A DNA stretch of 63,713 nt, the filler included, from Stramenopiles sp. TOSAG23-2 (Eukaryota), in assembly GCA_900128395.1 (NCBI GenBank). It is 14 parts of 14 records of this genome, joined end to end, with 100 filler letters (N's around TTAATTAATTAA, not from the genome) between each part and the next. Parts side by side here need not be neighbours in the genome. Positions count along the whole stretch, not along the records: positions 40,875 to 45,864 come from LT650758.1; 13 more parts are not named here. One strand, 5' to 3'. The translations under genes were made by a program, and so were the position numbers. Below are positions 1 to 63,713 of this stretch, piece after piece (position 1 is the first letter of the stretch; every line of letters starts with the position of its first letter). A model generated the notes under the pieces. That model had not been told where the DNA came from. It saw only the letters and a list, made by a program, of their open reading frames with translations, and made no database searches.

Positions 1-996
1 TAACTTTGGATTATTTGCAATATGATTTGGTAAATTTTCATTTATCATCATCACGCCGTCGTCCTTCTTGTTTGTAGTACTACTATTATTATTATTATTA
101 TTATTATTATTTCCTTTCTTTGAGGATGCTGATGATTTATTTTTACTAGTAATGAATGAAAATATATATATAACATTGCGTTTTTCATCATTTTTAATAT
201 TAGGCCAATTTTGATTTGCATATTGATTTATTGTTTGATTTATTTCCTCCGTTTCTCTACAACGATTATCCATGATGATTTATTTTTACTAGTAATGAAT
301 GAAAATATATATATAACATTGCGTTTTTCATCATTTTTAATATTAGGCCAATTTTGATTTGCATATTGATTTATTGTTTGATTTATTTCCTCCGTTTCTC
401 TACAACGATTATCCAAATTACCATGATTTTTCATACCTAATAAACATTTCCCTGTTTCAATTTCTGTTACATATGGTTGCTCGTTAATTAATGGATTTAA
501 TAATATATTTTTTTTGGAATTATTATTGTTTAAACCATATAAATGAAATGGTATAATTTTTTCTTCATCAACGCAGTCTTTTAAATATTCATATGATACA
601 GCTAAAATACCAAAAGTATTACTACAAAGTTCCAATCGTTCATCACAATCGTCATCCTCCCAACCTTGAACTAAATAGTGTACTTTCTTTGATGGTGTTG
701 TAACAATTATTCCACCATGTTGAATTATTAATTTTTTACATTCTTCATTAAATTGATCTGTATACACATTGGATATAATAAATTTTTTTCCATGAAAAAT
801 ATTATTATTATTATTATTATTACTACTACTTAATTGCTTTTTTCCTTTCAATGGCGTTCTTTTTCGTTTTTTTGGCTGTATACACATTGGATATAATAAA
901 TTTTTTTCCATGAAAAATATTATTATTATTATTATTATTACTACTACTTAATTGCTTTTTTCCTTTCAATGGCGTTCTTTTTCGTTTTTTTGGCAT
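1..996 (-). CDS. BRCT-domain protein, 3'-truncated; frame broken by two exact tandem duplications
   Basis: IFHGKKFIIS...LIIQHGG...VHYLV...AVSYEYLKDCV resembles a BRCT domain. Collapsing the 118-bp and 143-bp duplications gives one ORF from ATG 996 (MPKKRKR, NLS-like) that stays open to the contig edge. Confidence 0.6.
130..415. repeat. Exact 143-bp tandem duplication
   Basis: 130-272 is identical to 273-415. Confidence 0.9.
758..993. repeat. Exact 118-bp tandem duplication
   Basis: 758-875 is identical to 876-993. Confidence 0.9.
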
Positions 997-2092
997 CTTG
1001 TAATTATGGGTGTTTCTTTTTTTTTATATGTAAATATATACTTTTTCTGTTCAACATTTATACTTTACCAACTTGCACAATGCAAATCTTACTCCATTTC
1101 TTTTTTTTAATAAAGATTTTTTCTTCTTTTTTTTAGTTTTTTTTTTTGGAAACAAAAATAATTGAGCGTATCGATAATAGTTAAGGTATTTCTAGATCTA
1201 GAAGTTTAAGTAATTTAAAACCAATCTTCATGTAAATAATGAAAAAATATAATACTTAAGACAACTTTAGTATATGAAAAAATATAGGAAAGAGGAAGGA
1301 TATAAATTTTGAGTCATGCGATGAAAAAATATAATGCTTGTACTTGACTCTATTAGAGTAGGATGAAAGTAGTTTTATAATATTGTACTTGTTACTATAT
1401 AAAATATGAAAATTACACATCAAACGAAGAAAAGATGTAAAAAGATCAAGATAATTGTGTAAAATGCAACATGATAATTAAGTACAATTATAGTATACTA
1501 AGGTATGTTCGTGTTTAATGAAGACATATTTGTTTTTAAAATGTCATGCATTAAATAAATAAAAGAAATGTACCTTGGGAAAATGTAAGAATTATCCCTA
1601 TCAAAAGGATCGAAAAAGCGATGTAATAAAAACATTTCCAAGAATTTAGTGCAACTCCACTATACACTTTTCACTTTTTCAATTATATTTGGAAATCTAG
1701 AAAAAAGCTTCCTTAAGAGTTAGTGAAAGCTAAATGAGGTCCCAGAGGTGGAAACGGCACGTGACCAACTCTGGAACTGTGTGGCCTGGTGTGTCGTGCT
1801 AAGTGAATTTGTGCGAAAAAATCGATTATTTATTATTCTTCGATTCTTCCACACGCACACACCAGCACAAGGGCCAGCACCAGTTTTTTATGAAGCCATT
1901 TTCAGCGCATATTTGCTCTAGCCCGCTAGCATGGAAATACCATCTCTTTTTTCATCTTCCTCAATCATTTCTAGCCATTTATTATATATTTCTTCTTCCA
2001 TACATATTTAATTATAAACAAAAAATAGGATGTACAGTGGAGATATGTAGAGGTACACACACGACAACGAAACAAAATAATAACACAACCCT

Positions 2093-2302
2093 AAGAAAAA
2101 CAATTAATGAACCATGCAGAATTTAATTGAATCGATAAAACAAGATAAGCGCCTACCCGTCACGGTCCTATCTGGATTTTTAGGTGCGGGAAAAACCAAG
2201 AAAAACAATTAATGAACCATGCAGAATTTAATTGAATCGATAAAACAAGATAAGCGCCTACCCGTCACGGTCCTATCTGGATTTTTAGGTGCGGGAAAAA
2301 CC
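2093..2302. repeat. Exact 105-bp tandem duplication of the CobW gene start
   Basis: 2093-2197 is identical to 2198-2302. Confidence 0.9.
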
Positions 2303-4390
2303 ACATTATTGACGCATGTATTGCAAAATCGTCAAGGTTTAAAAGTAGCACTTATTGTCAATGATATGGGTGATATTAATATTGACGCAGCACTATTACA
2401 AAACGGTGTTTCATTGAAACAAACTGAAGAAAGTATGATTGAACTATCAAATGGTTGTATATGTTGCACATTACGTGAAGACTTGTTAAAGGAAGTAGCT
2501 GCACTTGCTGCAGAGAATCGATTTGATTATTTACTTATTGAAAGTAGTGGTATTAGTGAACCATTACCTGTTGCGGAAACTTTTACTTTCAACGATGAAA
2601 AAGGTGTAAATCTATCAGACGTAGCAGTATTAGATACATTAGTTACTGTTATTGATGGACAATCGTTCATGGGTGAGTTAAAAACACTGGATTCATTGCG
2701 CACCAGAGGTTGGCACGCCGATGCAGAGGATGAACGTACGATTTCTCATTTACTTTGTGATCAAGTTGAGTTTGCGAATGTTATCGTATTGAATAAATGT
2801 GATCTTATCGATGAGAAGCAAAAAGGTACTGTACGTGCACTTTTACGTAAATTTAATCCAGAAGCAAAAATAATTGAAACTACCAGGGGACTATTGGATC
2901 CAACAGCTATTTTAGGGACAAAATTATTTTCCATGGAAGAAGCGGAGAAGCATGATGAATGGCTTAAAGAGGCAAGAATTGGTGAACATGTTCCAGAATC
3001 AATTGAATATGGGATACATTCATTTACATTTAAATCGTTTCGACCTATGCACCCAGCACGGCTTCAAGAAGCGTTGGATATGATGGCTCAAAGAAAAGCA
3101 CCGTATGATACTTTGCTTCGAGGGAAAGGATTTGCATGGCTTGCCACGCAGCATGATACGCAAGCTATTTTTGCACTTGCTGGCCGACAGTATGCACTTG
3201 ATCCGGGTCCAGTATGGTATGCAACTATACCAAAAAAACATTGGCCTGAAAAAATAAAAGAAACAATTACTCCTCTTTGGCATGAGCCATATGGTGATCG
3301 ACAACAAGCGCTTGTGATGATAGGCCAGCAAATGGATGTCGCAGCAATTACAGCTGCATTGGAGAAATGTCTTGTAACGGAGGAGGAATTTGCAAAAGGA
3401 CCAGATGGTTGGAAATCTTTAGAGGATCCATTTGCGCCAGAACAATGTAAAATGGGTACAGAGCCTAGGGAAGAATTAGCAAAAGCTCAATACAATGCTG
3501 GCTTAATGCATGAAAATGGTGAAGGTGGTGTGGAAAAAGATATGAAAAAAGCATTTGAGTTCTTTAAAAGTGCAGCAGAGTTAGGCAATCCAATGGCCCA
3601 GTACAACCTTGCATCATATTATGAAAATGGAGAAGGGGTGATTAAGGATATGAAAAAAGCATTTGAATGGTATTCAAAAGCAGCAGATCAAGGAGATGCA
3701 GAGGCCCAACATAATGTTGCGCTCTGTTATGAAAATGGAGATGGGGTTGAACAGGATTTGAACAAAGCATTTGAGTTTTATTCCAAAGCAGCTGAACAAG
3801 GAGATGTTGCAGCACAAGTAAGTGTTGCAGATATCTACATGAGTGGCAATGGCATTGAAAAAGATGCTACAAAAGCGGTGGACTGGTACATTAAAGCAGC
3901 AGAGCAAGGAGATGCAATTGCGCAATCTAATCTTGCGATGTTATATGAAAATGGTGATGGCGTGGAGAAAGATATGAAAAAAGCATTTCAGTGGTACTCT
4001 AAAGCAGCTGACCAAGGAATTCCAGTAGCACAATACAATCTTGCCTCATTCTATGAAAATGGTGATGGTGTGGAAAAGAATTTAGAAAAAGCATTTGAAT
4101 TATATAGCAACGCAGCAGACGAAGGTGATATTGATGCTCAATATACCCTTGCACAATGTTATGAGCATGGAAAGGGCTGTAAAACAGACGTTAAAAAAGC
4201 AATTGAAATATATAAAGAAATTGTTGAATCTGATGATGTTGATTTTAAAGACGATGCATTAGCTGATTTGAAACGATTAAATGCCGATGAAGATAATAAT
4301 AATAGTAATGTTAGTAATACGCCTCGTAGTAAGAAGCGATCAAGTAAAGACAGTATAGACGCAGTTTCCTCAAAAAAGCAAAAAAAGTAA
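2219..4390 (+). CDS. COG0523/CobW-family metallochaperone GTPase fused to Sel1-like repeats
   Basis: [33 protein letters not shown] and a CobW_C-like region (LRGKGFAWL...[12 protein letters not shown]), followed by about seven 36-aa Sel1 repeats ([33 protein letters not shown]). Confidence 0.9.
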
Positions 4391-4756
4391 AGGAAAAAAA
4401 AACCTAGTGTGTGTGTGTGCATAAAAATGTAAAAATAAAAATAAATATAAAAATATTATAAAATTTAAAAAAAAAATATTTTTTTAATATTTTCATGTGT
4501 GTGTGTATTAATAAATATTACGTTCGTAATTAATACGAGTATTTTTTCATAAATCGTGTGGTATAATATATTTTAATAAAATATATATATATACGTATTA
4601 TATTTTTCAAAATTAAAAGTAACACACTACAAAAAAATCTCAAAATTTTTTATGACACACGCTAATATCTCTAGTAAAATTTACGAAGTTCGTAAACATT
4701 ATATATGATGCATTTTACCATACTCCCCCATATTTGATGATATAGATTCTAATTTA

Positions 4757-5027
4757 CTATCGCTGACCACCATACTTTAATCGAAGATCAACTGCAACAA
4801 AAAATTCTATAATTACTTTATGAGTAGGGCTTCTAGCTGCATAAACTTTTTTTTTTTTCTCATCAAATATTAATTGTATGCCACCTTGTACAAATTTAAT
4901 TAATTCTTCCGGTTCAATCGCAGCATTTCCATCTTGATCAATGCTTTGTAAAATTTCTGTACATATTTTTACAGACACGTCATGTTTTGTAAACGCTTCA
5001 ATCATATTTCGAGCTTCTATTGGATTT
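4757..5027 (-). CDS. C-terminal fragment of an EF-hand protein
   Basis: EF-hand loop IDQDGNAAIEPEEL; lies at the contig edge. Confidence 0.55.
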
Positions 5028-5127
5028 NNNNNNNNNNNNNNNNNNNNNNNNNNNNNNNNNNNNNNNNNNNNTTAATTAATTAANNNNNNNNNNNNNNNNN
5101 NNNNNNNNNNNNNNNNNNNNNNNNNNN
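5028..5127. other. Artificial contig linker (N-run, TTAATTAATTAA, N-run). Same linker at 10154, 15267, 20377, 25485, 30587, 35684, 40775, 45865, 50950, 56024, 61098 and 62406
   Basis: Identical 100-nt spacers with stops in all six frames. Confidence 0.98.
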
Positions 5128-5288
5128 ACGAATAGAGATAAAACTGAATCATAATTCAGAAGAAAAATACATTTGATTGCCTATAGGGATTGACATTATT
5201 GAACTGTTGTCTGTGCAGTAGTAGTAACATAGGTGCAGATTAGACAAAAAATACAAAATATAATACCAGAAATTGTTTTTAAAAATAT

Positions 5289-5498
5289 ATGCAAAGAAAC
5301 ATTAAGACAACATTTGTATTGATTACACACAATTCAGATGACAGTCCATCAGAACAATATATTCAACTTATACTAGAAAACAAATATGTATTAACATGGT
5401 ATGCACAAAATGCTAATCATGAACAAATAAAACCAATACCAATTGGAATTGCAAACAAAAAATATGAACATGGCAATGTTAAAAAGGCCAAATTTTAA
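5289..5498 (+). pseudogene. Fragment of a glycosyltransferase-like gene
   Basis: FVLITHNSD...WYAQNA...IPIGIAN resembles uncharacterised exostosin-like GTs of algae and giant viruses; short and ends just before the hairpin elements. Confidence 0.4.
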
Positions 5499-5559
5499 TA
5501 CAAAGTGGCATGATATTGGAATGTTTCAAAATAAAGGATTTACAGTGTACACTGAAGTG

Positions 5560-5730
5560 TACGATAATGCTATTTAAGCCTAGGTCCATGCTATTTCCTT
5601 AGTACGATTTTAAATGTGCATGTGACGGAATCTGAAAAAAAAAAAAAAAAAAAATCAAACTCCGTGACACGCAAGTTTAAAATGCTAATATAGAAATAGC
5701 ACTGACCTAGGCTGTAATAGCATTAGTGAT
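5560..5730. mobile_element. MITE-like hairpin element, copy 1 (degenerate)
   Basis: Inverted arms TAATGCTATT..AGCCTAGGTC..TGCTATTTC and GAAATAGCA..GACCTAGGCT..AATAGCATTA around a poly-A core. Confidence 0.55.
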
Positions 5731-5744
5731 ATTCTAGTTAGGGT

Positions 5745-5915
5745 TACGACAGTGCTATTTAAGCCTAGCTCCCTGCTATTTCCTTAGTACGATTTTAAAT
5801 GTGCATGCGACGGAATTTGAAAAAAAAAAAAAAAAAAATTCTCGGACCGTGACATGCACATTTAAAACGGTAGCATAGGAATAACAGGGAGCTAGGCTTA
5901 AATAGCATTGTCGTA
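5745..5915. mobile_element. MITE-like hairpin element, copy 2
   Basis: Near-perfect TIRs: TACGACAGTGCTATTTAAGCCTAGCTCCCTG and CAGGGAGCTAGGCTTAAATAGCATTGTCGTA; poly-A core. Confidence 0.65.
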
Positions 5916-6466
5916 CTCTTATCGGTCAATAAAATAGACGGGGAAAATAGCTAAATTCAGATGCTATTTTCATAATAGATGATCGATAATGCTATTACGG
6001 CGTAATTAAATTGGCTCCAAGTTCGAAACAAAAACAGTCGATGCAGAGGATTCCAAGGTGGTTCTAAAAAATCTATATATGGATTTCCAATTGGCATTAA
6101 AACTCGTAAAATTGCTTCTTATACACACAACAGTGATTCAGGGTCCTATAAACGGCCTTGAAATATTAACCACAGGTACCTTTGTGATTTAATTTTTGTA
6201 ATCTAGGCATAATTTCTTTATGCTTTCATATGAACCATATTTAAAAAGGACAATATTTTTTTGGCCAAGGTGGTAATGATGTTGCAAAGAATTATGATGT
6301 TATTGCTTTTAATAGCAGGAAAAGGTTGAAGCATACAATTTATATACGTATTATGAAACACGTGCCAAACTTTAGAGAGTCAAAAGATACTCACCATTGA
6401 TGGTGTGAGGAAAAAAGGCTGGTTTATTAAAGTAAAGCGATTCGGAAGATTTAAATAAACGTAGTA

Positions 6467-6536
6467 GTCATAAATAAAAAGTAATATGACATTATTTGAA
6501 GCTTCGTCATAAATAAAAAGTAATATGACATTATTT
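6467..6536. repeat. Two 31-bp direct repeats, each with a GTCATA-N12-TATGAC dyad
   Basis: 6467-6497 is identical to 6506-6536. Confidence 0.8.
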
Positions 6537-6669
6537 AACCTTTTCCTCTTTTTTGCTCCACATTTGTTTTACAGATAGTGAAAAAAAAAACAACAAACAG
6601 AACAATTAATTACCTTAAACTTTTAAAATTACAATTCGAAAAACGAAAACAATAAACAAATAATATCAG

Positions 6670-6987
6670 ATGCCAAAATCAAAACCAAGAAACAAATTGA
6701 CATTTTCACACAAATTCAGGAATGTTATAAAACACCGAACAGCTGCTGATGTCACACTTAAAACACTCAATGCTATGTGCAAGTACTTAACTTCTTTATC
6801 AAAAGAAGAGCAACTGCGTCAAAAGGCAACTATCTTAAAAACAATTGCAACATATTGGAAAATAAATGAGCACGGGCCTTTAAATCTCCCACCGGATCTA
6901 AATGCAGAAACGTTTCATTACAACTTGTACATAGGCCCTAACAATCCTGTAGAAACTAAGTCTAAGACCGCACAAACTTTGCTTTAA
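6670..6987 (+). CDS. Small basic hypothetical protein
   Basis: 105-aa ATG ORF with plausible composition, convergent with the large orphan. Confidence 0.45.
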   Translation: MPKSKPRNKLTFSHKFRNVIKHRTAADVTLKTLNAMCKYLTSLSKEEQLRQKATILKTIATYWKINEHGPLNLPPDLNAETFHYNLYIGPNNPVETKSKTAQTLL

Positions 6988-7285
6988 ATAAATATTCTGA
7001 TGATAATACTTTATAATTTTAATACTCTATTATAATTTAAAAACTCATCCCCGAATTGTAAATTAATAATTTTAAGTCTATATGAACATCATTTCATACT
7101 TTGTAAAAACACACGAAGACCACCATTTCATCTTCACACATACATTTCCATGTTCTCAAAATCATTCTGACATGATGGATCAAGCTTAATGCAAGGCACC
7201 AACCTACCCATAATGTCAATAGCTGCAGGTACCTCAACGTAGAGCTGAATGAATATACTCGTCACAATGTTCCGAATCCGGGGTA

Positions 7286-10153
7286 TTACAACGATGATAA
7301 TGACGACGCAGCTGTTTTCTTCCTCTTTTTTTTTGGGCTCAAACAACATCTTTCAGCAGCGCGCTTGACCAAGTGAACAGCATTGCATATTGTTCCTCTG
7401 TCGTTGTTTTTCCATTTTTTTCCCCACAATATTCCAGCTTCTTGCATTTCTCGTTGAAGCTCTTCATAATACAATTTGAAAGATTCGTTTTGATTGATTT
7501 CTGCATCTTTTTTCAATTCATTCATAGTATTACGAATTTCTGTATGAAACGAAAAATATCGAACCTGAGCATTCTGTTCAACAATCGACAAGTTTGCCAT
7601 CGAGCCACATCTATCTTTTAAACTACCTTCGGGATTAACAATCGGTGTCACGAAGTTTGTCGGCAACAATCCATCAGCAGTTGGCTTTACATAAGGATTA
7701 CTTGAAAAACGGTCAAGCTTCTTACTCCGATAATCTTCTCGTACTTCAAAGCGAGCAAAACTCGGGTTATGCAACTGTGCAAATGTACGAAGCTTCTCTG
7801 ATTTAAAAACCGTATAAGAATTCAACACCACTTTTTCATTGTCGTGATCCTCGTGTCTTAAAACATCGGCTTTTATATTGTTTAACAAAGCTATCGCTCG
7901 GCTACAACCTCTTAGTCTTTCCATAATGTGGTTACAAGACAACAACTTTAGAACGCCAGATCCATATCTTCCGAGGAATTTAAACTCCAACTTACAATGC
8001 TCCGCGACAAGCTTCAAATGCTCTGAAATTTTGCCATTATAAAAATACTCCAAATCTTTACCAAAATGCTTCTCATTGAGACGTATCGGTGTGCCATGTA
8101 GACCAGAATTTATAATTTGCTTCAACATAGAATTCAATAACTGCATTGAGTCATGGATTACCGATTGTGTTGTATTTTTTGTATAGAATAGACAACATGC
8201 TTGTTTGCGCGGCTTGTTAGGCGATGGCATTGTCTTTAGCGCCGTGGTAGTACGCTTACCATCAATGTCAATTTCAACATTCATGCTAGACAAATGTTTG
8301 TTTACGTTGGACGCAACACCTGCTGTCCAAGAATTTGCCTTCATAAATGATTTGTCTAGAAGATCATTTTCGTTAACTTTAATCCAAGCCTCTTCACCAT
8401 CAACAGGAATAATTGGTGAAATGTAATGCTTTGAACCATGGTCATACAAAGGATACATAAAGGGAAATTGATGGCATTTTAAAAGCCGATGCCAGTCTTT
8501 TTTCTCGCCTATTGCCGAAATGTATCCTGAGATATACCACCTAGGTTCAGAATTCAAATGTGTCACTTCATGATCAGTCAAAATATGGTAAGCTTTGAAT
8601 ATTTGTGGCAGCAAATCCACTAAATGTTTTTTCTGCAACAATTCTTGACCTTCGATATCAACGTCTTTACCATCTGGTTTTAAACTTCTTTTTTTTGAAT
8701 GCGAAATTCGGACACGATAGTCCAGAGAACCAGTGCCAGTTCTAATAATATCGATTACATGATTGATTTCTGGGATATTTGGAATTTGAATTCGTTTATC
8801 AAAATCTGTTTTTGAAATGATATTCACAATCAAACATGTCGTCTGTCGTGTCGAAAACCATTTTGCTAACATCACAGGCAAAAGTATTTGCATATAATGC
8901 GCATTTACTAGATCATCAGAAATCAAATATCTTTGCTCCAATAGCATCTCAATCACCGGATCCAAAGTGTCACCAACTAATGTCGGATCCCCATCATTTA
9001 ATTTTGGTTTCATATTTGTCGAATTTATTTTTGCGACAGAATAACTTGCAATTAAATACCGAATCCATTTAAGGGTACATCTTTCTGATAACAACAGTTC
9101 ACAAAAATGTATCCAGTTTTTGATTGGTATCAACGGAAATATCTTTTTTCGTAGTTGCCAAAGAGGGAATAACGCTTCGTAAGTTTTTGGATCTCCTACT
9201 TTCTGATAAAAAGCTGGAACAGTATTCCGAATCTGCTTTTCAAATCGAATCGGCGAGTCAAATGGTACTGTTTGATTTTGATCGATTAACCTTTTGAAGT
9301 CACTTAGAGTCGCCCCAGTATAATTTGTCAATAAAGTTACTTCTTCTTTCGTCTCCTTATCAATTGTAATAGGATTTGGTAATTTGCGAAGCCCGTTACG
9401 CATTTTAATCTTCCTTGTCTCAAACATTATGTCATATAATTCATTAATGACGTTGTTCGTATGTTGTAGTTTTTCCATATACGCAACACACTTAAGCGCG
9501 ATCACCAGCTTCTTTGCTTTCATAGCGATACTTTCGCCTGCTACACCGGCAACATCCAAATGAAATGTATTCCCAACAGCCTCGGCAGCTATGATTTCTT
9601 CAGGGTCTACGTTGTCAAACAATTCACTTAATTTAGAAGCAATTCGAATATTTTCATTTTCCTTAGCTTGATTGGAATCCGCGTAAGCTAACAAGTCTTG
9701 TAAATATTTTTTTAACCTTGAACACTGACTACTGGCGATAGTACCTTCCGGCAAGGAGTCAATAATTTTTATATAATCGTTTAAAGAATATATGCTTAGC
9801 TTCTTAAAACGTCTCGCATTAAATGACGAAACTTCAGCTATAAGCATTGCACGCATTTTCTTGCTAAGGTCAGAATAGTAATTGTTTCCCCGCTCCAGTT
9901 TCAACATTTTGTCAGCCCTCTTTACTTCATTTCTTGCTTCGTCATGAAGCTCAAAATGGCAAACATATATACCAACGCCATCATAGAAAGCAGCAAATGT
10001 CGGTTTTCCAACGCAATTTCTTATCACTGCAATTTCATTTCTGTTCTTAGTTTTTAGTTTTTCTGTTGGTGCGTCAAATGCATTAAGCGAGGAAAACTTT
10101 GTTAAAAACAATATCATCGACGAGTCTTTATATGGAGTAGCTTCGATTACCGC
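7286..10153 (-). CDS. Large orphan protein (>943 aa, probably 5'-truncated); possibly a divergent tyrosine recombinase
   Basis: Uninterrupted ORF that stays open to the contig end; lacks the poly-Asn tracts of many host genes; weak ordered YR-like motifs. Confidence is for the ORF, not the function. Confidence 0.75.
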   Translation of the reverse strand, partial: AVIEATPYKDSSMILFLTKFSSLNAFDAPTEKLKTKNRNEIAVIRNCVGKPTFAAFYDGVGIYVCHFELHDEARNEVKRADKMLKLERGNNYYSDLSKKMRAMLIAEVSSFNARRFKKLSIYSLNDYIKIIDSLPEGTIASSQCSRLKKYLQDLLAYADSNQAKENENIRIASKLSELFDNVDPEEIIAAEAVGNTFHLDVAGVAGESIAMKAKKLVIALKCVAYMEKLQHTNNVINELYDIMFETRKIKMRNGLRKLPNPITIDKETKEEVTLLTNYTGATLSDFKRLIDQNQTVPFDSPIRFEKQIRNTVPAFYQKVGDPKTYEALFPLWQLRKKIFPLIPIKNWIHFCELLLSERCTLKWIRYLIASYSVAKINSTNMKPKLNDGDPTLVGDTLDPVIEMLLEQRYLISDDLVNAHYMQILLPVMLAKWFSTRQTTCLIVNIISKTDFDKRIQIPNIPEINHVIDIIRTGTGSLDYRVRISHSKKRSLKPDGKDVDIEGQELLQKKHLVDLLPQIFKAYHILTDHEVTHLNSEPRWYISGYISAIGEKKDWHRLLKCHQFPFMYPLYDHGSKHYISPIIPVDGEEAWIKVNENDLLDKSFMKANSWTAGVASNVNKHLSSMNVEIDIDGKRTTTALKTMPSPNKPRKQACCLFYTKNTTQSVIHDSMQLLNSMLKQIINSGLHGTPIRLNEKHFGKDLEYFYNGKISEHLKLVAEHCKLEFKFLGRYGSGVLKLLSCNHIMERLRGCSRAIALLNNIKADVLRHEDHDNEKVVLNSYTVFKSEKLRTFAQLHNPSFARFEVREDYRSKKLDRFSSNPYVKPTADGLLPTNFVTPIVNPEGSLKDRCGSMANLSIVEQNAQVRYFSFHTEIRNTMNELKKDAEINQNESFKLYYEELQREMQEAGILWGKKWKNNDRGTICNAVHLVKRAAERCCLSPKKKRKKTAASSLSSL

Positions 10154-10654
10154 NNNNNNNNNNNNNNNNNNNNNNNNNNNNNNNNNNNNNNNNNNNNTTA
10201 ATTAATTAANNNNNNNNNNNNNNNNNNNNNNNNNNNNNNNNNNNNNNNNNNNNTATTATAGTTTTCTTAATTTGTTTTTAGCATATATTTGACCTTAATT
10301 TATGCATGCTATGATTTACTATGCCCTTCACTAGTGTTCTGACGATCCTTCCTATATGTAATGGTATAACCATAATAAAAAAACGAGGAAAAAACAGAAA
10401 ATAGAAAAAAAAGGAGGGCAATCTGGGAATAAATAGCAAATGTTGCAAATTGCAAATAGCAATAAATATAACTACAGAGTAAATAATAAATAATCAATAC
10501 TACTAATATAAACAATACAAAAATAATCTATATACTTTTGCTGCAAACAAAACGAATTCATATAGACGAATTAAACGTTCTCTGGATTATTGTGTCTAGT
10601 AGTTTTAATTTGATATTTTTTTTTAAACAAACTCAGAATTCTACACTCTACAAT

Positions 10655-11860
10655 ATGAAGCAATCGTCTATTATACAGCTTGCTGTATTTTACTTGATCC
10701 TCTTGTTGTCCAACGAAGGCATCACGGTGGCAACTAATATACGTCAAACTCGTTTCGGTGCGGAAACGAGGAAAAAAGTTAAGCATGGAATTATAAAAGT
10801 TGGGCATAAAATAGTTAAGAAAATTAAATGTTGGTTTAGTAAATTGCGTGGCGCAAAATATACTGAAGATGATCGAAAATCACATCATTGTAGCAAAGAG
10901 AGGAAACCAGTTTTTTTCAATAAGATACGTGAATCAACATCAGATAATGAATGTTGGGAAAAAGGTAAAGATCGTAAAGTCACACACGTATGTACAAGTG
11001 AATTAGCTAAATTAGGATTAAAAGAATATATTCTTACTAAAACATCAAATACAGGTAATGATCAAAGACGACGTTTATTATCAAAAGTAAGAAAGGATTG
11101 GGAAGAAGAAGAAAAGGAAGCATCCCACAATGAGGGTGTTATTAGTGACAGTGAAAACAAAGAAGAGGAAGAAGAAACCAACGATAAAAAGAAAAAAAAA
11201 GCTAGAAAAGAAAACGTAAAAAACGAAGCAGAATTTAAGAAAAAAGCAAAAAAAAAAGAACAAGAAGAAGAAAAAAAAAGGGAAAAAAAGGAAAAAGAAG
11301 AAGAAAAAAAAAGGAAAAAAAAGGAAAAAGAAGAAGAAAAAAAAAGGAAAAAAATAGAAAAAGAAGAAAAAAAAAGGAACAAAATAGAAAAAGAAGAAGA
11401 AAAAAAAAGGGAAAAAGCAATAAACGAAGAAGAGGGAAAAGAAAACACAAAACCAACATCATTGGGTAGTTGGGGTGGTGGGAGTGATTGGGATGATGCA
11501 TGGTCTGGTTTTATATCAAATGTTAATTCACATGGAGATAATGATGGTAAATGTAAAGTCCATAATAGTTTAAGTGGTATAACTGTTGATGCAGATGGTT
11601 CATATTCATTTTCATGTTCACAATCACCAGATTTATGTAATTGCATAAGTCAAGTTGGTACTGGTAGTACAAGTGCTGATACGCAATATTTTGTAAATCA
11701 AAATTTGGGTATACAGTTAGGTGTATTTAAAGATGGTGGTTTCACTGCATATGAGATATGTGAGATTAATGGTGAATGTCATGCATATGGTGATGTGAAT
11801 GATGGGATGAATGCAAGAAGAAGGAGGAGGTTGTTGGGTGATCGTAGCGGAGGTAGTTAA
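10655..11860 (+). CDS. Secreted protein with a Lys/Glu-rich linker, Cys-containing domains and two RRRLL motifs
   Basis: Signal peptide MKQSSIIQLAVFYLILLLS; KEEEKKRK repeats; DQRRRLL and ARRRRRLL. Confidence 0.7.
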   Translation: MKQSSIIQLAVFYLILLLSNEGITVATNIRQTRFGAETRKKVKHGIIKVGHKIVKKIKCWFSKLRGAKYTEDDRKSHHCSKERKPVFFNKIRESTSDNECWEKGKDRKVTHVCTSELAKLGLKEYILTKTSNTGNDQRRRLLSKVRKDWEEEEKEASHNEGVISDSENKEEEEETNDKKKKKARKENVKNEAEFKKKAKKKEQEEEKKREKKEKEEEKKRKKKEKEEEKKRKKIEKEEKKRNKIEKEEEKKREKAINEEEGKENTKPTSLGSWGGGSDWDDAWSGFISNVNSHGDNDGKCKVHNSLSGITVDADGSYSFSCSQSPDLCNCISQVGTGSTSADTQYFVNQNLGIQLGVFKDGGFTAYEICEINGECHAYGDVNDGMNARRRRRLLGDRSGGS

Positions 11861-12482
11861 TATTTTATAAAAATATAATACGTAGTATGCGCGTATTTTA
11901 ATTTTTTATTTCTACTCATGACAATTCCTACTCTCCAGAGAATACAGTGACTGAGCCAATATTAATATCTATCATTAGCTTGCGGCGGCGCATGAGAGCT
12001 TTATTATAGTAGGAGTAAATCCTTTTCTTAGATTGAGTATTGAGCATAATATTCTTCAGGAGATATAAAATTATTTATTATATATAACTTAGATTTTAAA
12101 CTGCGTGTAAAATAATTTAAAAATATCTTGTGTTTAAAATCTTAAAAATTCGACATCATATACATATCATATTTGATGGTTAAAATTTAAGTTATAATAA
12201 TTTTTATCTCTCCAGTGGTAAATACTATGCTCAATTTAATGTTAGCCATTTGTTTCAAAGATAAAATTGCTAAATCACAAAAACCTCCTTGCGTGTTCAT
12301 CCCGAATGGATATATAGTTGGTGCTGGCCGATCTCCGTATACATATCATATATATCTAGTGTAGTAGTAAATACTTTCAGGTTTCAGGAGCAACATGAGT
12401 ATGGTTATGATATGCGTATGGTATTTTAATCTAAGTTAACGATAATGTTCAATCTCTCGTAAATACTATTTTTCGTTCAGCT

Positions 12483-14480
12483 CTAGTTGCAATCACCACC
12501 GTCGTATTTACATGCATTCGAGTTACATTCACTGTCACATTCCCCATCTTGTTTATATCTATTTGGGCAATATATTGAACATTGGGGGACACACCCTGCC
12601 CCATCGTGTTTTATAAGATCTTGCATTTTTTTAGAAGCGCTACCTTCTATCCACCCATTTGAACATACAGGGTTATTATGAAGATATATTCGTTGTAACG
12701 CCTCGAGTGAGTCCAAAATATTAGGAAGAGCTTCAATAGCATTATTTCTTATATCAAAATCTATTAGCCGCACTAAATTTCCTACTTCGCTAGGTATATT
12801 TGTAATGTTATTATTATTATGTAATTTTAAAAATTGAAGTGATGTTGCATCACCTATAGCTGTAGGGATCTTGTTGATGTCGTTTCCATCAGCATGAAGC
12901 AACACAATATCCAATGCAAATAATTCATTTGGCAATTCATATAAAGTATTGTTACTCATCAGTAACTCTGTCAAGGTTTTCGAGGAGCTTATTGATGGTG
13001 AAATGGTTGAAATATTGTTGTTATCTAATTCCAACAAAAACATGTATTCATTGCCCCAAACATTATCTGATAAATTTTCCAGTTTGTTGTTTTCTAAATG
13101 CAATTTATTATATTTCATTTTTCCTAAAGCATCCGGTACTTTAATTAATGTATTAAAGCTAAAATCTAATTCCCTTACTTTGTCAAATTTTGCATCAATA
13201 TCACTTGGTATTATTTTTAATGGGCCGTGATTAATTTGCATTATTTTCAATGCATTCATATTATATATTTCACTTGGAAATTCTGTCCAATTATGCTTTC
13301 GTACATTTAAAACAGCACAATTACATGTTGGTGAAAAAATGGTTCCACAAAATGGTGTTTTAACGATACAACTGTCCCATAACGTTACTTCGCATGTAGT
13401 TTCATTGACCGATGAAATCAACGCTAACTGTACTATTGCTACAATCAAAAATAAAATGCCAAATGAAAATTTGCATATACCAGCCCCCATATGAACACAA
13501 TATGGAACAAATAGTTGTTGTTGATCGCTAATTTCATAATGACTTAATCTTCGGAACAAACTTTTCCGTCTTCTACTAGCTCTGAAAGAAGCTTGTTCTT
13601 GTGCTTTTAGCGTTGCCATGGCTGTACGAGATCGAATGATTTCTTCTAAAATGGTATCTAATTTCATTAATATTGTAAATGCAGGATAGATACTAACTTG
13701 TATCATTTCTTCTATGGATATTGGAATCTTGTAACCAAACCACAGAATAATCAACGGCAAAGCAATACATAAAAAATCGACTAATGTATCAATGATAATT
13801 TGCCTGTCTCTTCTATTGGGATCATTTTTTCGTACCATGAAGCTAACTGTATGAAAACTATCGATACTGAGAGCGATGCATAAAATCGATGTTATTTCTA
13901 CTGGCAACGAACAGGTATAAATAGTAAACAGATTATTTATTTGATTAAGAGATTCCAACATTTCTAATGTATATAATTGCCATAAATAATATTTCCCAAA
14001 TATTTGAAAATCATTATATCTTATTTTTGTTTTTTGAAAACATGTGTTGGTGTTAGTGTCATCTTTGTTTTCTTTATCTTCAAATGTTTTTTCCTCTTCG
14101 ATAAAATCATTGACCATTTTTTTCCAGCGACCTAGATAATATATAACAAATAGCAGAAATAAACAGGCCATTACAATAAATACCCAGACATAATCTCGAT
14201 CGAAATTTCGAAAAGAGGCTGTATATGGATACAGCAAATATATGAACAATAAAGCCATTACTAATGAGAAACACATTACTAATACACCATTCCATCCAAC
14301 ATGGCTACAAAACGTGACTGAAACTTTTACGATAGCTTGGTTATCCATGTCATTATTGCTGCTACTGTTATCCTTGTTGTTGTTTTTATTCTTGTTATTA
14401 CCGCTGCCACTTTTGTTGTGTACAACATTGTCATTGTAACTTGTCAGCTGCACCTCTTTTGCAGTGACCGCTTCCTGCAT
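12483..14480 (-). CDS. Multipass membrane protein with LRRs and a C-terminal LNR (Lin12/Notch) repeat
   Basis: About 6-7 hydrophobic segments, LxxLxLxxN repeats, terminal CPNRYKQDGECDSECNSNACKYDGGDC. Confidence 0.8.
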   Translation of the reverse strand: MQEAVTAKEVQLTSYNDNVVHNKSGSGNNKNKNNNKDNSSSNNDMDNQAIVKVSVTFCSHVGWNGVLVMCFSLVMALLFIYLLYPYTASFRNFDRDYVWVFIVMACLFLLFVIYYLGRWKKMVNDFIEEEKTFEDKENKDDTNTNTCFQKTKIRYNDFQIFGKYYLWQLYTLEMLESLNQINNLFTIYTCSLPVEITSILCIALSIDSFHTVSFMVRKNDPNRRDRQIIIDTLVDFLCIALPLIILWFGYKIPISIEEMIQVSIYPAFTILMKLDTILEEIIRSRTAMATLKAQEQASFRASRRRKSLFRRLSHYEISDQQQLFVPYCVHMGAGICKFSFGILFLIVAIVQLALISSVNETTCEVTLWDSCIVKTPFCGTIFSPTCNCAVLNVRKHNWTEFPSEIYNMNALKIMQINHGPLKIIPSDIDAKFDKVRELDFSFNTLIKVPDALGKMKYNKLHLENNKLENLSDNVWGNEYMFLLELDNNNISTISPSISSSKTLTELLMSNNTLYELPNELFALDIVLLHADGNDINKIPTAIGDATSLQFLKLHNNNNITNIPSEVGNLVRLIDFDIRNNAIEALPNILDSLEALQRIYLHNNPVCSNGWIEGSASKKMQDLIKHDGAGCVPQCSIYCPNRYKQDGECDSECNSNACKYDGGDCN

Positions 14481-16265
14481 CGTTGAGTCGTAAAAAACTA
14501 CAAATAATGTTTTGTTCCGGATTTACTCGCGTTTTCATTAAAGTCTTTAATAGATGTTTTCGGTTTTTGTTTTTGTTTTTAGTTATTGTTATTGTTTATG
14601 AATATGGAATACGTAGCAATTCATGTTTAAATTAAATGTTTTGATACTATAATTAACGCGTTCCATTTAGATTTCAATATTTCAATAATAGTTAATAGTA
14701 TTTAATAATAATAAGAATTAAGAAGATATTTGATATTTTTATTATTAATTTAAGAAGGAAGTAGGCCAGTAGGCAAAAAAACAATTACAAGAGTAATGCT
14801 ATTACGCCCTAAAACAATGCTATTACGGGCTAGGATTGTTTTTTTTTGCTTTTTTGTTTTTTGCATCCTTTGATAGCCAACTTTTGCGCCATAAAGTCTA
14901 TACATTTAGTACAATTAAGTTTTAAGGACCCTTTTTTCATCTATATTTATGCCATGCTGTGTGCCTTGTAATTTTTGTGTCATTCTAGGTCTTCGATAGC
15001 ATGAAAAATCGTCGGGCACCCATGGAGCATGGCAAAATTTGAGACTTTTTTGCCGTCGGGACTTTTTAAACTGTGGTGCTGGTGATGTGAGATGTGTGCC
15101 TCCAGGTAGACTAATATTATACTGTACAGGTACAGAGTACAGAGCATAATACGAATATGGTGCTATAAATACTACAACTATAGAGCTATCTTTATCTCTT
15201 TTTAATATAAATATCAAATCGTTTCACTTAATTCCCTTATTTTATCACCATAATCATTATTGAAAANNNNNNNNNNNNNNNNNNNNNNNNNNNNNNNNNN
15301 NNNNNNNNNNTTAATTAATTAANNNNNNNNNNNNNNNNNNNNNNNNNNNNNNNNNNNNNNNNNNNNGGTCCTTAAACTAAAATTTCAAGAAAATGCATCA
15401 AAAAGTTTGTACGGAAAAAAAATATAAAAATAGCAGGTAAATACTATTAGATCACTAATTTTGTACGGAATAAGAAAAAATGCAAATGAAAATACATGGG
15501 AATAGCATTAGCATATTTTGGGATAAAAAAAGCTTACGTAGAATGGGCCTTACAGTAGCTACTAGCTACTATCCGGACACTACTAAAATTTTTTGATGAT
15601 AATTTTGTTGCCGGTGGCCGGGTGGTGCTACACAGGTTGTACAAATAAGGTATTAATACTTTGATGAGAGATGAGATATTTTAAGAATCCTTATTCTGGG
15701 TGGAATGCATTAGTTGAAATTAGTATATAGCACTAGAATAAGAAGAACGAGATGGATGCGATGGAATATTGTTTTAAGGTGTGGTTGTGAGAAGAAGAAA
15801 TGTACATCTCAATATCTAAATCTAAATCTCTGCCCATGATGTATTATATCCATGGACCATGGTAATGGACAATACCACCACTGGTAGTAGTCTAAGCATA
15901 GCAGGGTTTCCTAGTGCCATTTCGATGATATATTAATCTAATTAAGGGAGCTGAGGAGGAGCTGATCTGCGCTGGAGAGAGGGACAAGAGCAGCACCACA
16001 CATCACCTCATAACACACCTCGATTATTTTTTTCTTCTACTTCTTCTCCTTGAAATAACAATTAATGAATAATAGAATTGTACGATGTAAGAAAACGTAA
16101 AAGTGATATAGATTGTTGATACGAATAAAAACAAAGTATATTGTTTATATATATACATATTTATACATTTATTTAAAATAATAGTTAGTGGAAAGACACA
16201 CCAAAAAAAAAAAGAAAAAACAACTAATTGAGACGTACAAATACATACACAAATAAATATTAAAC

Positions 16266-17471
16266 ATGGACACTTTGAAACTATTACGAGATGTAACTAT
16301 GGGAAATATTACTGTGGAAGAAAATGACGGTATATTTGAATTTAGCAACGGTGAAAAAATAAAAGGTGATACGAAAACTATATATAAACGTAAAAACCAA
16401 CAACAATACTATAATTTAAATGAATTGTATCACTATATCAAAGTTGCACTTATTGATAAAAAAACTAGTAAATATGTTATGTCGTGTCGTGAAAAGAAAT
16501 TTATACCTGTACCAATTTTACAAAGGAAGAACATGTTAAAATTTTTCACTGGTAAATCGGATACTGCACCTGAAATCGATGCTAGCAGTGGTACCAGTGC
16601 ATCCAGTTCTGCAAGGGCAACTACAAGTACGACAACAGCCACAACCAGCAGCGGTGGAATTGCTTCATCCGCAAGGCAAGTGGATGCGGTTGAAAATGCT
16701 GATTTAATATCAATTTTTGAAGCTCAAGTAAGAAATAAACGTGCTTCCCATTTATCTGCAAGTGTAGGTAACTTTAAAATAGTTTTAAAACTTTGTGAAA
16801 TGGCAGAAAAGGCAGATAAGAAGAAAGCGCGTGCATCTTCATCCTCTAGGAAAAGAAAATCATCTAAGGATGATGCAAATGGTAACAAACGTTCAAAAGC
16901 AAATATGATGGATGTTGACAATGATGACGATGAGACTGAGCAAAAAAAGTCATATGACTTAAGTTATGATCCAAGGCGACCAATTATTATTGTTCCATCA
17001 AGTGGTATTTTTACGATGTACAATGCGAAAGAATTTTTAGAAAATGGAAAATTTATTGCACCAGAAATAGCTAAAAAAAATCGTAAACCAAGGGAAGTTA
17101 TAATCCAAAGAAAGACGCCAAAGGGCATGGTTGAATATTTGGTAGTAGATAATGTTCGGAATTTTTCCAAAAACAATTGGAAGCGCGTAGTTGCTGTATT
17201 TGCTATTGGGCCTACGTGGCAATTTAAAAATTGGTACTGGAAAAGTCCTGCAGATATCTTTGCAAATTGTTGTGGTTTCCATTTTAAATATGAACAAATC
17301 CCAATCCATCCAGAAGTGAAAAAAATGAAAGTGCAAGTATGTGAATTGTCGCAACATCAACGCCATCGTGATATTGTTGCAAGCAAAGTGTTTTGGGAGA
17401 CATTAGATAAGAGCATTAACATAGACAAACCATGGTATCAACCAGGGAATTTTAAACCAGTGCAAGATTGA
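16266..17471 (+). CDS. CDC73: PAF1 complex subunit parafibromin
   Basis: PIIIVPS, TMYNAKEFLENGKF, WKRVVAVFAIGPTWQFKNW, RHRD. Confidence 0.92.
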   Translation: MDTLKLLRDVTMGNITVEENDGIFEFSNGEKIKGDTKTIYKRKNQQQYYNLNELYHYIKVALIDKKTSKYVMSCREKKFIPVPILQRKNMLKFFTGKSDTAPEIDASSGTSASSSARATTSTTTATTSSGGIASSARQVDAVENADLISIFEAQVRNKRASHLSASVGNFKIVLKLCEMAEKADKKKARASSSSRKRKSSKDDANGNKRSKANMMDVDNDDDETEQKKSYDLSYDPRRPIIIVPSSGIFTMYNAKEFLENGKFIAPEIAKKNRKPREVIIQRKTPKGMVEYLVVDNVRNFSKNNWKRVVAVFAIGPTWQFKNWYWKSPADIFANCCGFHFKYEQIPIHPEVKKMKVQVCELSQHQRHRDIVASKVFWETLDKSINIDKPWYQPGNFKPVQD

Positions 17472-17756
17472 GGGTGTGTAAATCCTTTTATTCTAGATTT
17501 TTATACGTATATCGGATATACTCGGCTCGTAATAAAAAAATATTTTTTACGTGTGTAATTTTTAAAAAAAAAATACACGAAAAATCCTTTTTTATGAAAT
17601 ATATTGAAAAAATGTAATTTATTCATATAATATATATATATAATGATGAATATATATATATATATACACCTCTTTTTTATATTTCATAATATCATACTAA
17701 TATGTGATATCTCACACACATACTCCCGTATATTATTTCGTGTTCCGGTAAAACAT

Positions 17757-17797
<41 letters not shown>

Positions 17798-17862
17798 ATC
17801 TCAGCTCACCACATATCATACAGCAACTGATGCAAACATACACGCATACTGCTTTTCATTTT

Positions 17863-18950
17863 TTACTTTACAAGCTCTTTCTTGCCATTTCCTTCTTCCT
17901 CTTCTTCTTCTAATAAAGTATATGATTGGTCTTCGGCATCACCATTCGGCATTTCTATCTTGGAATTACGACGACCAATTTTCCCACTCCATAATTCCAT
18001 AAATGCATTGTAAAGTACATTAAATATGCCTAAATAATACAATGCACCAATATAACTTAAAAACAGTATTCCTAGCACTATAATTGTAATAATCAAGCTA
18101 AAAACATTATCCAAACATGCTTCTACAATGCAATAAATAGTACCACTAACAACAATGCATATGCCACTTAATAAAAAATATTGTTCTACTAAATTTTGAA
18201 ATGCAAACGCAAATGGTTTTACTTTCATATGTAACCATTAAAAAAAAGACATAATGATTGAGGCTAAGATACCAAGCAAAATGCTGTTGTCTATTATACT
18301 TGTACAAATTAGTAAACTTAATTGTCGAAACCATACAACAAATTGCCAATACGCAGCGTGTTGATCAAAGCGACGTGCAAAAAAATTTAATCTACGTTTT
18401 AATCGATCTTGTTGTATTTGAAGTTTCTTTAAACAATAAGGAATTGAACCATCCCATAACTTCGCAAAGACAAATGTTTCACGGCAATATTTGAAAAGAA
18501 CGCATAGGAATATCAATTTCGGTATAAAAACACGACACCAATCGCCAATATCTCCCCCTCCTCTTAAATTCGAGTCATATATCATATATTTCATTATGTC
18601 TGTATATCACATATATTATATATAGTGAGATGTTAGATATACATATATATGATTTCTATTTGTAGTGTGTTTTTGGAGTAATAATATTTATAAAAAAATA
18701 TTTTGAGTATATGAAATATATATATATATATATAGAAAGACTTTATTAATATATACTTACACATGCCAAAAAGTGAAATTCCAATTCCTAAAACATTAGC
18801 AATACTATCTGATTGTTTTGATCTTTTTTCATTTGTACCACATGCTTTGCAACAACATTTGTTTAATATTTTATTTGGTACCATTTTCATTACAAGTAAT
18901 TTTCCATATATAGCGAAAAATAATAAAACACCAATGCCCCCGTATCTCCG
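17863..18950 (-). CDS. Fragmented or intron-containing multipass membrane protein (possible frameshift at the A-run near 18240)
   Basis: Co-oriented hydrophobic ORF pieces (RF...AYWQFVVWFRQL; KPFAFAFQNLVE) and a GTAAG donor at about 18760; boundaries uncertain. Confidence 0.45.
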
Positions 18951-19589
18951 TTATTATATCGTATAATATATCTATCTATATACGATATGTATACTCTGGC
19001 AAGCAAGCGCAGAGTCTTCCCACAGCTGAGATTTCACATCAATGTGTAAACATATATATTATTACCACAAACAACAATCATCGATATATATAATTAGAAT
19101 AATTAATAAATAAAATAAGTAATAATAAAAAATAATAAATAATAATAGAGTAAATAAAAAAAAAAGTGAAAAAACCAAAATGAAAAAATGAAAAATGATG
19201 ATGTGGAAAAAGCAAAGAGAATGGTACGTTAAGGTATTTTCGATGTTTTAATATAATAATTAATAATGAGCAATGAAGTATGAAGTACCAATGAACAAAG
19301 GTGCAAATTGTTGTTCATAAATTGAAATAAATATCCGTAAAATAATTTATATATTTTATATATATATATATTAATAAAATATGTCAACATGTCAACATAC
19401 TACAAAAGTTCAATTTACAATTCCTATAATATAATATAAACTATTTGAAAAAACAATAACAAGTTCAATTGTTTACAATTCATTCATATATAATCTATTT
19501 GAAAAAATAATAATACCATTGTGAAACATTTAATTATACATATATTGTACAGTATTTACAAAAAAAAGAAAATTAAATAAACGGGAATC

Positions 19590-20342
19590 ATGTGGAAAAT
19601 GAATATTACTAATAATAATAATAATAATAATTTTTTAATGATAATTGCAATAATATTTAATTGTTTATATTTAATAAGTGCATCTCCATCACCTTCCACG
19701 AACAACGTATTTGATAAAATAAATGCATTAAGAAAATCTCATCATAGAGAACCATCTTCATCCTCTGAAGTCACAAGTAAAAATTATCCAAAACGTATTT
19801 TATTTATTGGAAATAGTATGACATACGTTGGTAATTTACCAAAACTTATTACACAAATAGCAGCAGAACATCATTTTGATTCTATTTCTGTTGATTCAGT
19901 GACACCTGGAGGAACAACATTACAACAACATTATGATAAAGGTATTGCAACCAAAAAAATTCAATCTGGAAATTATGATATTGTTGTCATACAAGGTCAA
20001 TCATCAGAAGCAATTGATGACTATGAAAATTTTAAAACGTATGGTATTAAATTAGCAAACGAAGCTATTAAATATAAAGCAAAACCATTTTTATTTAGCG
20101 CATGGTCATGTTGTACACCATTTGCTTGTAGTGGTGAACAACAACAAGAAGATTATGAAGCAATTAGTAAAGCTTATGATGATATTGCAAAAGCAACAAA
20201 AGCAACAATAGTGCCTGTTGGAAAATCATGGCAATTATATCGTAAAGCACATTCAAAAAAAGTTGGCGAACTAACATCTGATAATTGTCATCCAAATCAA
20301 GATGGTGCATATTTATCTGCATGTAGAAGCATGTTTGGATAA
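19590..20342 (+). CDS. Secreted SGNH/GDSL-type hydrolase
   Basis: Signal peptide; block I ILFIGNSMT; DIVVIQGQS; catalytic DxxH (DNCHP). Confidence 0.8.
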   Translation: MWKMNITNNNNNNNFLMIIAIIFNCLYLISASPSPSTNNVFDKINALRKSHHREPSSSSEVTSKNYPKRILFIGNSMTYVGNLPKLITQIAAEHHFDSISVDSVTPGGTTLQQHYDKGIATKKIQSGNYDIVVIQGQSSEAIDDYENFKTYGIKLANEAIKYKAKPFLFSAWSCCTPFACSGEQQQEDYEAISKAYDDIAKATKATIVPVGKSWQLYRKAHSKKVGELTSDNCHPNQDGAYLSACRSMFG

Positions 20343-22110
20343 TGTTTTTAGCTTGATTATTACAATTATAGTGCTANNNNNNNNNNNNNNNNNNNNNNNN
20401 NNNNNNNNNNNNNNNNNNNNTTAATTAATTAANNNNNNNNNNNNNNNNNNNNNNNNNNNNNNNNNNNNNNNNNNNNTTTAAAAATTTATAGTACGTAAAT
20501 AGTATTGTTTAACCAGAAGTTTTGTGGTAGTTGTGGTAGTGAAAATAAATTATTGGTGGTGGAAATGTGATGATGTGCAAAAATGAGAAGAATACTGATG
20601 CACTATGACACTATACACCATACAAAATACTACCACAGTTAATATATATATATATATATATACATACACACACATACACATATACCAGCATATAGTTTGT
20701 TTTGAATAATAATAGATCCATAACTGTAATTAGCAATATATCGATACATATATACGTACACAACACATACATACACACACACACGTAGCAACCGTCTTTT
20801 TTTTTATTTCTCCTGAGATAACCATTTTTGAACATATATAAAGAACAACACAATTATCATGGGAAATAATATGTGTGCATCTAGTAGAGATCATCATAGC
20901 GATAATCGAAGTTGTGGTAGTGGTTATGGATATAGCAAGCCCCAAGCAAATGGCTTTGGCGTGTTATATAAACCATGTAGTGATAAAATAGTGATAAAGT
21001 TTGATACGAATGATATTTACCAAAGAGATGACTCGAAGAAAAGAAAGAAAAAGCGGAAAAGTAAACTTGTACAATAGTTTTATGATAGGAGATAATTTAT
21101 CGATACGGCAACAACAACAAAATGTGGAAGACCATATATCGATAGTTTTTACCATGATTTCATTTTCCCAACTTCTTCGTAAGCTAAGAATATTTTCCGG
21201 GAAAAAAGAACTGTGGATACAAATGTTCGTATATATTTAAAAAACAGAAAAAAAAACTAAATATTATACCATATATAGTTGATGATGAAAAAATATTTCG
21301 TTAGCTATAATAACTTGTGTGTTGTGGTATGGAAATTGATGTTTTTTTTTTCTGATCAACTTTTTTGCAAAAACATTTTTAAAATATACGTACAACACAA
21401 GCGCACAAGATTTTTACATGTAAAAAAAACAAGAAAACGACCGAGAATTCTAATTTTTGGTTATTATTCTCCCCTCCCCTAGAGTTCATTATTATATGAT
21501 GAAACGTGAAATGGAGAGAGAGAGCGACAGAGAAATAATATATATATATATGTATATATGTTATAATAGACGACACTACTACTATTATTGAAAAAACCTT
21601 TATCATACTTTACAACTACTACAGCCTACAGAGTACAGAGCCTACAGCCTTTTTTATGCGTGTTTATTAGTTTCGTTCTAGTATAGTTATATAGTAGTTG
21701 TTCCTAGTAGTTCCCCCCTGCTTTTTTCAGAGAAGAAATAGCGTTTCAATTTTACCTATCAAATGACACATAAGTTATACTTGAAGAAAATTAGAATACT
21801 AAACTCCTGTAGTAGCAAAACATAGCAAAAATGAAGTAAAAATAGACATGAAAGAACATACAATATAGATGATGAAAGACATATATATTCTCAATCATTC
21901 TTTCATTTATTCAATTCTTACTTTATTGGTCTCTTACATCGTTGTAATAGTAGTAGTAGAAAAAAAAAATATTAAGAATATTGTATACTTCTAATATTTG
22001 ATTGTTTGTTTTTATTTTTTTTATATAAATTTATAAATTTTAAGTTAATTAACTATTTTATCAAATTTAAGTTCGATTAATAATAGTTAAAATCATTTAC
22101 AACAACTTGG

Positions 22111-22146
<36 letters not shown>

Positions 22147-22169
22147 TTACTTTACAAAAAAAAGAAATC

Positions 22170-22904
22170 ATGGCTGGATTATTAGATTTGGAAGAAGATC
22201 AACAAATTGAATATACATTGGTACAAATACGTGAATGTTTTATCTATCGTGTTGCGGCTACGCATAGTGCACGTGGATATGTTGCAGGTGATTGGGATTT
22301 AGCAAAACCATTTGCAACTGCTGAATTAATAGTAAAACAAAAAGGGGATGAATGTTACATACGTTTATATAAACAACAACAAGGTGGTGCTATGCGGCAA
22401 TTATTAGCAGAATGCCCATTGGAATTCAATAAAGATCCGAAACACAAAGCACACCATTTGAATTTTTTCGTCGAACCATGTACAGATTCATCCCGTTATT
22501 TTGTCGTACGTATTAAAGATCGTAAAACTGGACGTACTGCATCATTAGGATGCGGTTTTCGTAATCGGGAAGACGCCTTTAGCTTCCGTGCAAATTTAGA
22601 AGATTACTTTAAACAAATGAAACAAGCAAATCAACCAAAGAAAACATTGCAACCGGTAAAAACGGCTGCAAAGGCATTAGGTAGTGGGGAAAAGATTAAA
22701 ATTAAACTCAATGTGAAAAAGAAAGATAAGCCAATGAATAATAACAATACATTGTCATCGATGTCATTGAAGATGCCATCCTCATCTAATAACAACAACA
22801 ATAATAAACCAAGTAATACGAATTTAACAACTAGTATGAATCAATTTATTGTCAATGAAGATGATTGGGGGGACGATGATGATTTTGGTGATTTTCAAGG
22901 TTGA
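22170..22904 (+). CDS. NECAP: Adaptin ear-binding coat-associated protein
   Basis: ECFIYR, GYVAGDW, VEPCTDSSRYFVVRI, GFRNREDAFSF, acidic DDFGDFQ tail. Confidence 0.9.
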   Translation: MAGLLDLEEDQQIEYTLVQIRECFIYRVAATHSARGYVAGDWDLAKPFATAELIVKQKGDECYIRLYKQQQGGAMRQLLAECPLEFNKDPKHKAHHLNFFVEPCTDSSRYFVVRIKDRKTGRTASLGCGFRNREDAFSFRANLEDYFKQMKQANQPKKTLQPVKTAAKALGSGEKIKIKLNVKKKDKPMNNNNTLSSMSLKMPSSSNNNNNNKPSNTNLTTSMNQFIVNEDDWGDDDDFGDFQG

Positions 22905-23617
22905 AGGGGTGAGATGTGTGTGTGCATGTGGTTTAAAATATATTTGCATTTTATAATGATTTCTAAGATGTAGGTTAATAAAATACGTATATATCTTTGT
23001 AGAGAAAAGTTCCCATCCACATACACCCCGCCGACCTCTTTTGCTAATGTACTTCAGAAGGGACGAGGTTATTGTAAAAACAAGTTGGCTTTTTATTTAA
23101 AAAAACTGAAGTAAAAAAATATTTATGTGTTGTTACAAAGCTCTCTCTCTCTCTCACTCACTGTCTACGGTCAAGCGCTAATCGTTTATATCTAACCGTA
23201 GTTTGCACATAAACAGCAGAAAGTATATGTTGTTTTCTTTGCTCAATTTCGTGCCTCTTGCATTTTAAACTAAAATCGTTTTTTATTTTGTTTTTTTTTT
23301 TGCTGTTTTTTGCTACGTTTGAACGATTTAATCAATTTGTATATTAAAAACACATTTTACATCATTAGTTCGACATAGCTTCCTATCATTAATTGGTTAC
23401 AATTATTATTATCATCATATTCTGGTTCTTTTTATTATTATTGTTGTAACTTTTGAAAAATAGAACAACATTCATGTAAAACAAGAGTATATATATTTGT
23501 TGGGAACGTTCTTCCTCCTCTCCAACACACAACCTTTCATTTTACATAATATGTTGCTTCATATTACAACTATATATATATAAAACACACAAAAGATAAC
23601 ATGATTATAACCTATGT

Positions 23618-23827
23618 CTACGCCCTTTGAGGCTTCGTCTTTAATGAATCAATAATAACTTTCTCACCACCTTCACCAGCAACCCAAAGGCGCTCACGTA
23701 AATGCACTGCACCGCTTTTCAATGCTTTAGAACGTGCAGGTTCTTTTAATGAGTTTCTCATAGCTACAGATGATGCTTGTAAATATTGCAAATAACTTAA
23801 ACCAGCTGCTCTCCAAAATGTTGACAT
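23618..23827 (-). CDS. ATP15: Mitochondrial ATP synthase epsilon subunit
   Basis: WRAAGLSYLQYLQASSVAMRNSLKEP. Confidence 0.9.
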   Translation of the reverse strand: MSTFWRAAGLSYLQYLQASSVAMRNSLKEPARSKALKSGAVHLRERLWVAGEGGEKVIIDSLKTKPQRA

Positions 23828-24276
23828 GATGATTTATTTATAAATTTATTTTCTTTTTTTTGATTGATTTTTTTGTTTTTCGTACGTAGTATCTTATTTT
23901 ACTTTTTACCGTGTAAATAAACCAATATATATATATGTTATATTTCGAAACGATAATGCAAATATAAACGATGATTCATCGAAATGACCAAGGCCAAGGC
24001 GGACCTGTTTAACACCGTTGATTCATTCATTTTTTGTTGTTTTTTTTGTTGTTTTTATTGTGGGGTTTGGATCGTTTGGATATTGTACTTAGTAGTATAC
24101 TACAATGGAGGAAATATCTTCCTAGCATAATGCGTTTAACAATGCTGTGTTGATGTTATCGTCAGGGGTTTTTAAATAATAAATTGTCATTCGCCATCTA
24201 AAGTTGTATAGACTGCTTGTTTTTGCAATGCTGTGTAGTGTTATTTCGAGGGGAAATAGTTGCTTTATCGAATAGA

Positions 24277-24528
24277 TGTAAAAATATGAGGGAGGAAAAG
24301 GAGCTATTTGTACTAAGAGTATACGAAAATATGAGATATTATTTTAATACTGTGTTTATCTATTGGTGCTATTGATAGGAAGTCAATGCTGTGCGCTGCC
24401 TATTGTAAAAATATGAGGGAGGAAAAGGAGCTATTTGTACTAAGAGTATACGAAAATATGAGATATTATTTTAATACTGTGTTTATCTATTGGTGCTATT
24501 GATAGGAAGTCAATGCTGTGCGCTGCCT
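24277..24528. repeat. Two-copy 127-bp tandem duplication
   Basis: Copies start at 24277 and 24404. Confidence 0.85.
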
Positions 24529-24529
24529 G

Positions 24530-25092
24530 TTCAAGTACAAATTATATTGTCATTTGATAGGATAATATTGATAAATTAGTATATATATTCCACTAATTTC
24601 CAGACGTTCAAGCTTTCAAGTATAAATTATATTGTCATTTGATAGGATAATATTGATAAATTAGTATATATATTCTACTAACTTCCAGACGTTCAAGCTT
24701 TCAAGTACAAATTATATTGTCATTTGATAGGATAATATTGATAAATTAGTATATATATTCCACTAATTTCCAGACGTTCAAGCTTTCAAGTATAAATTAT
24801 ATTGTCATTTGATAGGATAATATTGATAAATTAGTATATATATTCTACTAACTTCCAGACGTTCAAGCTTTCAAGTACAAATTATATTGTCATTTGATAG
24901 GATAATATTGATAAATTAGTATATATATTCCACTAATTTCCAGACGTTCAGGCTTTCAAGTATAAATTATATTGTCATTTGATAGGATAATATTGATAAA
25001 TTAGTATATATATCTACTAATTTCCAGACGTTCAAGACTTTCAAGTATAAATTATATTGTCATTTGATAGGTATAATGGATAACTTAGTATA
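24530..25092. repeat. 85-bp tandem satellite, about 6.6 units, alternating A/B variants
   Basis: Units start at 24530, 24615, 24700, 24785, 24870, 24955 and about 25039. Confidence 0.92.
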
Positions 25093-25801
25093 CATTTGTC
25101 TTTAGAATTTTGAAATTTTCCGCGCGTAACTTAAAACTACTTCACAAAGGACGAAAACAAAGACAAAGACAAGTAGACCAAAACAAAACAACAACATTTC
25201 ACATAATAGATCAAGAATAATCAGATATACCAACAATAATCACACAGAAAAACAATAATTGTAACATTTTTTGTGATAAAGAAAAAAAAGATAAACACAC
25301 AGTTTTTTTTTTTTTTTTCTTAAATTAATAATTTAATAATCTACTAATTTAGTAAAAATTGACTCATTTATAAGCGCTATACTAAATTAGTACAATTCTC
25401 AAGACACATATAAGAATATGAATGATAACCATGAAGATATCATACAACAATCCAATCGACCACGTTTAGAATCGTTGGATATAANNNNNNNNNNNNNNNN
25501 NNNNNNNNNNNNNNNNNNNNNNNNNNNNTTAATTAATTAANNNNNNNNNNNNNNNNNNNNNNNNNNNNNNNNNNNNNNNNNNNNCAAATGTTCCGACAAT
25601 TGCAGCAAAAACACACATATATATAAATAACGCCTTTTAAATTTCATATATATATAATACTGTCGTCAAATGCGATGTATTTTTTTATCCTTTGCTATTG
25701 AATAAAAGAATAACAATTAATAGCATCTCTGCGCTATTTCCATTTATCCTTGAATGGCACATATTGCTTTGGAAGTGAATATATAAAATATTGTATCGAA
25801 A

Positions 25802-27742
25802 ATGCCGGGACAAGCTTCCAAACAATATGCAGTTAAAAAGACAGAAAGCGGATCAACTGTAGGTGAATTGCGAAGCAACAAGTTAAAACAACGGTGGGAT
25901 GAACTATATGAAAAACAAAAATTAACGGCTCAATTCATGGAAAGGTTAATGAGACATATTGTAGTTAAAGATGATATGGATGATAAATCAAAATTAGAAT
26001 ATGAAAGACTAATTACAGTTATCAGGTCGTTATTTATATATATGTGTGTTTTTGCTGCAATTGTCGGAACATTTGAAAATTGGTCAGCATTAAATAGTAT
26101 ATGGTGGGCATACGTTACCATAACAACAATTGGGTATGGCGATGTTACACCGGCTACCACTCCAGGGATGTTATTAACGTTACTTTACATACTAATTGGC
26201 ATGGGTTATGCAACAGAAGCAATTTCTAATGTTTTACAATATTATTTAGCTCAACTTCGTGAAACAATAAAAGCAAAAGGGCTTAAAGAGCAAATGGATA
26301 AAGAAGCACAATACGAAAAAGAAATTATTCTATCAACTACTAAAAATTTCAATCGTTTAAACACATTTTCACGGGACTCTATTGTCATTAATAATAGGAA
26401 GACTACTACTCAAAATCGTGATGACATACAATTATCAAATCAATTTTCAAAGTATTTATTGTATACCTTTGTATTAATACTTCTTTTCAGTTATTTTATG
26501 CACAGAAACGAAGGTTGGGATATTATAACTTCAGTATATTTTACATTTGTAACAACATTAACGATTGGATTTGGCGATCAAGCAAATTTTTATGGTATGC
26601 ATGGCGTAAATGTTACTAATAATGCTACTTTACAAAATAACTGCGTACAATCAAAAGGGTTTTGTATGTTTACCTCTGAAAGGAATTGTGATGGTAATTT
26701 AGAAAATATTTGCAATTGTACAATTAGCGATAAAGGAAAAATATTTATCATGATATACTGGGTTTTGAGTTTTGCAACACTTTCAAATGCTTTATCCTCC
26801 ATGCCACAACATATTTTTGAAAAATTGTATCGATTTTTCCGTTGCAAAAATAAAAAGAAAGTAAAAGTAGATTCAACAGTCAATTCAAATGTCGTTGAAT
26901 CACAAGAACCATTTGCTCGGAAATTAACGATTGCATTTGGATTATATTTACTTGTCCTTTTGTACGCTTTTCTTGGAGGATTCATTTTCGTAGCATTGGA
27001 ACCAGATACATTTGATCTTATTACTGGATTTTATTTTAGTATGGTTAGTCTCACCACCATTGGTTATGGTGATATAACACCAGTACAACCTTCCGTCCGA
27101 TTAATTTGGGTACTGTTTGTGTTAATAGGTTTTGTGTTTGTTGGTATTGTTATAAACCATTTTAATCAACTTTTTGCTAATATTGCAAGCAAAATGAAAA
27201 GAATCTGGTACAAGATTTTTCAAAAAATTGGATATAATGATGTTATACACAAAGATGAATTGCTTAATGTTTTGACAAGTGTCGTTTTTATTATATTATT
27301 TACCTTCATTAATGCCATTTTTATAGTAATTTTTGAATGTAGCGTTGATGAATATGATACTTGTGGAAATAAAGTCGAAGAATGTAAGTGGCATGTTGGT
27401 ATAGGTATCTATTTTGCTATTGTAACGATGTCGACGTTGGGATATGGAGCTACTTATTATCCAGCAACAAGACTTGGTAAAATATGGATATCGTTTTTTT
27501 CTGTGATAATATTAAGCAATTTTACATTCTTTTTGGAATCTTATATTACATATCAAGTGCAAAAATCTGTTACATTAATATCGTTGAAAATGAAATCTGA
27601 AGATTTTCAAACTGGCATGGATGATTTTCGTAAAACAATTGCTATTATCGAAGAAAAAATGACTGAAATACGAAAGAAGGAAAAAAAAAAGTTAGTAGAA
27701 GTAGAAGAGGCTGGCGATGAGGAAGTTGTCTCGACTGTATAA
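25802..27742 (+). CDS. Potassium channel (K2P-like) with four pore loops
   Basis: TTIGYGD, LTIGFGD, TTIGYGD and STLGYGA, each flanked by TM helices. Confidence 0.88.
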   Translation: MPGQASKQYAVKKTESGSTVGELRSNKLKQRWDELYEKQKLTAQFMERLMRHIVVKDDMDDKSKLEYERLITVIRSLFIYMCVFAAIVGTFENWSALNSIWWAYVTITTIGYGDVTPATTPGMLLTLLYILIGMGYATEAISNVLQYYLAQLRETIKAKGLKEQMDKEAQYEKEIILSTTKNFNRLNTFSRDSIVINNRKTTTQNRDDIQLSNQFSKYLLYTFVLILLFSYFMHRNEGWDIITSVYFTFVTTLTIGFGDQANFYGMHGVNVTNNATLQNNCVQSKGFCMFTSERNCDGNLENICNCTISDKGKIFIMIYWVLSFATLSNALSSMPQHIFEKLYRFFRCKNKKKVKVDSTVNSNVVESQEPFARKLTIAFGLYLLVLLYAFLGGFIFVALEPDTFDLITGFYFSMVSLTTIGYGDITPVQPSVRLIWVLFVLIGFVFVGIVINHFNQLFANIASKMKRIWYKIFQKIGYNDVIHKDELLNVLTSVVFIILFTFINAIFIVIFECSVDEYDTCGNKVEECKWHVGIGIYFAIVTMSTLGYGATYYPATRLGKIWISFFSVIILSNFTFFLESYITYQVQKSVTLISLKMKSEDFQTGMDDFRKTIAIIEEKMTEIRKKEKKKLVEVEEAGDEEVVSTV

Positions 27743-28314
27743 TAAGTGAGTAAAGTTATAGTCGTCAATATATATCTTTCTGATCCTGTACGTAATACAC
27801 ACTATACTACAGTAATGTTGCTAATAATAATTAATAAATAATATATACTATTTAATTTTAATTTTAATCGATTAAATATTATACATGGACACAGCATTGT
27901 TAACACATGAAATCCACCGACCACCCACCACAACAGAAATAAATTAAAAAAATATATATAAAAAAAAAACATAAAAAACAGAAGAAGAAGAAGAAGAAGA
28001 AGTAAGAAGTGTGCAAGTAAATAATAATACATAATACAGTATTTATAGTAAAATAAGAACAACATATCAATTGTTGATGTACATATATTATATTTATATA
28101 TATATATTTGCAACTGCAATCAATTATCACGCGCACTATAATTACTAGCATTTTTATATATATACATATATAATAATAAATCACAAACATTTAAAGTTCT
28201 TTGTAATATTGTCTACTACGTTCGTATACTATTTATATAATATATAATATTTTTATAAAAATAGTAGAAATTAGTGATAGTGATATCATATCCATTATTT
28301 AAAGTTCTATATAT

Positions 28315-30507
28315 ATGTCGAATAAAAGAAAATTCAATTTAATATCAACAACGCAACAAGAAGTATCATTTTTGAAAAGCCGCAAGTCATTGTTATCACC
28401 AATATCAGTAGATAGTAATAGTAATAGCAACGACATCAATAACTTGAAATATTTACGAGAAACTACAACTTACGAAAGTAAAGTATTCATGGCATCCTTA
28501 TCAACACAAACACCAAGAAGTAATAATAATAATACGAGTGAGGATAATCAATCCACCTCTTCAACACCAATTTGGAATGCTGCTAACACAGTTGCGCCAT
28601 TTCGTCCAGAGAAAATTACATTACCGTTAGTGCTTACACCCATTGAGAAAAAACTATTTGATTTATTTAAACGTACAAATGTGAAGAATAATTTAAAAAC
28701 GACTATACGTGTAGCTGGTGGTTGGGTACGTGACAAATTAATGGGAAAAGACAATGATGATATTGACCTTGCACTTGATGATATGACAGGGGCACAATAT
28801 GCTAAAATGGTACATGACATGGTCATAGAGGAAGATGGAGGCGAGACCGTGAACAATGATGGGACGAAAAACGTTAGTCGAATAGGCATCATCAAGGCTA
28901 ACCCAGATCAAAGCAAACATTTAGAAACGGCAACTATGTTCATATATGGTCAAGAATTAGATTTTGTAAATTTACGATCGGAGACATATACGGATAATAG
29001 TCGTATACCTGAAATGACATTTGGAACTGCGTTAAACGATGCATCAAGGCGTGATTTTACTATCAATGCATTATTTTATAACGTGAATACTGATACGGTG
29101 GAAGATTTGACAGAGCACGGTATAAGTGATTTAAAAGACGGCATTTTACGCACACCGTTGGATCCATTAACAACGTTTGCTGATGATCCATTGCGTATAT
29201 TACGAGCTATTAAATTTGCTAGTCGATATGCATTTCGTTTAGAAGAGCGTATTATAAATGCAGTTTCTGTTGACGAAGTGAGATTAGGTATTACTACTAA
29301 ATGCAGCCAAGATCGAGTAGGTAAAGAATTATCATCAATGCTTTCATGCAAACGCCCCGTACTTGCATTCAGAATGATCGATGAATTAAATTTATGGCCG
29401 GTCGTTTATGGTATATACGATAAAGATTTTCAAAAGTTAGTGATATATAATGGGAAAAAAGATGAGGATGGAAAGAATTTAATAGAATTTAAACCAGATT
29501 TACATTTTTGGATAAATCAATTTACTTTATGTGTATCGTATGCAAAGTTATTAGGATGGGTATGGCATTCGTTCTCAATATCAGAAAATAAAGTACCATG
29601 GAACATGGTCTCAACATGGTCCAACTACAATGGCGTTGAAGAATTGAAAGGCCAAAAAATACCAATATTACGATGCAAAGAAATTGCTGATACTGTAAAG
29701 AATCAAAACAATGGTAATGGCGTCGTTGCATATGGTTATGGAAAAAAATCAAATGAATTAAAAGAAAAAGATCTGCGAAAAGTATTATTTTTAACTGTAT
29801 TGGCTTTGCCATTTGAAACATTGTTGTATAAAAAGAAGAATAAACAACCGAAATTAATTGAATATCTTTTATTAAATTCATTGAAAGCTACAACGAAAAA
29901 TTTACACAATGTTCAAATATTATTAAAATGTAGTTTAGCCTTTCAAAGTGAGGCTCAAAAAATTTATTTAAATAAAATAAAGAATGAAGGAAAATCAACT
30001 ACACGTGCAGATATAGCATTTATCTTAAATGATGCAAAAAGCTTATGGCCATATGCTTTAGACATTGCGATGATTCGCGATTTAATAAAAATTAATGGTT
30101 GGAGTATATTGTACAATAACGATGAAATTAATTTTTTTAAAAATAATAGTAATGATAATAATAATAATAATAATAATAAAACAAATTCGATGAAAACAAC
30201 AGCCAATGAGGACAAGAACAACAACAACGACGGCGACAACGACAACAACAACGTGAAACAAATCGACGAAAAGTTATTTAATGAGTTTATTAAAAAATAC
30301 CAATTATTGTATGAATATATCGAAAATGAAAATATTGATTGTATATGGTTGGATAAACCACTTATGGATGGAAAAGTATTGATGAAACAATTAGATTTAA
30401 AGCCTGGTCCCGCTATTCGTGTCATGATGGAGAAAATGAAACGTTGGCAATATAATAATCCAAATGGTATAATGGAAGAATGCAAAGCTTTCTTATTAAG
30501 TACGTAG
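28315..30507 (+). CDS. CCA1: CCA-adding tRNA nucleotidyltransferase
   Basis: RVAGGWVRDKL, DIDLALD, DASRRDFTINAL, DDPLRILRA. Confidence 0.9.
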   Translation: MSNKRKFNLISTTQQEVSFLKSRKSLLSPISVDSNSNSNDINNLKYLRETTTYESKVFMASLSTQTPRSNNNNTSEDNQSTSSTPIWNAANTVAPFRPEKITLPLVLTPIEKKLFDLFKRTNVKNNLKTTIRVAGGWVRDKLMGKDNDDIDLALDDMTGAQYAKMVHDMVIEEDGGETVNNDGTKNVSRIGIIKANPDQSKHLETATMFIYGQELDFVNLRSETYTDNSRIPEMTFGTALNDASRRDFTINALFYNVNTDTVEDLTEHGISDLKDGILRTPLDPLTTFADDPLRILRAIKFASRYAFRLEERIINAVSVDEVRLGITTKCSQDRVGKELSSMLSCKRPVLAFRMIDELNLWPVVYGIYDKDFQKLVIYNGKKDEDGKNLIEFKPDLHFWINQFTLCVSYAKLLGWVWHSFSISENKVPWNMVSTWSNYNGVEELKGQKIPILRCKEIADTVKNQNNGNGVVAYGYGKKSNELKEKDLRKVLFLTVLALPFETLLYKKKNKQPKLIEYLLLNSLKATTKNLHNVQILLKCSLAFQSEAQKIYLNKIKNEGKSTTRADIAFILNDAKSLWPYALDIAMIRDLIKINGWSILYNNDEINFFKNNSNDNNNNNNNKTNSMKTTANEDKNNNNDGDNDNNNVKQIDEKLFNEFIKKYQLLYEYIENENIDCIWLDKPLMDGKVLMKQLDLKPGPAIRVMMEKMKRWQYNNPNGIMEECKAFLLST

Positions 30508-31016
30508 TAACAAGTGTAAGTGAAAGTTTAGATCTTTTATCTGAGTGCCTGATTTTGCATTCTTTCAAATTTTATTATCTTTGTATNNNNNNNNNNNNNN
30601 NNNNNNNNNNNNNNNNNNNNNNNNNNNNNNTTAATTAATTAANNNNNNNNNNNNNNNNNNNNNNNNNNNNNNNNNNNNNNNNNNNNAATAGTAGTAGAAG
30701 ATGGAGAAAGTTTTTCATACCGAGAACTTTGACTGCGCTGTGTAGCATATGTTCGGAACTCGGTACTTTCAATTATAATTTATGGTTCTTCGGGGTATAA
30801 AATATTTTTATATTGAACGGAAAAAATATATGTATTTTATGTGTATGGGCGTTAAAAATTAAACCAGGATATGTTTGCGACAATACGAAGTATATATAAA
30901 AATATTTCTTTTTTTAAAATTATACGCTCTTCGTATAATATTTTTAAAAAGATTTTCTCGTAAAAACAATCAAAAACAAAAACTTTGTATTTAAAATGGC
31001 TTTGCGTCACCATCAA

Positions 31017-31862
31017 TTACGTATCATTTTCCCCTCCTTCACCATTAAACGTATCAACAACATCTCGCATTAACAACGCTGCTGCCATTTGACCGGGTGC
31101 TTTATTTGAAATTTCTAACCAAAAGCAATGGTAAAAGAAAGCCAATAATACAACTGTGACTGGAATGGCTTTATAACAGTCCGTGATCACAGATCCCAAT
31201 CCTATTGCAACCATCATAGTACCAAAACTAAACATAGATGATAAAACTATATATGCCACTGGTGCGGAATGTTCAATGTACTTTACTCTTGAGCCTGGTG
31301 TAATAAGCCAAAAAGTTAAATGCGTGTAGAAACGCATAGTTGCATATGTAAGAATTGCGCTAGTCACAAATGAAACACTTATCATAAACATATAAATCAG
31401 TTCTATCCAAAAAACAACGGTTTCGCCAAACAAATTCAAAGTTTTTATTCCAGCTGTAGGCGTTTCCATTACCATTGGACCTGTAATTGACATTAATAAT
31501 GCGCCAACAACTACCATATTAACGAAAAGGTTTTGAACCGATTGTATTAAATTTTCTGATTTTTTTCTCTGGTCATCAGTCTCCATATCTTCTTTCACTT
31601 TAAATGTTTCTGGTGCAAGTGTTAGGAACGTCCGAAGCAATAAAGAAAATCCTTCTACACCACCTTGGACACCTACGATATGGACGCGTTGGTCATTTGG
31701 CAATTTACCAACACCATTCCAGGTAAAATGCGTATTTTTCTCTACCACTTGTATTAATTTTGTTCTTGCAATTTTCCAATTTGATAGTGTTTTCGCTTGC
31801 TCATCCGTCCTGCCCGCTTTTGCATCGACATATTCACCTGGCGCAACTACCGTCTTGCTCAT
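31017..31862 (-). CDS. Hypothetical membrane protein, about 4 TM segments
   Basis: Long ORF with several hydrophobic helices. Confidence 0.6.
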   Translation of the reverse strand: MSKTVVAPGEYVDAKAGRTDEQAKTLSNWKIARTKLIQVVEKNTHFTWNGVGKLPNDQRVHIVGVQGGVEGFSLLLRTFLTLAPETFKVKEDMETDDQRKKSENLIQSVQNLFVNMVVVGALLMSITGPMVMETPTAGIKTLNLFGETVVFWIELIYMFMISVSFVTSAILTYATMRFYTHLTFWLITPGSRVKYIEHSAPVAYIVLSSMFSFGTMMVAIGLGSVITDCYKAIPVTVVLLAFFYHCFWLEISNKAPGQMAAALLMRDVVDTFNGEGGENDT

Positions 31863-32369
31863 ATTTTCCACAGGACCTGTTATATCTTCTCAACACGAAT
31901 ATCTGATCTAAATGTTTATAATCATCACATCCAGATTTACAACCATCTCATGCGAAACACTTTTGCATGTGTGCAATTATAATGTACATAAATATATACC
32001 CATATCCATATAAATAAAATAAAAAAAACATGAAGAGACACGAGACACGAGACAAAAATCCAAAGGGTGTTAAGGTAATCTAGGTCCTAGACTTTTCTTT
32101 AGTGTTAATTAAGGTATATTCAGCAGAAGAAATTTTTTTGTTGCTTTTTTTACTTTTTTGGATAAATTCGTTACATACACACAAATATACTTACCTGTAT
32201 AAATATACAATCAGTAAATTGCAATTCAGTAAAAGAAGAGAATAGAAGTATATAGAAGATTTATATTACATAAGAACAGGTACATAATATTGATACATAG
32301 CATCTGTCTTCGATTTCAGTGAGATAGATATATAATCTGTATTAATATTATTGGCTTCTTGTGGTTGAT

Positions 32370-32690
32370 TTATTCTTTGGTGGAGAGTGGATTTGAATTA
32401 TCCGTTGCTTGCCATGGTGGATTTAACCAGGATGTTTCTCTAGGGTCACCATGTGTACGATGATGTATATTTGATAATTGGTTCACATCTAATAATGCTA
32501 TTGATGATGGACGACGATGTTTTTGTTGTTGCTGCTTGGACTTGTAATATTGATGAAGTAAATGATGATTCTTATTATTATTCTTATTATTACTATTACT
32601 AGTAGGCATACCTCTTAATTGTTTCGCATCTATCTCTACAATTGTTGATATTATTACCATCACTATCACTATTGATATAAAGTAATACAT
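32370..32690 (-). CDS. Small secreted protein or first exon
   Basis: Signal-peptide-like N-terminus followed by QLRG and poly-N/Q. Confidence 0.45.
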   Translation of the reverse strand: MYYFISIVIVMVIISTIVEIDAKQLRGMPTSNSNNKNNNKNHHLLHQYYKSKQQQQKHRRPSSIALLDVNQLSNIHHRTHGDPRETSWLNPPWQATDNSNPLSTKE

Positions 32691-33524
32691 TCTGATCGTT
32701 TTAAAATGATCTCGTCTATCTGTTGTTAGCTATTGTATATCTATCTTTCTTTCATCTTTACTCTCCACTCTATCTACCATCTTCTACACACATTTTACAC
32801 ATAACAATATATATATTTCATCCTGAGTAAAATTAGCAGGTAAATACGCTTGTAAAAGTGAATTTATGCCTCCTCCGTTTTTTTATTTATTGCATTTGTC
32901 ATATCTCCCACCTCAAAATTAACTTACTCAAAGGTCCAAATCGATGTATTTTAATTATAAATTTCCATAATAGGTTGCGCAAATCGTGTTTTCTGCCGCA
33001 GAATCCTCTGCCGGCCGGCAATCCTTGTTATATTAATACACTAATTTTAGCTAATATTGCTACTACACTCTTTCATAGGTAAAGAATTTTACCAAAAACA
33101 AAAAAAAATAATTAAAAATCCATTTTCTTTTGTAAAAATTAAGCATTCGATATGGGTATTTGGACTTCTTAGAGGCCGATTTCGATGATGCCTAATGAAA
33201 AATGAGCTATATAGGGAGCCTTATTTAGCTAGTATAGTAAAATCATTACTACTGCTGCTAAAAAAAATTTTTTATTTTTTTTTTTTTTTTATTATTTCTT
33301 CATTAAATTTTGGCAACTTTGGATGAGAGGGGACATTTATATATATGTACGAACATGTGTGTGTCTGTCTGTCGTTCGGTCTGTCTGTCTCAAGGGAAAA
33401 TATATCATATGGAAAGGACAATTCATACTTAACGTATATATATATAAACTATATTTATTGAAATGTTTAACATGCATAAGATCATGGCTTCTTCTCTCCT
33501 TCCTCTGATTGTTGGAATGGTAAT

Positions 33525-34472
33525 ATGTATATTATCACCAATAGTAGTAGTAGTACCGCTAAAAATGCAACAAAGGCTACAAAAGAATGTTCCATAGAAT
33601 ATAAAAAATTAGCATTACAACGTGCTAAGACTGCAAATATTATTCTAAATGTCACAAAAAAATTAAAAAAAGACTTTCATGAAAATAATTTACCTACAGA
33701 AGGCCTTGAAAAACATTTTCCATCCAATAATAATGAAACTGAAAATACATTAAATGATACGATGGCGTTTATTGAAATGACGGATACAGACACGATGGTT
33801 GTTGTTGATTCAGCAAAATCTAGAGAAGTTTTAAGTGCATTTGTGGAAGAATCATTTATGAATCATCAAATGGGTATGTCAAGAGTACGCATAAGAAGCG
33901 ATCAATGGGATGAGTTACGTGCAACGGGTGATCCGAAACGTCCCAAAAGTCCGTTAGGATATACCCAAAAAACGATTGTATTTAAATTATCTCATAGTTT
34001 AACAACTGAACTCAGCGAGCAATTGACACGTTCTTTGACAACCCATTTAACTAATTATTTGAATTTAGTTTTAAGTGATGCTGTGAATGAAAAAGCACCC
34101 AATCTAGCTGGAAAAGAAGTCATACGAATGGTAGTGCCAGGTATATCAAATGCAATATCATATACATCGACTGTGGTAATGCTTCGATTATTACCATTAT
34201 TCCTAACATCAGCTTTGGACAATGTGTTGACAAATACATTGACGAAAGCAATTACGCATACTTTATCATCATCATTGACACATACATTGAAATATAGCCC
34301 AGACCAAGAATCGCTATGTTACAATTGCCGTGCGCTGAATAAAGATTGTGACAAATGCCGTGTTAGCTGGAAAGCAGAAGAAACTGCTGAATTTTATTTA
34401 AATCATGATGCTAGTTATTTTAGCGATTATTATTCATTGTATTATACAGGTGTTGGCAATCCTAGGCCGTGA
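33525..34472 (+). CDS. Hypothetical helical protein with Thr/Leu periodic repeats and a Cys cluster
   Basis: 315-aa ORF; LTxxLT repeats; CYNC..CDKC. Confidence 0.6.
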   Translation: MYIITNSSSSTAKNATKATKECSIEYKKLALQRAKTANIILNVTKKLKKDFHENNLPTEGLEKHFPSNNNETENTLNDTMAFIEMTDTDTMVVVDSAKSREVLSAFVEESFMNHQMGMSRVRIRSDQWDELRATGDPKRPKSPLGYTQKTIVFKLSHSLTTELSEQLTRSLTTHLTNYLNLVLSDAVNEKAPNLAGKEVIRMVVPGISNAISYTSTVVMLRLLPLFLTSALDNVLTNTLTKAITHTLSSSLTHTLKYSPDQESLCYNCRALNKDCDKCRVSWKAEETAEFYLNHDASYFSDYYSLYYTGVGNPRP

Positions 34473-34748
34473 GGTGTGTGAGAGAGAAATGTGGGGTGTG
34501 CGTGTGTGTGTGGCGGGTTAATTTTAAAATACTAATATAATATATATATATATATTTTAATATGTCTCATGCTGATATTTACTCCAGCATATCTTGAATA
34601 CGAGTACATTTATATACTCGTAAAAATAAATATTTTAATTTATAAAAAGATACGTAATTTTTATTTAAAAAAAATACGCGCGTTAAGAATATTATTTGCA
34701 ACACTCTAAACACGCTCAGTCTAAATATGATACTCCATGTTTCACTAT

Positions 34749-35683
34749 CTAAAAAGGTGATACTTGATCTGGTGGTGCATTACCTCCACAACCTCCATCC
34801 TCTGCATTTGCCATGCCACCAATTTCTCTGCTTTGTTTGATACGATTCATACCTAATGTAATGAAATATTCAGATACAAATGTAAGATCAGCTTGCTTAA
34901 TTGGTGCTTTATTTTTTTTCCAATGAAGTTTTGTTGATGAAAATGCCCCACCCCAAGAACTTTTTGATTTTGATATTACAAAAATATCCTCAGCCATTTT
35001 AAATGCCACGTCCGTTTTAACAAGCACAATATTCATTTCTTCGCACGCGGTATTTCTGTTTAAGAAGATTTGGAAATTTTTAACATTTCCACCTTTTCCA
35101 ATGTCAAAAACATTTTCAGCAGCATTCCATGTGTTAGCCCCGGTGTACAATCCCCATCTTACAATTTGATTCACTGCATCCTTATGTTTTGATGGTACTT
35201 TTACAACACTTTTCAACATGTCTTTCATAAACGATGTAAAATATTTCGTTGGTAAACCTGATGTTACCGTAATTGTTGTCCTTTCATTGAAATGACTAAA
35301 TCCACGATCTTGAAATTGGCCAACCAATGATTCGCTTGATTTTTTACCAAATAAATTCAAAATACCTTGAACAGCTCCTGTTGCACCACTTACAGAAGAT
35401 GTTAATGCATCAAATGCACCAAGAAAATTTAAATTACGTCCTTTTCTCAAGTTAGTTTTTTTTTGAATTGCTTTTAAACGTCTTACAAAATTTCCCGGTG
35501 TGGAAAATTTTTCGATCGATTGATGAGTAGTAAATTGATGCCATTTATGGTCAAATTTTTTAAATCCTTGTAACGTAGCTTGCATATCAAGTGCCTCCCA
35601 TTCACCTGGTGTATACCCATGTGGCTGCCCAACTTGTTCATCCCAGTTGTATTCAGCACCTGCTTTGTATGGTCCTTTGTTGT
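34749..35683 (-). CDS. Hypothetical protein, probably 5'-truncated
   Basis: 278-aa ORF whose frame appears to continue toward the contig edge; host-like codon use. Confidence 0.65.
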
Positions 35684-36272
35684 NNNNNNNNNNNNNNNNN
35701 NNNNNNNNNNNNNNNNNNNNNNNNNNNTTAATTAATTAANNNNNNNNNNNNNNNNNNNNNNNNNNNNNNNNNNNNNNNNNNNNTTCCGGATTAACAGGTA
35801 CACAGGACTGGTTATTGGCAATGAACAAATAACCAGTGCTGTGTAGGCGCATCACTTTTATGGATAATGGACCCGATTAGGTCTGAATAGCATTATAGTA
35901 GGGTTTTAGAATGTCATTAAGTCTTATACACTATTATATATTATACTTAATTATCACCTATGTTATTGTATTTACTATCGACATAGCATTGTGAACCATG
36001 ACTTTTTTAAATTTGTTGATCCATCACTCTACCAGAGTACCATGGAGTACCATCATCACTCGTCCAACCTCATCACTCATCATGTCGTTATTAACTTATA
36101 TAACTAACTTATTATATATATATATTAGCTATATTATTCGACATATATATTCGAACATGAGATCCGATCCCAGGGAGATGGAAAGGCACGGAGAGGGAGG
36201 TAAGAGATTATCAATAATATTGAATATATAATCAAAAAAGACGAATGACCGAACAGGAAATAAAATCCCAAG

Positions 36273-37382
36273 ATGAACAATAATAAATATAATACAAACA
36301 TGAAAAATACCAACAATAATAATAATAATAAAACATGTACTATTATTAAAAAATGTAATTATCAACCAAATATGAATTATTTTAATTTTAATGAATATGA
36401 ATGTTGTAGTTGTAATTATCATCAATTATTATTTATCAAACAGCAACAACGACAAAGAAAGCGTGAACAACAACAACAAAAACTTCTTACACGACAATTC
36501 ACACAAGGAAACAACAACAACACTACAAATGTGAAAGATGATGGAAATATAGTTGCTGTAGCAGATGTAGATGTTATTACAGATCAATCACGTCGTAATG
36601 TTATAGCAAGAGGTATGAAACGTTTTGAAGATAAAGGTGCATGCCCACCACAACCTGACATTGAACGTTTATCCCCACGTGTTGTTACTATATTAGGACA
36701 AAACCCAACTACATTTACATTAAATGGTACAAATTGTTATTTAATTGGTACTGGTACATCACGTATATTAGTTGATCCAGGTGAAACTGGTTATGGTACA
36801 AAAGAATTTTTAAACTCATTGCAAAAATGTATTACTGATGAAAAAGTGACAACTATACAATTGATATTATTAACACATATGCATAGTGATCATTATGGGA
36901 ATATAAACCATATACAACGTATATATGGTCCAAATATACCAGTTGCAATCATGCCGCAAGGCATACAACCTGTTACAACGATGGAAAATTTACGTAAACG
37001 TGGTTTAATCCCATATTTAGAAAAAGGACCACAATTTTCACGTGGTATGACAGATGATGAATTTGAAAAAATTGCTAGAAATCAAATGCCGAAATGGCCT
37101 GAACCATATGATGAAATTGGTCCATTAAGCTGGGATGTCATGGGACGTACAAAGATACAAATGCAACGTTCGTTCTTTTTTGTTAAACGTATGGAAGATT
37201 TTCAAAAGAAATTAGGAAATGAATATCCATTAATACCATTATCACATGGTATGGTATTACGTACGGAAGGGGCAACATTGTAAGTATACTAATATATATA
37301 TTTATGTTTCATTCAAGACGTATAAGAATGTAGATAGAAGGATCAGATCAAACGCCTTCACATATGCAAATTTATACGCAAA

Positions 37383-37414
<32 letters not shown>

Positions 37415-38059
37415 CATAACCAACAATGATACAAATACTAACACCATCACCACTTTTCTACATATCAACATAGACGCACCATGCATACACCTGGACATTC
37501 ACCTGGACATGCTGCATTTTACATATTAGAAGATAATGATTTAATAAGTGGTGATACAGTACTTGGTTATGGTACTACTTTTTTCCGTGATTTATATGAT
37601 TATATGCGAAGTTTGCGTACAATGTTAGCAATCAACCCAAGGCGTTTATTACCAGGGCATGGCCCAGTTGTATTAAATGCAACGGATTATGTTAGTAGAT
37701 ATATATCACATCGTAGTGCACGTACGGATCAAGTGGTTGAAGTTCTAGAAACATTTTCAAAACCACATACTGCGATGGAGATATCTTCATATATTTACGA
37801 TGATTTATATGAAAGGCCACCATTAAGGCAACGACAAGCATGTGAAAATGTTAGTAAAATTTTAACATTATTGTACAAAGAACGACGTATTTGTGTATAT
37901 AAACAAGAAGAAACAGATGTAAATGATATCTTTAGTGGTACGGAAAGTAAATTAATTAAAAGTGATTTAGATGATTTCAATGGATATCAAACAATGGGAC
38001 CACATCGTTATGAAGATAGTATTTTATGGATGTTAAATATGAATGTTAATAAGATGTGA
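36273..38059 (+). CDS. LACTB2-like metallo-beta-lactamase-fold hydrolase, two exons (intron 37280-37473)
   Basis: NPTTFTLNGTNCYLIG, THMHSDH, HTPGHS, SGDTVLG, PGHG. GTAAGT donor, TACTAAC branch point at 37436 and TAG acceptor splice in frame. Confidence 0.88.
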
Positions 38060-38556
38060 TATTGCAAATATATATTATGAATATGATTATATATTTATGT
38101 GAGAGAGATGAAAAGAGTTTTGTTACACAAAAGAGGGAGTGCAAAAAATCTTTTTTGACAACAAAAAAGGAATCGACCCTTCAGCGCATTCAGTGTATTT
38201 TACTCTCAGATTAAGAGCTCCCATTATCAAATAGTTATAAGTGTGTATGTACATTTTTTTCTTTTTATAGAGTTTGTAATTTGTAATTTTAAAATATATA
38301 CATTTTTTTTTTTATTAATTTATGCATATACTGTAGTCCTTTTTGTTGATTAAAATTGAATGACTGAAAAAAAATATTATAGTGTTAATAGAAAACATAG
38401 AAAAACATACGTAAAAAAGATACAAATATACAATATAACACATATAACATCCAATGGATTAAATGTGAAGAAATAATCAATCTATACATACATACATGTA
38501 TATGCATATATATATATATATATAACTATCAAAACCCACATAATCTATAAGAAAAT

Positions 38557-40205
38557 ATGTCATCTTCACCAAATGCAACACCAATACCGAATCCATTTTT
38601 CAATAATAATAATAATAATAATGCATTTATTGATAACATTAAATCAGCAATGGATGTAGCTATGCATATCATTTTATCAATTAGACAAACAAAGATTAAT
38701 ATTGCAAATATTCAAACGTCATCTAGCACTACCACCAACGCCACTAACAACAACAACAGCAACGCTATATCTAAAATCAAACGGAATATAGAAAATCTAT
38801 TACGTGCAAACGTAACGTCAGCAATACATTGTTTATTAATAAAACGATATAGTGAATTAAAAAAAATAATGAAAATTTATTAACACAATTAACAACAAGT
38901 GAAAGTAGAGTAAAAGAATTAGAATCAGAAGTTACATTATTAAAGGAATCAACGGAACGTTTAGTCAAAGAACGTGAAACAAGAGTAAATGAACGTGCAG
39001 AAGTTGAAAGTGCATTACAAAAAGTGATTGGTGAAATTAATCAAATTAAACGTGATCATGAAAAAGAAAAAAAATTACGTATGTCTACTGAAAATTCATT
39101 AGAACGTATGAGACAAGAACATGAACGTGTATCGACATTATATGAACAATCACAAAGTCAAATAGCAGAAACAAAAAGTACATTACGTTTGGAAAAGAAT
39201 AAACGTAAAAATGCAGAGGAAACGGCGCGGACTATTATAGAAGGATGTGAACATAAAGTACAATCACAACAACGTGAATTAATATTAACACAAAATAATT
39301 TAAAAGAAGCTAGACAAGAAAGTGAAGAAACTATCTTACAATATGAAGCAATAAATCAAGATTATATCACATTACAAAATGAAATGGAACGTACATCAAT
39401 TGAATTAAGAGATTCACAAGAACGATATCGTCGTATTGAAAAAGAAGCAAATGATATGGCAAGAAGTGGTGAACGTAGATGGAAACAAACCGTTGCTGAA
39501 TTAAAAGCAGAACGTGATTTATTATTACGTGAATCAACATCATTACGTGAAAAACATCCATTATTAGAACAACAAGTACGTAAAATTACATATAATTTAA
39601 ATGAAACAAAATCAAAATTAAATGAAAGTCAAGTGATTTCCTCACAACGCCAAGACACAAATAGACAATTACGTGAAGAAATTATTAAATTGCAACAATC
39701 ATTGAAAAAAGCAATTGTAACTGCGGAAGAATCGAGTTCCAAACGACAAAAATTTGAAGATGGTTATCGTGTGAAAGTCATTGAAAGTAGAAATATGGAA
39801 GAAAAATTACGTTTAGTTACATTGCAAAATGTTAGTACAAATAGTGCATTGAAATCCACACAAGATATGTTAACAAGTTTACAAAAAGAAGTTGATTTAG
39901 TACGTAGTGAAATGTTACATTGGAGGGAACAAGCTATGAAAAGTAAAGATGATGCAAGGAAAGAATCGCAAAAAATCAAACAAGTCAATAATAAATTAAT
40001 GTTAGAATTAGATGAAATTAGAAGTAATTTCCATCAATTTTTAAATTTATCAAAAAGTGTTGGTAAAGGTAATGATAATATGTTAAGTTTAATGTCGTCG
40101 TCGTCAAGTAATATTGGTGGTAATATTGGTTTAAATTTAGATGAATATGATGGTGGTGAGGATGATGGTGGTGATATTGAATATAGTAGTCCATTTCCAA
40201 AGTAG
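38557..40205 (+). CDS. Coiled-coil protein, with a probable homopolymer frameshift near 38860
   Basis: Heptad-rich E/K/R/Q sequence; two ORFs meet at a poly-A run. Confidence 0.65.
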
Positions 40206-40567
40206 TAGCGCTTGTTGTAGTGTTGTAGTGTGTGTGTGTGTGTTATGGTATGGGTGAGTGTGTGTATGTTGTATGTGAGAAGAAAGATTGGCACAAGAGG
40301 GTATAAGAATATAGAAGGTCGTGGATTTTAAGATGGCATAGATTGATATGGGGAAATGTAGTGTCAATATGGACATAATTACACACCATTTTTACGACTG
40401 CACAACGTACGTTACACATTACACACCATATATATATATATATTATTATATGATGGTTAAAAAATCTAAGTATATTTAAAATATTACTCGTAATATATAC
40501 GTAATTAAAATGCATAACTTATTTTTTAATTTACTCATGATAATTCCTACTCTCCAGAAAGAATATG

Positions 40568-40769
40568 ATACAATAACTGAGACAAATCTATCTCACTAAA
40601 CTGTTCCCATTATAATATGATATGATATCATATCATATCATTTTTAATATATAATATACGAACGTATAATATTGACACACTCTGTGGATTTCAATGAACT
40701 CTATCGCAATGTTACGATTTATTGTCCATCTTTCAGTTTAGTGAGATAGATTTGTCTCAGTTATTGTAT
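40568..40769. repeat. Perfect 36-bp inverted repeat pair (MITE-like or fold-back)
   Basis: 40568-40603 is the reverse complement of 40734-40769. Confidence 0.85.
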
Positions 40770-40874
40770 TCTTANNNNNNNNNNNNNNNNNNNNNNNNNN
40801 NNNNNNNNNNNNNNNNNNTTAATTAATTAANNNNNNNNNNNNNNNNNNNNNNNNNNNNNNNNNNNNNNNNNNNN

Positions 40875-41204
40875 ATATTTCTCTGGTTTTAATTCTTCAC
40901 TGTGAACATTATTTTTCAATACAACAATTTTTGGACTTTTTTCCTTCAGTTTAATGAAGTAATCAAAATGCTTTGATTTACGGGAGATAGAAGTTAATTT
41001 ATAAAACACATCTTCCTCATATTCTTTAATGGTTGATATATAATCAGGTTGAATCTTGTTGGGCAACACTTCCGTTCTTTTCTTCTTCTTATAATAGTAA
41101 CAAGTTGTTATACCATAATCATTGTCTTCTGTCTCAAAACAATGTTTTCTTATCAAATGACCAGGTATAAAGTATTCTTTTCCTTCATAAAAAAAAATGG
41201 ACAT
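40875..41204 (-). CDS. Viral hypothetical protein, truncated
   Basis: K/Y-rich ORF running into the gap. Confidence 0.55.
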
Positions 41205-41293
41205 ATATATTAGCTAAATATTATAAAGTTGTTAGTAGGCGGAATTTAGGATATAACAAATAAATTTAAAGAACCACAACCATTTTTATATAT

Positions 41294-41791
41294 ATGAGTC
41301 AGGCAGCAACAGAAGTATTTAATAATTCAGACTTAGCTAAGTTAATATATACATATGATTCTACCTATAAAGAGATTTTTTTGAATGTTTTACAGGAGTT
41401 TGAAGATATAACCGGGGATATAATTTGTAAATACAAATATAGGTATTACCCATCAGATGATTCTGATAATGAATATGTATATAGGGATATATACCCATCA
41501 GATGATAATTCTGATGATGATGAAGAAGAGGATGAAGATGATGTTTCTCCGCATTTTATGGTAGAAATAGATAGTGAAGATGATGAAGAAGATTTTATAA
41601 TAAAAAATATCTATAATTGTAAAGACTTCTTTCATCTTTTTCAATTATGCCCTAGTCTTATTTCATATTATAGTTGTGAAGATTATTATGAAGAAAAACA
41701 TGATAAATATTATGAAAGAAAACACGAACTTGATAACTCAATAAGAGAATGGAGGGAAGAGTTATGGGAAGAGTTTAATAATGAATTCTAA
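41294..41791 (+). CDS. Acidic viral hypothetical protein
   Basis: 165-aa D/E-rich ORF inside the element; N-terminal LIYTYDSTYKEIF. Confidence 0.6.
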   Translation: MSQAATEVFNNSDLAKLIYTYDSTYKEIFLNVLQEFEDITGDIICKYKYRYYPSDDSDNEYVYRDIYPSDDNSDDDEEEDEDDVSPHFMVEIDSEDDEEDFIIKNIYNCKDFFHLFQLCPSLISYYSCEDYYEEKHDKYYERKHELDNSIREWREELWEEFNNEF

Positions 41792-41837
41792 TGTAGTCTA
41801 AATTATCTGTTTTGCCTATCATAACACCACATAATAT

Positions 41838-42108
41838 TGATTTTCCAAAACATCAAAACTACCTGTTGCGTGAGCCTGTGATTTTTCAAAACATCAAAAC
41901 TACCTGCTGCGTGAACCTGTGATTTTCCTAAAAATCAAAACTACCTGCTGTGTGAACCTGTGATTTTCCAAAACATCAAAACTACCTGTTGCATGAGCCT
42001 GTGATTTTCCAAAAAATCAAAACTACCTGCTGTGTAGACCTGTGATTTTCCAAAACCATCAAAACTACCTGTTGTGTAGACCTGTGATTTTCCAAAAAAT
42101 CAAAACTA
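41838..42108. repeat. 41-bp tandem repeat, about 6.6 copies, with an internal TGATTTT..AAAATCA dyad
   Basis: Units start at 41838, 41879, 41920, 41961, 42002, 42043 and 42085. Confidence 0.92.
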
Positions 42109-42205
42109 ATAGTATTGATTTTTTACCAAATCAAAAGAAGAATCTTAAAATATCTTTTGTGATTTAGCTAAAAAATCAATAATATAATATTACAATAATA
42201 TAATA

Positions 42206-43015
42206 ATGACTGACCTAAATATATACCAAGTGATGCCAGAAGAAGATGAGCACAATGTTAAAAGAGAACTTCATGAACATTTGCCAAATGTTTATAAAGC
42301 AGAGGCACTTCTTCTTGTATCTCCCCTAAGAGGAGGAAAAACTTCTTTAATATGTAATTTATTGGAAAGAGAAGAATTCTATAAGGACTTGTTTAATAAT
42401 TTAGATATTATTTCACCCATGGTTGGACAGGACAGTTCCTGGCGATTTTTATACCAAAAATACAAGAATGCTTGCCACTTACAATATGACGATTCAGTTA
42501 TACAACATATTATGGATAGACAGCAAGGGTTAATGGAAAATGATGAAGATACTAGCTATTGTGTTGTGTGCAATGATATTCTTGGACAAATTCCAGCCTC
42601 ATGCACTAGAAAAGGAAACCTGTTAACATATTGGTTATGCTGATTTAGGCACTATGTGAAGAAGCCTGACCCATGTTTATTTATTTTAAGCACACAAAAG
42701 TTTAGAGAAGTGAATGCGACACTCTGTGCCAATTCAACTGGTGTATTTATTAGCAGTAATATCCGAAACCAAAAGGAGATAGAAGTGTTAGCAGAGGAAT
42801 ATGCTGATACAATGGGCGGAAAAGAAGTATTTTACAAAATGTTAAATTATGTAAGAAAAGAAAAATACCAGTGGCTCTATCTTCAATTGACTACAGGCAA
42901 AGCATTTAAAAATTTTACGGAAATGCTATACAATGGTGATAAACTGTTGATTGGTAAAGGAGAAAAGGGAGATTTAGAAGAAGAAGAAGAAGAGATTTCA
43001 TCAGATGAAGATTAA
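42206..43015 (+). pseudogene. A32/FtsK-HerA-type DNA packaging ATPase with an in-frame TGA at 42641
   Basis: Walker A SPLRGGKT; degenerate Walker B CVVCND; *FRHY Arg motif; LSTQ motif. The two track ORFs are in the same frame. Confidence 0.85.
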
Positions 43016-43046
43016 CAGTTATTATTTTCTTGTTGAATTATATATT

Positions 43047-43649
43047 ATGTTTTCCACTTATGGTATTGAAAATTACGGAGCAGCAGATTTCAACGGCTTT
43101 AGAAACGATGTTATGGACAGGCACCAAGGTTATTTAAACAAAGAAAGTGCTTTACACCAGATAAATGTTTTAGCAAAAAGTAACAAGTTAGCTGCTGCAA
43201 GACAACAGTTTGCTCAAGGAACAGCACTTGTAAACAGAGGAGTAGAAATTGCTTCTACCGTTCCAACAACAGCACTGGTAGCACAAAAAATAGCAAATAG
43301 AGTTTCTACATTTGCGAAAACATCATCCACTCTTGCAAATGAAACGGGTGAAGCAACTGAAGGAATAGAATTACAAGATGTTGGGGATACGGCAGCAGTA
43401 AATACAACAGAAGATATAACCGAAGGTGTTGTTACAGATGTTGTAGCAGACTCAGCTTTAGGTGTTGTGGGGCTGTTAGCAGGTGCTGTCCAATTAGGCT
43501 TTGGGCTGTATGACTTATTTGAAGGCGATGCCAAGGAAGAAAAAGGCAAAAGTGATGAGACAGCTGCCAAAGCAACAAATATCCAGCCACCAAGACAGCA
43601 AATGAATTATGCAGAGTCATATGTAGCTCCAGTCAGTAGTGTAGTTTAG
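43047..43649 (+). CDS. Ala/Gly/Thr-rich viral protein with a hydrophobic helix (candidate virion or membrane-active protein)
   Basis: SALGVVGLLAGAVQLGFGLYDLF; sits between the ATPase and capsid genes. Confidence 0.6.
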   Translation: MFSTYGIENYGAADFNGFRNDVMDRHQGYLNKESALHQINVLAKSNKLAAARQQFAQGTALVNRGVEIASTVPTTALVAQKIANRVSTFAKTSSTLANETGEATEGIELQDVGDTAAVNTTEDITEGVVTDVVADSALGVVGLLAGAVQLGFGLYDLFEGDAKEEKGKSDETAAKATNIQPPRQQMNYAESYVAPVSSVV

Positions 43650-43688
43650 AAGAAATGGATTAATTTTTTATATAATATTATATATAAA

Positions 43689-45176
43689 ATGAATCAGAAT
43701 GTTCAAACACAAAGTGTGTCTTTAAAAACACAAAGGCAAATAGATTTTGTGGCAGAAAATATAGCTGTTATATCCATCCCACCAGCGGAAGTGCCAATGT
43801 TGTATGGTAAGCAGACGTATCTCAGATTTAATATCTTGATGGATGGTAATTGTAAAGGAATGCCTGATGATGCTGCTGCTGCTGCGAGTCTTATAGAAAG
43901 AATAGAGGTCTGGACTTTAGATAATCAGGCTATGCTGGAAAATATTATTGATTACAACAACTTATCAGTGACAAGAAACTTTTATGAAAATAATGATGCT
44001 ATGACAAATTTAGATGGAATTATTGAAGGTTACTCACCAAATGATTCACTTTCAAGCATATATTTTGATATGCCTTCTAGTGCTAGTCAATTAGGTTCTA
44101 CATTATTTAGGCAAGTAGAGGTATGTTTACCATTAAGATTATCTAGTGTATTTTATAAAAAAGTATTTCCTGTGTTAGCAGTTAGTGGAATTCAATTAAA
44201 GGTTCATTTTGCGCAAAACAATAAATCATTAAGAGCTTATACCGCAACAGGATTTAGCGCAGCTACTGGTTTTGAATTGAAAGTAGCATTACCAGAGTCA
44301 CCGCAAACTCAGTTGGTGTTGAAAAATACAGGAGCGGAGGCTGCTACATTAGCTAATTGCCCATTTGTGGTGGATACAAGCAAACTGCATACTATTCAAT
44401 ATGTAGATAATAATGGAGGCACAAAAAATGCGGGAACGTTGGATGGTATGTCTTTAGATGCTTCAGGTTGTATTGTGTTATCTTCATCTAGTTTTACACC
44501 TGATATTAGTGCCAATGCTGGAAACAAAGTGTTTTTATCAACTAGTAATTTAGATTTAAGTTACAAGGTGAAACATTGTGAATTAATTGCGTGTGTAGTT
44601 GAACCAGCTAAGGGATACCTACAATCAATGAATAAAAAGCTTAAAGAAGATGGTGCCATTACAATGGATATTTATTCTTGGAACAATTATAAAAACAATG
44701 TTAGTTTGAATGAAATGACAACTCAGCAATTAGTCCCCTGTCAGGAGGAACGAGCGTGCTCTTTAGTAAATAACCTATATAATCCCCAATATAGCTTTAC
44801 AACCAATGACTTGAAGCCAATCATTGATGGCTTACAACATTATCAAATGAATATTCACAATCAACTCATTCCGAACCGAGTGGTTGATACTAGTAGATTT
44901 TCAACTACCGGATTGGGATTCAATGCGATAAGTATTAGTGAAACCACCAAAACATTAAGCAGATGCTTCCCTGTAAGAAAAGAGAACGAAAATGGAAAAC
45001 ACTTTACATTTGGACGCGAAGTTAGTAAAGAAGGATATAGTTCAAATCTTAGGGATACAGACGTCCGCGTGAATATGTTTTTTAATTCTCCAGCAGTGAA
45101 CAAACTATTATATTCCAACGTATATCATTTAAGAAGAATCAAAGTAACTGATAATGGCATTACTGTTACTTTTTAG
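43689..45176 (+). CDS. Double-jelly-roll capsid-like protein 1 (PLV type)
   Basis: TYLRFNI...ASLIERIEV...LENIIDYN; VCLPL; FPVLAVSGIQLKV; YQMNIHNQLIP; beta-rich C-terminus; 495 aa. Confidence 0.75.
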   Translation: MNQNVQTQSVSLKTQRQIDFVAENIAVISIPPAEVPMLYGKQTYLRFNILMDGNCKGMPDDAAAAASLIERIEVWTLDNQAMLENIIDYNNLSVTRNFYENNDAMTNLDGIIEGYSPNDSLSSIYFDMPSSASQLGSTLFRQVEVCLPLRLSSVFYKKVFPVLAVSGIQLKVHFAQNNKSLRAYTATGFSAATGFELKVALPESPQTQLVLKNTGAEAATLANCPFVVDTSKLHTIQYVDNNGGTKNAGTLDGMSLDASGCIVLSSSSFTPDISANAGNKVFLSTSNLDLSYKVKHCELIACVVEPAKGYLQSMNKKLKEDGAITMDIYSWNNYKNNVSLNEMTTQQLVPCQEERACSLVNNLYNPQYSFTTNDLKPIIDGLQHYQMNIHNQLIPNRVVDTSRFSTTGLGFNAISISETTKTLSRCFPVRKENENGKHFTFGREVSKEGYSSNLRDTDVRVNMFFNSPAVNKLLYSNVYHLRRIKVTDNGITVTF

Positions 45177-45215
45177 TTTATTTTAGAAATATTTTTTTAT
45201 CTGTATCTAAAATAA

Positions 45216-45864
45216 ATGAATTCAGTTCAGCAATTTGAAATAGCACCAATTCAATGTCCAATCCAAGGAGTATACAGTAAAAAAAATGGCTCTGGTATTT
45301 TAACATTTTCAATTGGAGCTACAGAACAATGGTTACTCCCACATAGTTGCCATCTACAAATGAAGATACGAGTCCTCCAAGGTGACGGAAATAGACCAAA
45401 TAATAACTCACAAGCAGGTGGTGTAGCAAAAAATGTGACATTAGATTCTAGAACTGGTGGGATAGGTGTAATTGATTCTGTTATGGTAAATACAAAACGC
45501 GGACGAACATTGGAACACGGAAGAAACTACACGCGTATGTCAGGGACAATTTTACCCAATACAAAAAGTTGGGAGGATTATACCACATATATGAGTAATG
45601 TATATGGAAGTGTAGCAAATTCATTTGCCGAAGATAGAATGACTAATAGAGACATACTTGTATCTCAACCGCTTCTTTTAGGAACATTTAGTGGTGAACC
45701 TATCCCCCTTGGAATGAAAAATGGTGTAGGTGGGTTAGATATAATGATTTATTTACAAAATAATCCTAGTGCTATTTTTGGAGCAAACGCATCTGAATCT
45801 GGTGGGGCTTACTATGAAATACTGGAATGCTCTCTAACAGGTAAATATATGAATCCTGCTAGTG
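45216..45864 (+). CDS. Capsid-like protein 2 (putative paralog), truncated by the gap
   Basis: LTFSI...GVIDSVMV...LEHGRNY; PLLLG; IPL..GVGGLDIMIYL follow the same motif order as protein 1. Confidence 0.72.
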
Positions 45865-46069
45865 NNNNNNNNNNNNNNNNNNNNNNNNNNNNNNNNNNNN
45901 NNNNNNNNTTAATTAATTAANNNNNNNNNNNNNNNNNNNNNNNNNNNNNNNNNNNNNNNNNNNNTGTATACATTATTAATAACACACAATATATATTATA
46001 TACCATATAGAAAGTAGTACATACAGATAAAGAATATTATTACTAAATAAAAAAAAAGAAATTTTAAGC

Positions 46070-47146
46070 ATGTCATCTTTATCCACAAATGATATAGATT
46101 TTGAAGACGAAGACGAAGATTATGAAGAGTTAGATCCATCGTTACAAAATATTGTTGATATGAAAACATTAAAATGGATTTTTGTTGGTGGTAAAGGTGG
46201 TGTTGGTAAAACGACGACATCGTCTTGCTTAGCAGTGACATTATCAAAACATGGTGAAAAAGTATTAATAGTATCGACTGATCCAGCGCATAATGTTAGT
46301 GATGCATTTTCACAAAAATTTAGCAGTGAACCAACACTTGTTAATGGTTTTGATAATTTATTTGCAATGGAAATCGATCCAAAACTACCGCAAGAAGCTT
46401 TGTTTGGAGGAAATGGCGCTGGTGTAGAAGGATTGGATGATGGTGGTAGTGGTGGACTAGGCAGCTTAATGAAAGATTTAACCGCAGCTGTTCCTGGTAT
46501 TGATGAAGCTATGAGTTTTGCAGAGTTAATGAAACAAGTGCAAACAATGGATTATGACGTAATTATCTTTGATACGGCACCAACTGGCCATACATTACGT
46601 TTATTGAGTTTTCCAACTGTCATGGAAGGTGCATTTAGTAAAATCATGGCATTGAAAGATCGTTTTTCTGGAATGTTTGGTCAAATTGCAGGTATGTTTG
46701 GTGGTGGTGCAAATATGCCATCACAAGAAATGATGATGGAAAAATTGGAAGCGACAAGAGCTGTTATTGAGAAAGTAAATATACAATTTCAAGATCCATT
46801 ACGTACGACATTTGTATGTGTATGTATACCTGAATTTTTATCTGTATATGAAACGGAACGTTTAGTCCAGGAATTAGCAAAATTTGGTATCGATGTACAT
46901 AATATCGTTGTAAATCAAGTGTTAATACCACCGCAAACATGGAAACCAACTGAAAACCAATGGGCAGATAAAAAAGTCGCTGCAAGGCAACGTATGCAAA
47001 ATAAATACCTGGAACAAATTTTCGATTTATATGAAGATTTTCATATCATAACCATGCCATTGCTTGATAATGAAGTTAGAGGTGTCGATCGTTTAAAACA
47101 TTTTTCACAATATTTATTAGATCCATATGTACCAGAGGAGAAGTAA
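46070..47146 (+). CDS. GET3: Tail-anchored protein targeting ATPase (ASNA1/TRC40)
   Basis: [42 protein letters not shown]. Confidence 0.95.
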
Positions 47147-47853
47147 AATGAAGAAGATGGGGAAGGGGGGGGGGAAGAGAAGGATAAAGTATGTTTTTGG
47201 TAGCACAGGAACATAAAATGACACAGAGAGTATATGAAAAAAAAGTATTGGGTATAAGAAGAAGAAGAAGAAGAAGAACTACAGTGCTATATAAAAGCCT
47301 ATATATATTATAAAATATATATAAAAATGAGTTTTATCCTCATACAATTGGTTTTGCCACTGGTTTGCAATCTATACTCAAAAGCTGGCAAGATAAAAAC
47401 TGGACATTTTACATAATTTGAGTTCCCTTAATCTGTGGTTAAAACCTTAAACTAAACCTGTGGCAAAACCAGGCAAACTCTACTAAAAAAAAATGGATTT
47501 TGCGATTTTGCGTCGCGTCCTAGATTAGGTTCAAGAACCAAACCAAAATAACACTACACAGCATTAGCAAATCGACTGGAAAAACACAAACTTTTTTTTC
47601 TTCTCTTTTTTCTCCTCCAACTTGAAGATTATAAAAGATATAAAAATAGATATTTGTGTGTAAAATTATTATGCTCACCTCTCGGTATATATAAATTTAT
47701 AATTTATAACAAACACGTTTTGTATATTCACATATATAGACTATCATCTCTCTCTTTTATATAAAATTCATAGCTATACATTGCATAAGATTTGCAGTTG
47801 AAATTAATAAGAAGAAATATATATATATATACCCTATACATATACGCCACAAC

Positions 47854-49314
47854 ATGGGGGCAAATTTATCACTCGGAAAAGCTACAAATGACGTGCCATC
47901 ACACGGAAAAGAAGTAACACTTGCATTTTTACAACAGCATTGGTCAACAAACATTGTAAGCTTCAAAGTGGAGCCAGTTATGGCAGAAACACGTAAAGGT
48001 GTATTTAAGGAAGATGGTGGTGGTGCGTCTGGGCCATCCATTGTACGACTTCTTCTTACTTGGGCGGATGGTAAATTTACTGAGGAGCAACCAGAAACTT
48101 GTGTTTTAAAAACGGAGGATAATATGAAAAATCCACCATACCCAATGATTACACGCTATGTATTTCATTTATGCGAATGGATACCAGTAGAGCTACAAGC
48201 AAATGAATGCAATTGGTATGGTTTAAATGCACAAATTGCAAGAGAATACGGTTTTTCAATGCCGAAGACATATTGTGCTGTACGTAGCCATCATAAAATT
48301 AAGCGTCCGTCTGGGCGTCAAATTACTTTTCGTGATGCTAGACAAAATTTTCGTACATGTGTTATTATGGAAGATATGAATGATTATTCTTCCCCGCCAC
48401 AGCAATCAAATTTGTCAACGGAAAAACTTAATGCTGCATTGCAAAATATGGCAAAATTGCATGCAGCTTATTGGGGGAGAACAACGGAGTTTGATTGGAT
48501 TGATGGAAGCAGAAATCGTACATGTACGTGGTTGAAACATATTATTATTTCAGCAGATTCCAATTTGCCATTATTGGGAAAGCCGAAACAAACATTTCAT
48601 AAAACAACAATTGTGCAAGATGTTATTAAGGATTTTACCACCCCGGTTGGTGATAATTTGTTCAAAACATATTGTGATGGTAAAAATTGGTTTGCAGATG
48701 AAGGTGTACAAGCTGCCCTTATAGCATTTAAAGATAAACTTGCTAATGATGAAGATGCGCGTAATAAAATTTTAAATACTCCACTAGATCATCAAACCAT
48801 TAATCATGGAGATTGCCATGCATGGAACCATATGTTTTTAAATGACGATGTAAAAGAAAGTAAATCATCCTCGCCATATGTTAAAGCCGTTGACTTTGGA
48901 TTTGTTGGTGGAGGGAGACCAACGTGGGATTTGATTTATTTCTTTGCAATGTCTGTTAAAGCTGGTGATTATCAAGCTGACATGAAAGCATTGCGTCTAT
49001 ATTACGATGCATTATGTGCTGCAGGGGAGAAAAATCCAAATTTCAATCCACTTGAATATACATTTGAATTTTTTCTCTCTGAATTTTTCCGATTATGGGG
49101 AACACATTTAATAGGTACCTGTTCAAGCTCAAAAGCAGTTACCAATTCAAAATATTTGGAAAAGCAAAGGCATAAAAACGATGGCGGTAAAGGGGAAACA
49201 TTAACATTTGCAACTGTTGTAATGTATGCAAGGATACTTGAAAGAGCAGTTGATTATCACAAAAATGGCGTGTTTGATAAATTTGGGCCCGGTGTGAAAC
49301 CAGGGGATAGCTAG
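47854..49314 (+). CDS. Ecdysteroid kinase-like / APH-family small-molecule phosphotransferase
   Basis: MEDM, AKLHAAYW, HGDCHAWN, VDFG, DLIYF. Confidence 0.8.
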   Translation: MGANLSLGKATNDVPSHGKEVTLAFLQQHWSTNIVSFKVEPVMAETRKGVFKEDGGGASGPSIVRLLLTWADGKFTEEQPETCVLKTEDNMKNPPYPMITRYVFHLCEWIPVELQANECNWYGLNAQIAREYGFSMPKTYCAVRSHHKIKRPSGRQITFRDARQNFRTCVIMEDMNDYSSPPQQSNLSTEKLNAALQNMAKLHAAYWGRTTEFDWIDGSRNRTCTWLKHIIISADSNLPLLGKPKQTFHKTTIVQDVIKDFTTPVGDNLFKTYCDGKNWFADEGVQAALIAFKDKLANDEDARNKILNTPLDHQTINHGDCHAWNHMFLNDDVKESKSSSPYVKAVDFGFVGGGRPTWDLIYFFAMSVKAGDYQADMKALRLYYDALCAAGEKNPNFNPLEYTFEFFLSEFFRLWGTHLIGTCSSSKAVTNSKYLEKQRHKNDGGKGETLTFATVVMYARILERAVDYHKNGVFDKFGPGVKPGDS

Positions 49315-49604
49315 TGCGATATTATAACTATAATTAATTATAGTTAGCTCTCTACTCCGATATCAAAGATATATAATATCATACCACAGGTACCAGTATG
49401 ATATCAATAGATGTGTGATGTGTACACATTAAAATATTTTTGTGAAGGAAATTTTTAGATATTTTGAGAGTGAAAATCTGAAAAAATACGAGAGGACGGT
49501 ACTTCTTTATGTACACGTTTGTACTTCGTACGAATATAAAAAATATACAATTTTGAAACCATTTAATACGACTCCTAATATGGAGTTTATAAAAAAACAT
49601 TTTT

Positions 49605-50882
49605 TTACAATTTAGGTTTTGTTAACATCTTATTTTTTGACATAATTATTTCAATCTCATTTTGATTAAGCCCAACATGTTTCAATACTTCTGCAGTATG
49701 AAATCCTGGTATTGGAACTGGATCTCGTGTGCGATGTTTTTCACCATCAAAATCAACAGGTGGTGATACAGTAACAATTTTTTCTACACCTTCATCAATA
49801 TCCAAGCTGGAACGTGGTATTTCCGTAAATCCAGGTTGTGCCATAGGATCTTGAATTAAATCATCATAGGTTTGTACTTTCTGATACCAAAGATCATACT
49901 TATTGAAAATCTTTTCCCATTCTTCAAATGTCTTTGTCATTAACTTATCTTCAATTATTTTTTGTAATATACTATAATTAATCCTTCGGTCTTTTGCTGT
50001 GGCAAAACGTTTATCGTTTCCATCAAATCCCATATCCATACCTTGACAAAATCGTTTCCAAAATCGTTGTGAATCTGGCATGATGAAAAAAAACATTGCA
50101 TTTTTTGCCTTGTATACACCATATAATGGATTTGCCATTTTTTCACGATCAAAAGGACGGAAATCACCTTTGTTTTTTAATCTTCTTGCAAATGTATTTG
50201 AAATAGCCCACCCTTGCGTATACATACCGGCTCTTAATAAGCTTGTCTCCACAATTCGACCTTTACCAGTCATTTTTGCACTAAATAATGCGGCACAAAT
50301 ACCACCAACTGCTGCCAATGCTGTTGTATGATCACCAACACCACTACCTATGATAGGTGGATAAGTTTCGCCATTATGGCTCCCTGAATGTTGATATGCT
50401 AATGTACTACGTGCCCAAAATCCAGATCCTTCATAACCCGGTTTGTTAACATCTGGGCCTTTCCTTCCATATCCTGTCATTATTGTTGCAACGATATGTG
50501 GATGTCTTTTTAATACTTGTTCAGGTGTATATCCATATGGACCTAGTTTTTCCAACGCGCCATTCCGAAGATTTGATATATAAACATCAGACTTAGATAA
50601 AATCTTTTCAAATGCATCACAATCTATTTTATCATGTAAATCCAATATGACTGATTTTTTATTACGGTTGTCTTGATAAAATTGCGGTGAATCATCATAA
50701 TTTGATAATTTTGGAATCCCAGCTAAGATAGAGTTACCACCACGATTTTTTGCTTGTGGCTGTTCAATTTTAATAATGTTTGCACCATAATCACCTAATA
50801 AACCTGACGCTGCAGGCCCAGCAATTGCTACGCATAATTCAGCAACAGTCACACCAGTTAATGGTGGCTGGTTGTTATTCAT
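49605..50882 (-). CDS. Family III CoA-transferase (CaiB/BaiF)
   Basis: IAGPAA..LGDYGANIIKIE, NRNKKSVILDL, TGYGRKGP, GDH, GFHTAEVL. Confidence 0.9.
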   Translation of the reverse strand: MNNNQPPLTGVTVAELCVAIAGPAASGLLGDYGANIIKIEQPQAKNRGGNSILAGIPKLSNYDDSPQFYQDNRNKKSVILDLHDKIDCDAFEKILSKSDVYISNLRNGALEKLGPYGYTPEQVLKRHPHIVATIMTGYGRKGPDVNKPGYEGSGFWARSTLAYQHSGSHNGETYPPIIGSGVGDHTTALAAVGGICAALFSAKMTGKGRIVETSLLRAGMYTQGWAISNTFARRLKNKGDFRPFDREKMANPLYGVYKAKNAMFFFIMPDSQRFWKRFCQGMDMGFDGNDKRFATAKDRRINYSILQKIIEDKLMTKTFEEWEKIFNKYDLWYQKVQTYDDLIQDPMAQPGFTEIPRSSLDIDEGVEKIVTVSPPVDFDGEKHRTRDPVPIPGFHTAEVLKHVGLNQNEIEIIMSKNKMLTKPKL

Positions 50883-51548
50883 AATTTGCTTCGAAATGTT
50901 GATCCAGAGAGGAGGAGGTATCAGTTCGATCTATATATATATATCAGTANNNNNNNNNNNNNNNNNNNNNNNNNNNNNNNNNNNNNNNNNNNNTTAATTA
51001 ATTAANNNNNNNNNNNNNNNNNNNNNNNNNNNNNNNNNNNNNNNNNNNNCAAATGCTAATGATCAAGAGAGAAACGTTCGGCAACGACGAGGGTAATATA
51101 TATAAAAAATTCTCTTATTTATAAGTTAAAGATTTTATTTACTCATATTGTATATATATATTATATGTACGTAATATAATTACCAGAAATAATAATTAAA
51201 TGAAAAATATATATATATTATTCGTGGGAAAAACAGGGTGTGTGTTGGTGAGAGAATGTTTTTAGTAAAAGTTACTGGGCGGCGCATATTACTACAGTGT
51301 TGTTTTAATATTAACTTTTATGTACATGTATCATTTTTGATATTCTCTGTTATTCTTTTTTTGAAGAGTATCATATATAATATCATAAGAATTATATCAT
51401 GAGTAAATTAAAAAATATAAATTATTGCGTAAATTAAAATATACGTAATATAATAATAAAAAACATTAATTATTTACACACTCGTACCACAAACACTCAC
51501 AAACGAGTTCCAATATTATATATATACGTATGTGTACGTAAATATTTT

Positions 51549-52502
51549 TTATAATGGACTTGGTGCTGCACCACCATCAACCATAATTGCTTGTCCTGTA
51601 ATATAACTAGCAGCTGGTGATGCAACCCATGCAACATTCTCGCCGAAATTTTCAGCGGTATTAATTCTTCTTAAAGGTATAGACTTTGATGCACGTTCCA
51701 ACATTTTATCCAATGGCATCTTTGAACGTTCAGCAGCTGCACGATAATTATTTAATAGACGATCTGTCCCATGAGAACCTGGATTGACTGAATTCACGCG
51801 AATGCCTTTTGGTCCTAATTCATTAGCCATACTACGAACCATACCAACAACTGCAAGACGTATCGAATTACTTAATATTAAATTTTGTAATGGTGATTTA
51901 ATGGTATAACTTTGTATTGTTACAATACTTCCACCACCGTTTTTCTCCATACCGGGTGTAACTTTGTAACATGCTCTGACAAAACTCATAAATGTTCGTT
52001 TCAAACCATCTTCATAATCTTGTATTTTTAAAGATGCATAGTTCCCTGGTGGAGGTCCTGTTATGTAATAATAATAACAATAACAATTTGTGTTGTGTTA
52101 GATGTTAGATATATTCATTACCTGTCTCTGTCCTACGTAAAAAGATACCAATTGAGAGCAGTAAAATGTATTATATATATATATTTTTTATACAGTGTAA
52201 CTATATTACTTACCACCACAATTACTGACAAGAATATCACATCTTCCCCATTTAGCTATCATGGCATCGTAGACTTTATCAATCCCTTCTTGTTCTGTGA
52301 TATCAGCACTTAAAGCTAATATATTTTCTGGTTTTCCAGTTTTCTCTGCAATCATCTTTGCAGCTGCTTGTATGTCTTTTTCAGTTCGTGAGGAAATGCA
52401 CACGCATGCACCGTTCATGGCCAATGCCAATGCAGATGCTCGTCCTAAACCTTTTGAAGCGGCAGTGACCATGCATACTTTGTCCGTTAATCCTAAATCC
52501 AT
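51549..52502 (-). CDS. Short-chain dehydrogenase/reductase, two exons (intron 52058-52213)
   Basis: TAASKGLG; splicing restores NCGGPPPG; SNSIRLA; YITGQAIMVDGG; GTAAG donor and CAG acceptor in frame. Confidence 0.88.
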
Positions 52503-53314
52503 TTTATTGTTAAATTTATTATCGTTATTTTGTATATGTTCTTGTTCTTGTATAATCTTGATCTTTTGCATGGTTTGCTGTATCTTTCGTTTTTGATGTG
52601 GAGATGATGATATATATGATGTCAGATGTCAGAGAGAGGATGATGTGATGTGTTGATGGCTTAGCTACTGTGTATTATACCAGGTACTGAGTAATATTAA
52701 TACCTTGCGAATACCACCGGTGGTAGCACAATATTATACCAGAACACCAGAATACCAGCAGATGGTATGTTTTTACACTAGCCCGGCTAGCTCTAACTTT
52801 GTTTGTGTTATTTCACTAGCTACTGGGCTGTTGTACTTCTCTACCTCTGCTGTAAAGTTTCATTAGTCAACCCAGTAACTCTCTCCCTCTCTCTAGATCT
52901 TCTAATTCATTAGTTATGCAATTTTCATTATTAAAAAAAGCAAAAATGCAAATAATTATTAATCTCTGGTAATAACTTTTGTCGAGATGAACGAGAAAGG
53001 GGCCGATTTGCTCGTGCAGTCGTTAAGTATTTAATACAGAATCTGATCAAAAAAGGCAAAAATAAATAGAAAAATAGAAAAATAAAAGCAAAGCGTAAGC
53101 GTAAAAGCGTATATTTTGATATATTATTATATTAAATCATTAAAAATATACATTAAGCTAAATCTTCTTGTTTTGAGAGGAGTGTGGTAACAATTTTGTT
53201 CCTAGAGATACATTTTAATACATAATGTTTGAGAGATGAAAGGTGTGTTCGAGTATGGCTCGTAGTTTTAAAATTTTTAAAACACACATGGCACCATGCA
53301 TTTTCCCTTTTCTA

Positions 53315-55375
53315 CTACAACCCATCAATCTCATCAAATTCTTTTTCTAAATCAGCAAAATCCGTATCGTCAAATGCACTATCATCAAACTCATCATCAT
53401 CACCGAGTAACGCTAATTCAGCATCTAAATCTTTCAATTCATCTTCTAACGTACCAATGCCATTGCTTGTATTAACACTAATATCTGGTGATTCTATATT
53501 AGCACTAGGCGTTGTTTTGTTCAATGATGATGATTTTTCTGTTTTTTTATTTGTATGTGTTCCACTATTCATTTTTATATCATCATCAAGTTGTCTTATT
53601 TCATCACTGAATGATTCCAAACCAAGTTCTTGTTCTAATTCAGCCAATTCATCTAATGATTGATTTGATTCTTTTTCTAATTTCTTTTTTTTTAAATCGT
53701 CTTCATGCGTTTCTTTAATTATTTCTATTGTCTTTGACTTGTTGTTTGATGACGTATTTACTTTTGAATCATTATTTTGTGATAACGCTTTCGAAATTAC
53801 TGATGATGCTTTTATTGGTTTGGACTTGACATAATTATTTGATAAAGGTTTCACAGGTGATGATGATTTCTCTGGTGAAATATTTGAAATATCATCGCTT
53901 TCATCTAACATACTAAATGCATCTTTTTTACTTTTTTTCGAATCAACATTTTTATTCCTATTGTTTCTAATATTGTTGTTGCTATCGTTGATTGGCCGTT
54001 TATCTACAATGGAACGCCATCCTTTTGCCTTTGCCTGTCTTATCTTTTCTTTTCGTTTTGATATTTCCGTCCAAAATTGTGAATTGGCTCGCATCACTTC
54101 ATCATAATCACCTGTCAACACTGGTGAATCAAAATCCATTCCTAAAATATTATTTGAATCTGTTTTAGCCCGACGTCTTCTTGCGGGTTCAAAAATTAAA
54201 TCAACAAAGAAATCTACATCAAATCTTCGATCATTTGCCGCACCATCGCATTGATTTTTAGGAAGGCGTTGAATACCTTGTGGTATGTATCCTGTATGGA
54301 ATGCCGCACGAAACATTGATAATCGTTTTCCATTTTCATTAACATGGCGACATCTTACAAGTATATCTCCATCTAATACACAATCAATATTAAATGCAAA
54401 TGATCCATCACTTTGAAAATATTTTGGTATCTCTTCAACTTGGTTGGAATCACTCCAAGTGCTACTATATAATAATTTACCATTTTTAAATACTTGCAAG
54501 TAAGGTCGACATCCATCGCATTGTGGTCCTTCGATGGTATTCCCATTATTGTTATTGTTATTGCCATTATTGGAGCCTCCTCCTTCTGAATTATTATTGC
54601 TTTTTCTCTTTTTATTATTATTTTTAAAAAAACGCGGGATGGTATTTATAATAACACGTTTTAATTTAACAGGCTCAGAACGCGGCTTTACGCCATCCAT
54701 TACACTAGTGAAATATTGCACATATCGCCTTTGTGATGGTATCACCAATCTTTCCAAATTAGTACGTCTTTTATTTGCAACATGTTGCAACGCATCGATA
54801 GGTGATTCTATTTCGCCTATCCAGGATAATACGCAAGCAATCACACTTGCAGTACGACCACGTCCAGTCATACAATGGATGACAGCAACATTAGCTGTAT
54901 CTTGTGATAGCCAGCTCTCCACCGATGTACATATTTGAAACATCAATCCTAATGGTGGCGCCGGGTGGCCAGGAAATTTGTATTCTTGAACTTGATTATT
55001 AAATAACTCATAATTATATTCTTCCTCACTTAAGTTCCAAATCATATAACGGTCTTTATGACTTGTATTTAATAAATCTGAAACTTCAGTTATTGGATTT
55101 CGTCTGCCACGTCTCGTAGCCTCGTCTGATTCTTGTGGAAATCCCATGGCAATAATTCGTGGAGTAACATATGTAACATCTAATCCATTTACTAAATGAT
55201 CGCCATTAGATCCATCTGGAATACCACTAACCATTGACTCTTCTAAACTATTCATTTGTTTTTGTAAGTTATCTAAATTAAACTGCGAAGTATCAACATT
55301 TTCCACAACTGTTTTAATTTTTTCCGCAGCAGTATTTGCAGCTTGTGTTATATTCGTTTTCAAATAATTAAACAT
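53315..55375 (-). CDS. PTEN/tensin-type phosphatase with C2 domain
   Basis: LDVTYVTPRIIAMGFP, HCMTGRGRT, PSQRRYVQY, MFRAAFHTGYI. Confidence 0.88.
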   Translation of the reverse strand: MFNYLKTNITQAANTAAEKIKTVVENVDTSQFNLDNLQKQMNSLEESMVSGIPDGSNGDHLVNGLDVTYVTPRIIAMGFPQESDEATRRGRRNPITEVSDLLNTSHKDRYMIWNLSEEEYNYELFNNQVQEYKFPGHPAPPLGLMFQICTSVESWLSQDTANVAVIHCMTGRGRTASVIACVLSWIGEIESPIDALQHVANKRRTNLERLVIPSQRRYVQYFTSVMDGVKPRSEPVKLKRVIINTIPRFFKNNNKKRKSNNNSEGGGSNNGNNNNNNGNTIEGPQCDGCRPYLQVFKNGKLLYSSTWSDSNQVEEIPKYFQSDGSFAFNIDCVLDGDILVRCRHVNENGKRLSMFRAAFHTGYIPQGIQRLPKNQCDGAANDRRFDVDFFVDLIFEPARRRRAKTDSNNILGMDFDSPVLTGDYDEVMRANSQFWTEISKRKEKIRQAKAKGWRSIVDKRPINDSNNNIRNNRNKNVDSKKSKKDAFSMLDESDDISNISPEKSSSPVKPLSNNYVKSKPIKASSVISKALSQNNDSKVNTSSNNKSKTIEIIKETHEDDLKKKKLEKESNQSLDELAELEQELGLESFSDEIRQLDDDIKMNSGTHTNKKTEKSSSLNKTTPSANIESPDISVNTSNGIGTLEDELKDLDAELALLGDDDEFDDSAFDDTDFADLEKEFDEIDGL

Positions 55376-55889
55376 TTTGTATATATTAAAATTTTAATGG
55401 TAGATATTATTTGATGATAATGATATGGAATTGGATGTTGTACGTATTATATATATATGTACACACACACACACACACGCACATAGTATTATTACTTTTT
55501 CTTTCATCAATTTACAGTCGTAAATAATATAATTACAGTATTTTAATGATGATGTGATGCATCTTGAAAAAAATTGGGAGAGTTATTAAGGATCTCACCT
55601 GAGCACATTTTGCACCATCACAATGATGTATGCCTGCTGGGCCTGCTCCGGATAGCTGGCCTTGGCTGGATAGCTGTTATATCATAGCTAACATTTTTTT
55701 TTTTATTCGTCGTCTTCATTCTTCTTTCTTCATGTGTTGTTGTTTATTACAGTATTGATTTAATTTTCGTTTGCCCAAAATACATATTATAAATACTATC
55801 GGATATATCGGACAATAGAATAAGATCAAGAATATCAACCTATAATAATCTGTACAAAACCATCAACATTAAAATCATAATCAATCGAA

Positions 55890-56023
55890 ATGTCTCAAGA
55901 TAATGACTATTTAAAAAAGCAAACCCAACGCTTTAATAGAAATACGAAAAAAATGAAGAGGAAAATGAAAGAAAGGCATGAAAAACAATTAAGAATATTC
56001 TTACAAAGACAATTAGGAGATGC
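55890..56023 (+). CDS. Hypothetical protein, N-terminal fragment
   Basis: ORF runs into the gap. Confidence 0.35.
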
Positions 56024-56125
56024 NNNNNNNNNNNNNNNNNNNNNNNNNNNNNNNNNNNNNNNNNNNNTTAATTAATTAANNNNNNNNNNNNNNNNNNNNN
56101 NNNNNNNNNNNNNNNNNNNNNNNGT

Positions 56126-58321
56126 AATATATCAACTTCACATAATAATAATAATAATAATAATAATTTCACAAAGGGCATTTCTTCTTCATCCAAAGAC
56201 TTTATTAAGAATTATAATAATAATAATTTTCAACACGGCTATGAGAATTGTAATAATAAATTATACAAACATCAATATCAATATTATCATAAACAACAAC
56301 CATTTTTATTTAAAATACATAATAGGACATTTGTAACTGAAGAGAAACAAAGAGAAGATACGAAAAAAAAAGATAAAAAGAAAGATAGCGACGACGAGGA
56401 GGAAAAACCAGCTGAAGGTGGATTTTTTTCCACAATATTTTCTGAAATTAAACAGGAATTAGATAAGAATGAAGATTTGAAAGAAAATTTGGATAAACTA
56501 TCAAAGTTAAAAGAGGATACCGAGAAAAAAGCAAATGAATATAAACCTCAAAACAAAGTAGCACAAGAAAAAGCTGAAGAAGCAGCGAAAGAAGCACAAA
56601 AAAAAGCTACGGAAGCAGCAGAGGCAGCTAAAAAAAAATCGGAAGATATGTATAAACAAGCAGAAAGTATGAAAGATTCTTTTAGCAAGCGATTTAAAAA
56701 TATTACTGATACTATCAATGAAAAAGCAGAAAAAATAGAGGAAGATAGTGATTCCGTACGGGAAGCGAAAAAAAAAGCATTCGAAGCAGCTGAAAAAGCT
56801 AAGAAAGAAGCGGAGAAAATTACTAGTACATCATCTTTTCAAAATATAGCTGGTACGTTTCAAGAAGTCATAAAGGAAGGCAAAGATGATTTATTTGGTG
56901 CGGACAAGGAAACTCGTAAAGCAAAACGTGATAGTAGGAAAAAAATGCGTGAAAGGCGTGCGGAGCGAAGAGATGCTAGAAGAGAGAAAGAACGTTTAGC
57001 AAAAGAAGCAGCTATAAAAAAAGAACAGGGGGAAGAACCGGATGATGCAGATGGGGCGGATGGTGGTAATGCAAAAAGTGGTGCAGCTGCAGAATGGGCT
57101 GAAGCAGTGGACGAAGAATCTGGTGATATATATTATTATAATATTAAATCAGGTGAAACAACATGGGAACAGCCGGAAGGATATGGTGCCAGTGATGGCG
57201 ATAACGAAGCAACTGGTGGTAATGATGATGATAGTGATACAACTAGTAATGATGATAACGAAGGAGATCAAGATAATGAAGATGCGGAAGATACATATCC
57301 TGTAATTGATGAAGCAGAAGCTAAGGCATATTTTGACGGGTTTGATACCGCTGGCAATGGTGTTATAGGTGAAGAACAATTTGATGATTTAGTAGATTTA
57401 ATTCATGAAGGACGACCTGACTTAGCTATTCCGCAGGACAGAGTTGAAGTACTTGGTGCACTGGAAGTTATGGATCCAGATGCTAAAGGTACTGTTAAAT
57501 TGGAAAATTATTTACAATGGATTGAAGCATATACGGCATCAGGTGGTAAATCACATGGAGAGCAAATTGGTGGTGGTGCCATTATATTACGTGGGGATAT
57601 TGAAACGGCATGGCAACGTGTTGGTGAACGTCTACGAAAGGCCCCGTTGATTGATGATATTTTAGGTGCATCTGAATTTGCTGGTAGACAGTTTGAAGAC
57701 ACTGAACTTGGTAAAAGTACTCGTAATGTGCGTGACCGTGTGTCAAATCTCCGGGAAGATGCATTGGAAACGTGGGAAACTAGTCAAAATCCATGGGTAT
57801 ACCGCTTTGCATCTGCTTATGATGGACTTACTGGCGAGACTGAACAAGGACAAGCTATGAAAGAATTAAGACGGTTGGATCCATCATGGGATTTATTGGA
57901 ATGGTTGGAAGAAGTCCAGGATGAAATTGCACCTGCATTATTGAAAGGTTATTTAGAAGGTGATAATGAGATTATTGATTATTATTGTGTTGATCAAGCT
58001 GCCGCTGTCATTAAAGCTACTAATAAAGATAATAAATTAGCAGGAAAAATACCTGATAATAATATATTAGATTTACGTGGTGTAGAGTTATTAGCAGCAC
58101 GAGTTTTACAAAGGGCGCCACCTATTTTGGTAGTTAAATTTAATGCGCAACAATTAGATTGTGTACGTAATAATAAAGGCGAAATCGTGGAAGGAAGTGA
58201 TGATCAAGTTTCAAACAATTTTTACTATGCAGCTATGCAACGAAATTGGGATGAAGAAGCTGAGGAATTACGATGGAATGTTTTGGAATTTCAGGTAATT
58301 GGTAAACTGCCATGGAATTAG
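56126..58321 (+). CDS. TIM44: Tim44-like mitochondrial import protein with WW and EF-hand inserts (5'-truncated)
   Basis: Tim44 C-domain (DPSWDL, PILVVKFNAQQLDCVRNNKGEIVEG); WW domain (W..GDIYYYN..GETTWEQP); two EF-like loops; frame open to the contig edge. Confidence 0.82.
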   Translation, partial: NISTSHNNNNNNNNFTKGISSSSKDFIKNYNNNNFQHGYENCNNKLYKHQYQYYHKQQPFLFKIHNRTFVTEEKQREDTKKKDKKKDSDDEEEKPAEGGFFSTIFSEIKQELDKNEDLKENLDKLSKLKEDTEKKANEYKPQNKVAQEKAEEAAKEAQKKATEAAEAAKKKSEDMYKQAESMKDSFSKRFKNITDTINEKAEKIEEDSDSVREAKKKAFEAAEKAKKEAEKITSTSSFQNIAGTFQEVIKEGKDDLFGADKETRKAKRDSRKKMRERRAERRDARREKERLAKEAAIKKEQGEEPDDADGADGGNAKSGAAAEWAEAVDEESGDIYYYNIKSGETTWEQPEGYGASDGDNEATGGNDDDSDTTSNDDNEGDQDNEDAEDTYPVIDEAEAKAYFDGFDTAGNGVIGEEQFDDLVDLIHEGRPDLAIPQDRVEVLGALEVMDPDAKGTVKLENYLQWIEAYTASGGKSHGEQIGGGAIILRGDIETAWQRVGERLRKAPLIDDILGASEFAGRQFEDTELGKSTRNVRDRVSNLREDALETWETSQNPWVYRFASAYDGLTGETEQGQAMKELRRLDPSWDLLEWLEEVQDEIAPALLKGYLEGDNEIIDYYCVDQAAAVIKATNKDNKLAGKIPDNNILDLRGVELLAARVLQRAPPILVVKFNAQQLDCVRNNKGEIVEGSDDQVSNNFYYAAMQRNWDEEAEELRWNVLEFQVIGKLPWN

Positions 58322-58899
58322 AAAAATAAAAATAAAACGACACGAGAAGAGCCAATTATGAGAGAAACATGTGTGTGTGTTACACATTAAAACCACATAT
58401 TCCACCAAATATTTTTTAAAATACGAGTATCATTTATCTTGTTTTTATTTTATTTTTATAAAATATTAAATTATAATTTTAATTAATATAAAAAATTTTC
58501 TCTTACTCATGTATTTTATATTTTTAAACAAAAAATTTTTATATATATATATTGCTAAAATCAAATTTGCAAAGATCTCGAACATCATGTGTACATATAA
58601 TTATATAATATATTATATAATTATATGTACACATGATGTTCGAGATCTTTGCAAATTTGATTTTAGCAATATATATATATAAAAATTTTTTGTTTAAAAA
58701 TATAAAATACATGAGTAAGAGAAAATTTTTTATATTAATTAAAATTATAATTTAATATTTTATAAAAATAAAATAAAAACAAGATAAATGATACTCGTAT
58801 TTTAAAAAATATTTGGTGGAATATGTGGTTTTAATGTGTAACACACACACATGTTTCTCTCATAATTGGCTCATCTGATGTCGTTTTATTTTTATTTTT

Positions 58900-61095
58900 C
58901 TAATTCCATGGCAGTTTACCAATTACCTGAAATTCCAAAACATTCCATCGTAATTCCTCAGCTTCTTCATCCCAATTTCGTTGCATAGCTGCATAGTAAA
59001 AATTGTTTGAAACTTGATCATCACTTCCTTCCACGATTTCGCCTTTATTATTACGTACACAATCTAATTGTTGCGCATTAAATTTAACTACCAAAATAGG
59101 TGGCGCCCTTTGTAAAACTCGTGCTGCTAATAACTCTACACCACGTAAATCTAATATATTATTATCAGGTATTTTTCCTGCTAATTTATTATCTTTATTA
59201 GTAGCTTTAATGACAGCGGCAGCTTGATCAACACAATAATAATCAATAATCTCATTATCACCTTCTAAATAACCTTTCAATAATGCAGGTGCAATTTCAT
59301 CCTGGACTTCTTCCAACCATTCCAATAAATCCCATGATGGATCCAACCGTCTTAATTCTTTCATAGCTTGTCCTTGTTCAGTCTCGCCAGTAAGTCCATC
59401 ATAAGCAGATGCAAAGCGGTATACCCATGGATTTTGACTAGTTTCCCACGTTTCCAATGCATCTTCCCGGAGATTTGACACACGGTCACGCACATTACGA
59501 GTACTTTTACCAAGTTCAGTGTCTTCAAACTGTCTACCAGCAAATTCAGATGCACCTAAAATATCATCAATCAACGGGGCCTTTCGTAGACGTTCACCAA
59601 CACGTTGCCATGCCGTTTCAATATCCCCACGTAATATAATGGCACCACCACCAATTTGCTCTCCATGTGATTTACCACCTGATGCCGTATATGCTTCAAT
59701 CCATTGTAAATAATTTTCCAATTTAACAGTACCTTTAGCATCTGGATCCATAACTTCCAGTGCACCAAGTACTTCAACTCTGTCCTGCGGAATAGCTAAG
59801 TCAGGTCGTCCTTCATGAATTAAATCTACTAAATCATCAAATTGTTCTTCACCTATAACACCATTGCCAGCGGTATCAAACCCGTCAAAATATGCCTTAG
59901 CTTCTGCTTCATCAATTACAGGATATGTATCTTCCGCATCTTCATTATCTTGATCTCCTTCGTTATCATCATTACTAGTTGTATCACTATCATCATCATT
60001 ACCACCAGTTGCTTCGTTATCGCCATCACTGGCACCATATCCTTCCGGCTGTTCCCATGTTGTTTCACCTGATTTAATATTATAATAATATATATCACCA
60101 GATTCTTCGTCCACTGCTTCAGCCCATTCTGCAGCTGCACCACTTTTTGCATTACCACCATCCGCCCCATCTGCATCATCCGGTTCTTCCCCCTGTTCTT
60201 TTTTTATAGCTGCTTCTTTTGCTAAACGTTCTTTCTCTCTTCTAGCATCTCTTCGCTCCGCACGCCTTTCACGCATTTTTTTCCTACTATCACGTTTTGC
60301 TTTACGAGTTTCCTTGTCCGCACCAAATAAATCATCTTTGCCTTCCTTTATGACTTCTTGAAACGTACCAGCTATATTTTGAAAAGATGATGTACTAGTA
60401 ATTTTCTCCGCTTCTTTCTTAGCTTTTTCAGCTGCTTCGAATGCTTTTTTTTTCGCTTCCCGTACGGAATCACTATCTTCCTCTATTTTTTCTGCTTTTT
60501 CATTGATAGTATCAGTAATATTTTTAAATCGCTTGCTAAAAGAATCTTTCATACTTTCTGCTTGTTTATACATATCTTCCGATCTTTTTTTAGCTGCCTC
60601 TGCTGCTTCCGTAGCTTTTTTTTGTGCTTCTTTCGCTGCTTCTTCAGCTTTTTCTTGTGCTACTTTGCTTTGAGGTTTATATTCATTTGCTTTTTTCTCG
60701 GTATCCTCTTTTAACTTTGATAGTTTATCCAAATTTTCTTTCAAATCTTCATTCTTATCTAATTCCTGTTTAATTTCAGAAAATATTGTGGAAAAAAATC
60801 CACCTTCAGCTGGTTTTTCCTCCTCCTCGTCGCTATCTTTCTTTTTATCTTTTTTTTTCGTATCTTCTCTTTGTTTCTCTTCAGTTACAAATGTCCTATT
60901 ATGTATTTTAAATAAAAATGGTTGTTGTTTATGATAATATTGATATTGATGTTTGTATAATTTATTATTACAATTCTCATAGCCTTGTTGAAAATTATTA
61001 TTATTATAATTCTTAATAAAGTCTTTGGATGAAGAAGAAATGCCCTTTGTGAAATTATTATTATTATTATTATTATTATGTGAAGTTGATATATT
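58900..61095 (-). CDS. TIM44: Inverted second copy of the Tim44-like gene
   Basis: Near-identical protein (N>S and K>R within the track ORF). Confidence 0.75.
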   Translation of the reverse strand, partial: NISTSHNNNNNNNNFTKGISSSSKDFIKNYNNNNFQQGYENCNNKLYKHQYQYYHKQQPFLFKIHNRTFVTEEKQREDTKKKDKKKDSDEEEEKPAEGGFFSTIFSEIKQELDKNEDLKENLDKLSKLKEDTEKKANEYKPQSKVAQEKAEEAAKEAQKKATEAAEAAKKRSEDMYKQAESMKDSFSKRFKNITDTINEKAEKIEEDSDSVREAKKKAFEAAEKAKKEAEKITSTSSFQNIAGTFQEVIKEGKDDLFGADKETRKAKRDSRKKMRERRAERRDARREKERLAKEAAIKKEQGEEPDDADGADGGNAKSGAAAEWAEAVDEESGDIYYYNIKSGETTWEQPEGYGASDGDNEATGGNDDDSDTTSNDDNEGDQDNEDAEDTYPVIDEAEAKAYFDGFDTAGNGVIGEEQFDDLVDLIHEGRPDLAIPQDRVEVLGALEVMDPDAKGTVKLENYLQWIEAYTASGGKSHGEQIGGGAIILRGDIETAWQRVGERLRKAPLIDDILGASEFAGRQFEDTELGKSTRNVRDRVSNLREDALETWETSQNPWVYRFASAYDGLTGETEQGQAMKELRRLDPSWDLLEWLEEVQDEIAPALLKGYLEGDNEIIDYYCVDQAAAVIKATNKDNKLAGKIPDNNILDLRGVELLAARVLQRAPPILVVKFNAQQLDCVRNNKGEIVEGSDDQVSNNFYYAAMQRNWDEEAEELRWNVLEFQVIGKLPWN

Positions 61096-61197
61096 ACNNN
61101 NNNNNNNNNNNNNNNNNNNNNNNNNNNNNNNNNNNNNNNNNTTAATTAATTAANNNNNNNNNNNNNNNNNNNNNNNNNNNNNNNNNNNNNNNNNNNN

Positions 61198-62308
61198 TTA
61201 ATGAAAATGCTTTATTTCTTTCCTAATACTTCCACTACCAGTTGCAAAATGATGATTACCAGTAGCACCACCAGTAATAGCTGCTATGATTCCTCGTAAA
61301 CCACCAGCTGCAACTTTTGTTAAGATTGGTCCATTATTAGGTTTAGGTGGACCCACTGCTGTATGTCCTTTCCTACCCTTCTTATTCCCTACTTCATCTA
61401 TCTTAACAATCTTACCATTTTTCTTCGCAATAAATAATTTCAACTTTAAATGCGTTGGTTTTGGTGGATGTGTACCATGATTATCATCATCCATCTTATT
61501 TTTATTATTTCGATTAGGATGATGCTTCTTACTATTATTACTATTTTTGTTCTTTTCCTTTTTATTATTATTATTATTACTATTTTTCTTATTCTTCCTA
61601 TCATTCATATTATGTACATGTTTTTTTTTCTTTACATCATTGACAAAATTTATAGCGTTCACCGCATGTCGTAAATGTCTAACCGTTTTCTTATCATTTG
61701 AATAAACATTAAAATTAGATTCCAATGATTTTACTTTAGGCAATGTTGATGATAACATTTTACGTTCTCCTTCGTGTTTCAATTGAATATTTTCTGTATG
61801 CCTTTTATGCAACAATGGCGTAGCTGGTAATAACCCGGCATTATGATTATTTGGTGATGAGACACCATATGCTATGAAACAAACAAACATAATTGGTGCT
61901 ACAACAAATAATAATGCAGGTGGAATAAATCCAGTTTCAGTTGGCAAAATATTATTCCGGCCGTTATTGTTATTATTTGGATTTTTACGACGTTTCTTTT
62001 TATGCCTTGTAGAAATATTGTTGTTATTCCTATCACTATTACTATGCCCATTGTCACTATTTGCATCTGTATTTGATGAATCGTAATCTGAATCTGTTGT
62101 AACATCAGATGAACTATCATTCATACGCATACCAATATTTGTGCTATTCAATTGTATTGATTTAAATTCTTCAGTTTTCGTATCAATATTTGCCTTGTTG
62201 TTGATGAAGGTTGGGCTTGTCTTACCAGTAGCGCCAACATTAACTTTACCATCCTCTGCTTGTTCTCCTTCAACTTTATCATCAGCTAGTTTACGTTTTT
62301 CACGATTT
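61198..62308 (-). CDS. Low-complexity single-pass membrane protein, partial
   Basis: Hydrophobic segment ALLFVVAPIMFVCFIAYGV; Asn/Lys-rich; upstream boundary uncertain. Confidence 0.5.
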
Positions 62309-62505
62309 CCTATATATATATTTTGTTATCAAATTAGTAAAGATGTTAATAATAATACATGTGTAGTTGTACATAATATGAATTTATGTTAGTTGAATTC
62401 TTTTTNNNNNNNNNNNNNNNNNNNNNNNNNNNNNNNNNNNNNNNNNNNNTTAATTAATTAANNNNNNNNNNNNNNNNNNNNNNNNNNNNNNNNNNNNNNN
62501 NNNNN

Positions 62506-63713
62506 ATTAGTATTGTAACTTCCATATCTTTAGATCATACAAAAATTCTTGGCAATACAGTTGAGGAAATAACAAATGAAAAAGGTGGTATCATAAAACC
62601 AAAAGTTCCAGTTGTTATCGGGCCACGGTGTCAAACCGATTTATTACAAAAAATAGCAAATGAGCAAGATGCAGAATTATATCAAGTAGATGAGAAGAAC
62701 TATGACTTAGACCAACTTGATTTTTGTATTGAAAATGAACAAATAGCCCGCTTGGCATTTAATGTGTTAAAAAATGATGGTAAAATAATAGAATGTGAAC
62801 CAGTGAAAACAAATGAAGCTATGCTATCCTCTCCACCTTGCCGATTTCAATTAGTTGATAGAGATGGCACCACCATTGCTACAGATCTAAGTGATCGCCA
62901 CCCAGATTACTTGCTTGATGTTGCACATAATCCAGATGCAATTCGCTTATTATTTAGTAGGTATAATTCCGTTTTTAATAATACAGGCAAATTAAAAAAG
63001 CCACGTGTTGTCGTTGGTTTTTCTGTCGATAAAGATATTGAAAAATGCTTGAAAAGCATAATGAAATATACGACCATTGATCGAATATACCCTGTTGCGG
63101 CAAATCATCCTAGAGCTATGAATGGGATAGATTTAAAAGATTTGATTTTAAAAATATACAAAAATGAACATGATAATAACAATATGTCACAAATATTAAA
63201 TGAATTCAATAAACGGGTAAATAATGATGGGGACGATACGTATGATATAGGTAAAAATATGGAGTTGGCAAGAATAGATAGCGATAATGAGATCAAGATA
63301 GATCAAGGTGTTGAAAGGTTAGATATTGGACCAATTGTTTTTTGCGGCAGTATATATAGTATGAATGAAGCAATGTCATTTTTAAATGTGCCATTGCCTG
63401 ATGTTGATTCTACAGCTGTTCAAAAAGCATGGGAAGAACGTAAAGTGGGGATGCAAAATGACCCCGATGAAAGTTTTACGGATAAATTTAAAGATTTTTT
63501 CAAAAAATATGATGTAAAAAAAGTTATAAAACAATATGGTATGATTGGTTTTTGTTTCCACACAACCTGTTACTTCACTTCTTTAGGCTGTGTTTATGCT
63601 GCAATGAGCAATGGCTTAGAATTTCCGGAGGCGACTGAATATCTAAGCGAAAACTTAGGTCTGCCCGAAGAAGCTGGAATATTTGCGATAGCATGGGGTG
63701 TCAATGCTTGGCT
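62506..63713 (+). CDS. folC: Folylpolyglutamate/dihydrofolate synthase C-terminal part fused to a FAM210/DUF1279-like domain (open at both ends; missing from the ORF track)
   Basis: My translation from 62506 has no stop: TSISLDHTKILG..EKGGIIKP, PCRFQ, LDVAHNP, DKD, FCGSIY, then KQYGMIGFCFH..SLGCVY..SNG..AGIFAIAW. Confidence 0.85.
   Translation, partial: MSIVTSISLDHTKILGNTVEEITNEKGGIIKPKVPVVIGPRCQTDLLQKIANEQDAELYQVDEKNYDLDQLDFCIENEQIARLAFNVLKNDGKIIECEPVKTNEAMLSSPPCRFQLVDRDGTTIATDLSDRHPDYLLDVAHNPDAIRLLFSRYNSVFNNTGKLKKPRVVVGFSVDKDIEKCLKSIMKYTTIDRIYPVAANHPRAMNGIDLKDLILKIYKNEHDNNNMSQILNEFNKRVNNDGDDTYDIGKNMELARIDSDNEIKIDQGVERLDIGPIVFCGSIYSMNEAMSFLNVPLPDVDSTAVQKAWEERKVGMQNDPDESFTDKFKDFFKKYDVKKVIKQYGMIGFCFHTTCYFTSLGCVYAAMSNGLEFPEATEYLSENLGLPEEAGIFAIAWGVNAW

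What the first reader, a model, noticed from the sequence alone, without database searches (positions are those of the whole stretch)
42206..43015. Packaging ATPase appears inactivated by CpG-type transitions, suggesting host methylation of an endogenous virus
Three motif deviations each revert with one CpG transition. The stop TGA at 42641 would be CGA, giving RFRHY. Walker B TGC-AAT at 42572 would be TGC-GAT, giving DD. TGT at 42725 would be CGT, giving LRAN as in the usual hRxN motif. SCHL in capsid 2 may likewise be CGT>CAT. This is the expected footprint of 5mC deamination and implies an integrated, silenced, decaying copy. The ancestral states are inferred from family motifs.
Basis: partly seen in the sequence, partly recalled or inferred. 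Interest (0 to 1): 0.8.

Follow-up and report, generated by a model that had tools for sequence, protein, structure and literature searches.

The report
Virus packaging gene eroded at CpG sites
A small contig from a marine eukaryote assembly carries capsid genes of a polinton-like virus whose DNA-packaging ATPase has been killed almost entirely by C-to-T changes at CpG sites, the mark expected of methylated DNA, but the contig is not linked to host DNA, so integration is not shown.

Summary
The sequence facts hold. ORF 42206-43015 is an A32/B204-type packaging ATPase with one in-frame TGA (42641), Asn for the first Walker-B Asp (42572) and Cys for an invariant Arg (42725). All 64 of 64 relatives have R, D and R there.

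The signal is wider than reported. 8 of 9 ATPase residues unique to this copy, and 4 of 4 in the capsid gene, are C>T or G>A changes sitting in TpG/CpA. By chance P <= 3e-14. The ATPase keeps 6 CpGs against 22-31 in four relatives.

Two corrections:
- "SCHL" in the penton is shared with the nearest relatives, so it is not a lesion.
- The window is a chain of 14 length-sorted contigs joined by N44-TTAATTAATTAA-N44 spacers. The viral part, 40875-45864, is one free-standing 4,990-nt contig. The "flanking host genes" lie on other contigs.

Best reading (0.6): a non-replicating, probably integrated polinton-like virus copy decaying by 5-methylcytosine deamination. Methylation, silencing, integration and a host DNMT were not testable. 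This is a new member of a known kind.

The parts
40775..40874 (.). Artificial spacer N44-TTAATTAATTAA-N44. It marks the left end of the viral contig.
   Evidence: 13 identical spacers split the window into 14 pieces of falling length.
40875..41204 (-). Conserved small ORF (orfM), cut at its 3' end by the contig end. It is divergent from the ATPase gene, as in relatives.
   Evidence: 66% aa identity to L027/L028, and hits in 98 loci..
41294..41791 (+). Acidic 165-aa ORF. It is absent between orfM and the ATPase in L027-L032 but conserved in closer relatives.
   Evidence: no hit in 105 loci. P0067 is 92% identical over 167 aa..
41838..42108 (+). 41-nt tandem array, 6.6 copies. The unit's single CpG reads CG in 2 units, TG in 3 and CA in 1.
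42206..43015 (+). Packaging ATPase gene (A32/B204 type, FtsK-HerA superfamily), inactivated.
42320..42343 (+). Walker A (SPLRGGKT), intact and typical of the family.
   Evidence: P40, R42 and K45 are conserved.
42419..42421 (+). ATG (Met72) where 63 of 64 relatives have Thr. TpG context.
42572..42574 (+). AAT (Asn123) after TGC, where 64 of 64 relatives have the first Walker-B Asp. CpA context.
42602..42607 (+). TGC-ACT (Cys133-Thr134), where the seven closest relatives have Arg and six of them Ala. TpG plus CpA, from one ancestral CGCG.
42641..42643 (+). In-frame TGA where 64 of 64 relatives have Arg. L028-L031 use CGA, CGC, CGT and CGT.
42725..42727 (+). TGT (Cys174) where 64 of 64 relatives have Arg of the hRxN motif.
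42785..42787 (+). GTG (Val194) where the closest relatives have Ala. L030 and L031 read GCG.
42932..42934 (+). AAT (Asn243) after TAC where relatives have Asp. CpA context.
42401..42403 (+). TTA (Leu66) where relatives have Val or Ile. This is the only copy-specific ATPase change that is not CpG-type.
43005..43649 (+). 214-aa ORF of unknown function. It is syntenic with 257-320-aa ORFs in L029-L032.
   Evidence: Nothing found in Pfam, PHROGs or the Atlas.
43689..45176 (+). Double jelly-roll major capsid protein gene with an open frame. The four copy-specific substitutions are CAA 43710, GTG 43968, CTG 44385 and ATG 44715, all in TpG/CpA context.
   Evidence: 30 row 43969 shows relatives read C (GCG) there.
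45216..45864 (+). Penton (minor capsid) gene, first 216 or so codons of about 442-451. It is cut by the contig end, not by a deletion.
45865..45964 (.). Artificial spacer. It marks the right end of the viral contig.

Best explanation
Window 40875-45864 is a single 4,990-nt contig carrying the morphogenetic module of a polinton-like virus (PLV). In order it holds a small conserved ORF, an acidic ORF plus a 41-nt repeat array, a packaging ATPase, a 214-aa ORF, a double jelly-roll capsid gene and the start of the penton gene.

This copy no longer has to package DNA. Its ATPase carries a nonsense codon, a Walker-B Asp>Asn change and an Arg>Cys change, all at positions invariant in the family.

Almost every change private to this copy is a C>T or G>A transition at a CpG, and CpGs are strongly depleted. 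The most likely mechanism runs as follows:
1. The copy sits as a non-replicating provirus, most probably integrated in the eukaryote's chromosome.
2. Its CpGs are 5-methylated as foreign DNA.
3. Spontaneous deamination of 5mC to T erodes them.
4. Once selection on packaging was lost, hits at catalytic residues were no longer removed.

Shown: gene identities, the lesions, their CpG context, the CpG deficit, and the absence of a general GC>AT drift.

Inferred: methylation, who methylates, integration and silencing.
For: - **Identity.** The ATPase model matches B204 packaging NTPases at E 4e-6 and TM 0.67-0.69 normalised to the target. The capsid model matches double jelly-roll capsid proteins of iridovirus, EhV, PBCV-1, PRD1 and mavirus at E 1e-8. 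The gene order orfM/ATPase/ORF/MCP/penton is kept in L029-L032. L029 and L030 also carry D5-like primase-helicase ORFs.
- **Lesions.** D123, R146 and R174 are invariant in 64 of 64 relatives, and the window differs at all three.
- **Private changes.** Against the nearest intact ATPases (P0009 95.4%, P0007 94.0%) and seven others, 9 residues are unique to the window. Eight of these need one C>T or G>A in an observed TpG/CpA. In the capsid gene the count is 4 of 4. One of those is confirmed at the DNA level: relatives read C at 43969.
- **Chance.** A random non-synonymous change is a CpG transition with probability 0.015-0.06 in the relatives' genes. That gives P(>=8 of 9) <= 1.4e-9 and P(>=12 of 13) <= 2.7e-14, an enrichment of at least 28-52 fold. 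Given a GC>AT transition, the chance of CpG context is 0.14-0.19.
- **CpG counts.** The ATPase has 6 CpGs against 31, 26, 22 and 22 in L028-L031. Contig CpG o/e is 0.42 against 0.77-1.17 in the other 13 contigs. Six viral ORFs score 0.27-0.54 and 23 cellular ORFs 0.57-1.35, Mann-Whitney P = 2e-6.
- **No general AT drift.** At non-CpG sites the window lineage shows 19 AT>GC and 5 GC>AT transitions.
- **Internal witness.** The only CpG of the 41-nt repeat unit has become TG in 3 units and CA in 1 of 6.
- **TGA is a real stop here.** 4 of 23 cellular ORFs end in TGA.
- **Precedent.** 5mC marks endogenous giant and polinton-related viruses in Amoebidium (PMC11244446, passages read). It also marks viral-origin genes in Acanthamoeba, Cyanophora and Naegleria, which lack gene-body methylation (PMC12344493, abstract read).
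Against: - **Integration is not shown.** The contig is wholly viral, and spacers separate it from the cellular contigs.
- **No direct data.** There is no methylation data, no DNMT search (no genome held) and no expression data.
- **CpG poverty can be a lineage trait in this virus family.** More distant relatives have whole-locus o/e of 0.24-0.64 (L005, L013, L016, L046, L003).
- **Some CpG loss predates the gene's death.** 3 of the 9 parsimony-resolved CpG losses on the window branch are synonymous C>A transversions (CGA>AGA at Arg20, 42 and 148). These are not deamination products, so they point to CpG loss under purifying selection.
- **The branch contrast is modest.** 9 of 62 window-derived changes fall at CpG, against 3 of 58 for L028.
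- **TpG/CpA excess is slight.** The (CpA+TpG)/(ApC+GpT) index is 1.34 against 1.29 in the other contigs.
- **Most divergence from less close relatives is not CpG-type.** Of 40 listed differences to contigs of 80% likeness or more, only 1 is relative-CpG against window-TpG.
- **ORF165 does not show the pattern.** It differs from its one close relative P0067 at 13 residues, and only 1 (R136H) is CpG-type. These changes could not be polarised.
- **Erosion is uneven.** CpG o/e is 0.33 in 40875-44750 and 0.70 in 44751-45864, P = 0.005.
- **Data quality.** Depth is about 5, and the DNA looks amplified: one contig is a perfect palindrome.
- **Missing comparison.** DNA of the closest intact relatives (the P0001/P0009 cluster) could not be fetched, so synonymous changes are not polarised.
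Confidence: 0.6

Rival explanations
1. The contig is not endogenous. It is a defective genome of an exogenous or episomal PLV present in the sampled cell. CpG poverty would then be a trait of the viral lineage, arising from selection against CpG or from methylation of viral DNA by a virus-encoded enzyme. The broken ATPase would be complemented by co-infecting intact genomes.
For: - The contig stands alone with no host junction.
- Distant relatives are also CpG-poor, at 0.24-0.64.
- Synonymous CGA>AGA changes indicate CpG loss while the protein was still under selection.
- Near-identical short pieces and intact relatives at 92-98% aa identity occur in many marine metagenomes.
- A relative (L031) encodes a DNA methyltransferase, though of the Dam N6-adenine type.
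Against: - Eight independent private hits in one gene, three of them at invariant residues, need long relaxed selection. That is hard to sustain in a replicating population.
- The nearest relatives with DNA are not CpG-poor: ATPase o/e is 0.82-1.28.
- No cytosine-5 methyltransferase domain was found in 28 ORFs of L028-L031 or in the one viral record searchable.
Confidence: 0.17
2. An active, enzyme-driven hypermutation of foreign or repeated DNA with CpG preference inactivated the copy in one or a few bursts. This would be a RIP-like process or a DNMT/deaminase-type defence, rather than slow spontaneous 5mC decay.
For: - The ratio of CpG to other private changes is extreme: 12 to 1, an enrichment of at least 28-52 fold with a point estimate near 190-350 fold.
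- There are no frameshifts and only one non-CpG private change in 2.3 kb.
- Erosion is regional, at 0.33 against 0.70.
Against: - Classical RIP indices are at background: TpA/ApT is 0.87 against 0.82 in the other contigs.
- No second copy is known.
- A low background mutation rate with full methylation would give the same ratio.
- No candidate enzyme could be sought.
Confidence: 0.1
3. The lesions are artefacts of amplified low-coverage data, such as damage-induced C>T during lysis or amplification, or a false consensus of several near-identical copies.
For: - Depth is about 5.
- One contig in the window is a perfect palindrome, typical of amplification or assembly chimeras.
- PMC10120064 (passages read) warns that many stop codons in endogenous PLVs are assembly artefacts.
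Against: - Damage-induced C>T is not CpG-specific, and P(all 8 in CpG | GC>AT transition) <= 1.6e-6.
- 12 hits in 2.3 kb is far above any error rate.
- A second assembler reproduces 42150-42929 exactly.
- The contig-wide CpG deficit, including at synonymous sites, cannot be an error.
Confidence: 0.04
4. The gene is functional: the TGA is read through or recoded, or the gene is naturally split.
For: The rest of the frame is open.
Against: - 64 of 64 relatives have Arg there, and none is split. The 'shorter' search found only contig-end fragments.
- TGA ends 4 of 23 cellular ORFs.
- Walker-B Asp and Arg174 are also lost.
Confidence: 0.01

Closest known systems
A32/B204-type genome-packaging ATPases (FtsK-HerA superfamily) of double jelly-roll capsid viruses, such as STIV/STIV2 B204 (PDB 4kfs, 4r2h)
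   Same: The fold of the 92%-identical relative matches B204 as the top 10 hits. It has a P-loop with an invariant Lys, an hhhhDD Walker B and conserved Arg residues downstream. The gene sits beside the capsid genes.
   Different: No Pfam, PHROG or PDB sequence-level match. Walker A begins with Ser or Ala instead of Gly across the whole family. This copy is inactivated.
Polinton-like viruses and their endogenous copies in protist genomes (PMC10120064; PMC12220804; passages read)
   Same: The ATPase, double jelly-roll MCP and penton module is present. Relatives sit on 17-37 kb contigs from marine metagenomes and IMG/VR. L029 and L030 carry a D5-like primase-helicase.
   Different: Only 5 kb is seen here, with no replication or integration gene and no termini. 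Those two papers do not mention CpG: 'CpG' occurs 0 times in either, and 'methylation' 0 and 2 times.
5mC silencing of endogenised viruses in unicellular eukaryotes: Amoebidium (PMC11244446), Acanthamoeba (PMC12210455), Acanthamoeba/Cyanophora/Naegleria (PMC12344493), Chlamydomonas punuivirus (bioRxiv 10.64898/2026.10.09.758095)
   Same: Foreign viral DNA is singled out for CpG methylation in genomes without gene-body methylation. Here the cellular contigs are not CpG-depleted while the viral one is. The punuivirus preprint (passage read) cites TET-like demethylases in PLVs as a counter-measure.
   Different: Those studies measure methylation directly. Here only the mutational footprint is seen. 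In the passages I read they do not report CpG>TpG decay of viral genes.
CpG decay of methylated transposons and endogenous retroviruses in vertebrates (PMC4804638, abstract seen in a search listing)
   Same: An elevated CpG>TpG/CpA rate leaves CpG depletion and R>C, R>stop and T>M replacements.
   Different: The host is a microbial eukaryote whose own genes are not CpG-depleted. The CpG to non-CpG ratio here is higher than the roughly tenfold I recall for mammals.
Repeat-induced point mutation (RIP) of fungi (recalled, no call)
   Same: C>T hypermutation that kills invading or repeated DNA without indels.
   Different: Classical RIP prefers CpA and raises TpA/ApT. Here the context is CpG and TpA/ApT is at background. 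No duplicate copy is known.

Membership tests
A32/B204-type packaging ATPase (FtsK-HerA superfamily) | P-loop Walker A with catalytic Lys | tested here: met
   GGKT is present at 42332-42343. K45 is invariant in 38 sequences.
A32/B204-type packaging ATPase (FtsK-HerA superfamily) | Walker B, a hydrophobic strand ending in DD/DE | tested here: not met
   Relatives have DD in 64 of 64. The window has ND. The family membership of the gene stands, but this copy lacks the catalytic residue.
A32/B204-type packaging ATPase (FtsK-HerA superfamily) | Fold like solved viral packaging NTPases | tested here: met
   Model of P0001 has pLDDT 88.4. Foldseek ranks 1-10 are all B204, at E 3.9e-6 to 3.3e-5. The test was on the relative, not on the broken copy.
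A32/B204-type packaging ATPase (FtsK-HerA superfamily) | Sequence-profile match to a curated family | tested here: not met
   0 Pfam families, and only 1 PHROG hit at E 0.048. The best PDB profile hit is E 0.22, covering the P-loop only.
Polinton-like virus | Double jelly-roll major capsid protein | tested here: met
   Model pLDDT 74.4. The top PDB and BFVD hits are all double jelly-roll capsid proteins, at E 1e-8 to 1e-11 and TM 0.4-0.5.
Polinton-like virus | Penton (minor capsid) gene next to the MCP | tested here: inconclusive
   The syntenic ORF is homologous in 50 loci. Its fold was not modelled, and the gene is cut by the contig end.
Polinton-like virus | Genome of about 14-40 kb with replication module and termini | not testable with these tools
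   Only 4,990 nt is held. Relatives' contigs are 17-37 kb with D5-like ORFs. No inverted terminal repeats were found in the fetched parts.
Endogenous viral element | Physical junction with host chromosomal DNA | tested here: not met
   The contig is viral end to end. Its neighbours in the window are separate contigs behind spacers.
Endogenous viral element | Loss-of-function lesions incompatible with autonomous replication | tested here: met
   A nonsense codon plus two invariant catalytic residues lost in the ATPase.
5mC-deamination footprint | Excess of CpG>TpG/CpA among lineage-specific changes | tested here: met
   12 of 13 private substitutions, P <= 2.7e-14.
5mC-deamination footprint | CpG observed/expected deficit relative to the genome and to relatives | tested here: met
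   0.42 against 0.77-1.17 in the other contigs. ATPase 0.27 against 0.82-1.28 in relatives.
5mC-deamination footprint | Matching TpG/CpA surplus | tested here: inconclusive
   Index 1.34 against 1.29 in the other contigs. ATPase TG/CA is 1.29/1.17 against 1.24/1.06 in L028.
5mC-deamination footprint | Cytosine methylation of the locus and a DNMT in the organism | not testable with these tools
   No genome is held, and no methylation-aware reads are available.
Classical RIP | CpA>TpA bias with raised TpA/ApT | tested here: not met
   TpA/ApT is 0.87 against 0.82 background, and the context is CpG.

The most novel reading that the evidence does not exclude
An uncultured marine eukaryote has an active, CpG-directed hypermutation defence against polinton-like viruses. 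It would be RIP-like or methyltransferase/deaminase-driven and act on a bounded domain of the invading DNA, here the left 3.9 kb. It would kill genes by transitions alone, at a rate at least 28-52 times that of all other changes.
Probability: 0.1. Interest if true: 0.75.

Novelty: new member of a known kind. Interest (0 to 1): 0.4.

Why it matters
If the reading is right, sequence alone shows that an uncultured marine eukaryote methylates CpGs of an invading polinton-like virus while leaving its own genes unmethylated. That extends the link between 5mC and viral endogenisation, measured so far in a few cultured protists, to PLVs in the ocean.

It also gives a cheap test, private CpG transitions plus a local CpG deficit, for telling dead proviruses from live viruses in fragmentary assemblies.

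There is a practical point for the scan as well. This window is a chain of unrelated contigs, so neighbourhood arguments across the N44-TTAATTAATTAA-N44 spacers are invalid.

Tried and rejected
- **My own earlier reading.** I first read the region as a 5-kb viral fragment inserted between a coiled-coil gene and GET3, with a truncated penton. I dropped this once the N runs proved to be contig spacers.
- **Curated libraries.** Pfam and PHROGs gave nothing for the five viral ORFs. A PDB sequence profile gave only a P-loop hit at E 0.22.
- **Whole genome.** None is held, so there was no DNMT search and no search for sibling copies.
- **DNA of the closest intact relatives.** None could be obtained. 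The metagenome scan returned relatives of at most 73.5% nt identity. The genome-contig scan with P0001 found none. IMG/VR holds only relatives at 35-45% aa identity.
- **Split forms.** The 'shorter' protein search gave four contig-end fragments, and none shares the stop.
- **Virus-encoded cytosine methyltransferase.** There was no PF00145-type hit in 28 ORFs of L028-L031. PF00145 found nothing in the one record that could be searched; L028-L031 are not held.
- **Terminal inverted repeats in L028-L031.** None found.
- **TGA recoding.** Rejected.
- **Classical RIP.** Rejected on indices.
- **Host lineage.** The Atlas places the CDC73 protein nearest a cluster whose commonest phylum is Oomycota, at score 0.96. 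This is a lead only.
- **ORF214 in the Atlas.** Best score 0.80, no lead.
- **Closer copies in other runs.** The letters of the 94%-similar X11 contig (record 9) at the lesion sites were not among the rows shown. The same is true of the single differences in the near-identical X5 and X2 pieces.
- **Literature.** Four searches found no paper reporting CpG-transition decay of polinton-like viruses. Supplementary files were not consulted.
Full report
**What is at the coordinates**

Frame 1 of 42206-43015 is open for 269 codons apart from one TGA at 42641-42643. Pfam, PHROGs and a PDB sequence profile do not recognise the product.

A search of 5.8 billion proteins found five clusters of full-length, uninterrupted relatives at 92, 84, 66, 45 and 42% identity. 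Scans of IMG/VR and of metagenome contigs gave 26 and 79 loci.

An AlphaFold model of the 92% relative P0001, built on 38 sequences, has pLDDT 88.4. Its ten best PDB matches are all the STIV/STIV2 B204 genome-packaging NTPase, at E 3.9e-6 to 3.3e-5 and target-normalised TM 0.60-0.69.

The 495-aa ORF downstream (43689-45176) models as a double jelly-roll capsid protein (pLDDT 74.4). Its best matches are the capsid proteins of iridovirus, EhV, PBCV-1, PRD1, mavirus and many giant viruses.

The order small ORF(-)/ATPase/ORF/MCP/penton recurs in L029-L032, which also carry D5-like primase-helicase ORFs. This is the morphogenetic module of a polinton-like virus.

**The three motif deviations**

In 64 non-identical relatives covering at least 80% of the protein, the positions of the window's Asn123, stop146 and Cys174 are Asp, Arg and Arg in 64 of 64. 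They are also invariant in the 38-sequence alignment, together with Lys45, Asp124, Arg148 and His149.

Logan contigs of run X1, which holds 0.92 of the sampled words and is probably the source data, reproduce 42150-42929 without a difference at depth about 5. TGA terminates 4 of 23 cellular ORFs in the window, so it is a stop in this organism. A search restricted to shorter proteins found only contig-end fragments, and none shares the stop.

**The CpG signature is stronger than reported**

The closest intact ATPases are members of the P0001 cluster: P0009 at 95.4% and P0007 at 94.0%. They share with the window several residues that first looked like lesions (VVC before DD, VGQDSS, HLQY). Those are ordinary lineage substitutions.

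Nine residues are unique to the window against nine relatives:

| Residue | Codon | CpG-type? |
|---|---|---|
| Leu66 | TTA | no |
| Met72 | ATG | yes |
| Asn123 | AAT after TGC | yes |
| Cys133 | TGC | yes |
| Thr134 | ACT after TGC | yes |
| stop146 | TGA | yes |
| Cys174 | TGT | yes |
| Val194 | GTG | yes |
| Asn243 | AAT after TAC | yes |

Eight of the nine are reached from the relatives' residue by a single C>T or G>A whose window context is TpG or CpA. Only Leu66 is not.

In the capsid gene, closer relatives were found in the P0036 cluster at 95-98% identity. One of them, P0053, lies on a contig of the same length (13,942 nt) as that of P0001. Four residues are unique to the window:
- Gln8 (CAA, relatives Arg)
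- Val94 (GTG, relatives Ala)
- Leu233 (CTG, relatives Pro)
- Met343 (ATG, relatives Thr or Ser)

All four are of the same CpG type. For Val94 the DNA of relatives in two runs reads C at 43969, that is GCG.

In the relatives' own ATPase genes a random non-synonymous change is a CpG transition with probability 0.015-0.06, for transition bias 1 to 10. This gives P(>=8 of 9) <= 1.4e-9 and P(>=12 of 13) <= 2.7e-14. The lower 95% bound on enrichment is 28-52 fold. Even given that a change is a GC>AT transition, CpG context has probability only 0.14-0.19.

**CpG content**

- The window's ATPase has 6 CpGs (o/e 0.27). L028, L029, L030 and L031 have 31, 26, 22 and 22 (o/e 0.82-1.28).
- On the window branch of a parsimony comparison, 9 of 13 resolved ancestral CpGs are lost.
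- Non-CpG sites show 19 AT>GC and 5 GC>AT transitions, so there is no general drift to AT.
- The 41-nt tandem array upstream of the gene gives an internal witness. The unit's only CpG is CG in two units, TG in three and CA in one.

**Qualifications on the CpG story**

- Three of the nine resolved CpG losses are synonymous CGA>AGA transversions, which deamination does not produce. Part of the CpG poverty therefore arose while the protein was still under selection.
- The contrast with the sister branch is modest: 9 of 62 changes at CpG against 3 of 58.
- More distant relatives are CpG-poor over whole loci, at 0.24-0.64.
- The TpG/CpA surplus is slight.
- Of 40 listed differences to contigs of 80% likeness or more in the capsid region, only one is relative-CpG against window-TpG.
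- ORF165 differs from its one close relative at 13 residues, of which one is CpG-type. These changes could not be polarised.
- Erosion is uneven: o/e is 0.33 in 40875-44750 and 0.70 in 44751-45864 (P = 0.005). All 12 private CpG hits lie in the first part.

**The claim about capsid 2**

'SCHL' in the penton is not a lesion. L032 reads SCHL, L030 SVHL and L029 TMHL at that place. Only more distant relatives have Lys or Arg.

**The window is not one molecule**

The N runs are 13 copies of N44-TTAATTAATTAA-N44, a spacer with stops in all frames. They cut the window into 14 pieces of 5027, 5026, 5013, 5010, 5008, 5002, 4997, 4991, 4990, 4985, 4974, 4974, 1208 and 1208 nt. These are contigs sorted by length and chained.

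The viral part is exactly one piece, 40875-45864. It starts inside the small ORF and ends at about codon 216 of a penton gene that is 442-451 codons long in relatives. It contains no cellular gene.

The cellular genes belong to other contigs. They include CDC73, PTEN, Tim44, GET3/ArsA, a K2P channel and NECAP, and they show that the assembly is of a eukaryote.

I had first read the region as a 5-kb fragment inserted between cellular genes with a truncated penton. That reading is withdrawn.

The CpG contrast survives as a contrast between contigs: 0.42 for the viral contig against 0.77-1.17 for the other 13, and six viral ORFs at 0.27-0.54 against 23 cellular ORFs at 0.57-1.35. It no longer maps a methylated island inside a chromosome.

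One piece, 56124-61097, is a perfect palindrome. Together with a run of about 10 Mb of contigs at depth about 5, this suggests amplified DNA.

**Mechanism**

Shown:
- a PLV capsid/packaging module;
- a dead ATPase;
- private changes almost exclusively at CpG;
- a strong CpG deficit not shared by the cellular contigs or by the nearest relatives with DNA.

Inferred:
- The copy has been free of selection for packaging for long enough to take eight hits. This is most simply explained by vertical inheritance as a provirus.
- Its CpGs are methylated.
- 5mC deamination is the mutagen.

This fits what has been measured in cultured protists. 5mC marks endogenised giant and polinton-related viruses in Amoebidium, and demethylation reactivates viral genes (PMC11244446, passages). 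Viral-origin genes are methylated in Acanthamoeba, Cyanophora and Naegleria, which lack gene-body methylation (PMC12344493, abstract; PMC12210455, passages). A 2026 preprint on Chlamydomonas punuivirus cites TET-like demethylases in PLVs as a counter-measure (10.64898/2026.10.09.758095, passage).

I put 0.6 on the whole chain. By my own estimate, near-certainty attaches to 'inactivated by CpG-type transitions', about 0.7 to 5mC as the cause, and about 0.7 to integration.

Rivals:
- a defective genome of a free or episomal, inherently CpG-poor virus (0.17);
- an active CpG-directed hypermutation (0.10);
- an artefact (0.04);
- read-through or a split gene (0.01).

No cytosine-5 methyltransferase was seen in 28 ORFs of the four nearest loci. 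One of them encodes a Dam-type adenine methyltransferase.

**Novelty**

Endogenous PLVs are known to be abundant in protist genomes (PMC10120064, PMC12220804; passages). 5mC control of endogenous viruses in protists is also known.

A CpG-transition footprint on a PLV was not found in four literature searches. The two PLV papers contain the word CpG zero times. Supplements were not seen.

This is a new member of a known kind, cleanly documented but resting on one low-coverage contig.

Noticed in passing
window 5028-5127, 10154-10253, ... 62406-62505 (13 places): Every N run is N44-TTAATTAATTAA-N44. The window is a pseudomolecule of 14 contigs in order of falling length (5027 down to 1208 nt). 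No gene-neighbourhood argument across a spacer is valid in this window, and probably not in other windows of this record.
   Followed up: yes
window 56124-61097: This whole 4,974-nt contig is a perfect palindrome (arms 56121-58610 and 58611-61100, 100% complementary, no spacer). It carries a WW+Tim44 gene twice in inverted orientation. It looks like an amplification or assembly chimera, not biology.
   Followed up: partly
window 41294-41791: The acidic 165-aa ORF is absent from L027-L032, where the small ORF and the ATPase gene abut. It is a real conserved gene of the closest lineage: P0067 is 92% identical over 167 aa, and P0068 shares the first 49 residues. Function unknown.
   Followed up: partly
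window 41838-42108: A 41-nt tandem array of 6.6 copies lies just upstream of the ATPase start. Relatives seen in run X11 diverge from the window upstream of about 42175-42185, so the array may be specific to this lineage. It could be a promoter or repeat-binding region.
   Followed up: partly
window 40875-44750 versus 44751-45864: CpG erosion is regional. CpG o/e is 0.33 in the left 3.9 kb and 0.70 in the right 1.1 kb (P = 0.005). All 12 private CpG-type substitutions lie in the left part.
   Followed up: partly
L031 1954-2403: A relative encodes a Dam-like N6-adenine DNA methyltransferase (PF05869, E 4e-15). No cytosine-5 methyltransferase was seen in the 28 ORFs scanned from L028-L031.
   Followed up: partly
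L029 3-1823 (-); L030 1020-2711 (+); L030 16091-16915 and L031 11824-12579 (-): The relatives' contigs carry eukaryote-type genes at their edges: an ankyrin-repeat protein in L029 and an ARID + zf-CW protein in L030. That would fit integration of these relatives. A RING-finger ORF sits at the same position in L030 and L031 and so is probably viral.
   Followed up: no
window 42185-43910 (run X11 record 9); 42375-42554 (X5 record 25); 42416-42566 (X2 record 18): Other public runs hold a copy about 94% identical (107 differences and 8 gaps, with paired 1-nt indels at 42409 and 42420). They also hold 150-180-nt pieces that differ from the window by a single letter. Whether these copies share the lesions was not visible in the output.
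   Followed up: no
protein P0008 (ATPase relative, 267 aa): One otherwise intact close relative has Ser where all others have Arg146 (WLCSFRHY). This is a second independent change at the codon that is the stop in the window.
   Followed up: no

Follow-up and report, generated by a model that had tools for sequence, protein, structure and literature searches.

The closest described systems are the Trimcap (Tri-major capsid) viruses, or group X Polinton-like viruses (PLVs), whose founder is PLV-SPO3 and which are treated in Yutin et al. 2015 (PMC4642659), in Bellas and Sommaruga 2021 (PMC7805220) and also in two 2026 bioRxiv preprints (10.64898/2026.06.19.733378 and 10.64898/2026.05.28.728513). 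Trimcap viruses are defined by three distinct major capsid protein (MCP) genes, which in PLV-SPO3 lie in tandem and in one orientation, each CDS bearing the label 'Major capsid protein' (SPO3_12, SPO3_11 and SPO3_10; Yutin 2015 supplement 1, PMC4642659), and multi-MCP PLVs reportedly rank with the most abundant small DNA viruses of marine eukaryotes. The way in which a single capsid is made from three divergent capsid proteins is known from predictions only, and the AF3 modelling described for Trimcap B gives an ipTM of 0.89 to the heterotrimer and of 0.19-0.25 to the homotrimers. Several double-jelly-roll MCP genes per genome are also found in Nucleocytoviricota (e.g., the PBCV-1 Vp54 paralogs and the mimivirus capsid paralogs), giant viruses whose genes number in the hundreds. 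Polintons, PLVs and virophages, for their part, usually carry beside the MCP a single-jelly-roll penton, whose jelly-roll fold is common to the first half of the MCP.

The locus described here belongs to a window (the whole stretch of DNA that was analysed, 63,713 nucleotides from Stramenopiles sp. TOSAG23-2) that consists of 14 concatenated contigs, and it occupies a single contig of 4990 bp, with a GC content of 33% and both ends cut (40875..45864; Table 1). The borders of this contig are set by the linkers that join it to its neighbours in the window, and its gene content is only virus-like; it represents part of a Polinton-like virus or of an endogenous viral element. Its two last ORFs, ORF1 and ORF2, both on the + strand and 39 bp apart, had been read in an earlier note as highly divergent MCP-type paralogs in tandem, and very probably they do encode two MCP paralogs, divergent and each with a double jelly roll, that belong to a multi-MCP Polinton-like virus. 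The contig resembles Trimcap viruses in having very divergent MCP genes in tandem on one strand, and its genomic context is likewise small, AT-rich and virus-like and includes an ATPase-like gene. Unlike the three MCP genes of Trimcap viruses, only two are visible here, since the second is cut by the contig end, and no penton gene accompanies them. The multi-MCP PLV groups to which the earlier note had referred do exist, and they are the Trimcap/group X viruses as portrayed in the sources above.

The resemblance to PLV-SPO3 concerns individual genes as well. By eye, its middle gene, SPO3_11, is of the ORF2 type and bears the ORF2-family motifs, and its upstream MCP carries, past strand H of jelly roll 1, a long insertion in the same place as ORF1. 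The ORF2-family motifs are also present in gene_7_contig0015 (Yutin 2015 supplement), which is closely resembled by P0158, a protein found in the ORF2-family search with an E-value of 8e-15. The likeness to these reference sequences (SPO3_11, SPO3_12 and gene_7_contig0015) was judged by eye only, and an exact look-up of motifs of SPO3_11, contig0015 gene_7 and PbL05 gene_4 in 160 proteins found one out of eight, an 8-mer present in P0136 and P0158. For ORF1, the MCP alignment published in Yutin 2015 (supplementary file 3) includes a relative, gene_9_PbE04_5236140, which by eye is near-identical to it (~9 differences in the first ~110 aligned residues) and was treated as a PLV MCP already in 2015. 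It is the sole gene of its record in that alignment, where it appears twice (trimmed and untrimmed), and an adjacent ORF2-type paralog is apparently absent from the same alignment. The tandem divergent MCP pair is a known hallmark of multi-capsid Trimcap viruses and not a new feature; no new question is opened by it, such an architecture having been published as early as 2015, and a published MCP alignment already including a sequence closely related to ORF1. The value of the locus is that of a clean example, in which the homology of the paralogs is visible to deep profiles only and is accompanied by one confident double-jelly-roll model.

Regarding the Nucleocytoviricota, the multiplicity of double-jelly-roll MCP genes is shared and the ORF2-family model superposes on the MCPs Vp54, EhV-201 and SGIV. 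The differences are that no Pfam Capsid_NCLDV match is found here and that, in contrast to giant viruses, the capsid genes would make up a large share of what is expected to be a small genome.

Table 1. Features of the capsid-gene contig and of the adjoining part of the window
Feature	Position	Strand	Remarks
ORF	40875..41204	-	~109 aa visible, 3' part past contig end; lone weak match to DUF7863 (E 0.031), below cut-off
Acidic ORF	41294..41791	+	165 aa; no family match (Pfam, PHROG)
Tandem array	41838..42108	.	41-bp unit, 6.6 copies, 89% matches; intergenic, upstream of ATPase-like gene
Candidate A32-like packaging ATPase	42206..43015	+	269 codons, one in-frame TGA at 42641-42643
Ala/Thr-rich ORF with hydrophobic stretch	43005..43649	+	214 aa (200 aa from ATG 43048); between ATPase-like gene and ORF1
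ORF1, MCP paralog 'a'	43689..45176	+	495 aa; profile homology to ORF2 family, full length
ORF2, MCP paralog 'b'	45216..45864	+	first 216 aa; open to contig end
Artificial contig joiner (N49-TTAATTAATTAA-N49)	45865..45964	.	not a scaffold gap; parts on either side unrelated
ArsA/Get3 gene	46070-47146		different contig; Pfam ArsA_ATPase, E 5.4e-105

Homology between the two capsid genes

The identity between ORF1 and ORF2 is only ~15-17%, and BLASTP detects no similarity between them (E 0.73). The significance of their alignment depends on the depth of the profiles that are compared. When profiles of 8 and 5 sequences represent the ORF1 and ORF2 families, respectively, hhalign returns an E-value of 1.4e-3 and a probability of 17.7%, and when the ORF1 family (alignment A1, 8 sequences) is compared with 98 sequences of the ORF2 family (alignment A4), the local alignment reaches a probability of 97.5% (E 5.3e-12) over 253 columns and the global one 98.6% (E 1e-14) over 373 columns, which span the first and the second half of the proteins. 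As controls, the alignment was reversed and its columns were shuffled 20 times; the highest score among these was 22.0 (E 0.059), whereas the real alignment scored 93.5. The profile-profile comparison that had been proposed as a check of the paralogy has thus come out in its favour.

The same relationship is found by searching with an HMM of the ORF2 family, which matches all eight sequences of the ORF1 family (20.7-53.8 bits, the lowest value being that of ORF1 itself). Among the 351 six-frame peptides of the window, this HMM recovers only ORF2 (E 8e-72) and ORF1 (E 2.7e-6), with the next peptide at E 0.14. These profile comparisons show that the homology of the two families runs from end to end. 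Each paralog has its own conserved family.

The paralogy had originally been proposed from a common order of five N-terminal motifs, four of which are literally present in both proteins: LxF/M (L45-F47 in ORF1, L47-M49 in ORF2), (S/G)(L/V)I(E/D)xxxV (SLIERIEV at 67 and GVIDSVMV at 84), LExxxxY (LENIIDY at 83 and LEHGRNY at 99) and PL (148 and 152). The fifth, GxxLxI/V, holds literally for ORF1 only (GIQLKV at 167), the corresponding GGLDI of ORF2 being one residue off. The two longest motifs did not appear in order in any of 20000 shuffles of either protein, and hhalign pairs exactly the motif columns. Such capsid pairs are, in this sense, recognisable from motif order alone at a first-pass reading.

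Fold and families of ORF1 and ORF2

ORF2 is truncated because position 45864 is the end of the contig, and what the window holds of it is jelly roll 1 only, since the contig stops close to where jelly roll 1 passes into the second. Its full-length relatives, of ~440 aa, comprise P0009 (441 aa, intact, 94% identical to ORF2) and P0010-P0012, and an exhaustive search gathers 251 representatives of the family at E <= 1e-3, mostly of 430-480 aa. The AF2 model of P0009, obtained with the 98-sequence alignment A4, is confident (pLDDT 92.4, pTM 0.90) and consists of two strand blocks (residues 3-213 and 224-430), with strand 199-213 closing jelly roll 1. According to this model, the ORF2 family has a double-jelly-roll fold, and ORF2 itself would have its second jelly roll as well, as suggested by P0009, which is encoded elsewhere.

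The comparison of the P0009 model with known structures points in the same direction. Foldseek reports 229 matches in the PDB at E <= 1e-3, and the 27 that are listed are, without exception, double-jelly-roll capsid or scaffold proteins, the best of them being MCPs (EhV-201, SGIV, PBCV-1 Vp54, Sputnik, mavirus) and D13, with E-values from 1e-14 to 1e-10; the alignments to the giant-virus and virophage MCPs extend over ~500 columns. In BFVD, where 101 matches were obtained at E <= 1e-3, the best 50 that are listed include 36 named proteins, all of them capsid or scaffold proteins, and 14 nameless ones. One of these 50 is labelled 'Penton capsid protein [Adintovirus sp.]', a protein of 663 aa aligned over 560 columns. 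The earlier note had favoured duplicated MCP genes over an MCP next to an unrelated penton, and had named a single-jelly-roll penton model as the outcome that would speak against it; the double jelly roll of P0009 is the opposite outcome. Because P0009 has two jelly rolls and matches MCPs over alignments of MCP length, with MCPs and not penton chains as its best structural matches, ORF2 is not a single-jelly-roll penton.

As for curated families, none of the 98 ORF2-family members has a capsid Pfam match, and neither ORF1 nor ORF2 matches Pfam, PHROG or PDB sequences; PLV MCPs are described in the literature as known to escape curated family profiles. Furthermore, tblastn of P0009 gave no match in the phage collection, and scans of the genome contigs with patterns from alignments A1 and A3 gave 42 and 39 pattern matches, respectively, none of which was confirmed by tblastn. 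The relatives P0009, P0003 and P0006 are encoded on longer contigs, of 13.9 kb for P0009 and of 27.9 and 34.7 kb for P0003 and P0006.

The reading frame of ORF1 is intact, and its product has 98% identity with P0001. For ORF1, a word-indexed search yielded seven homologs, all of them full-length and with 39-98% identity, so that its lineage looks small, a count that is not comparable with that of the exhaustive ORF2 search. Its own AF2 model, built on an alignment of 8 sequences, is poor (pLDDT 42.3) and was left out of the evidence, and the Foldseek matches of that model are weak (TM 0.12-0.22), with the capsid proteins of PRD1, PBCV-1 and STIV mixed with phage N4 tail proteins and enzymes. 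For this reason, the double-jelly-roll fold that ORF1 probably shares rests on its profile homology to the ORF2 family. The Atlas features of ORF1 show likeness to NCLDV capsid and Pox_Rif clusters. ORF1 has an extra beta-rich insertion of ~100 residues (~186-285), flanked by the segments aligned with strands H and I of jelly roll 1.

Capsomer assembly and the DNA beyond the contig

The best explanation of these data is that the contig is part of a Polinton-like virus with several MCPs, of the Trimcap/group X type and either free or endogenous in a protist, in which ORF1 and ORF2 are anciently diverged MCP paralogs arranged head to tail. The insertion of ORF1, which would lie in the H-I loop of jelly roll 1, may stick out on the outside of the capsomer. 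As in PLV-SPO3, ORF2 would be followed by a third MCP gene on the missing DNA, which by analogy with that virus is somewhat probable. The earlier note had placed a possible third copy beyond a gap after ORF2; as the window is made of concatenated contigs, that gap is a contig-joining linker, and a third copy beyond it is ruled out within the window because the next sequence belongs to another contig. Accordingly, nothing downstream of 45864 in the window is part of the capsid-gene element, and the search of the six-frame peptides with the ORF2-family HMM found no third MCP, the other contigs being unrelated to the element.

As to the capsid itself, the paralogs might co-assemble into pseudo-hexameric heterotrimers with one subunit of each type, which would give an asymmetric capsomer, with a separate single-jelly-roll penton filling the vertices (no candidate for the penton gene is found on the 5-kb fragment). 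The chances that the paralogs form such mixed heterotrimers are about even. The reading that competes best with it is that they do not mix, and form instead homotrimers used at different positions of the capsid or at different times, for which no third gene is needed. Paralogy and fold are the same under both readings, different positions or times have been proposed for the MCP paralogs of giant viruses, multiple MCP genes are described as common in Nucleocytoviricota, and duplication besides triplication is reported in Yutin 2015 (PMC4642659). Nonetheless, separate homotrimers are possible rather than expected, since AF3 rates the heterotrimer of Trimcap B higher (a prediction, and for a different group) and the gene order seen here is, by eye, that of the first two of the three tandem MCP genes of PLV-SPO3.

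Neighbouring genes and less probable readings

Upstream of the capsid genes, a candidate packaging ATPase consists of two ORFs in one frame, with a Walker-A-like GGKTS P-loop and, by eye, a Walker B motif with ND in place of DD. The candidate was recognised only by setting its motif order, by eye, against the ATPase alignment supplied with Yutin 2015, and has no Pfam, PHROG or PDB match. A reading of TGA as a sense codon in this split gene was rejected, as internal TGA codons are absent from the long ORFs of the other contigs, several of which end in TGA; under the standard code, 5 of the 28 ORFs of at least 150 aa terminate in TGA. The ORF at 43005..43649, without significant match in Pfam or PHROG, possibly encodes a minor virion or membrane protein.

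These features bear on a further alternative, namely that the contig comes from a decaying endogenous element whose tandem MCP genes are relics drifting towards pseudogenes or towards a host function. The in-frame stop of the ATPase-like gene, in a genome where TGA appears to be a stop in other contigs, the altered Walker B and the eukaryotic-type genes (e.g., ArsA/Get3) on the other contigs of the window would fit with it. However, ORF1 is undamaged and nearly identical to P0001, the frame of ORF2 stays open as far as the contig goes and its product shares 94% identity with an intact protein, the contig has no host flank from which integration could be established, and in a draft assembly one stop may be an error of sequencing, all of which makes decay improbable.

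More remote still are two variants of the multi-MCP Polinton-like virus: an endogenous Trimcap-type element with its ATPase disabled and its capsid paralogs kept, or an ORF1 lineage that represents a distinct two-MCP group or a new Trimcap subgroup. Taken together, their probability is small. If the first were true, with both capsid paralogs intact and conserved beside a disabled ATPase, the capsid genes might be kept for a host-side role, for instance as a defence particle against giant viruses. If the second were, the small ORF1 lineage with its H-I loop insertion would be a subgroup of its own with an asymmetric, decorated capsomer.

Finally, that ORF1 and ORF2 are an ordinary capsid pair, i.e., an MCP and a minor capsid protein (mCP, the penton) with a single jelly roll resembling jelly roll 1 of the MCP, is highly improbable: an MCP adjoining an mCP is described as the usual PLV arrangement, the ORF2 fragment of the window spans one jelly roll only, shallow profiles confine the similarity to ~150 N-terminal residues and one of the 50 BFVD matches listed carries the 'penton' label, but the full-length ORF2 relatives have two confidently modelled jelly rolls and align to double-jelly-roll MCPs over ~500 columns, and the homology of ORF1 extends through its second half.

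Homology between the two capsid-like ORFs

The earlier note had read the two adjacent ORFs at the end of a 4990-bp contig (ORF1 and ORF2) as highly divergent paralogs of the major capsid protein (MCP), based on five N-terminal motifs in the same order. Four of them are literally present, in that order, in both ORFs (see table), and the fifth (GxxLxI/V) only in ORF1, the ORF2 version being off by one residue; the two longest motifs appeared in order in 0 of 20000 shuffles, for ORF1 and for ORF2. Pairwise BLASTP of ORF1 against ORF2 detected no similarity (best E 0.73), and shallow profiles (8 versus 5 sequences) gave a marginal match confined to the N-terminal ~150 residues (E 1.4e-3, probability 17.7%). 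The deeper test, in which the ORF1 profile was compared with a 98-sequence alignment of the ORF2 family (A4), yielded a local hhalign match of 253 columns (ORF1 24-398 versus ORF2 family 29-314; probability 97.5%, E 5.3e-12) and a global one of 373 columns, end to end in both proteins (98.6%, E 1e-14), at 15-17% identity, with the reported motifs matched column by column. As controls, the ORF1 alignment was reversed and its columns were shuffled 20 times; none of these versions scored above 22.0 or fell below E 0.059, versus a score of 93.5 for the real comparison. The ORF2-family HMM also matches 8 of 8 ORF1-family sequences (20.7-53.8 bits); run on the window's 351 six-frame peptides, it picks out ORF2 (E 8e-72) and ORF1 (E 2.7e-6) and nothing else, with E 0.14 for the best of the rest. 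Hence, the mutual homology that had been proposed is real and, at the level of profile comparison, ORF1 and ORF2 are shown to be two anciently diverged MCP paralogs, each with its own conserved family. ORF1 carries ~100 extra residues (186-285) relative to the ORF2 family.

Seven full-length homologs of ORF1 (39-98% identity) were retrieved by word-indexed search only, and 251 representatives of the ORF2 family at E <= 1e-3 (179 at E <= 1e-10), mostly of 430-480 aa, by exhaustive profile search; given this difference in method, family size cannot be compared between the two. Within its own length range ORF2 gave one odd match; its relatives in the longer range have ~440 aa, and one of them, P0009 (441 aa), is 94% identical across all 216 residues, for which reason ORF2 is taken as the N-terminal half of a ~440-aa protein. 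Two other database proteins, P0008 and P0013, resemble ORF2 across a central block alone (residues ~52-250) and then run into unrelated sequence, P0008 bearing a precomputed PF01041 domain; both probably represent chimeras or frameshifted gene models derived from low-quality assemblies, and were excluded from A4 and from another ORF2-family alignment (A3). Two pattern scans of the genome contigs, based on the ORF1-family alignment (A1) and on A3, confirmed no related locus.

Relatives among multi-MCP Polinton-like viruses

Multi-MCP (Trimcap-like) Polinton-like viruses, the groups that the earlier note had invoked, have the feature seen in the ORF1-ORF2 pair as their known hallmark. Such viruses are well documented: in supplementary file 1 of Yutin et al. 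2015 (PMC4642659), three CDS of PLV-SPO3 that lie in tandem and in one orientation bear the annotation 'Major capsid protein', the Trimcap group was named around PLV-SPO3 by Bellas and Sommaruga 2021 (PMC7805220), who report three distinct MCP genes in 39 of 39 members, and endogenous Trimcap-type MCPs were found in unclassified stramenopiles by Bellas et al. 2023 (PMC10120064). Three 2026 preprints describe Trimcap/group X viruses as abundant and defined by three distinct MCP genes, and the three MCP lineages are stably maintained according to one 2026 preprint.

The feature itself was already known, and an MCP alignment published in 2015 already includes a close ORF1 relative. In that trimmed alignment (supplementary file 3, PMC4642659), whose sequences were compared by eye, gene_9_PbE04_5236140 is near-identical to ORF1, and gene_7_contig0015, gene_4_PbL05_5236139 and gene_11_PLV-SPO3 are of the ORF2 type, with another MCP type, likewise from those contigs, next to them. 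P0158, a database protein from the ORF2-family search (E 8e-15), closely resembles gene_7_contig0015, also by eye. In PLV-SPO3, SPO3_12, upstream of the ORF2-type SPO3_11, appears by eye to carry a long insertion in the same place as that of ORF1; the ORF1-ORF2 order would therefore correspond to the first two of the three SPO3 genes, and a third MCP is in turn predicted just past the contig end.

Fold and capsid assembly

The structure predicted for P0009 with A4 as alignment is a confident double jelly roll (pLDDT 92.4, pTM 0.90; beta-strand blocks 3-213 and 224-430), and ORF2 ends right past the first jelly roll's closing strand in this model. Foldseek against the PDB returned 229 matches at E <= 1e-3, and the 27 listed are all double-jelly-roll capsid or scaffold proteins with ~500 columns aligned, including EhV-201 (E 1.3e-14), SGIV, PBCV-1 Vp54, the Sputnik and mavirus MCPs, vaccinia D13 and the faustovirus MCP. 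Among the 50 BFVD matches listed, 36 are named, all as capsid or scaffold proteins, and 14 are nameless. The ORF1 model, built from 8 sequences, is poor (pLDDT 42.3), and its Foldseek matches are weak and mixed (TM <=0.22; PRD1 P3, a PBCV-1 capsid chain, the STIV MCP, phage N4 tail proteins, enzymes). A double-jelly-roll nature of ORF1 is probable from profile homology along its full length, with weak additional support from language-model features, which are similar to those of the NCLDV capsid and Pox_Rif clusters.

The extra residues of ORF1 are flanked by segments that align with strands 174-180 and 199-213 in the P0009 model; ORF1 would have the ORF2-family fold and, in its first jelly roll, an H-I loop enlarged by an insertion that faces outward. 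How might these proteins assemble? Together with the third paralog that would follow ORF2, they may build pseudo-hexameric trimers of mixed composition, the vertices being taken by a separate penton; no penton candidate was found on the 4990-bp fragment. The main rival is that each paralog would form homotrimers, used at different capsid positions. For Trimcap B, a different group, AF3 models in one 2026 preprint favour the heterotrimer (ipTM 0.89 versus 0.19-0.25 for homotrimers). ORF2 as a single-jelly-roll penton is ruled out by the predicted two-jelly-roll structure of P0009 and its MCP matches, in keeping with the MCP reading first proposed; one listed BFVD match labelled 'Penton capsid protein [Adintovirus sp.]' is no sign of a single jelly roll, because it has 663 aa with 560 columns aligned.

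Contig anatomy and neighbouring genes

TTAATTAATTAA occurs 13 times in the 63.7-kb window versus 0.14 expected, each copy bordered by 49 N on both sides, and these joiners separate 14 pieces sorted by decreasing length (5027 to 1208 bp). Pieces on either side of an N run are neighbours only by construction, and findings spanning a joiner need re-reading. The capsid locus sits on a single piece (GC 33%), and the N run after ORF2, formerly taken for a gap, is a joiner between unrelated contigs; the ArsA/Get3 gene at 46070 (Pfam match E 5.4e-105) lies on another contig.

Features of the window, shared motifs and PLV-SPO3 capsid genes
Feature	Position	Strand or detail
Joiners	5028-5127, 10154-10253, ... 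40775-40874, 45865-45964, ...	N49-TTAATTAATTAA-N49
Capsid-locus piece	40875-45864	
ORF, cut by contig end	40875-41204	-
Acidic ORF, 165 aa	41294-41791	+
41-bp tandem repeat, 6.6 copies	41838-42108	
ATATAATATTA	42182-42192; 43670-43683	
P-loop ORF, one in-frame TGA (42641-42643)	42206-43015	+
Ala/Thr-rich ORF, 214 aa	43005-43649	+
ORF1, 495 aa	43689-45176	+
ORF2, 216 aa then contig end (frame still open); starts 39 bp past ORF1	45216-45864	+
731-codon open frame	56126-58321	+
731-codon open frame	58900-61095	-
Motif 1	ORF1 45; ORF2 47	LRF; LQM
Motif 2	ORF1 67; ORF2 84	SLIERIEV; GVIDSVMV
Motif 3	ORF1 83; ORF2 99	LENIIDY; LEHGRNY
Motif 4	ORF1 148; ORF2 152	PL; PL
SPO3_12 (PMC4642659)	12222-14021	complement
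SPO3_11 (PMC4642659)	10754-12163	complement
SPO3_10 (PMC4642659)	9141-10679	complement

The P-loop ORF (GGKTS) has no match in Pfam, PHROG or PDB sequences; by its motif order, compared by eye with the 2015 ATPase alignment, it resembles A32-like packaging ATPases and is a candidate for one, with ND as Walker B (by eye). Its in-frame TGA lies two codons ahead of a conserved-looking RH motif. Under the standard code, 5 of 28 ORFs with 150 aa or more end in TGA, and the long ORFs of the remaining contigs contain none internally; the codon looks to be a true stop in this assembly, and the ATPase-like gene is therefore disabled or mis-sequenced. Between it and ORF1, the Ala/Thr-rich ORF has a hydrophobic stretch, VVGLLAGAVQLGFGLY, and no family match in Pfam or PHROG; its start is more likely the ATG at 43048, since the frame from 43005 begins inside the final part of the ATPase-like gene.

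The tandem repeat (89% matches) is intergenic and precedes the ATPase-like gene; it might be an origin, a regulatory array or a portion of a terminal repeat. ATATAATATTA stands at its two sites and nowhere else in the window, one 14 bases upstream of the ATPase-like start codon, the other 9 bases upstream of the ORF1 start codon, and is a possible promoter element common to both, with marginal statistics (3 matches over both strands versus 0.69 expected; 2 of 100 shuffles reach 3). On another contig (56124-61097), the two inverted 731-codon frames have equally long antisense frames with TGA at identical codon positions, and the contig has the appearance of a large inverted duplication or of a fold-back made in assembly.
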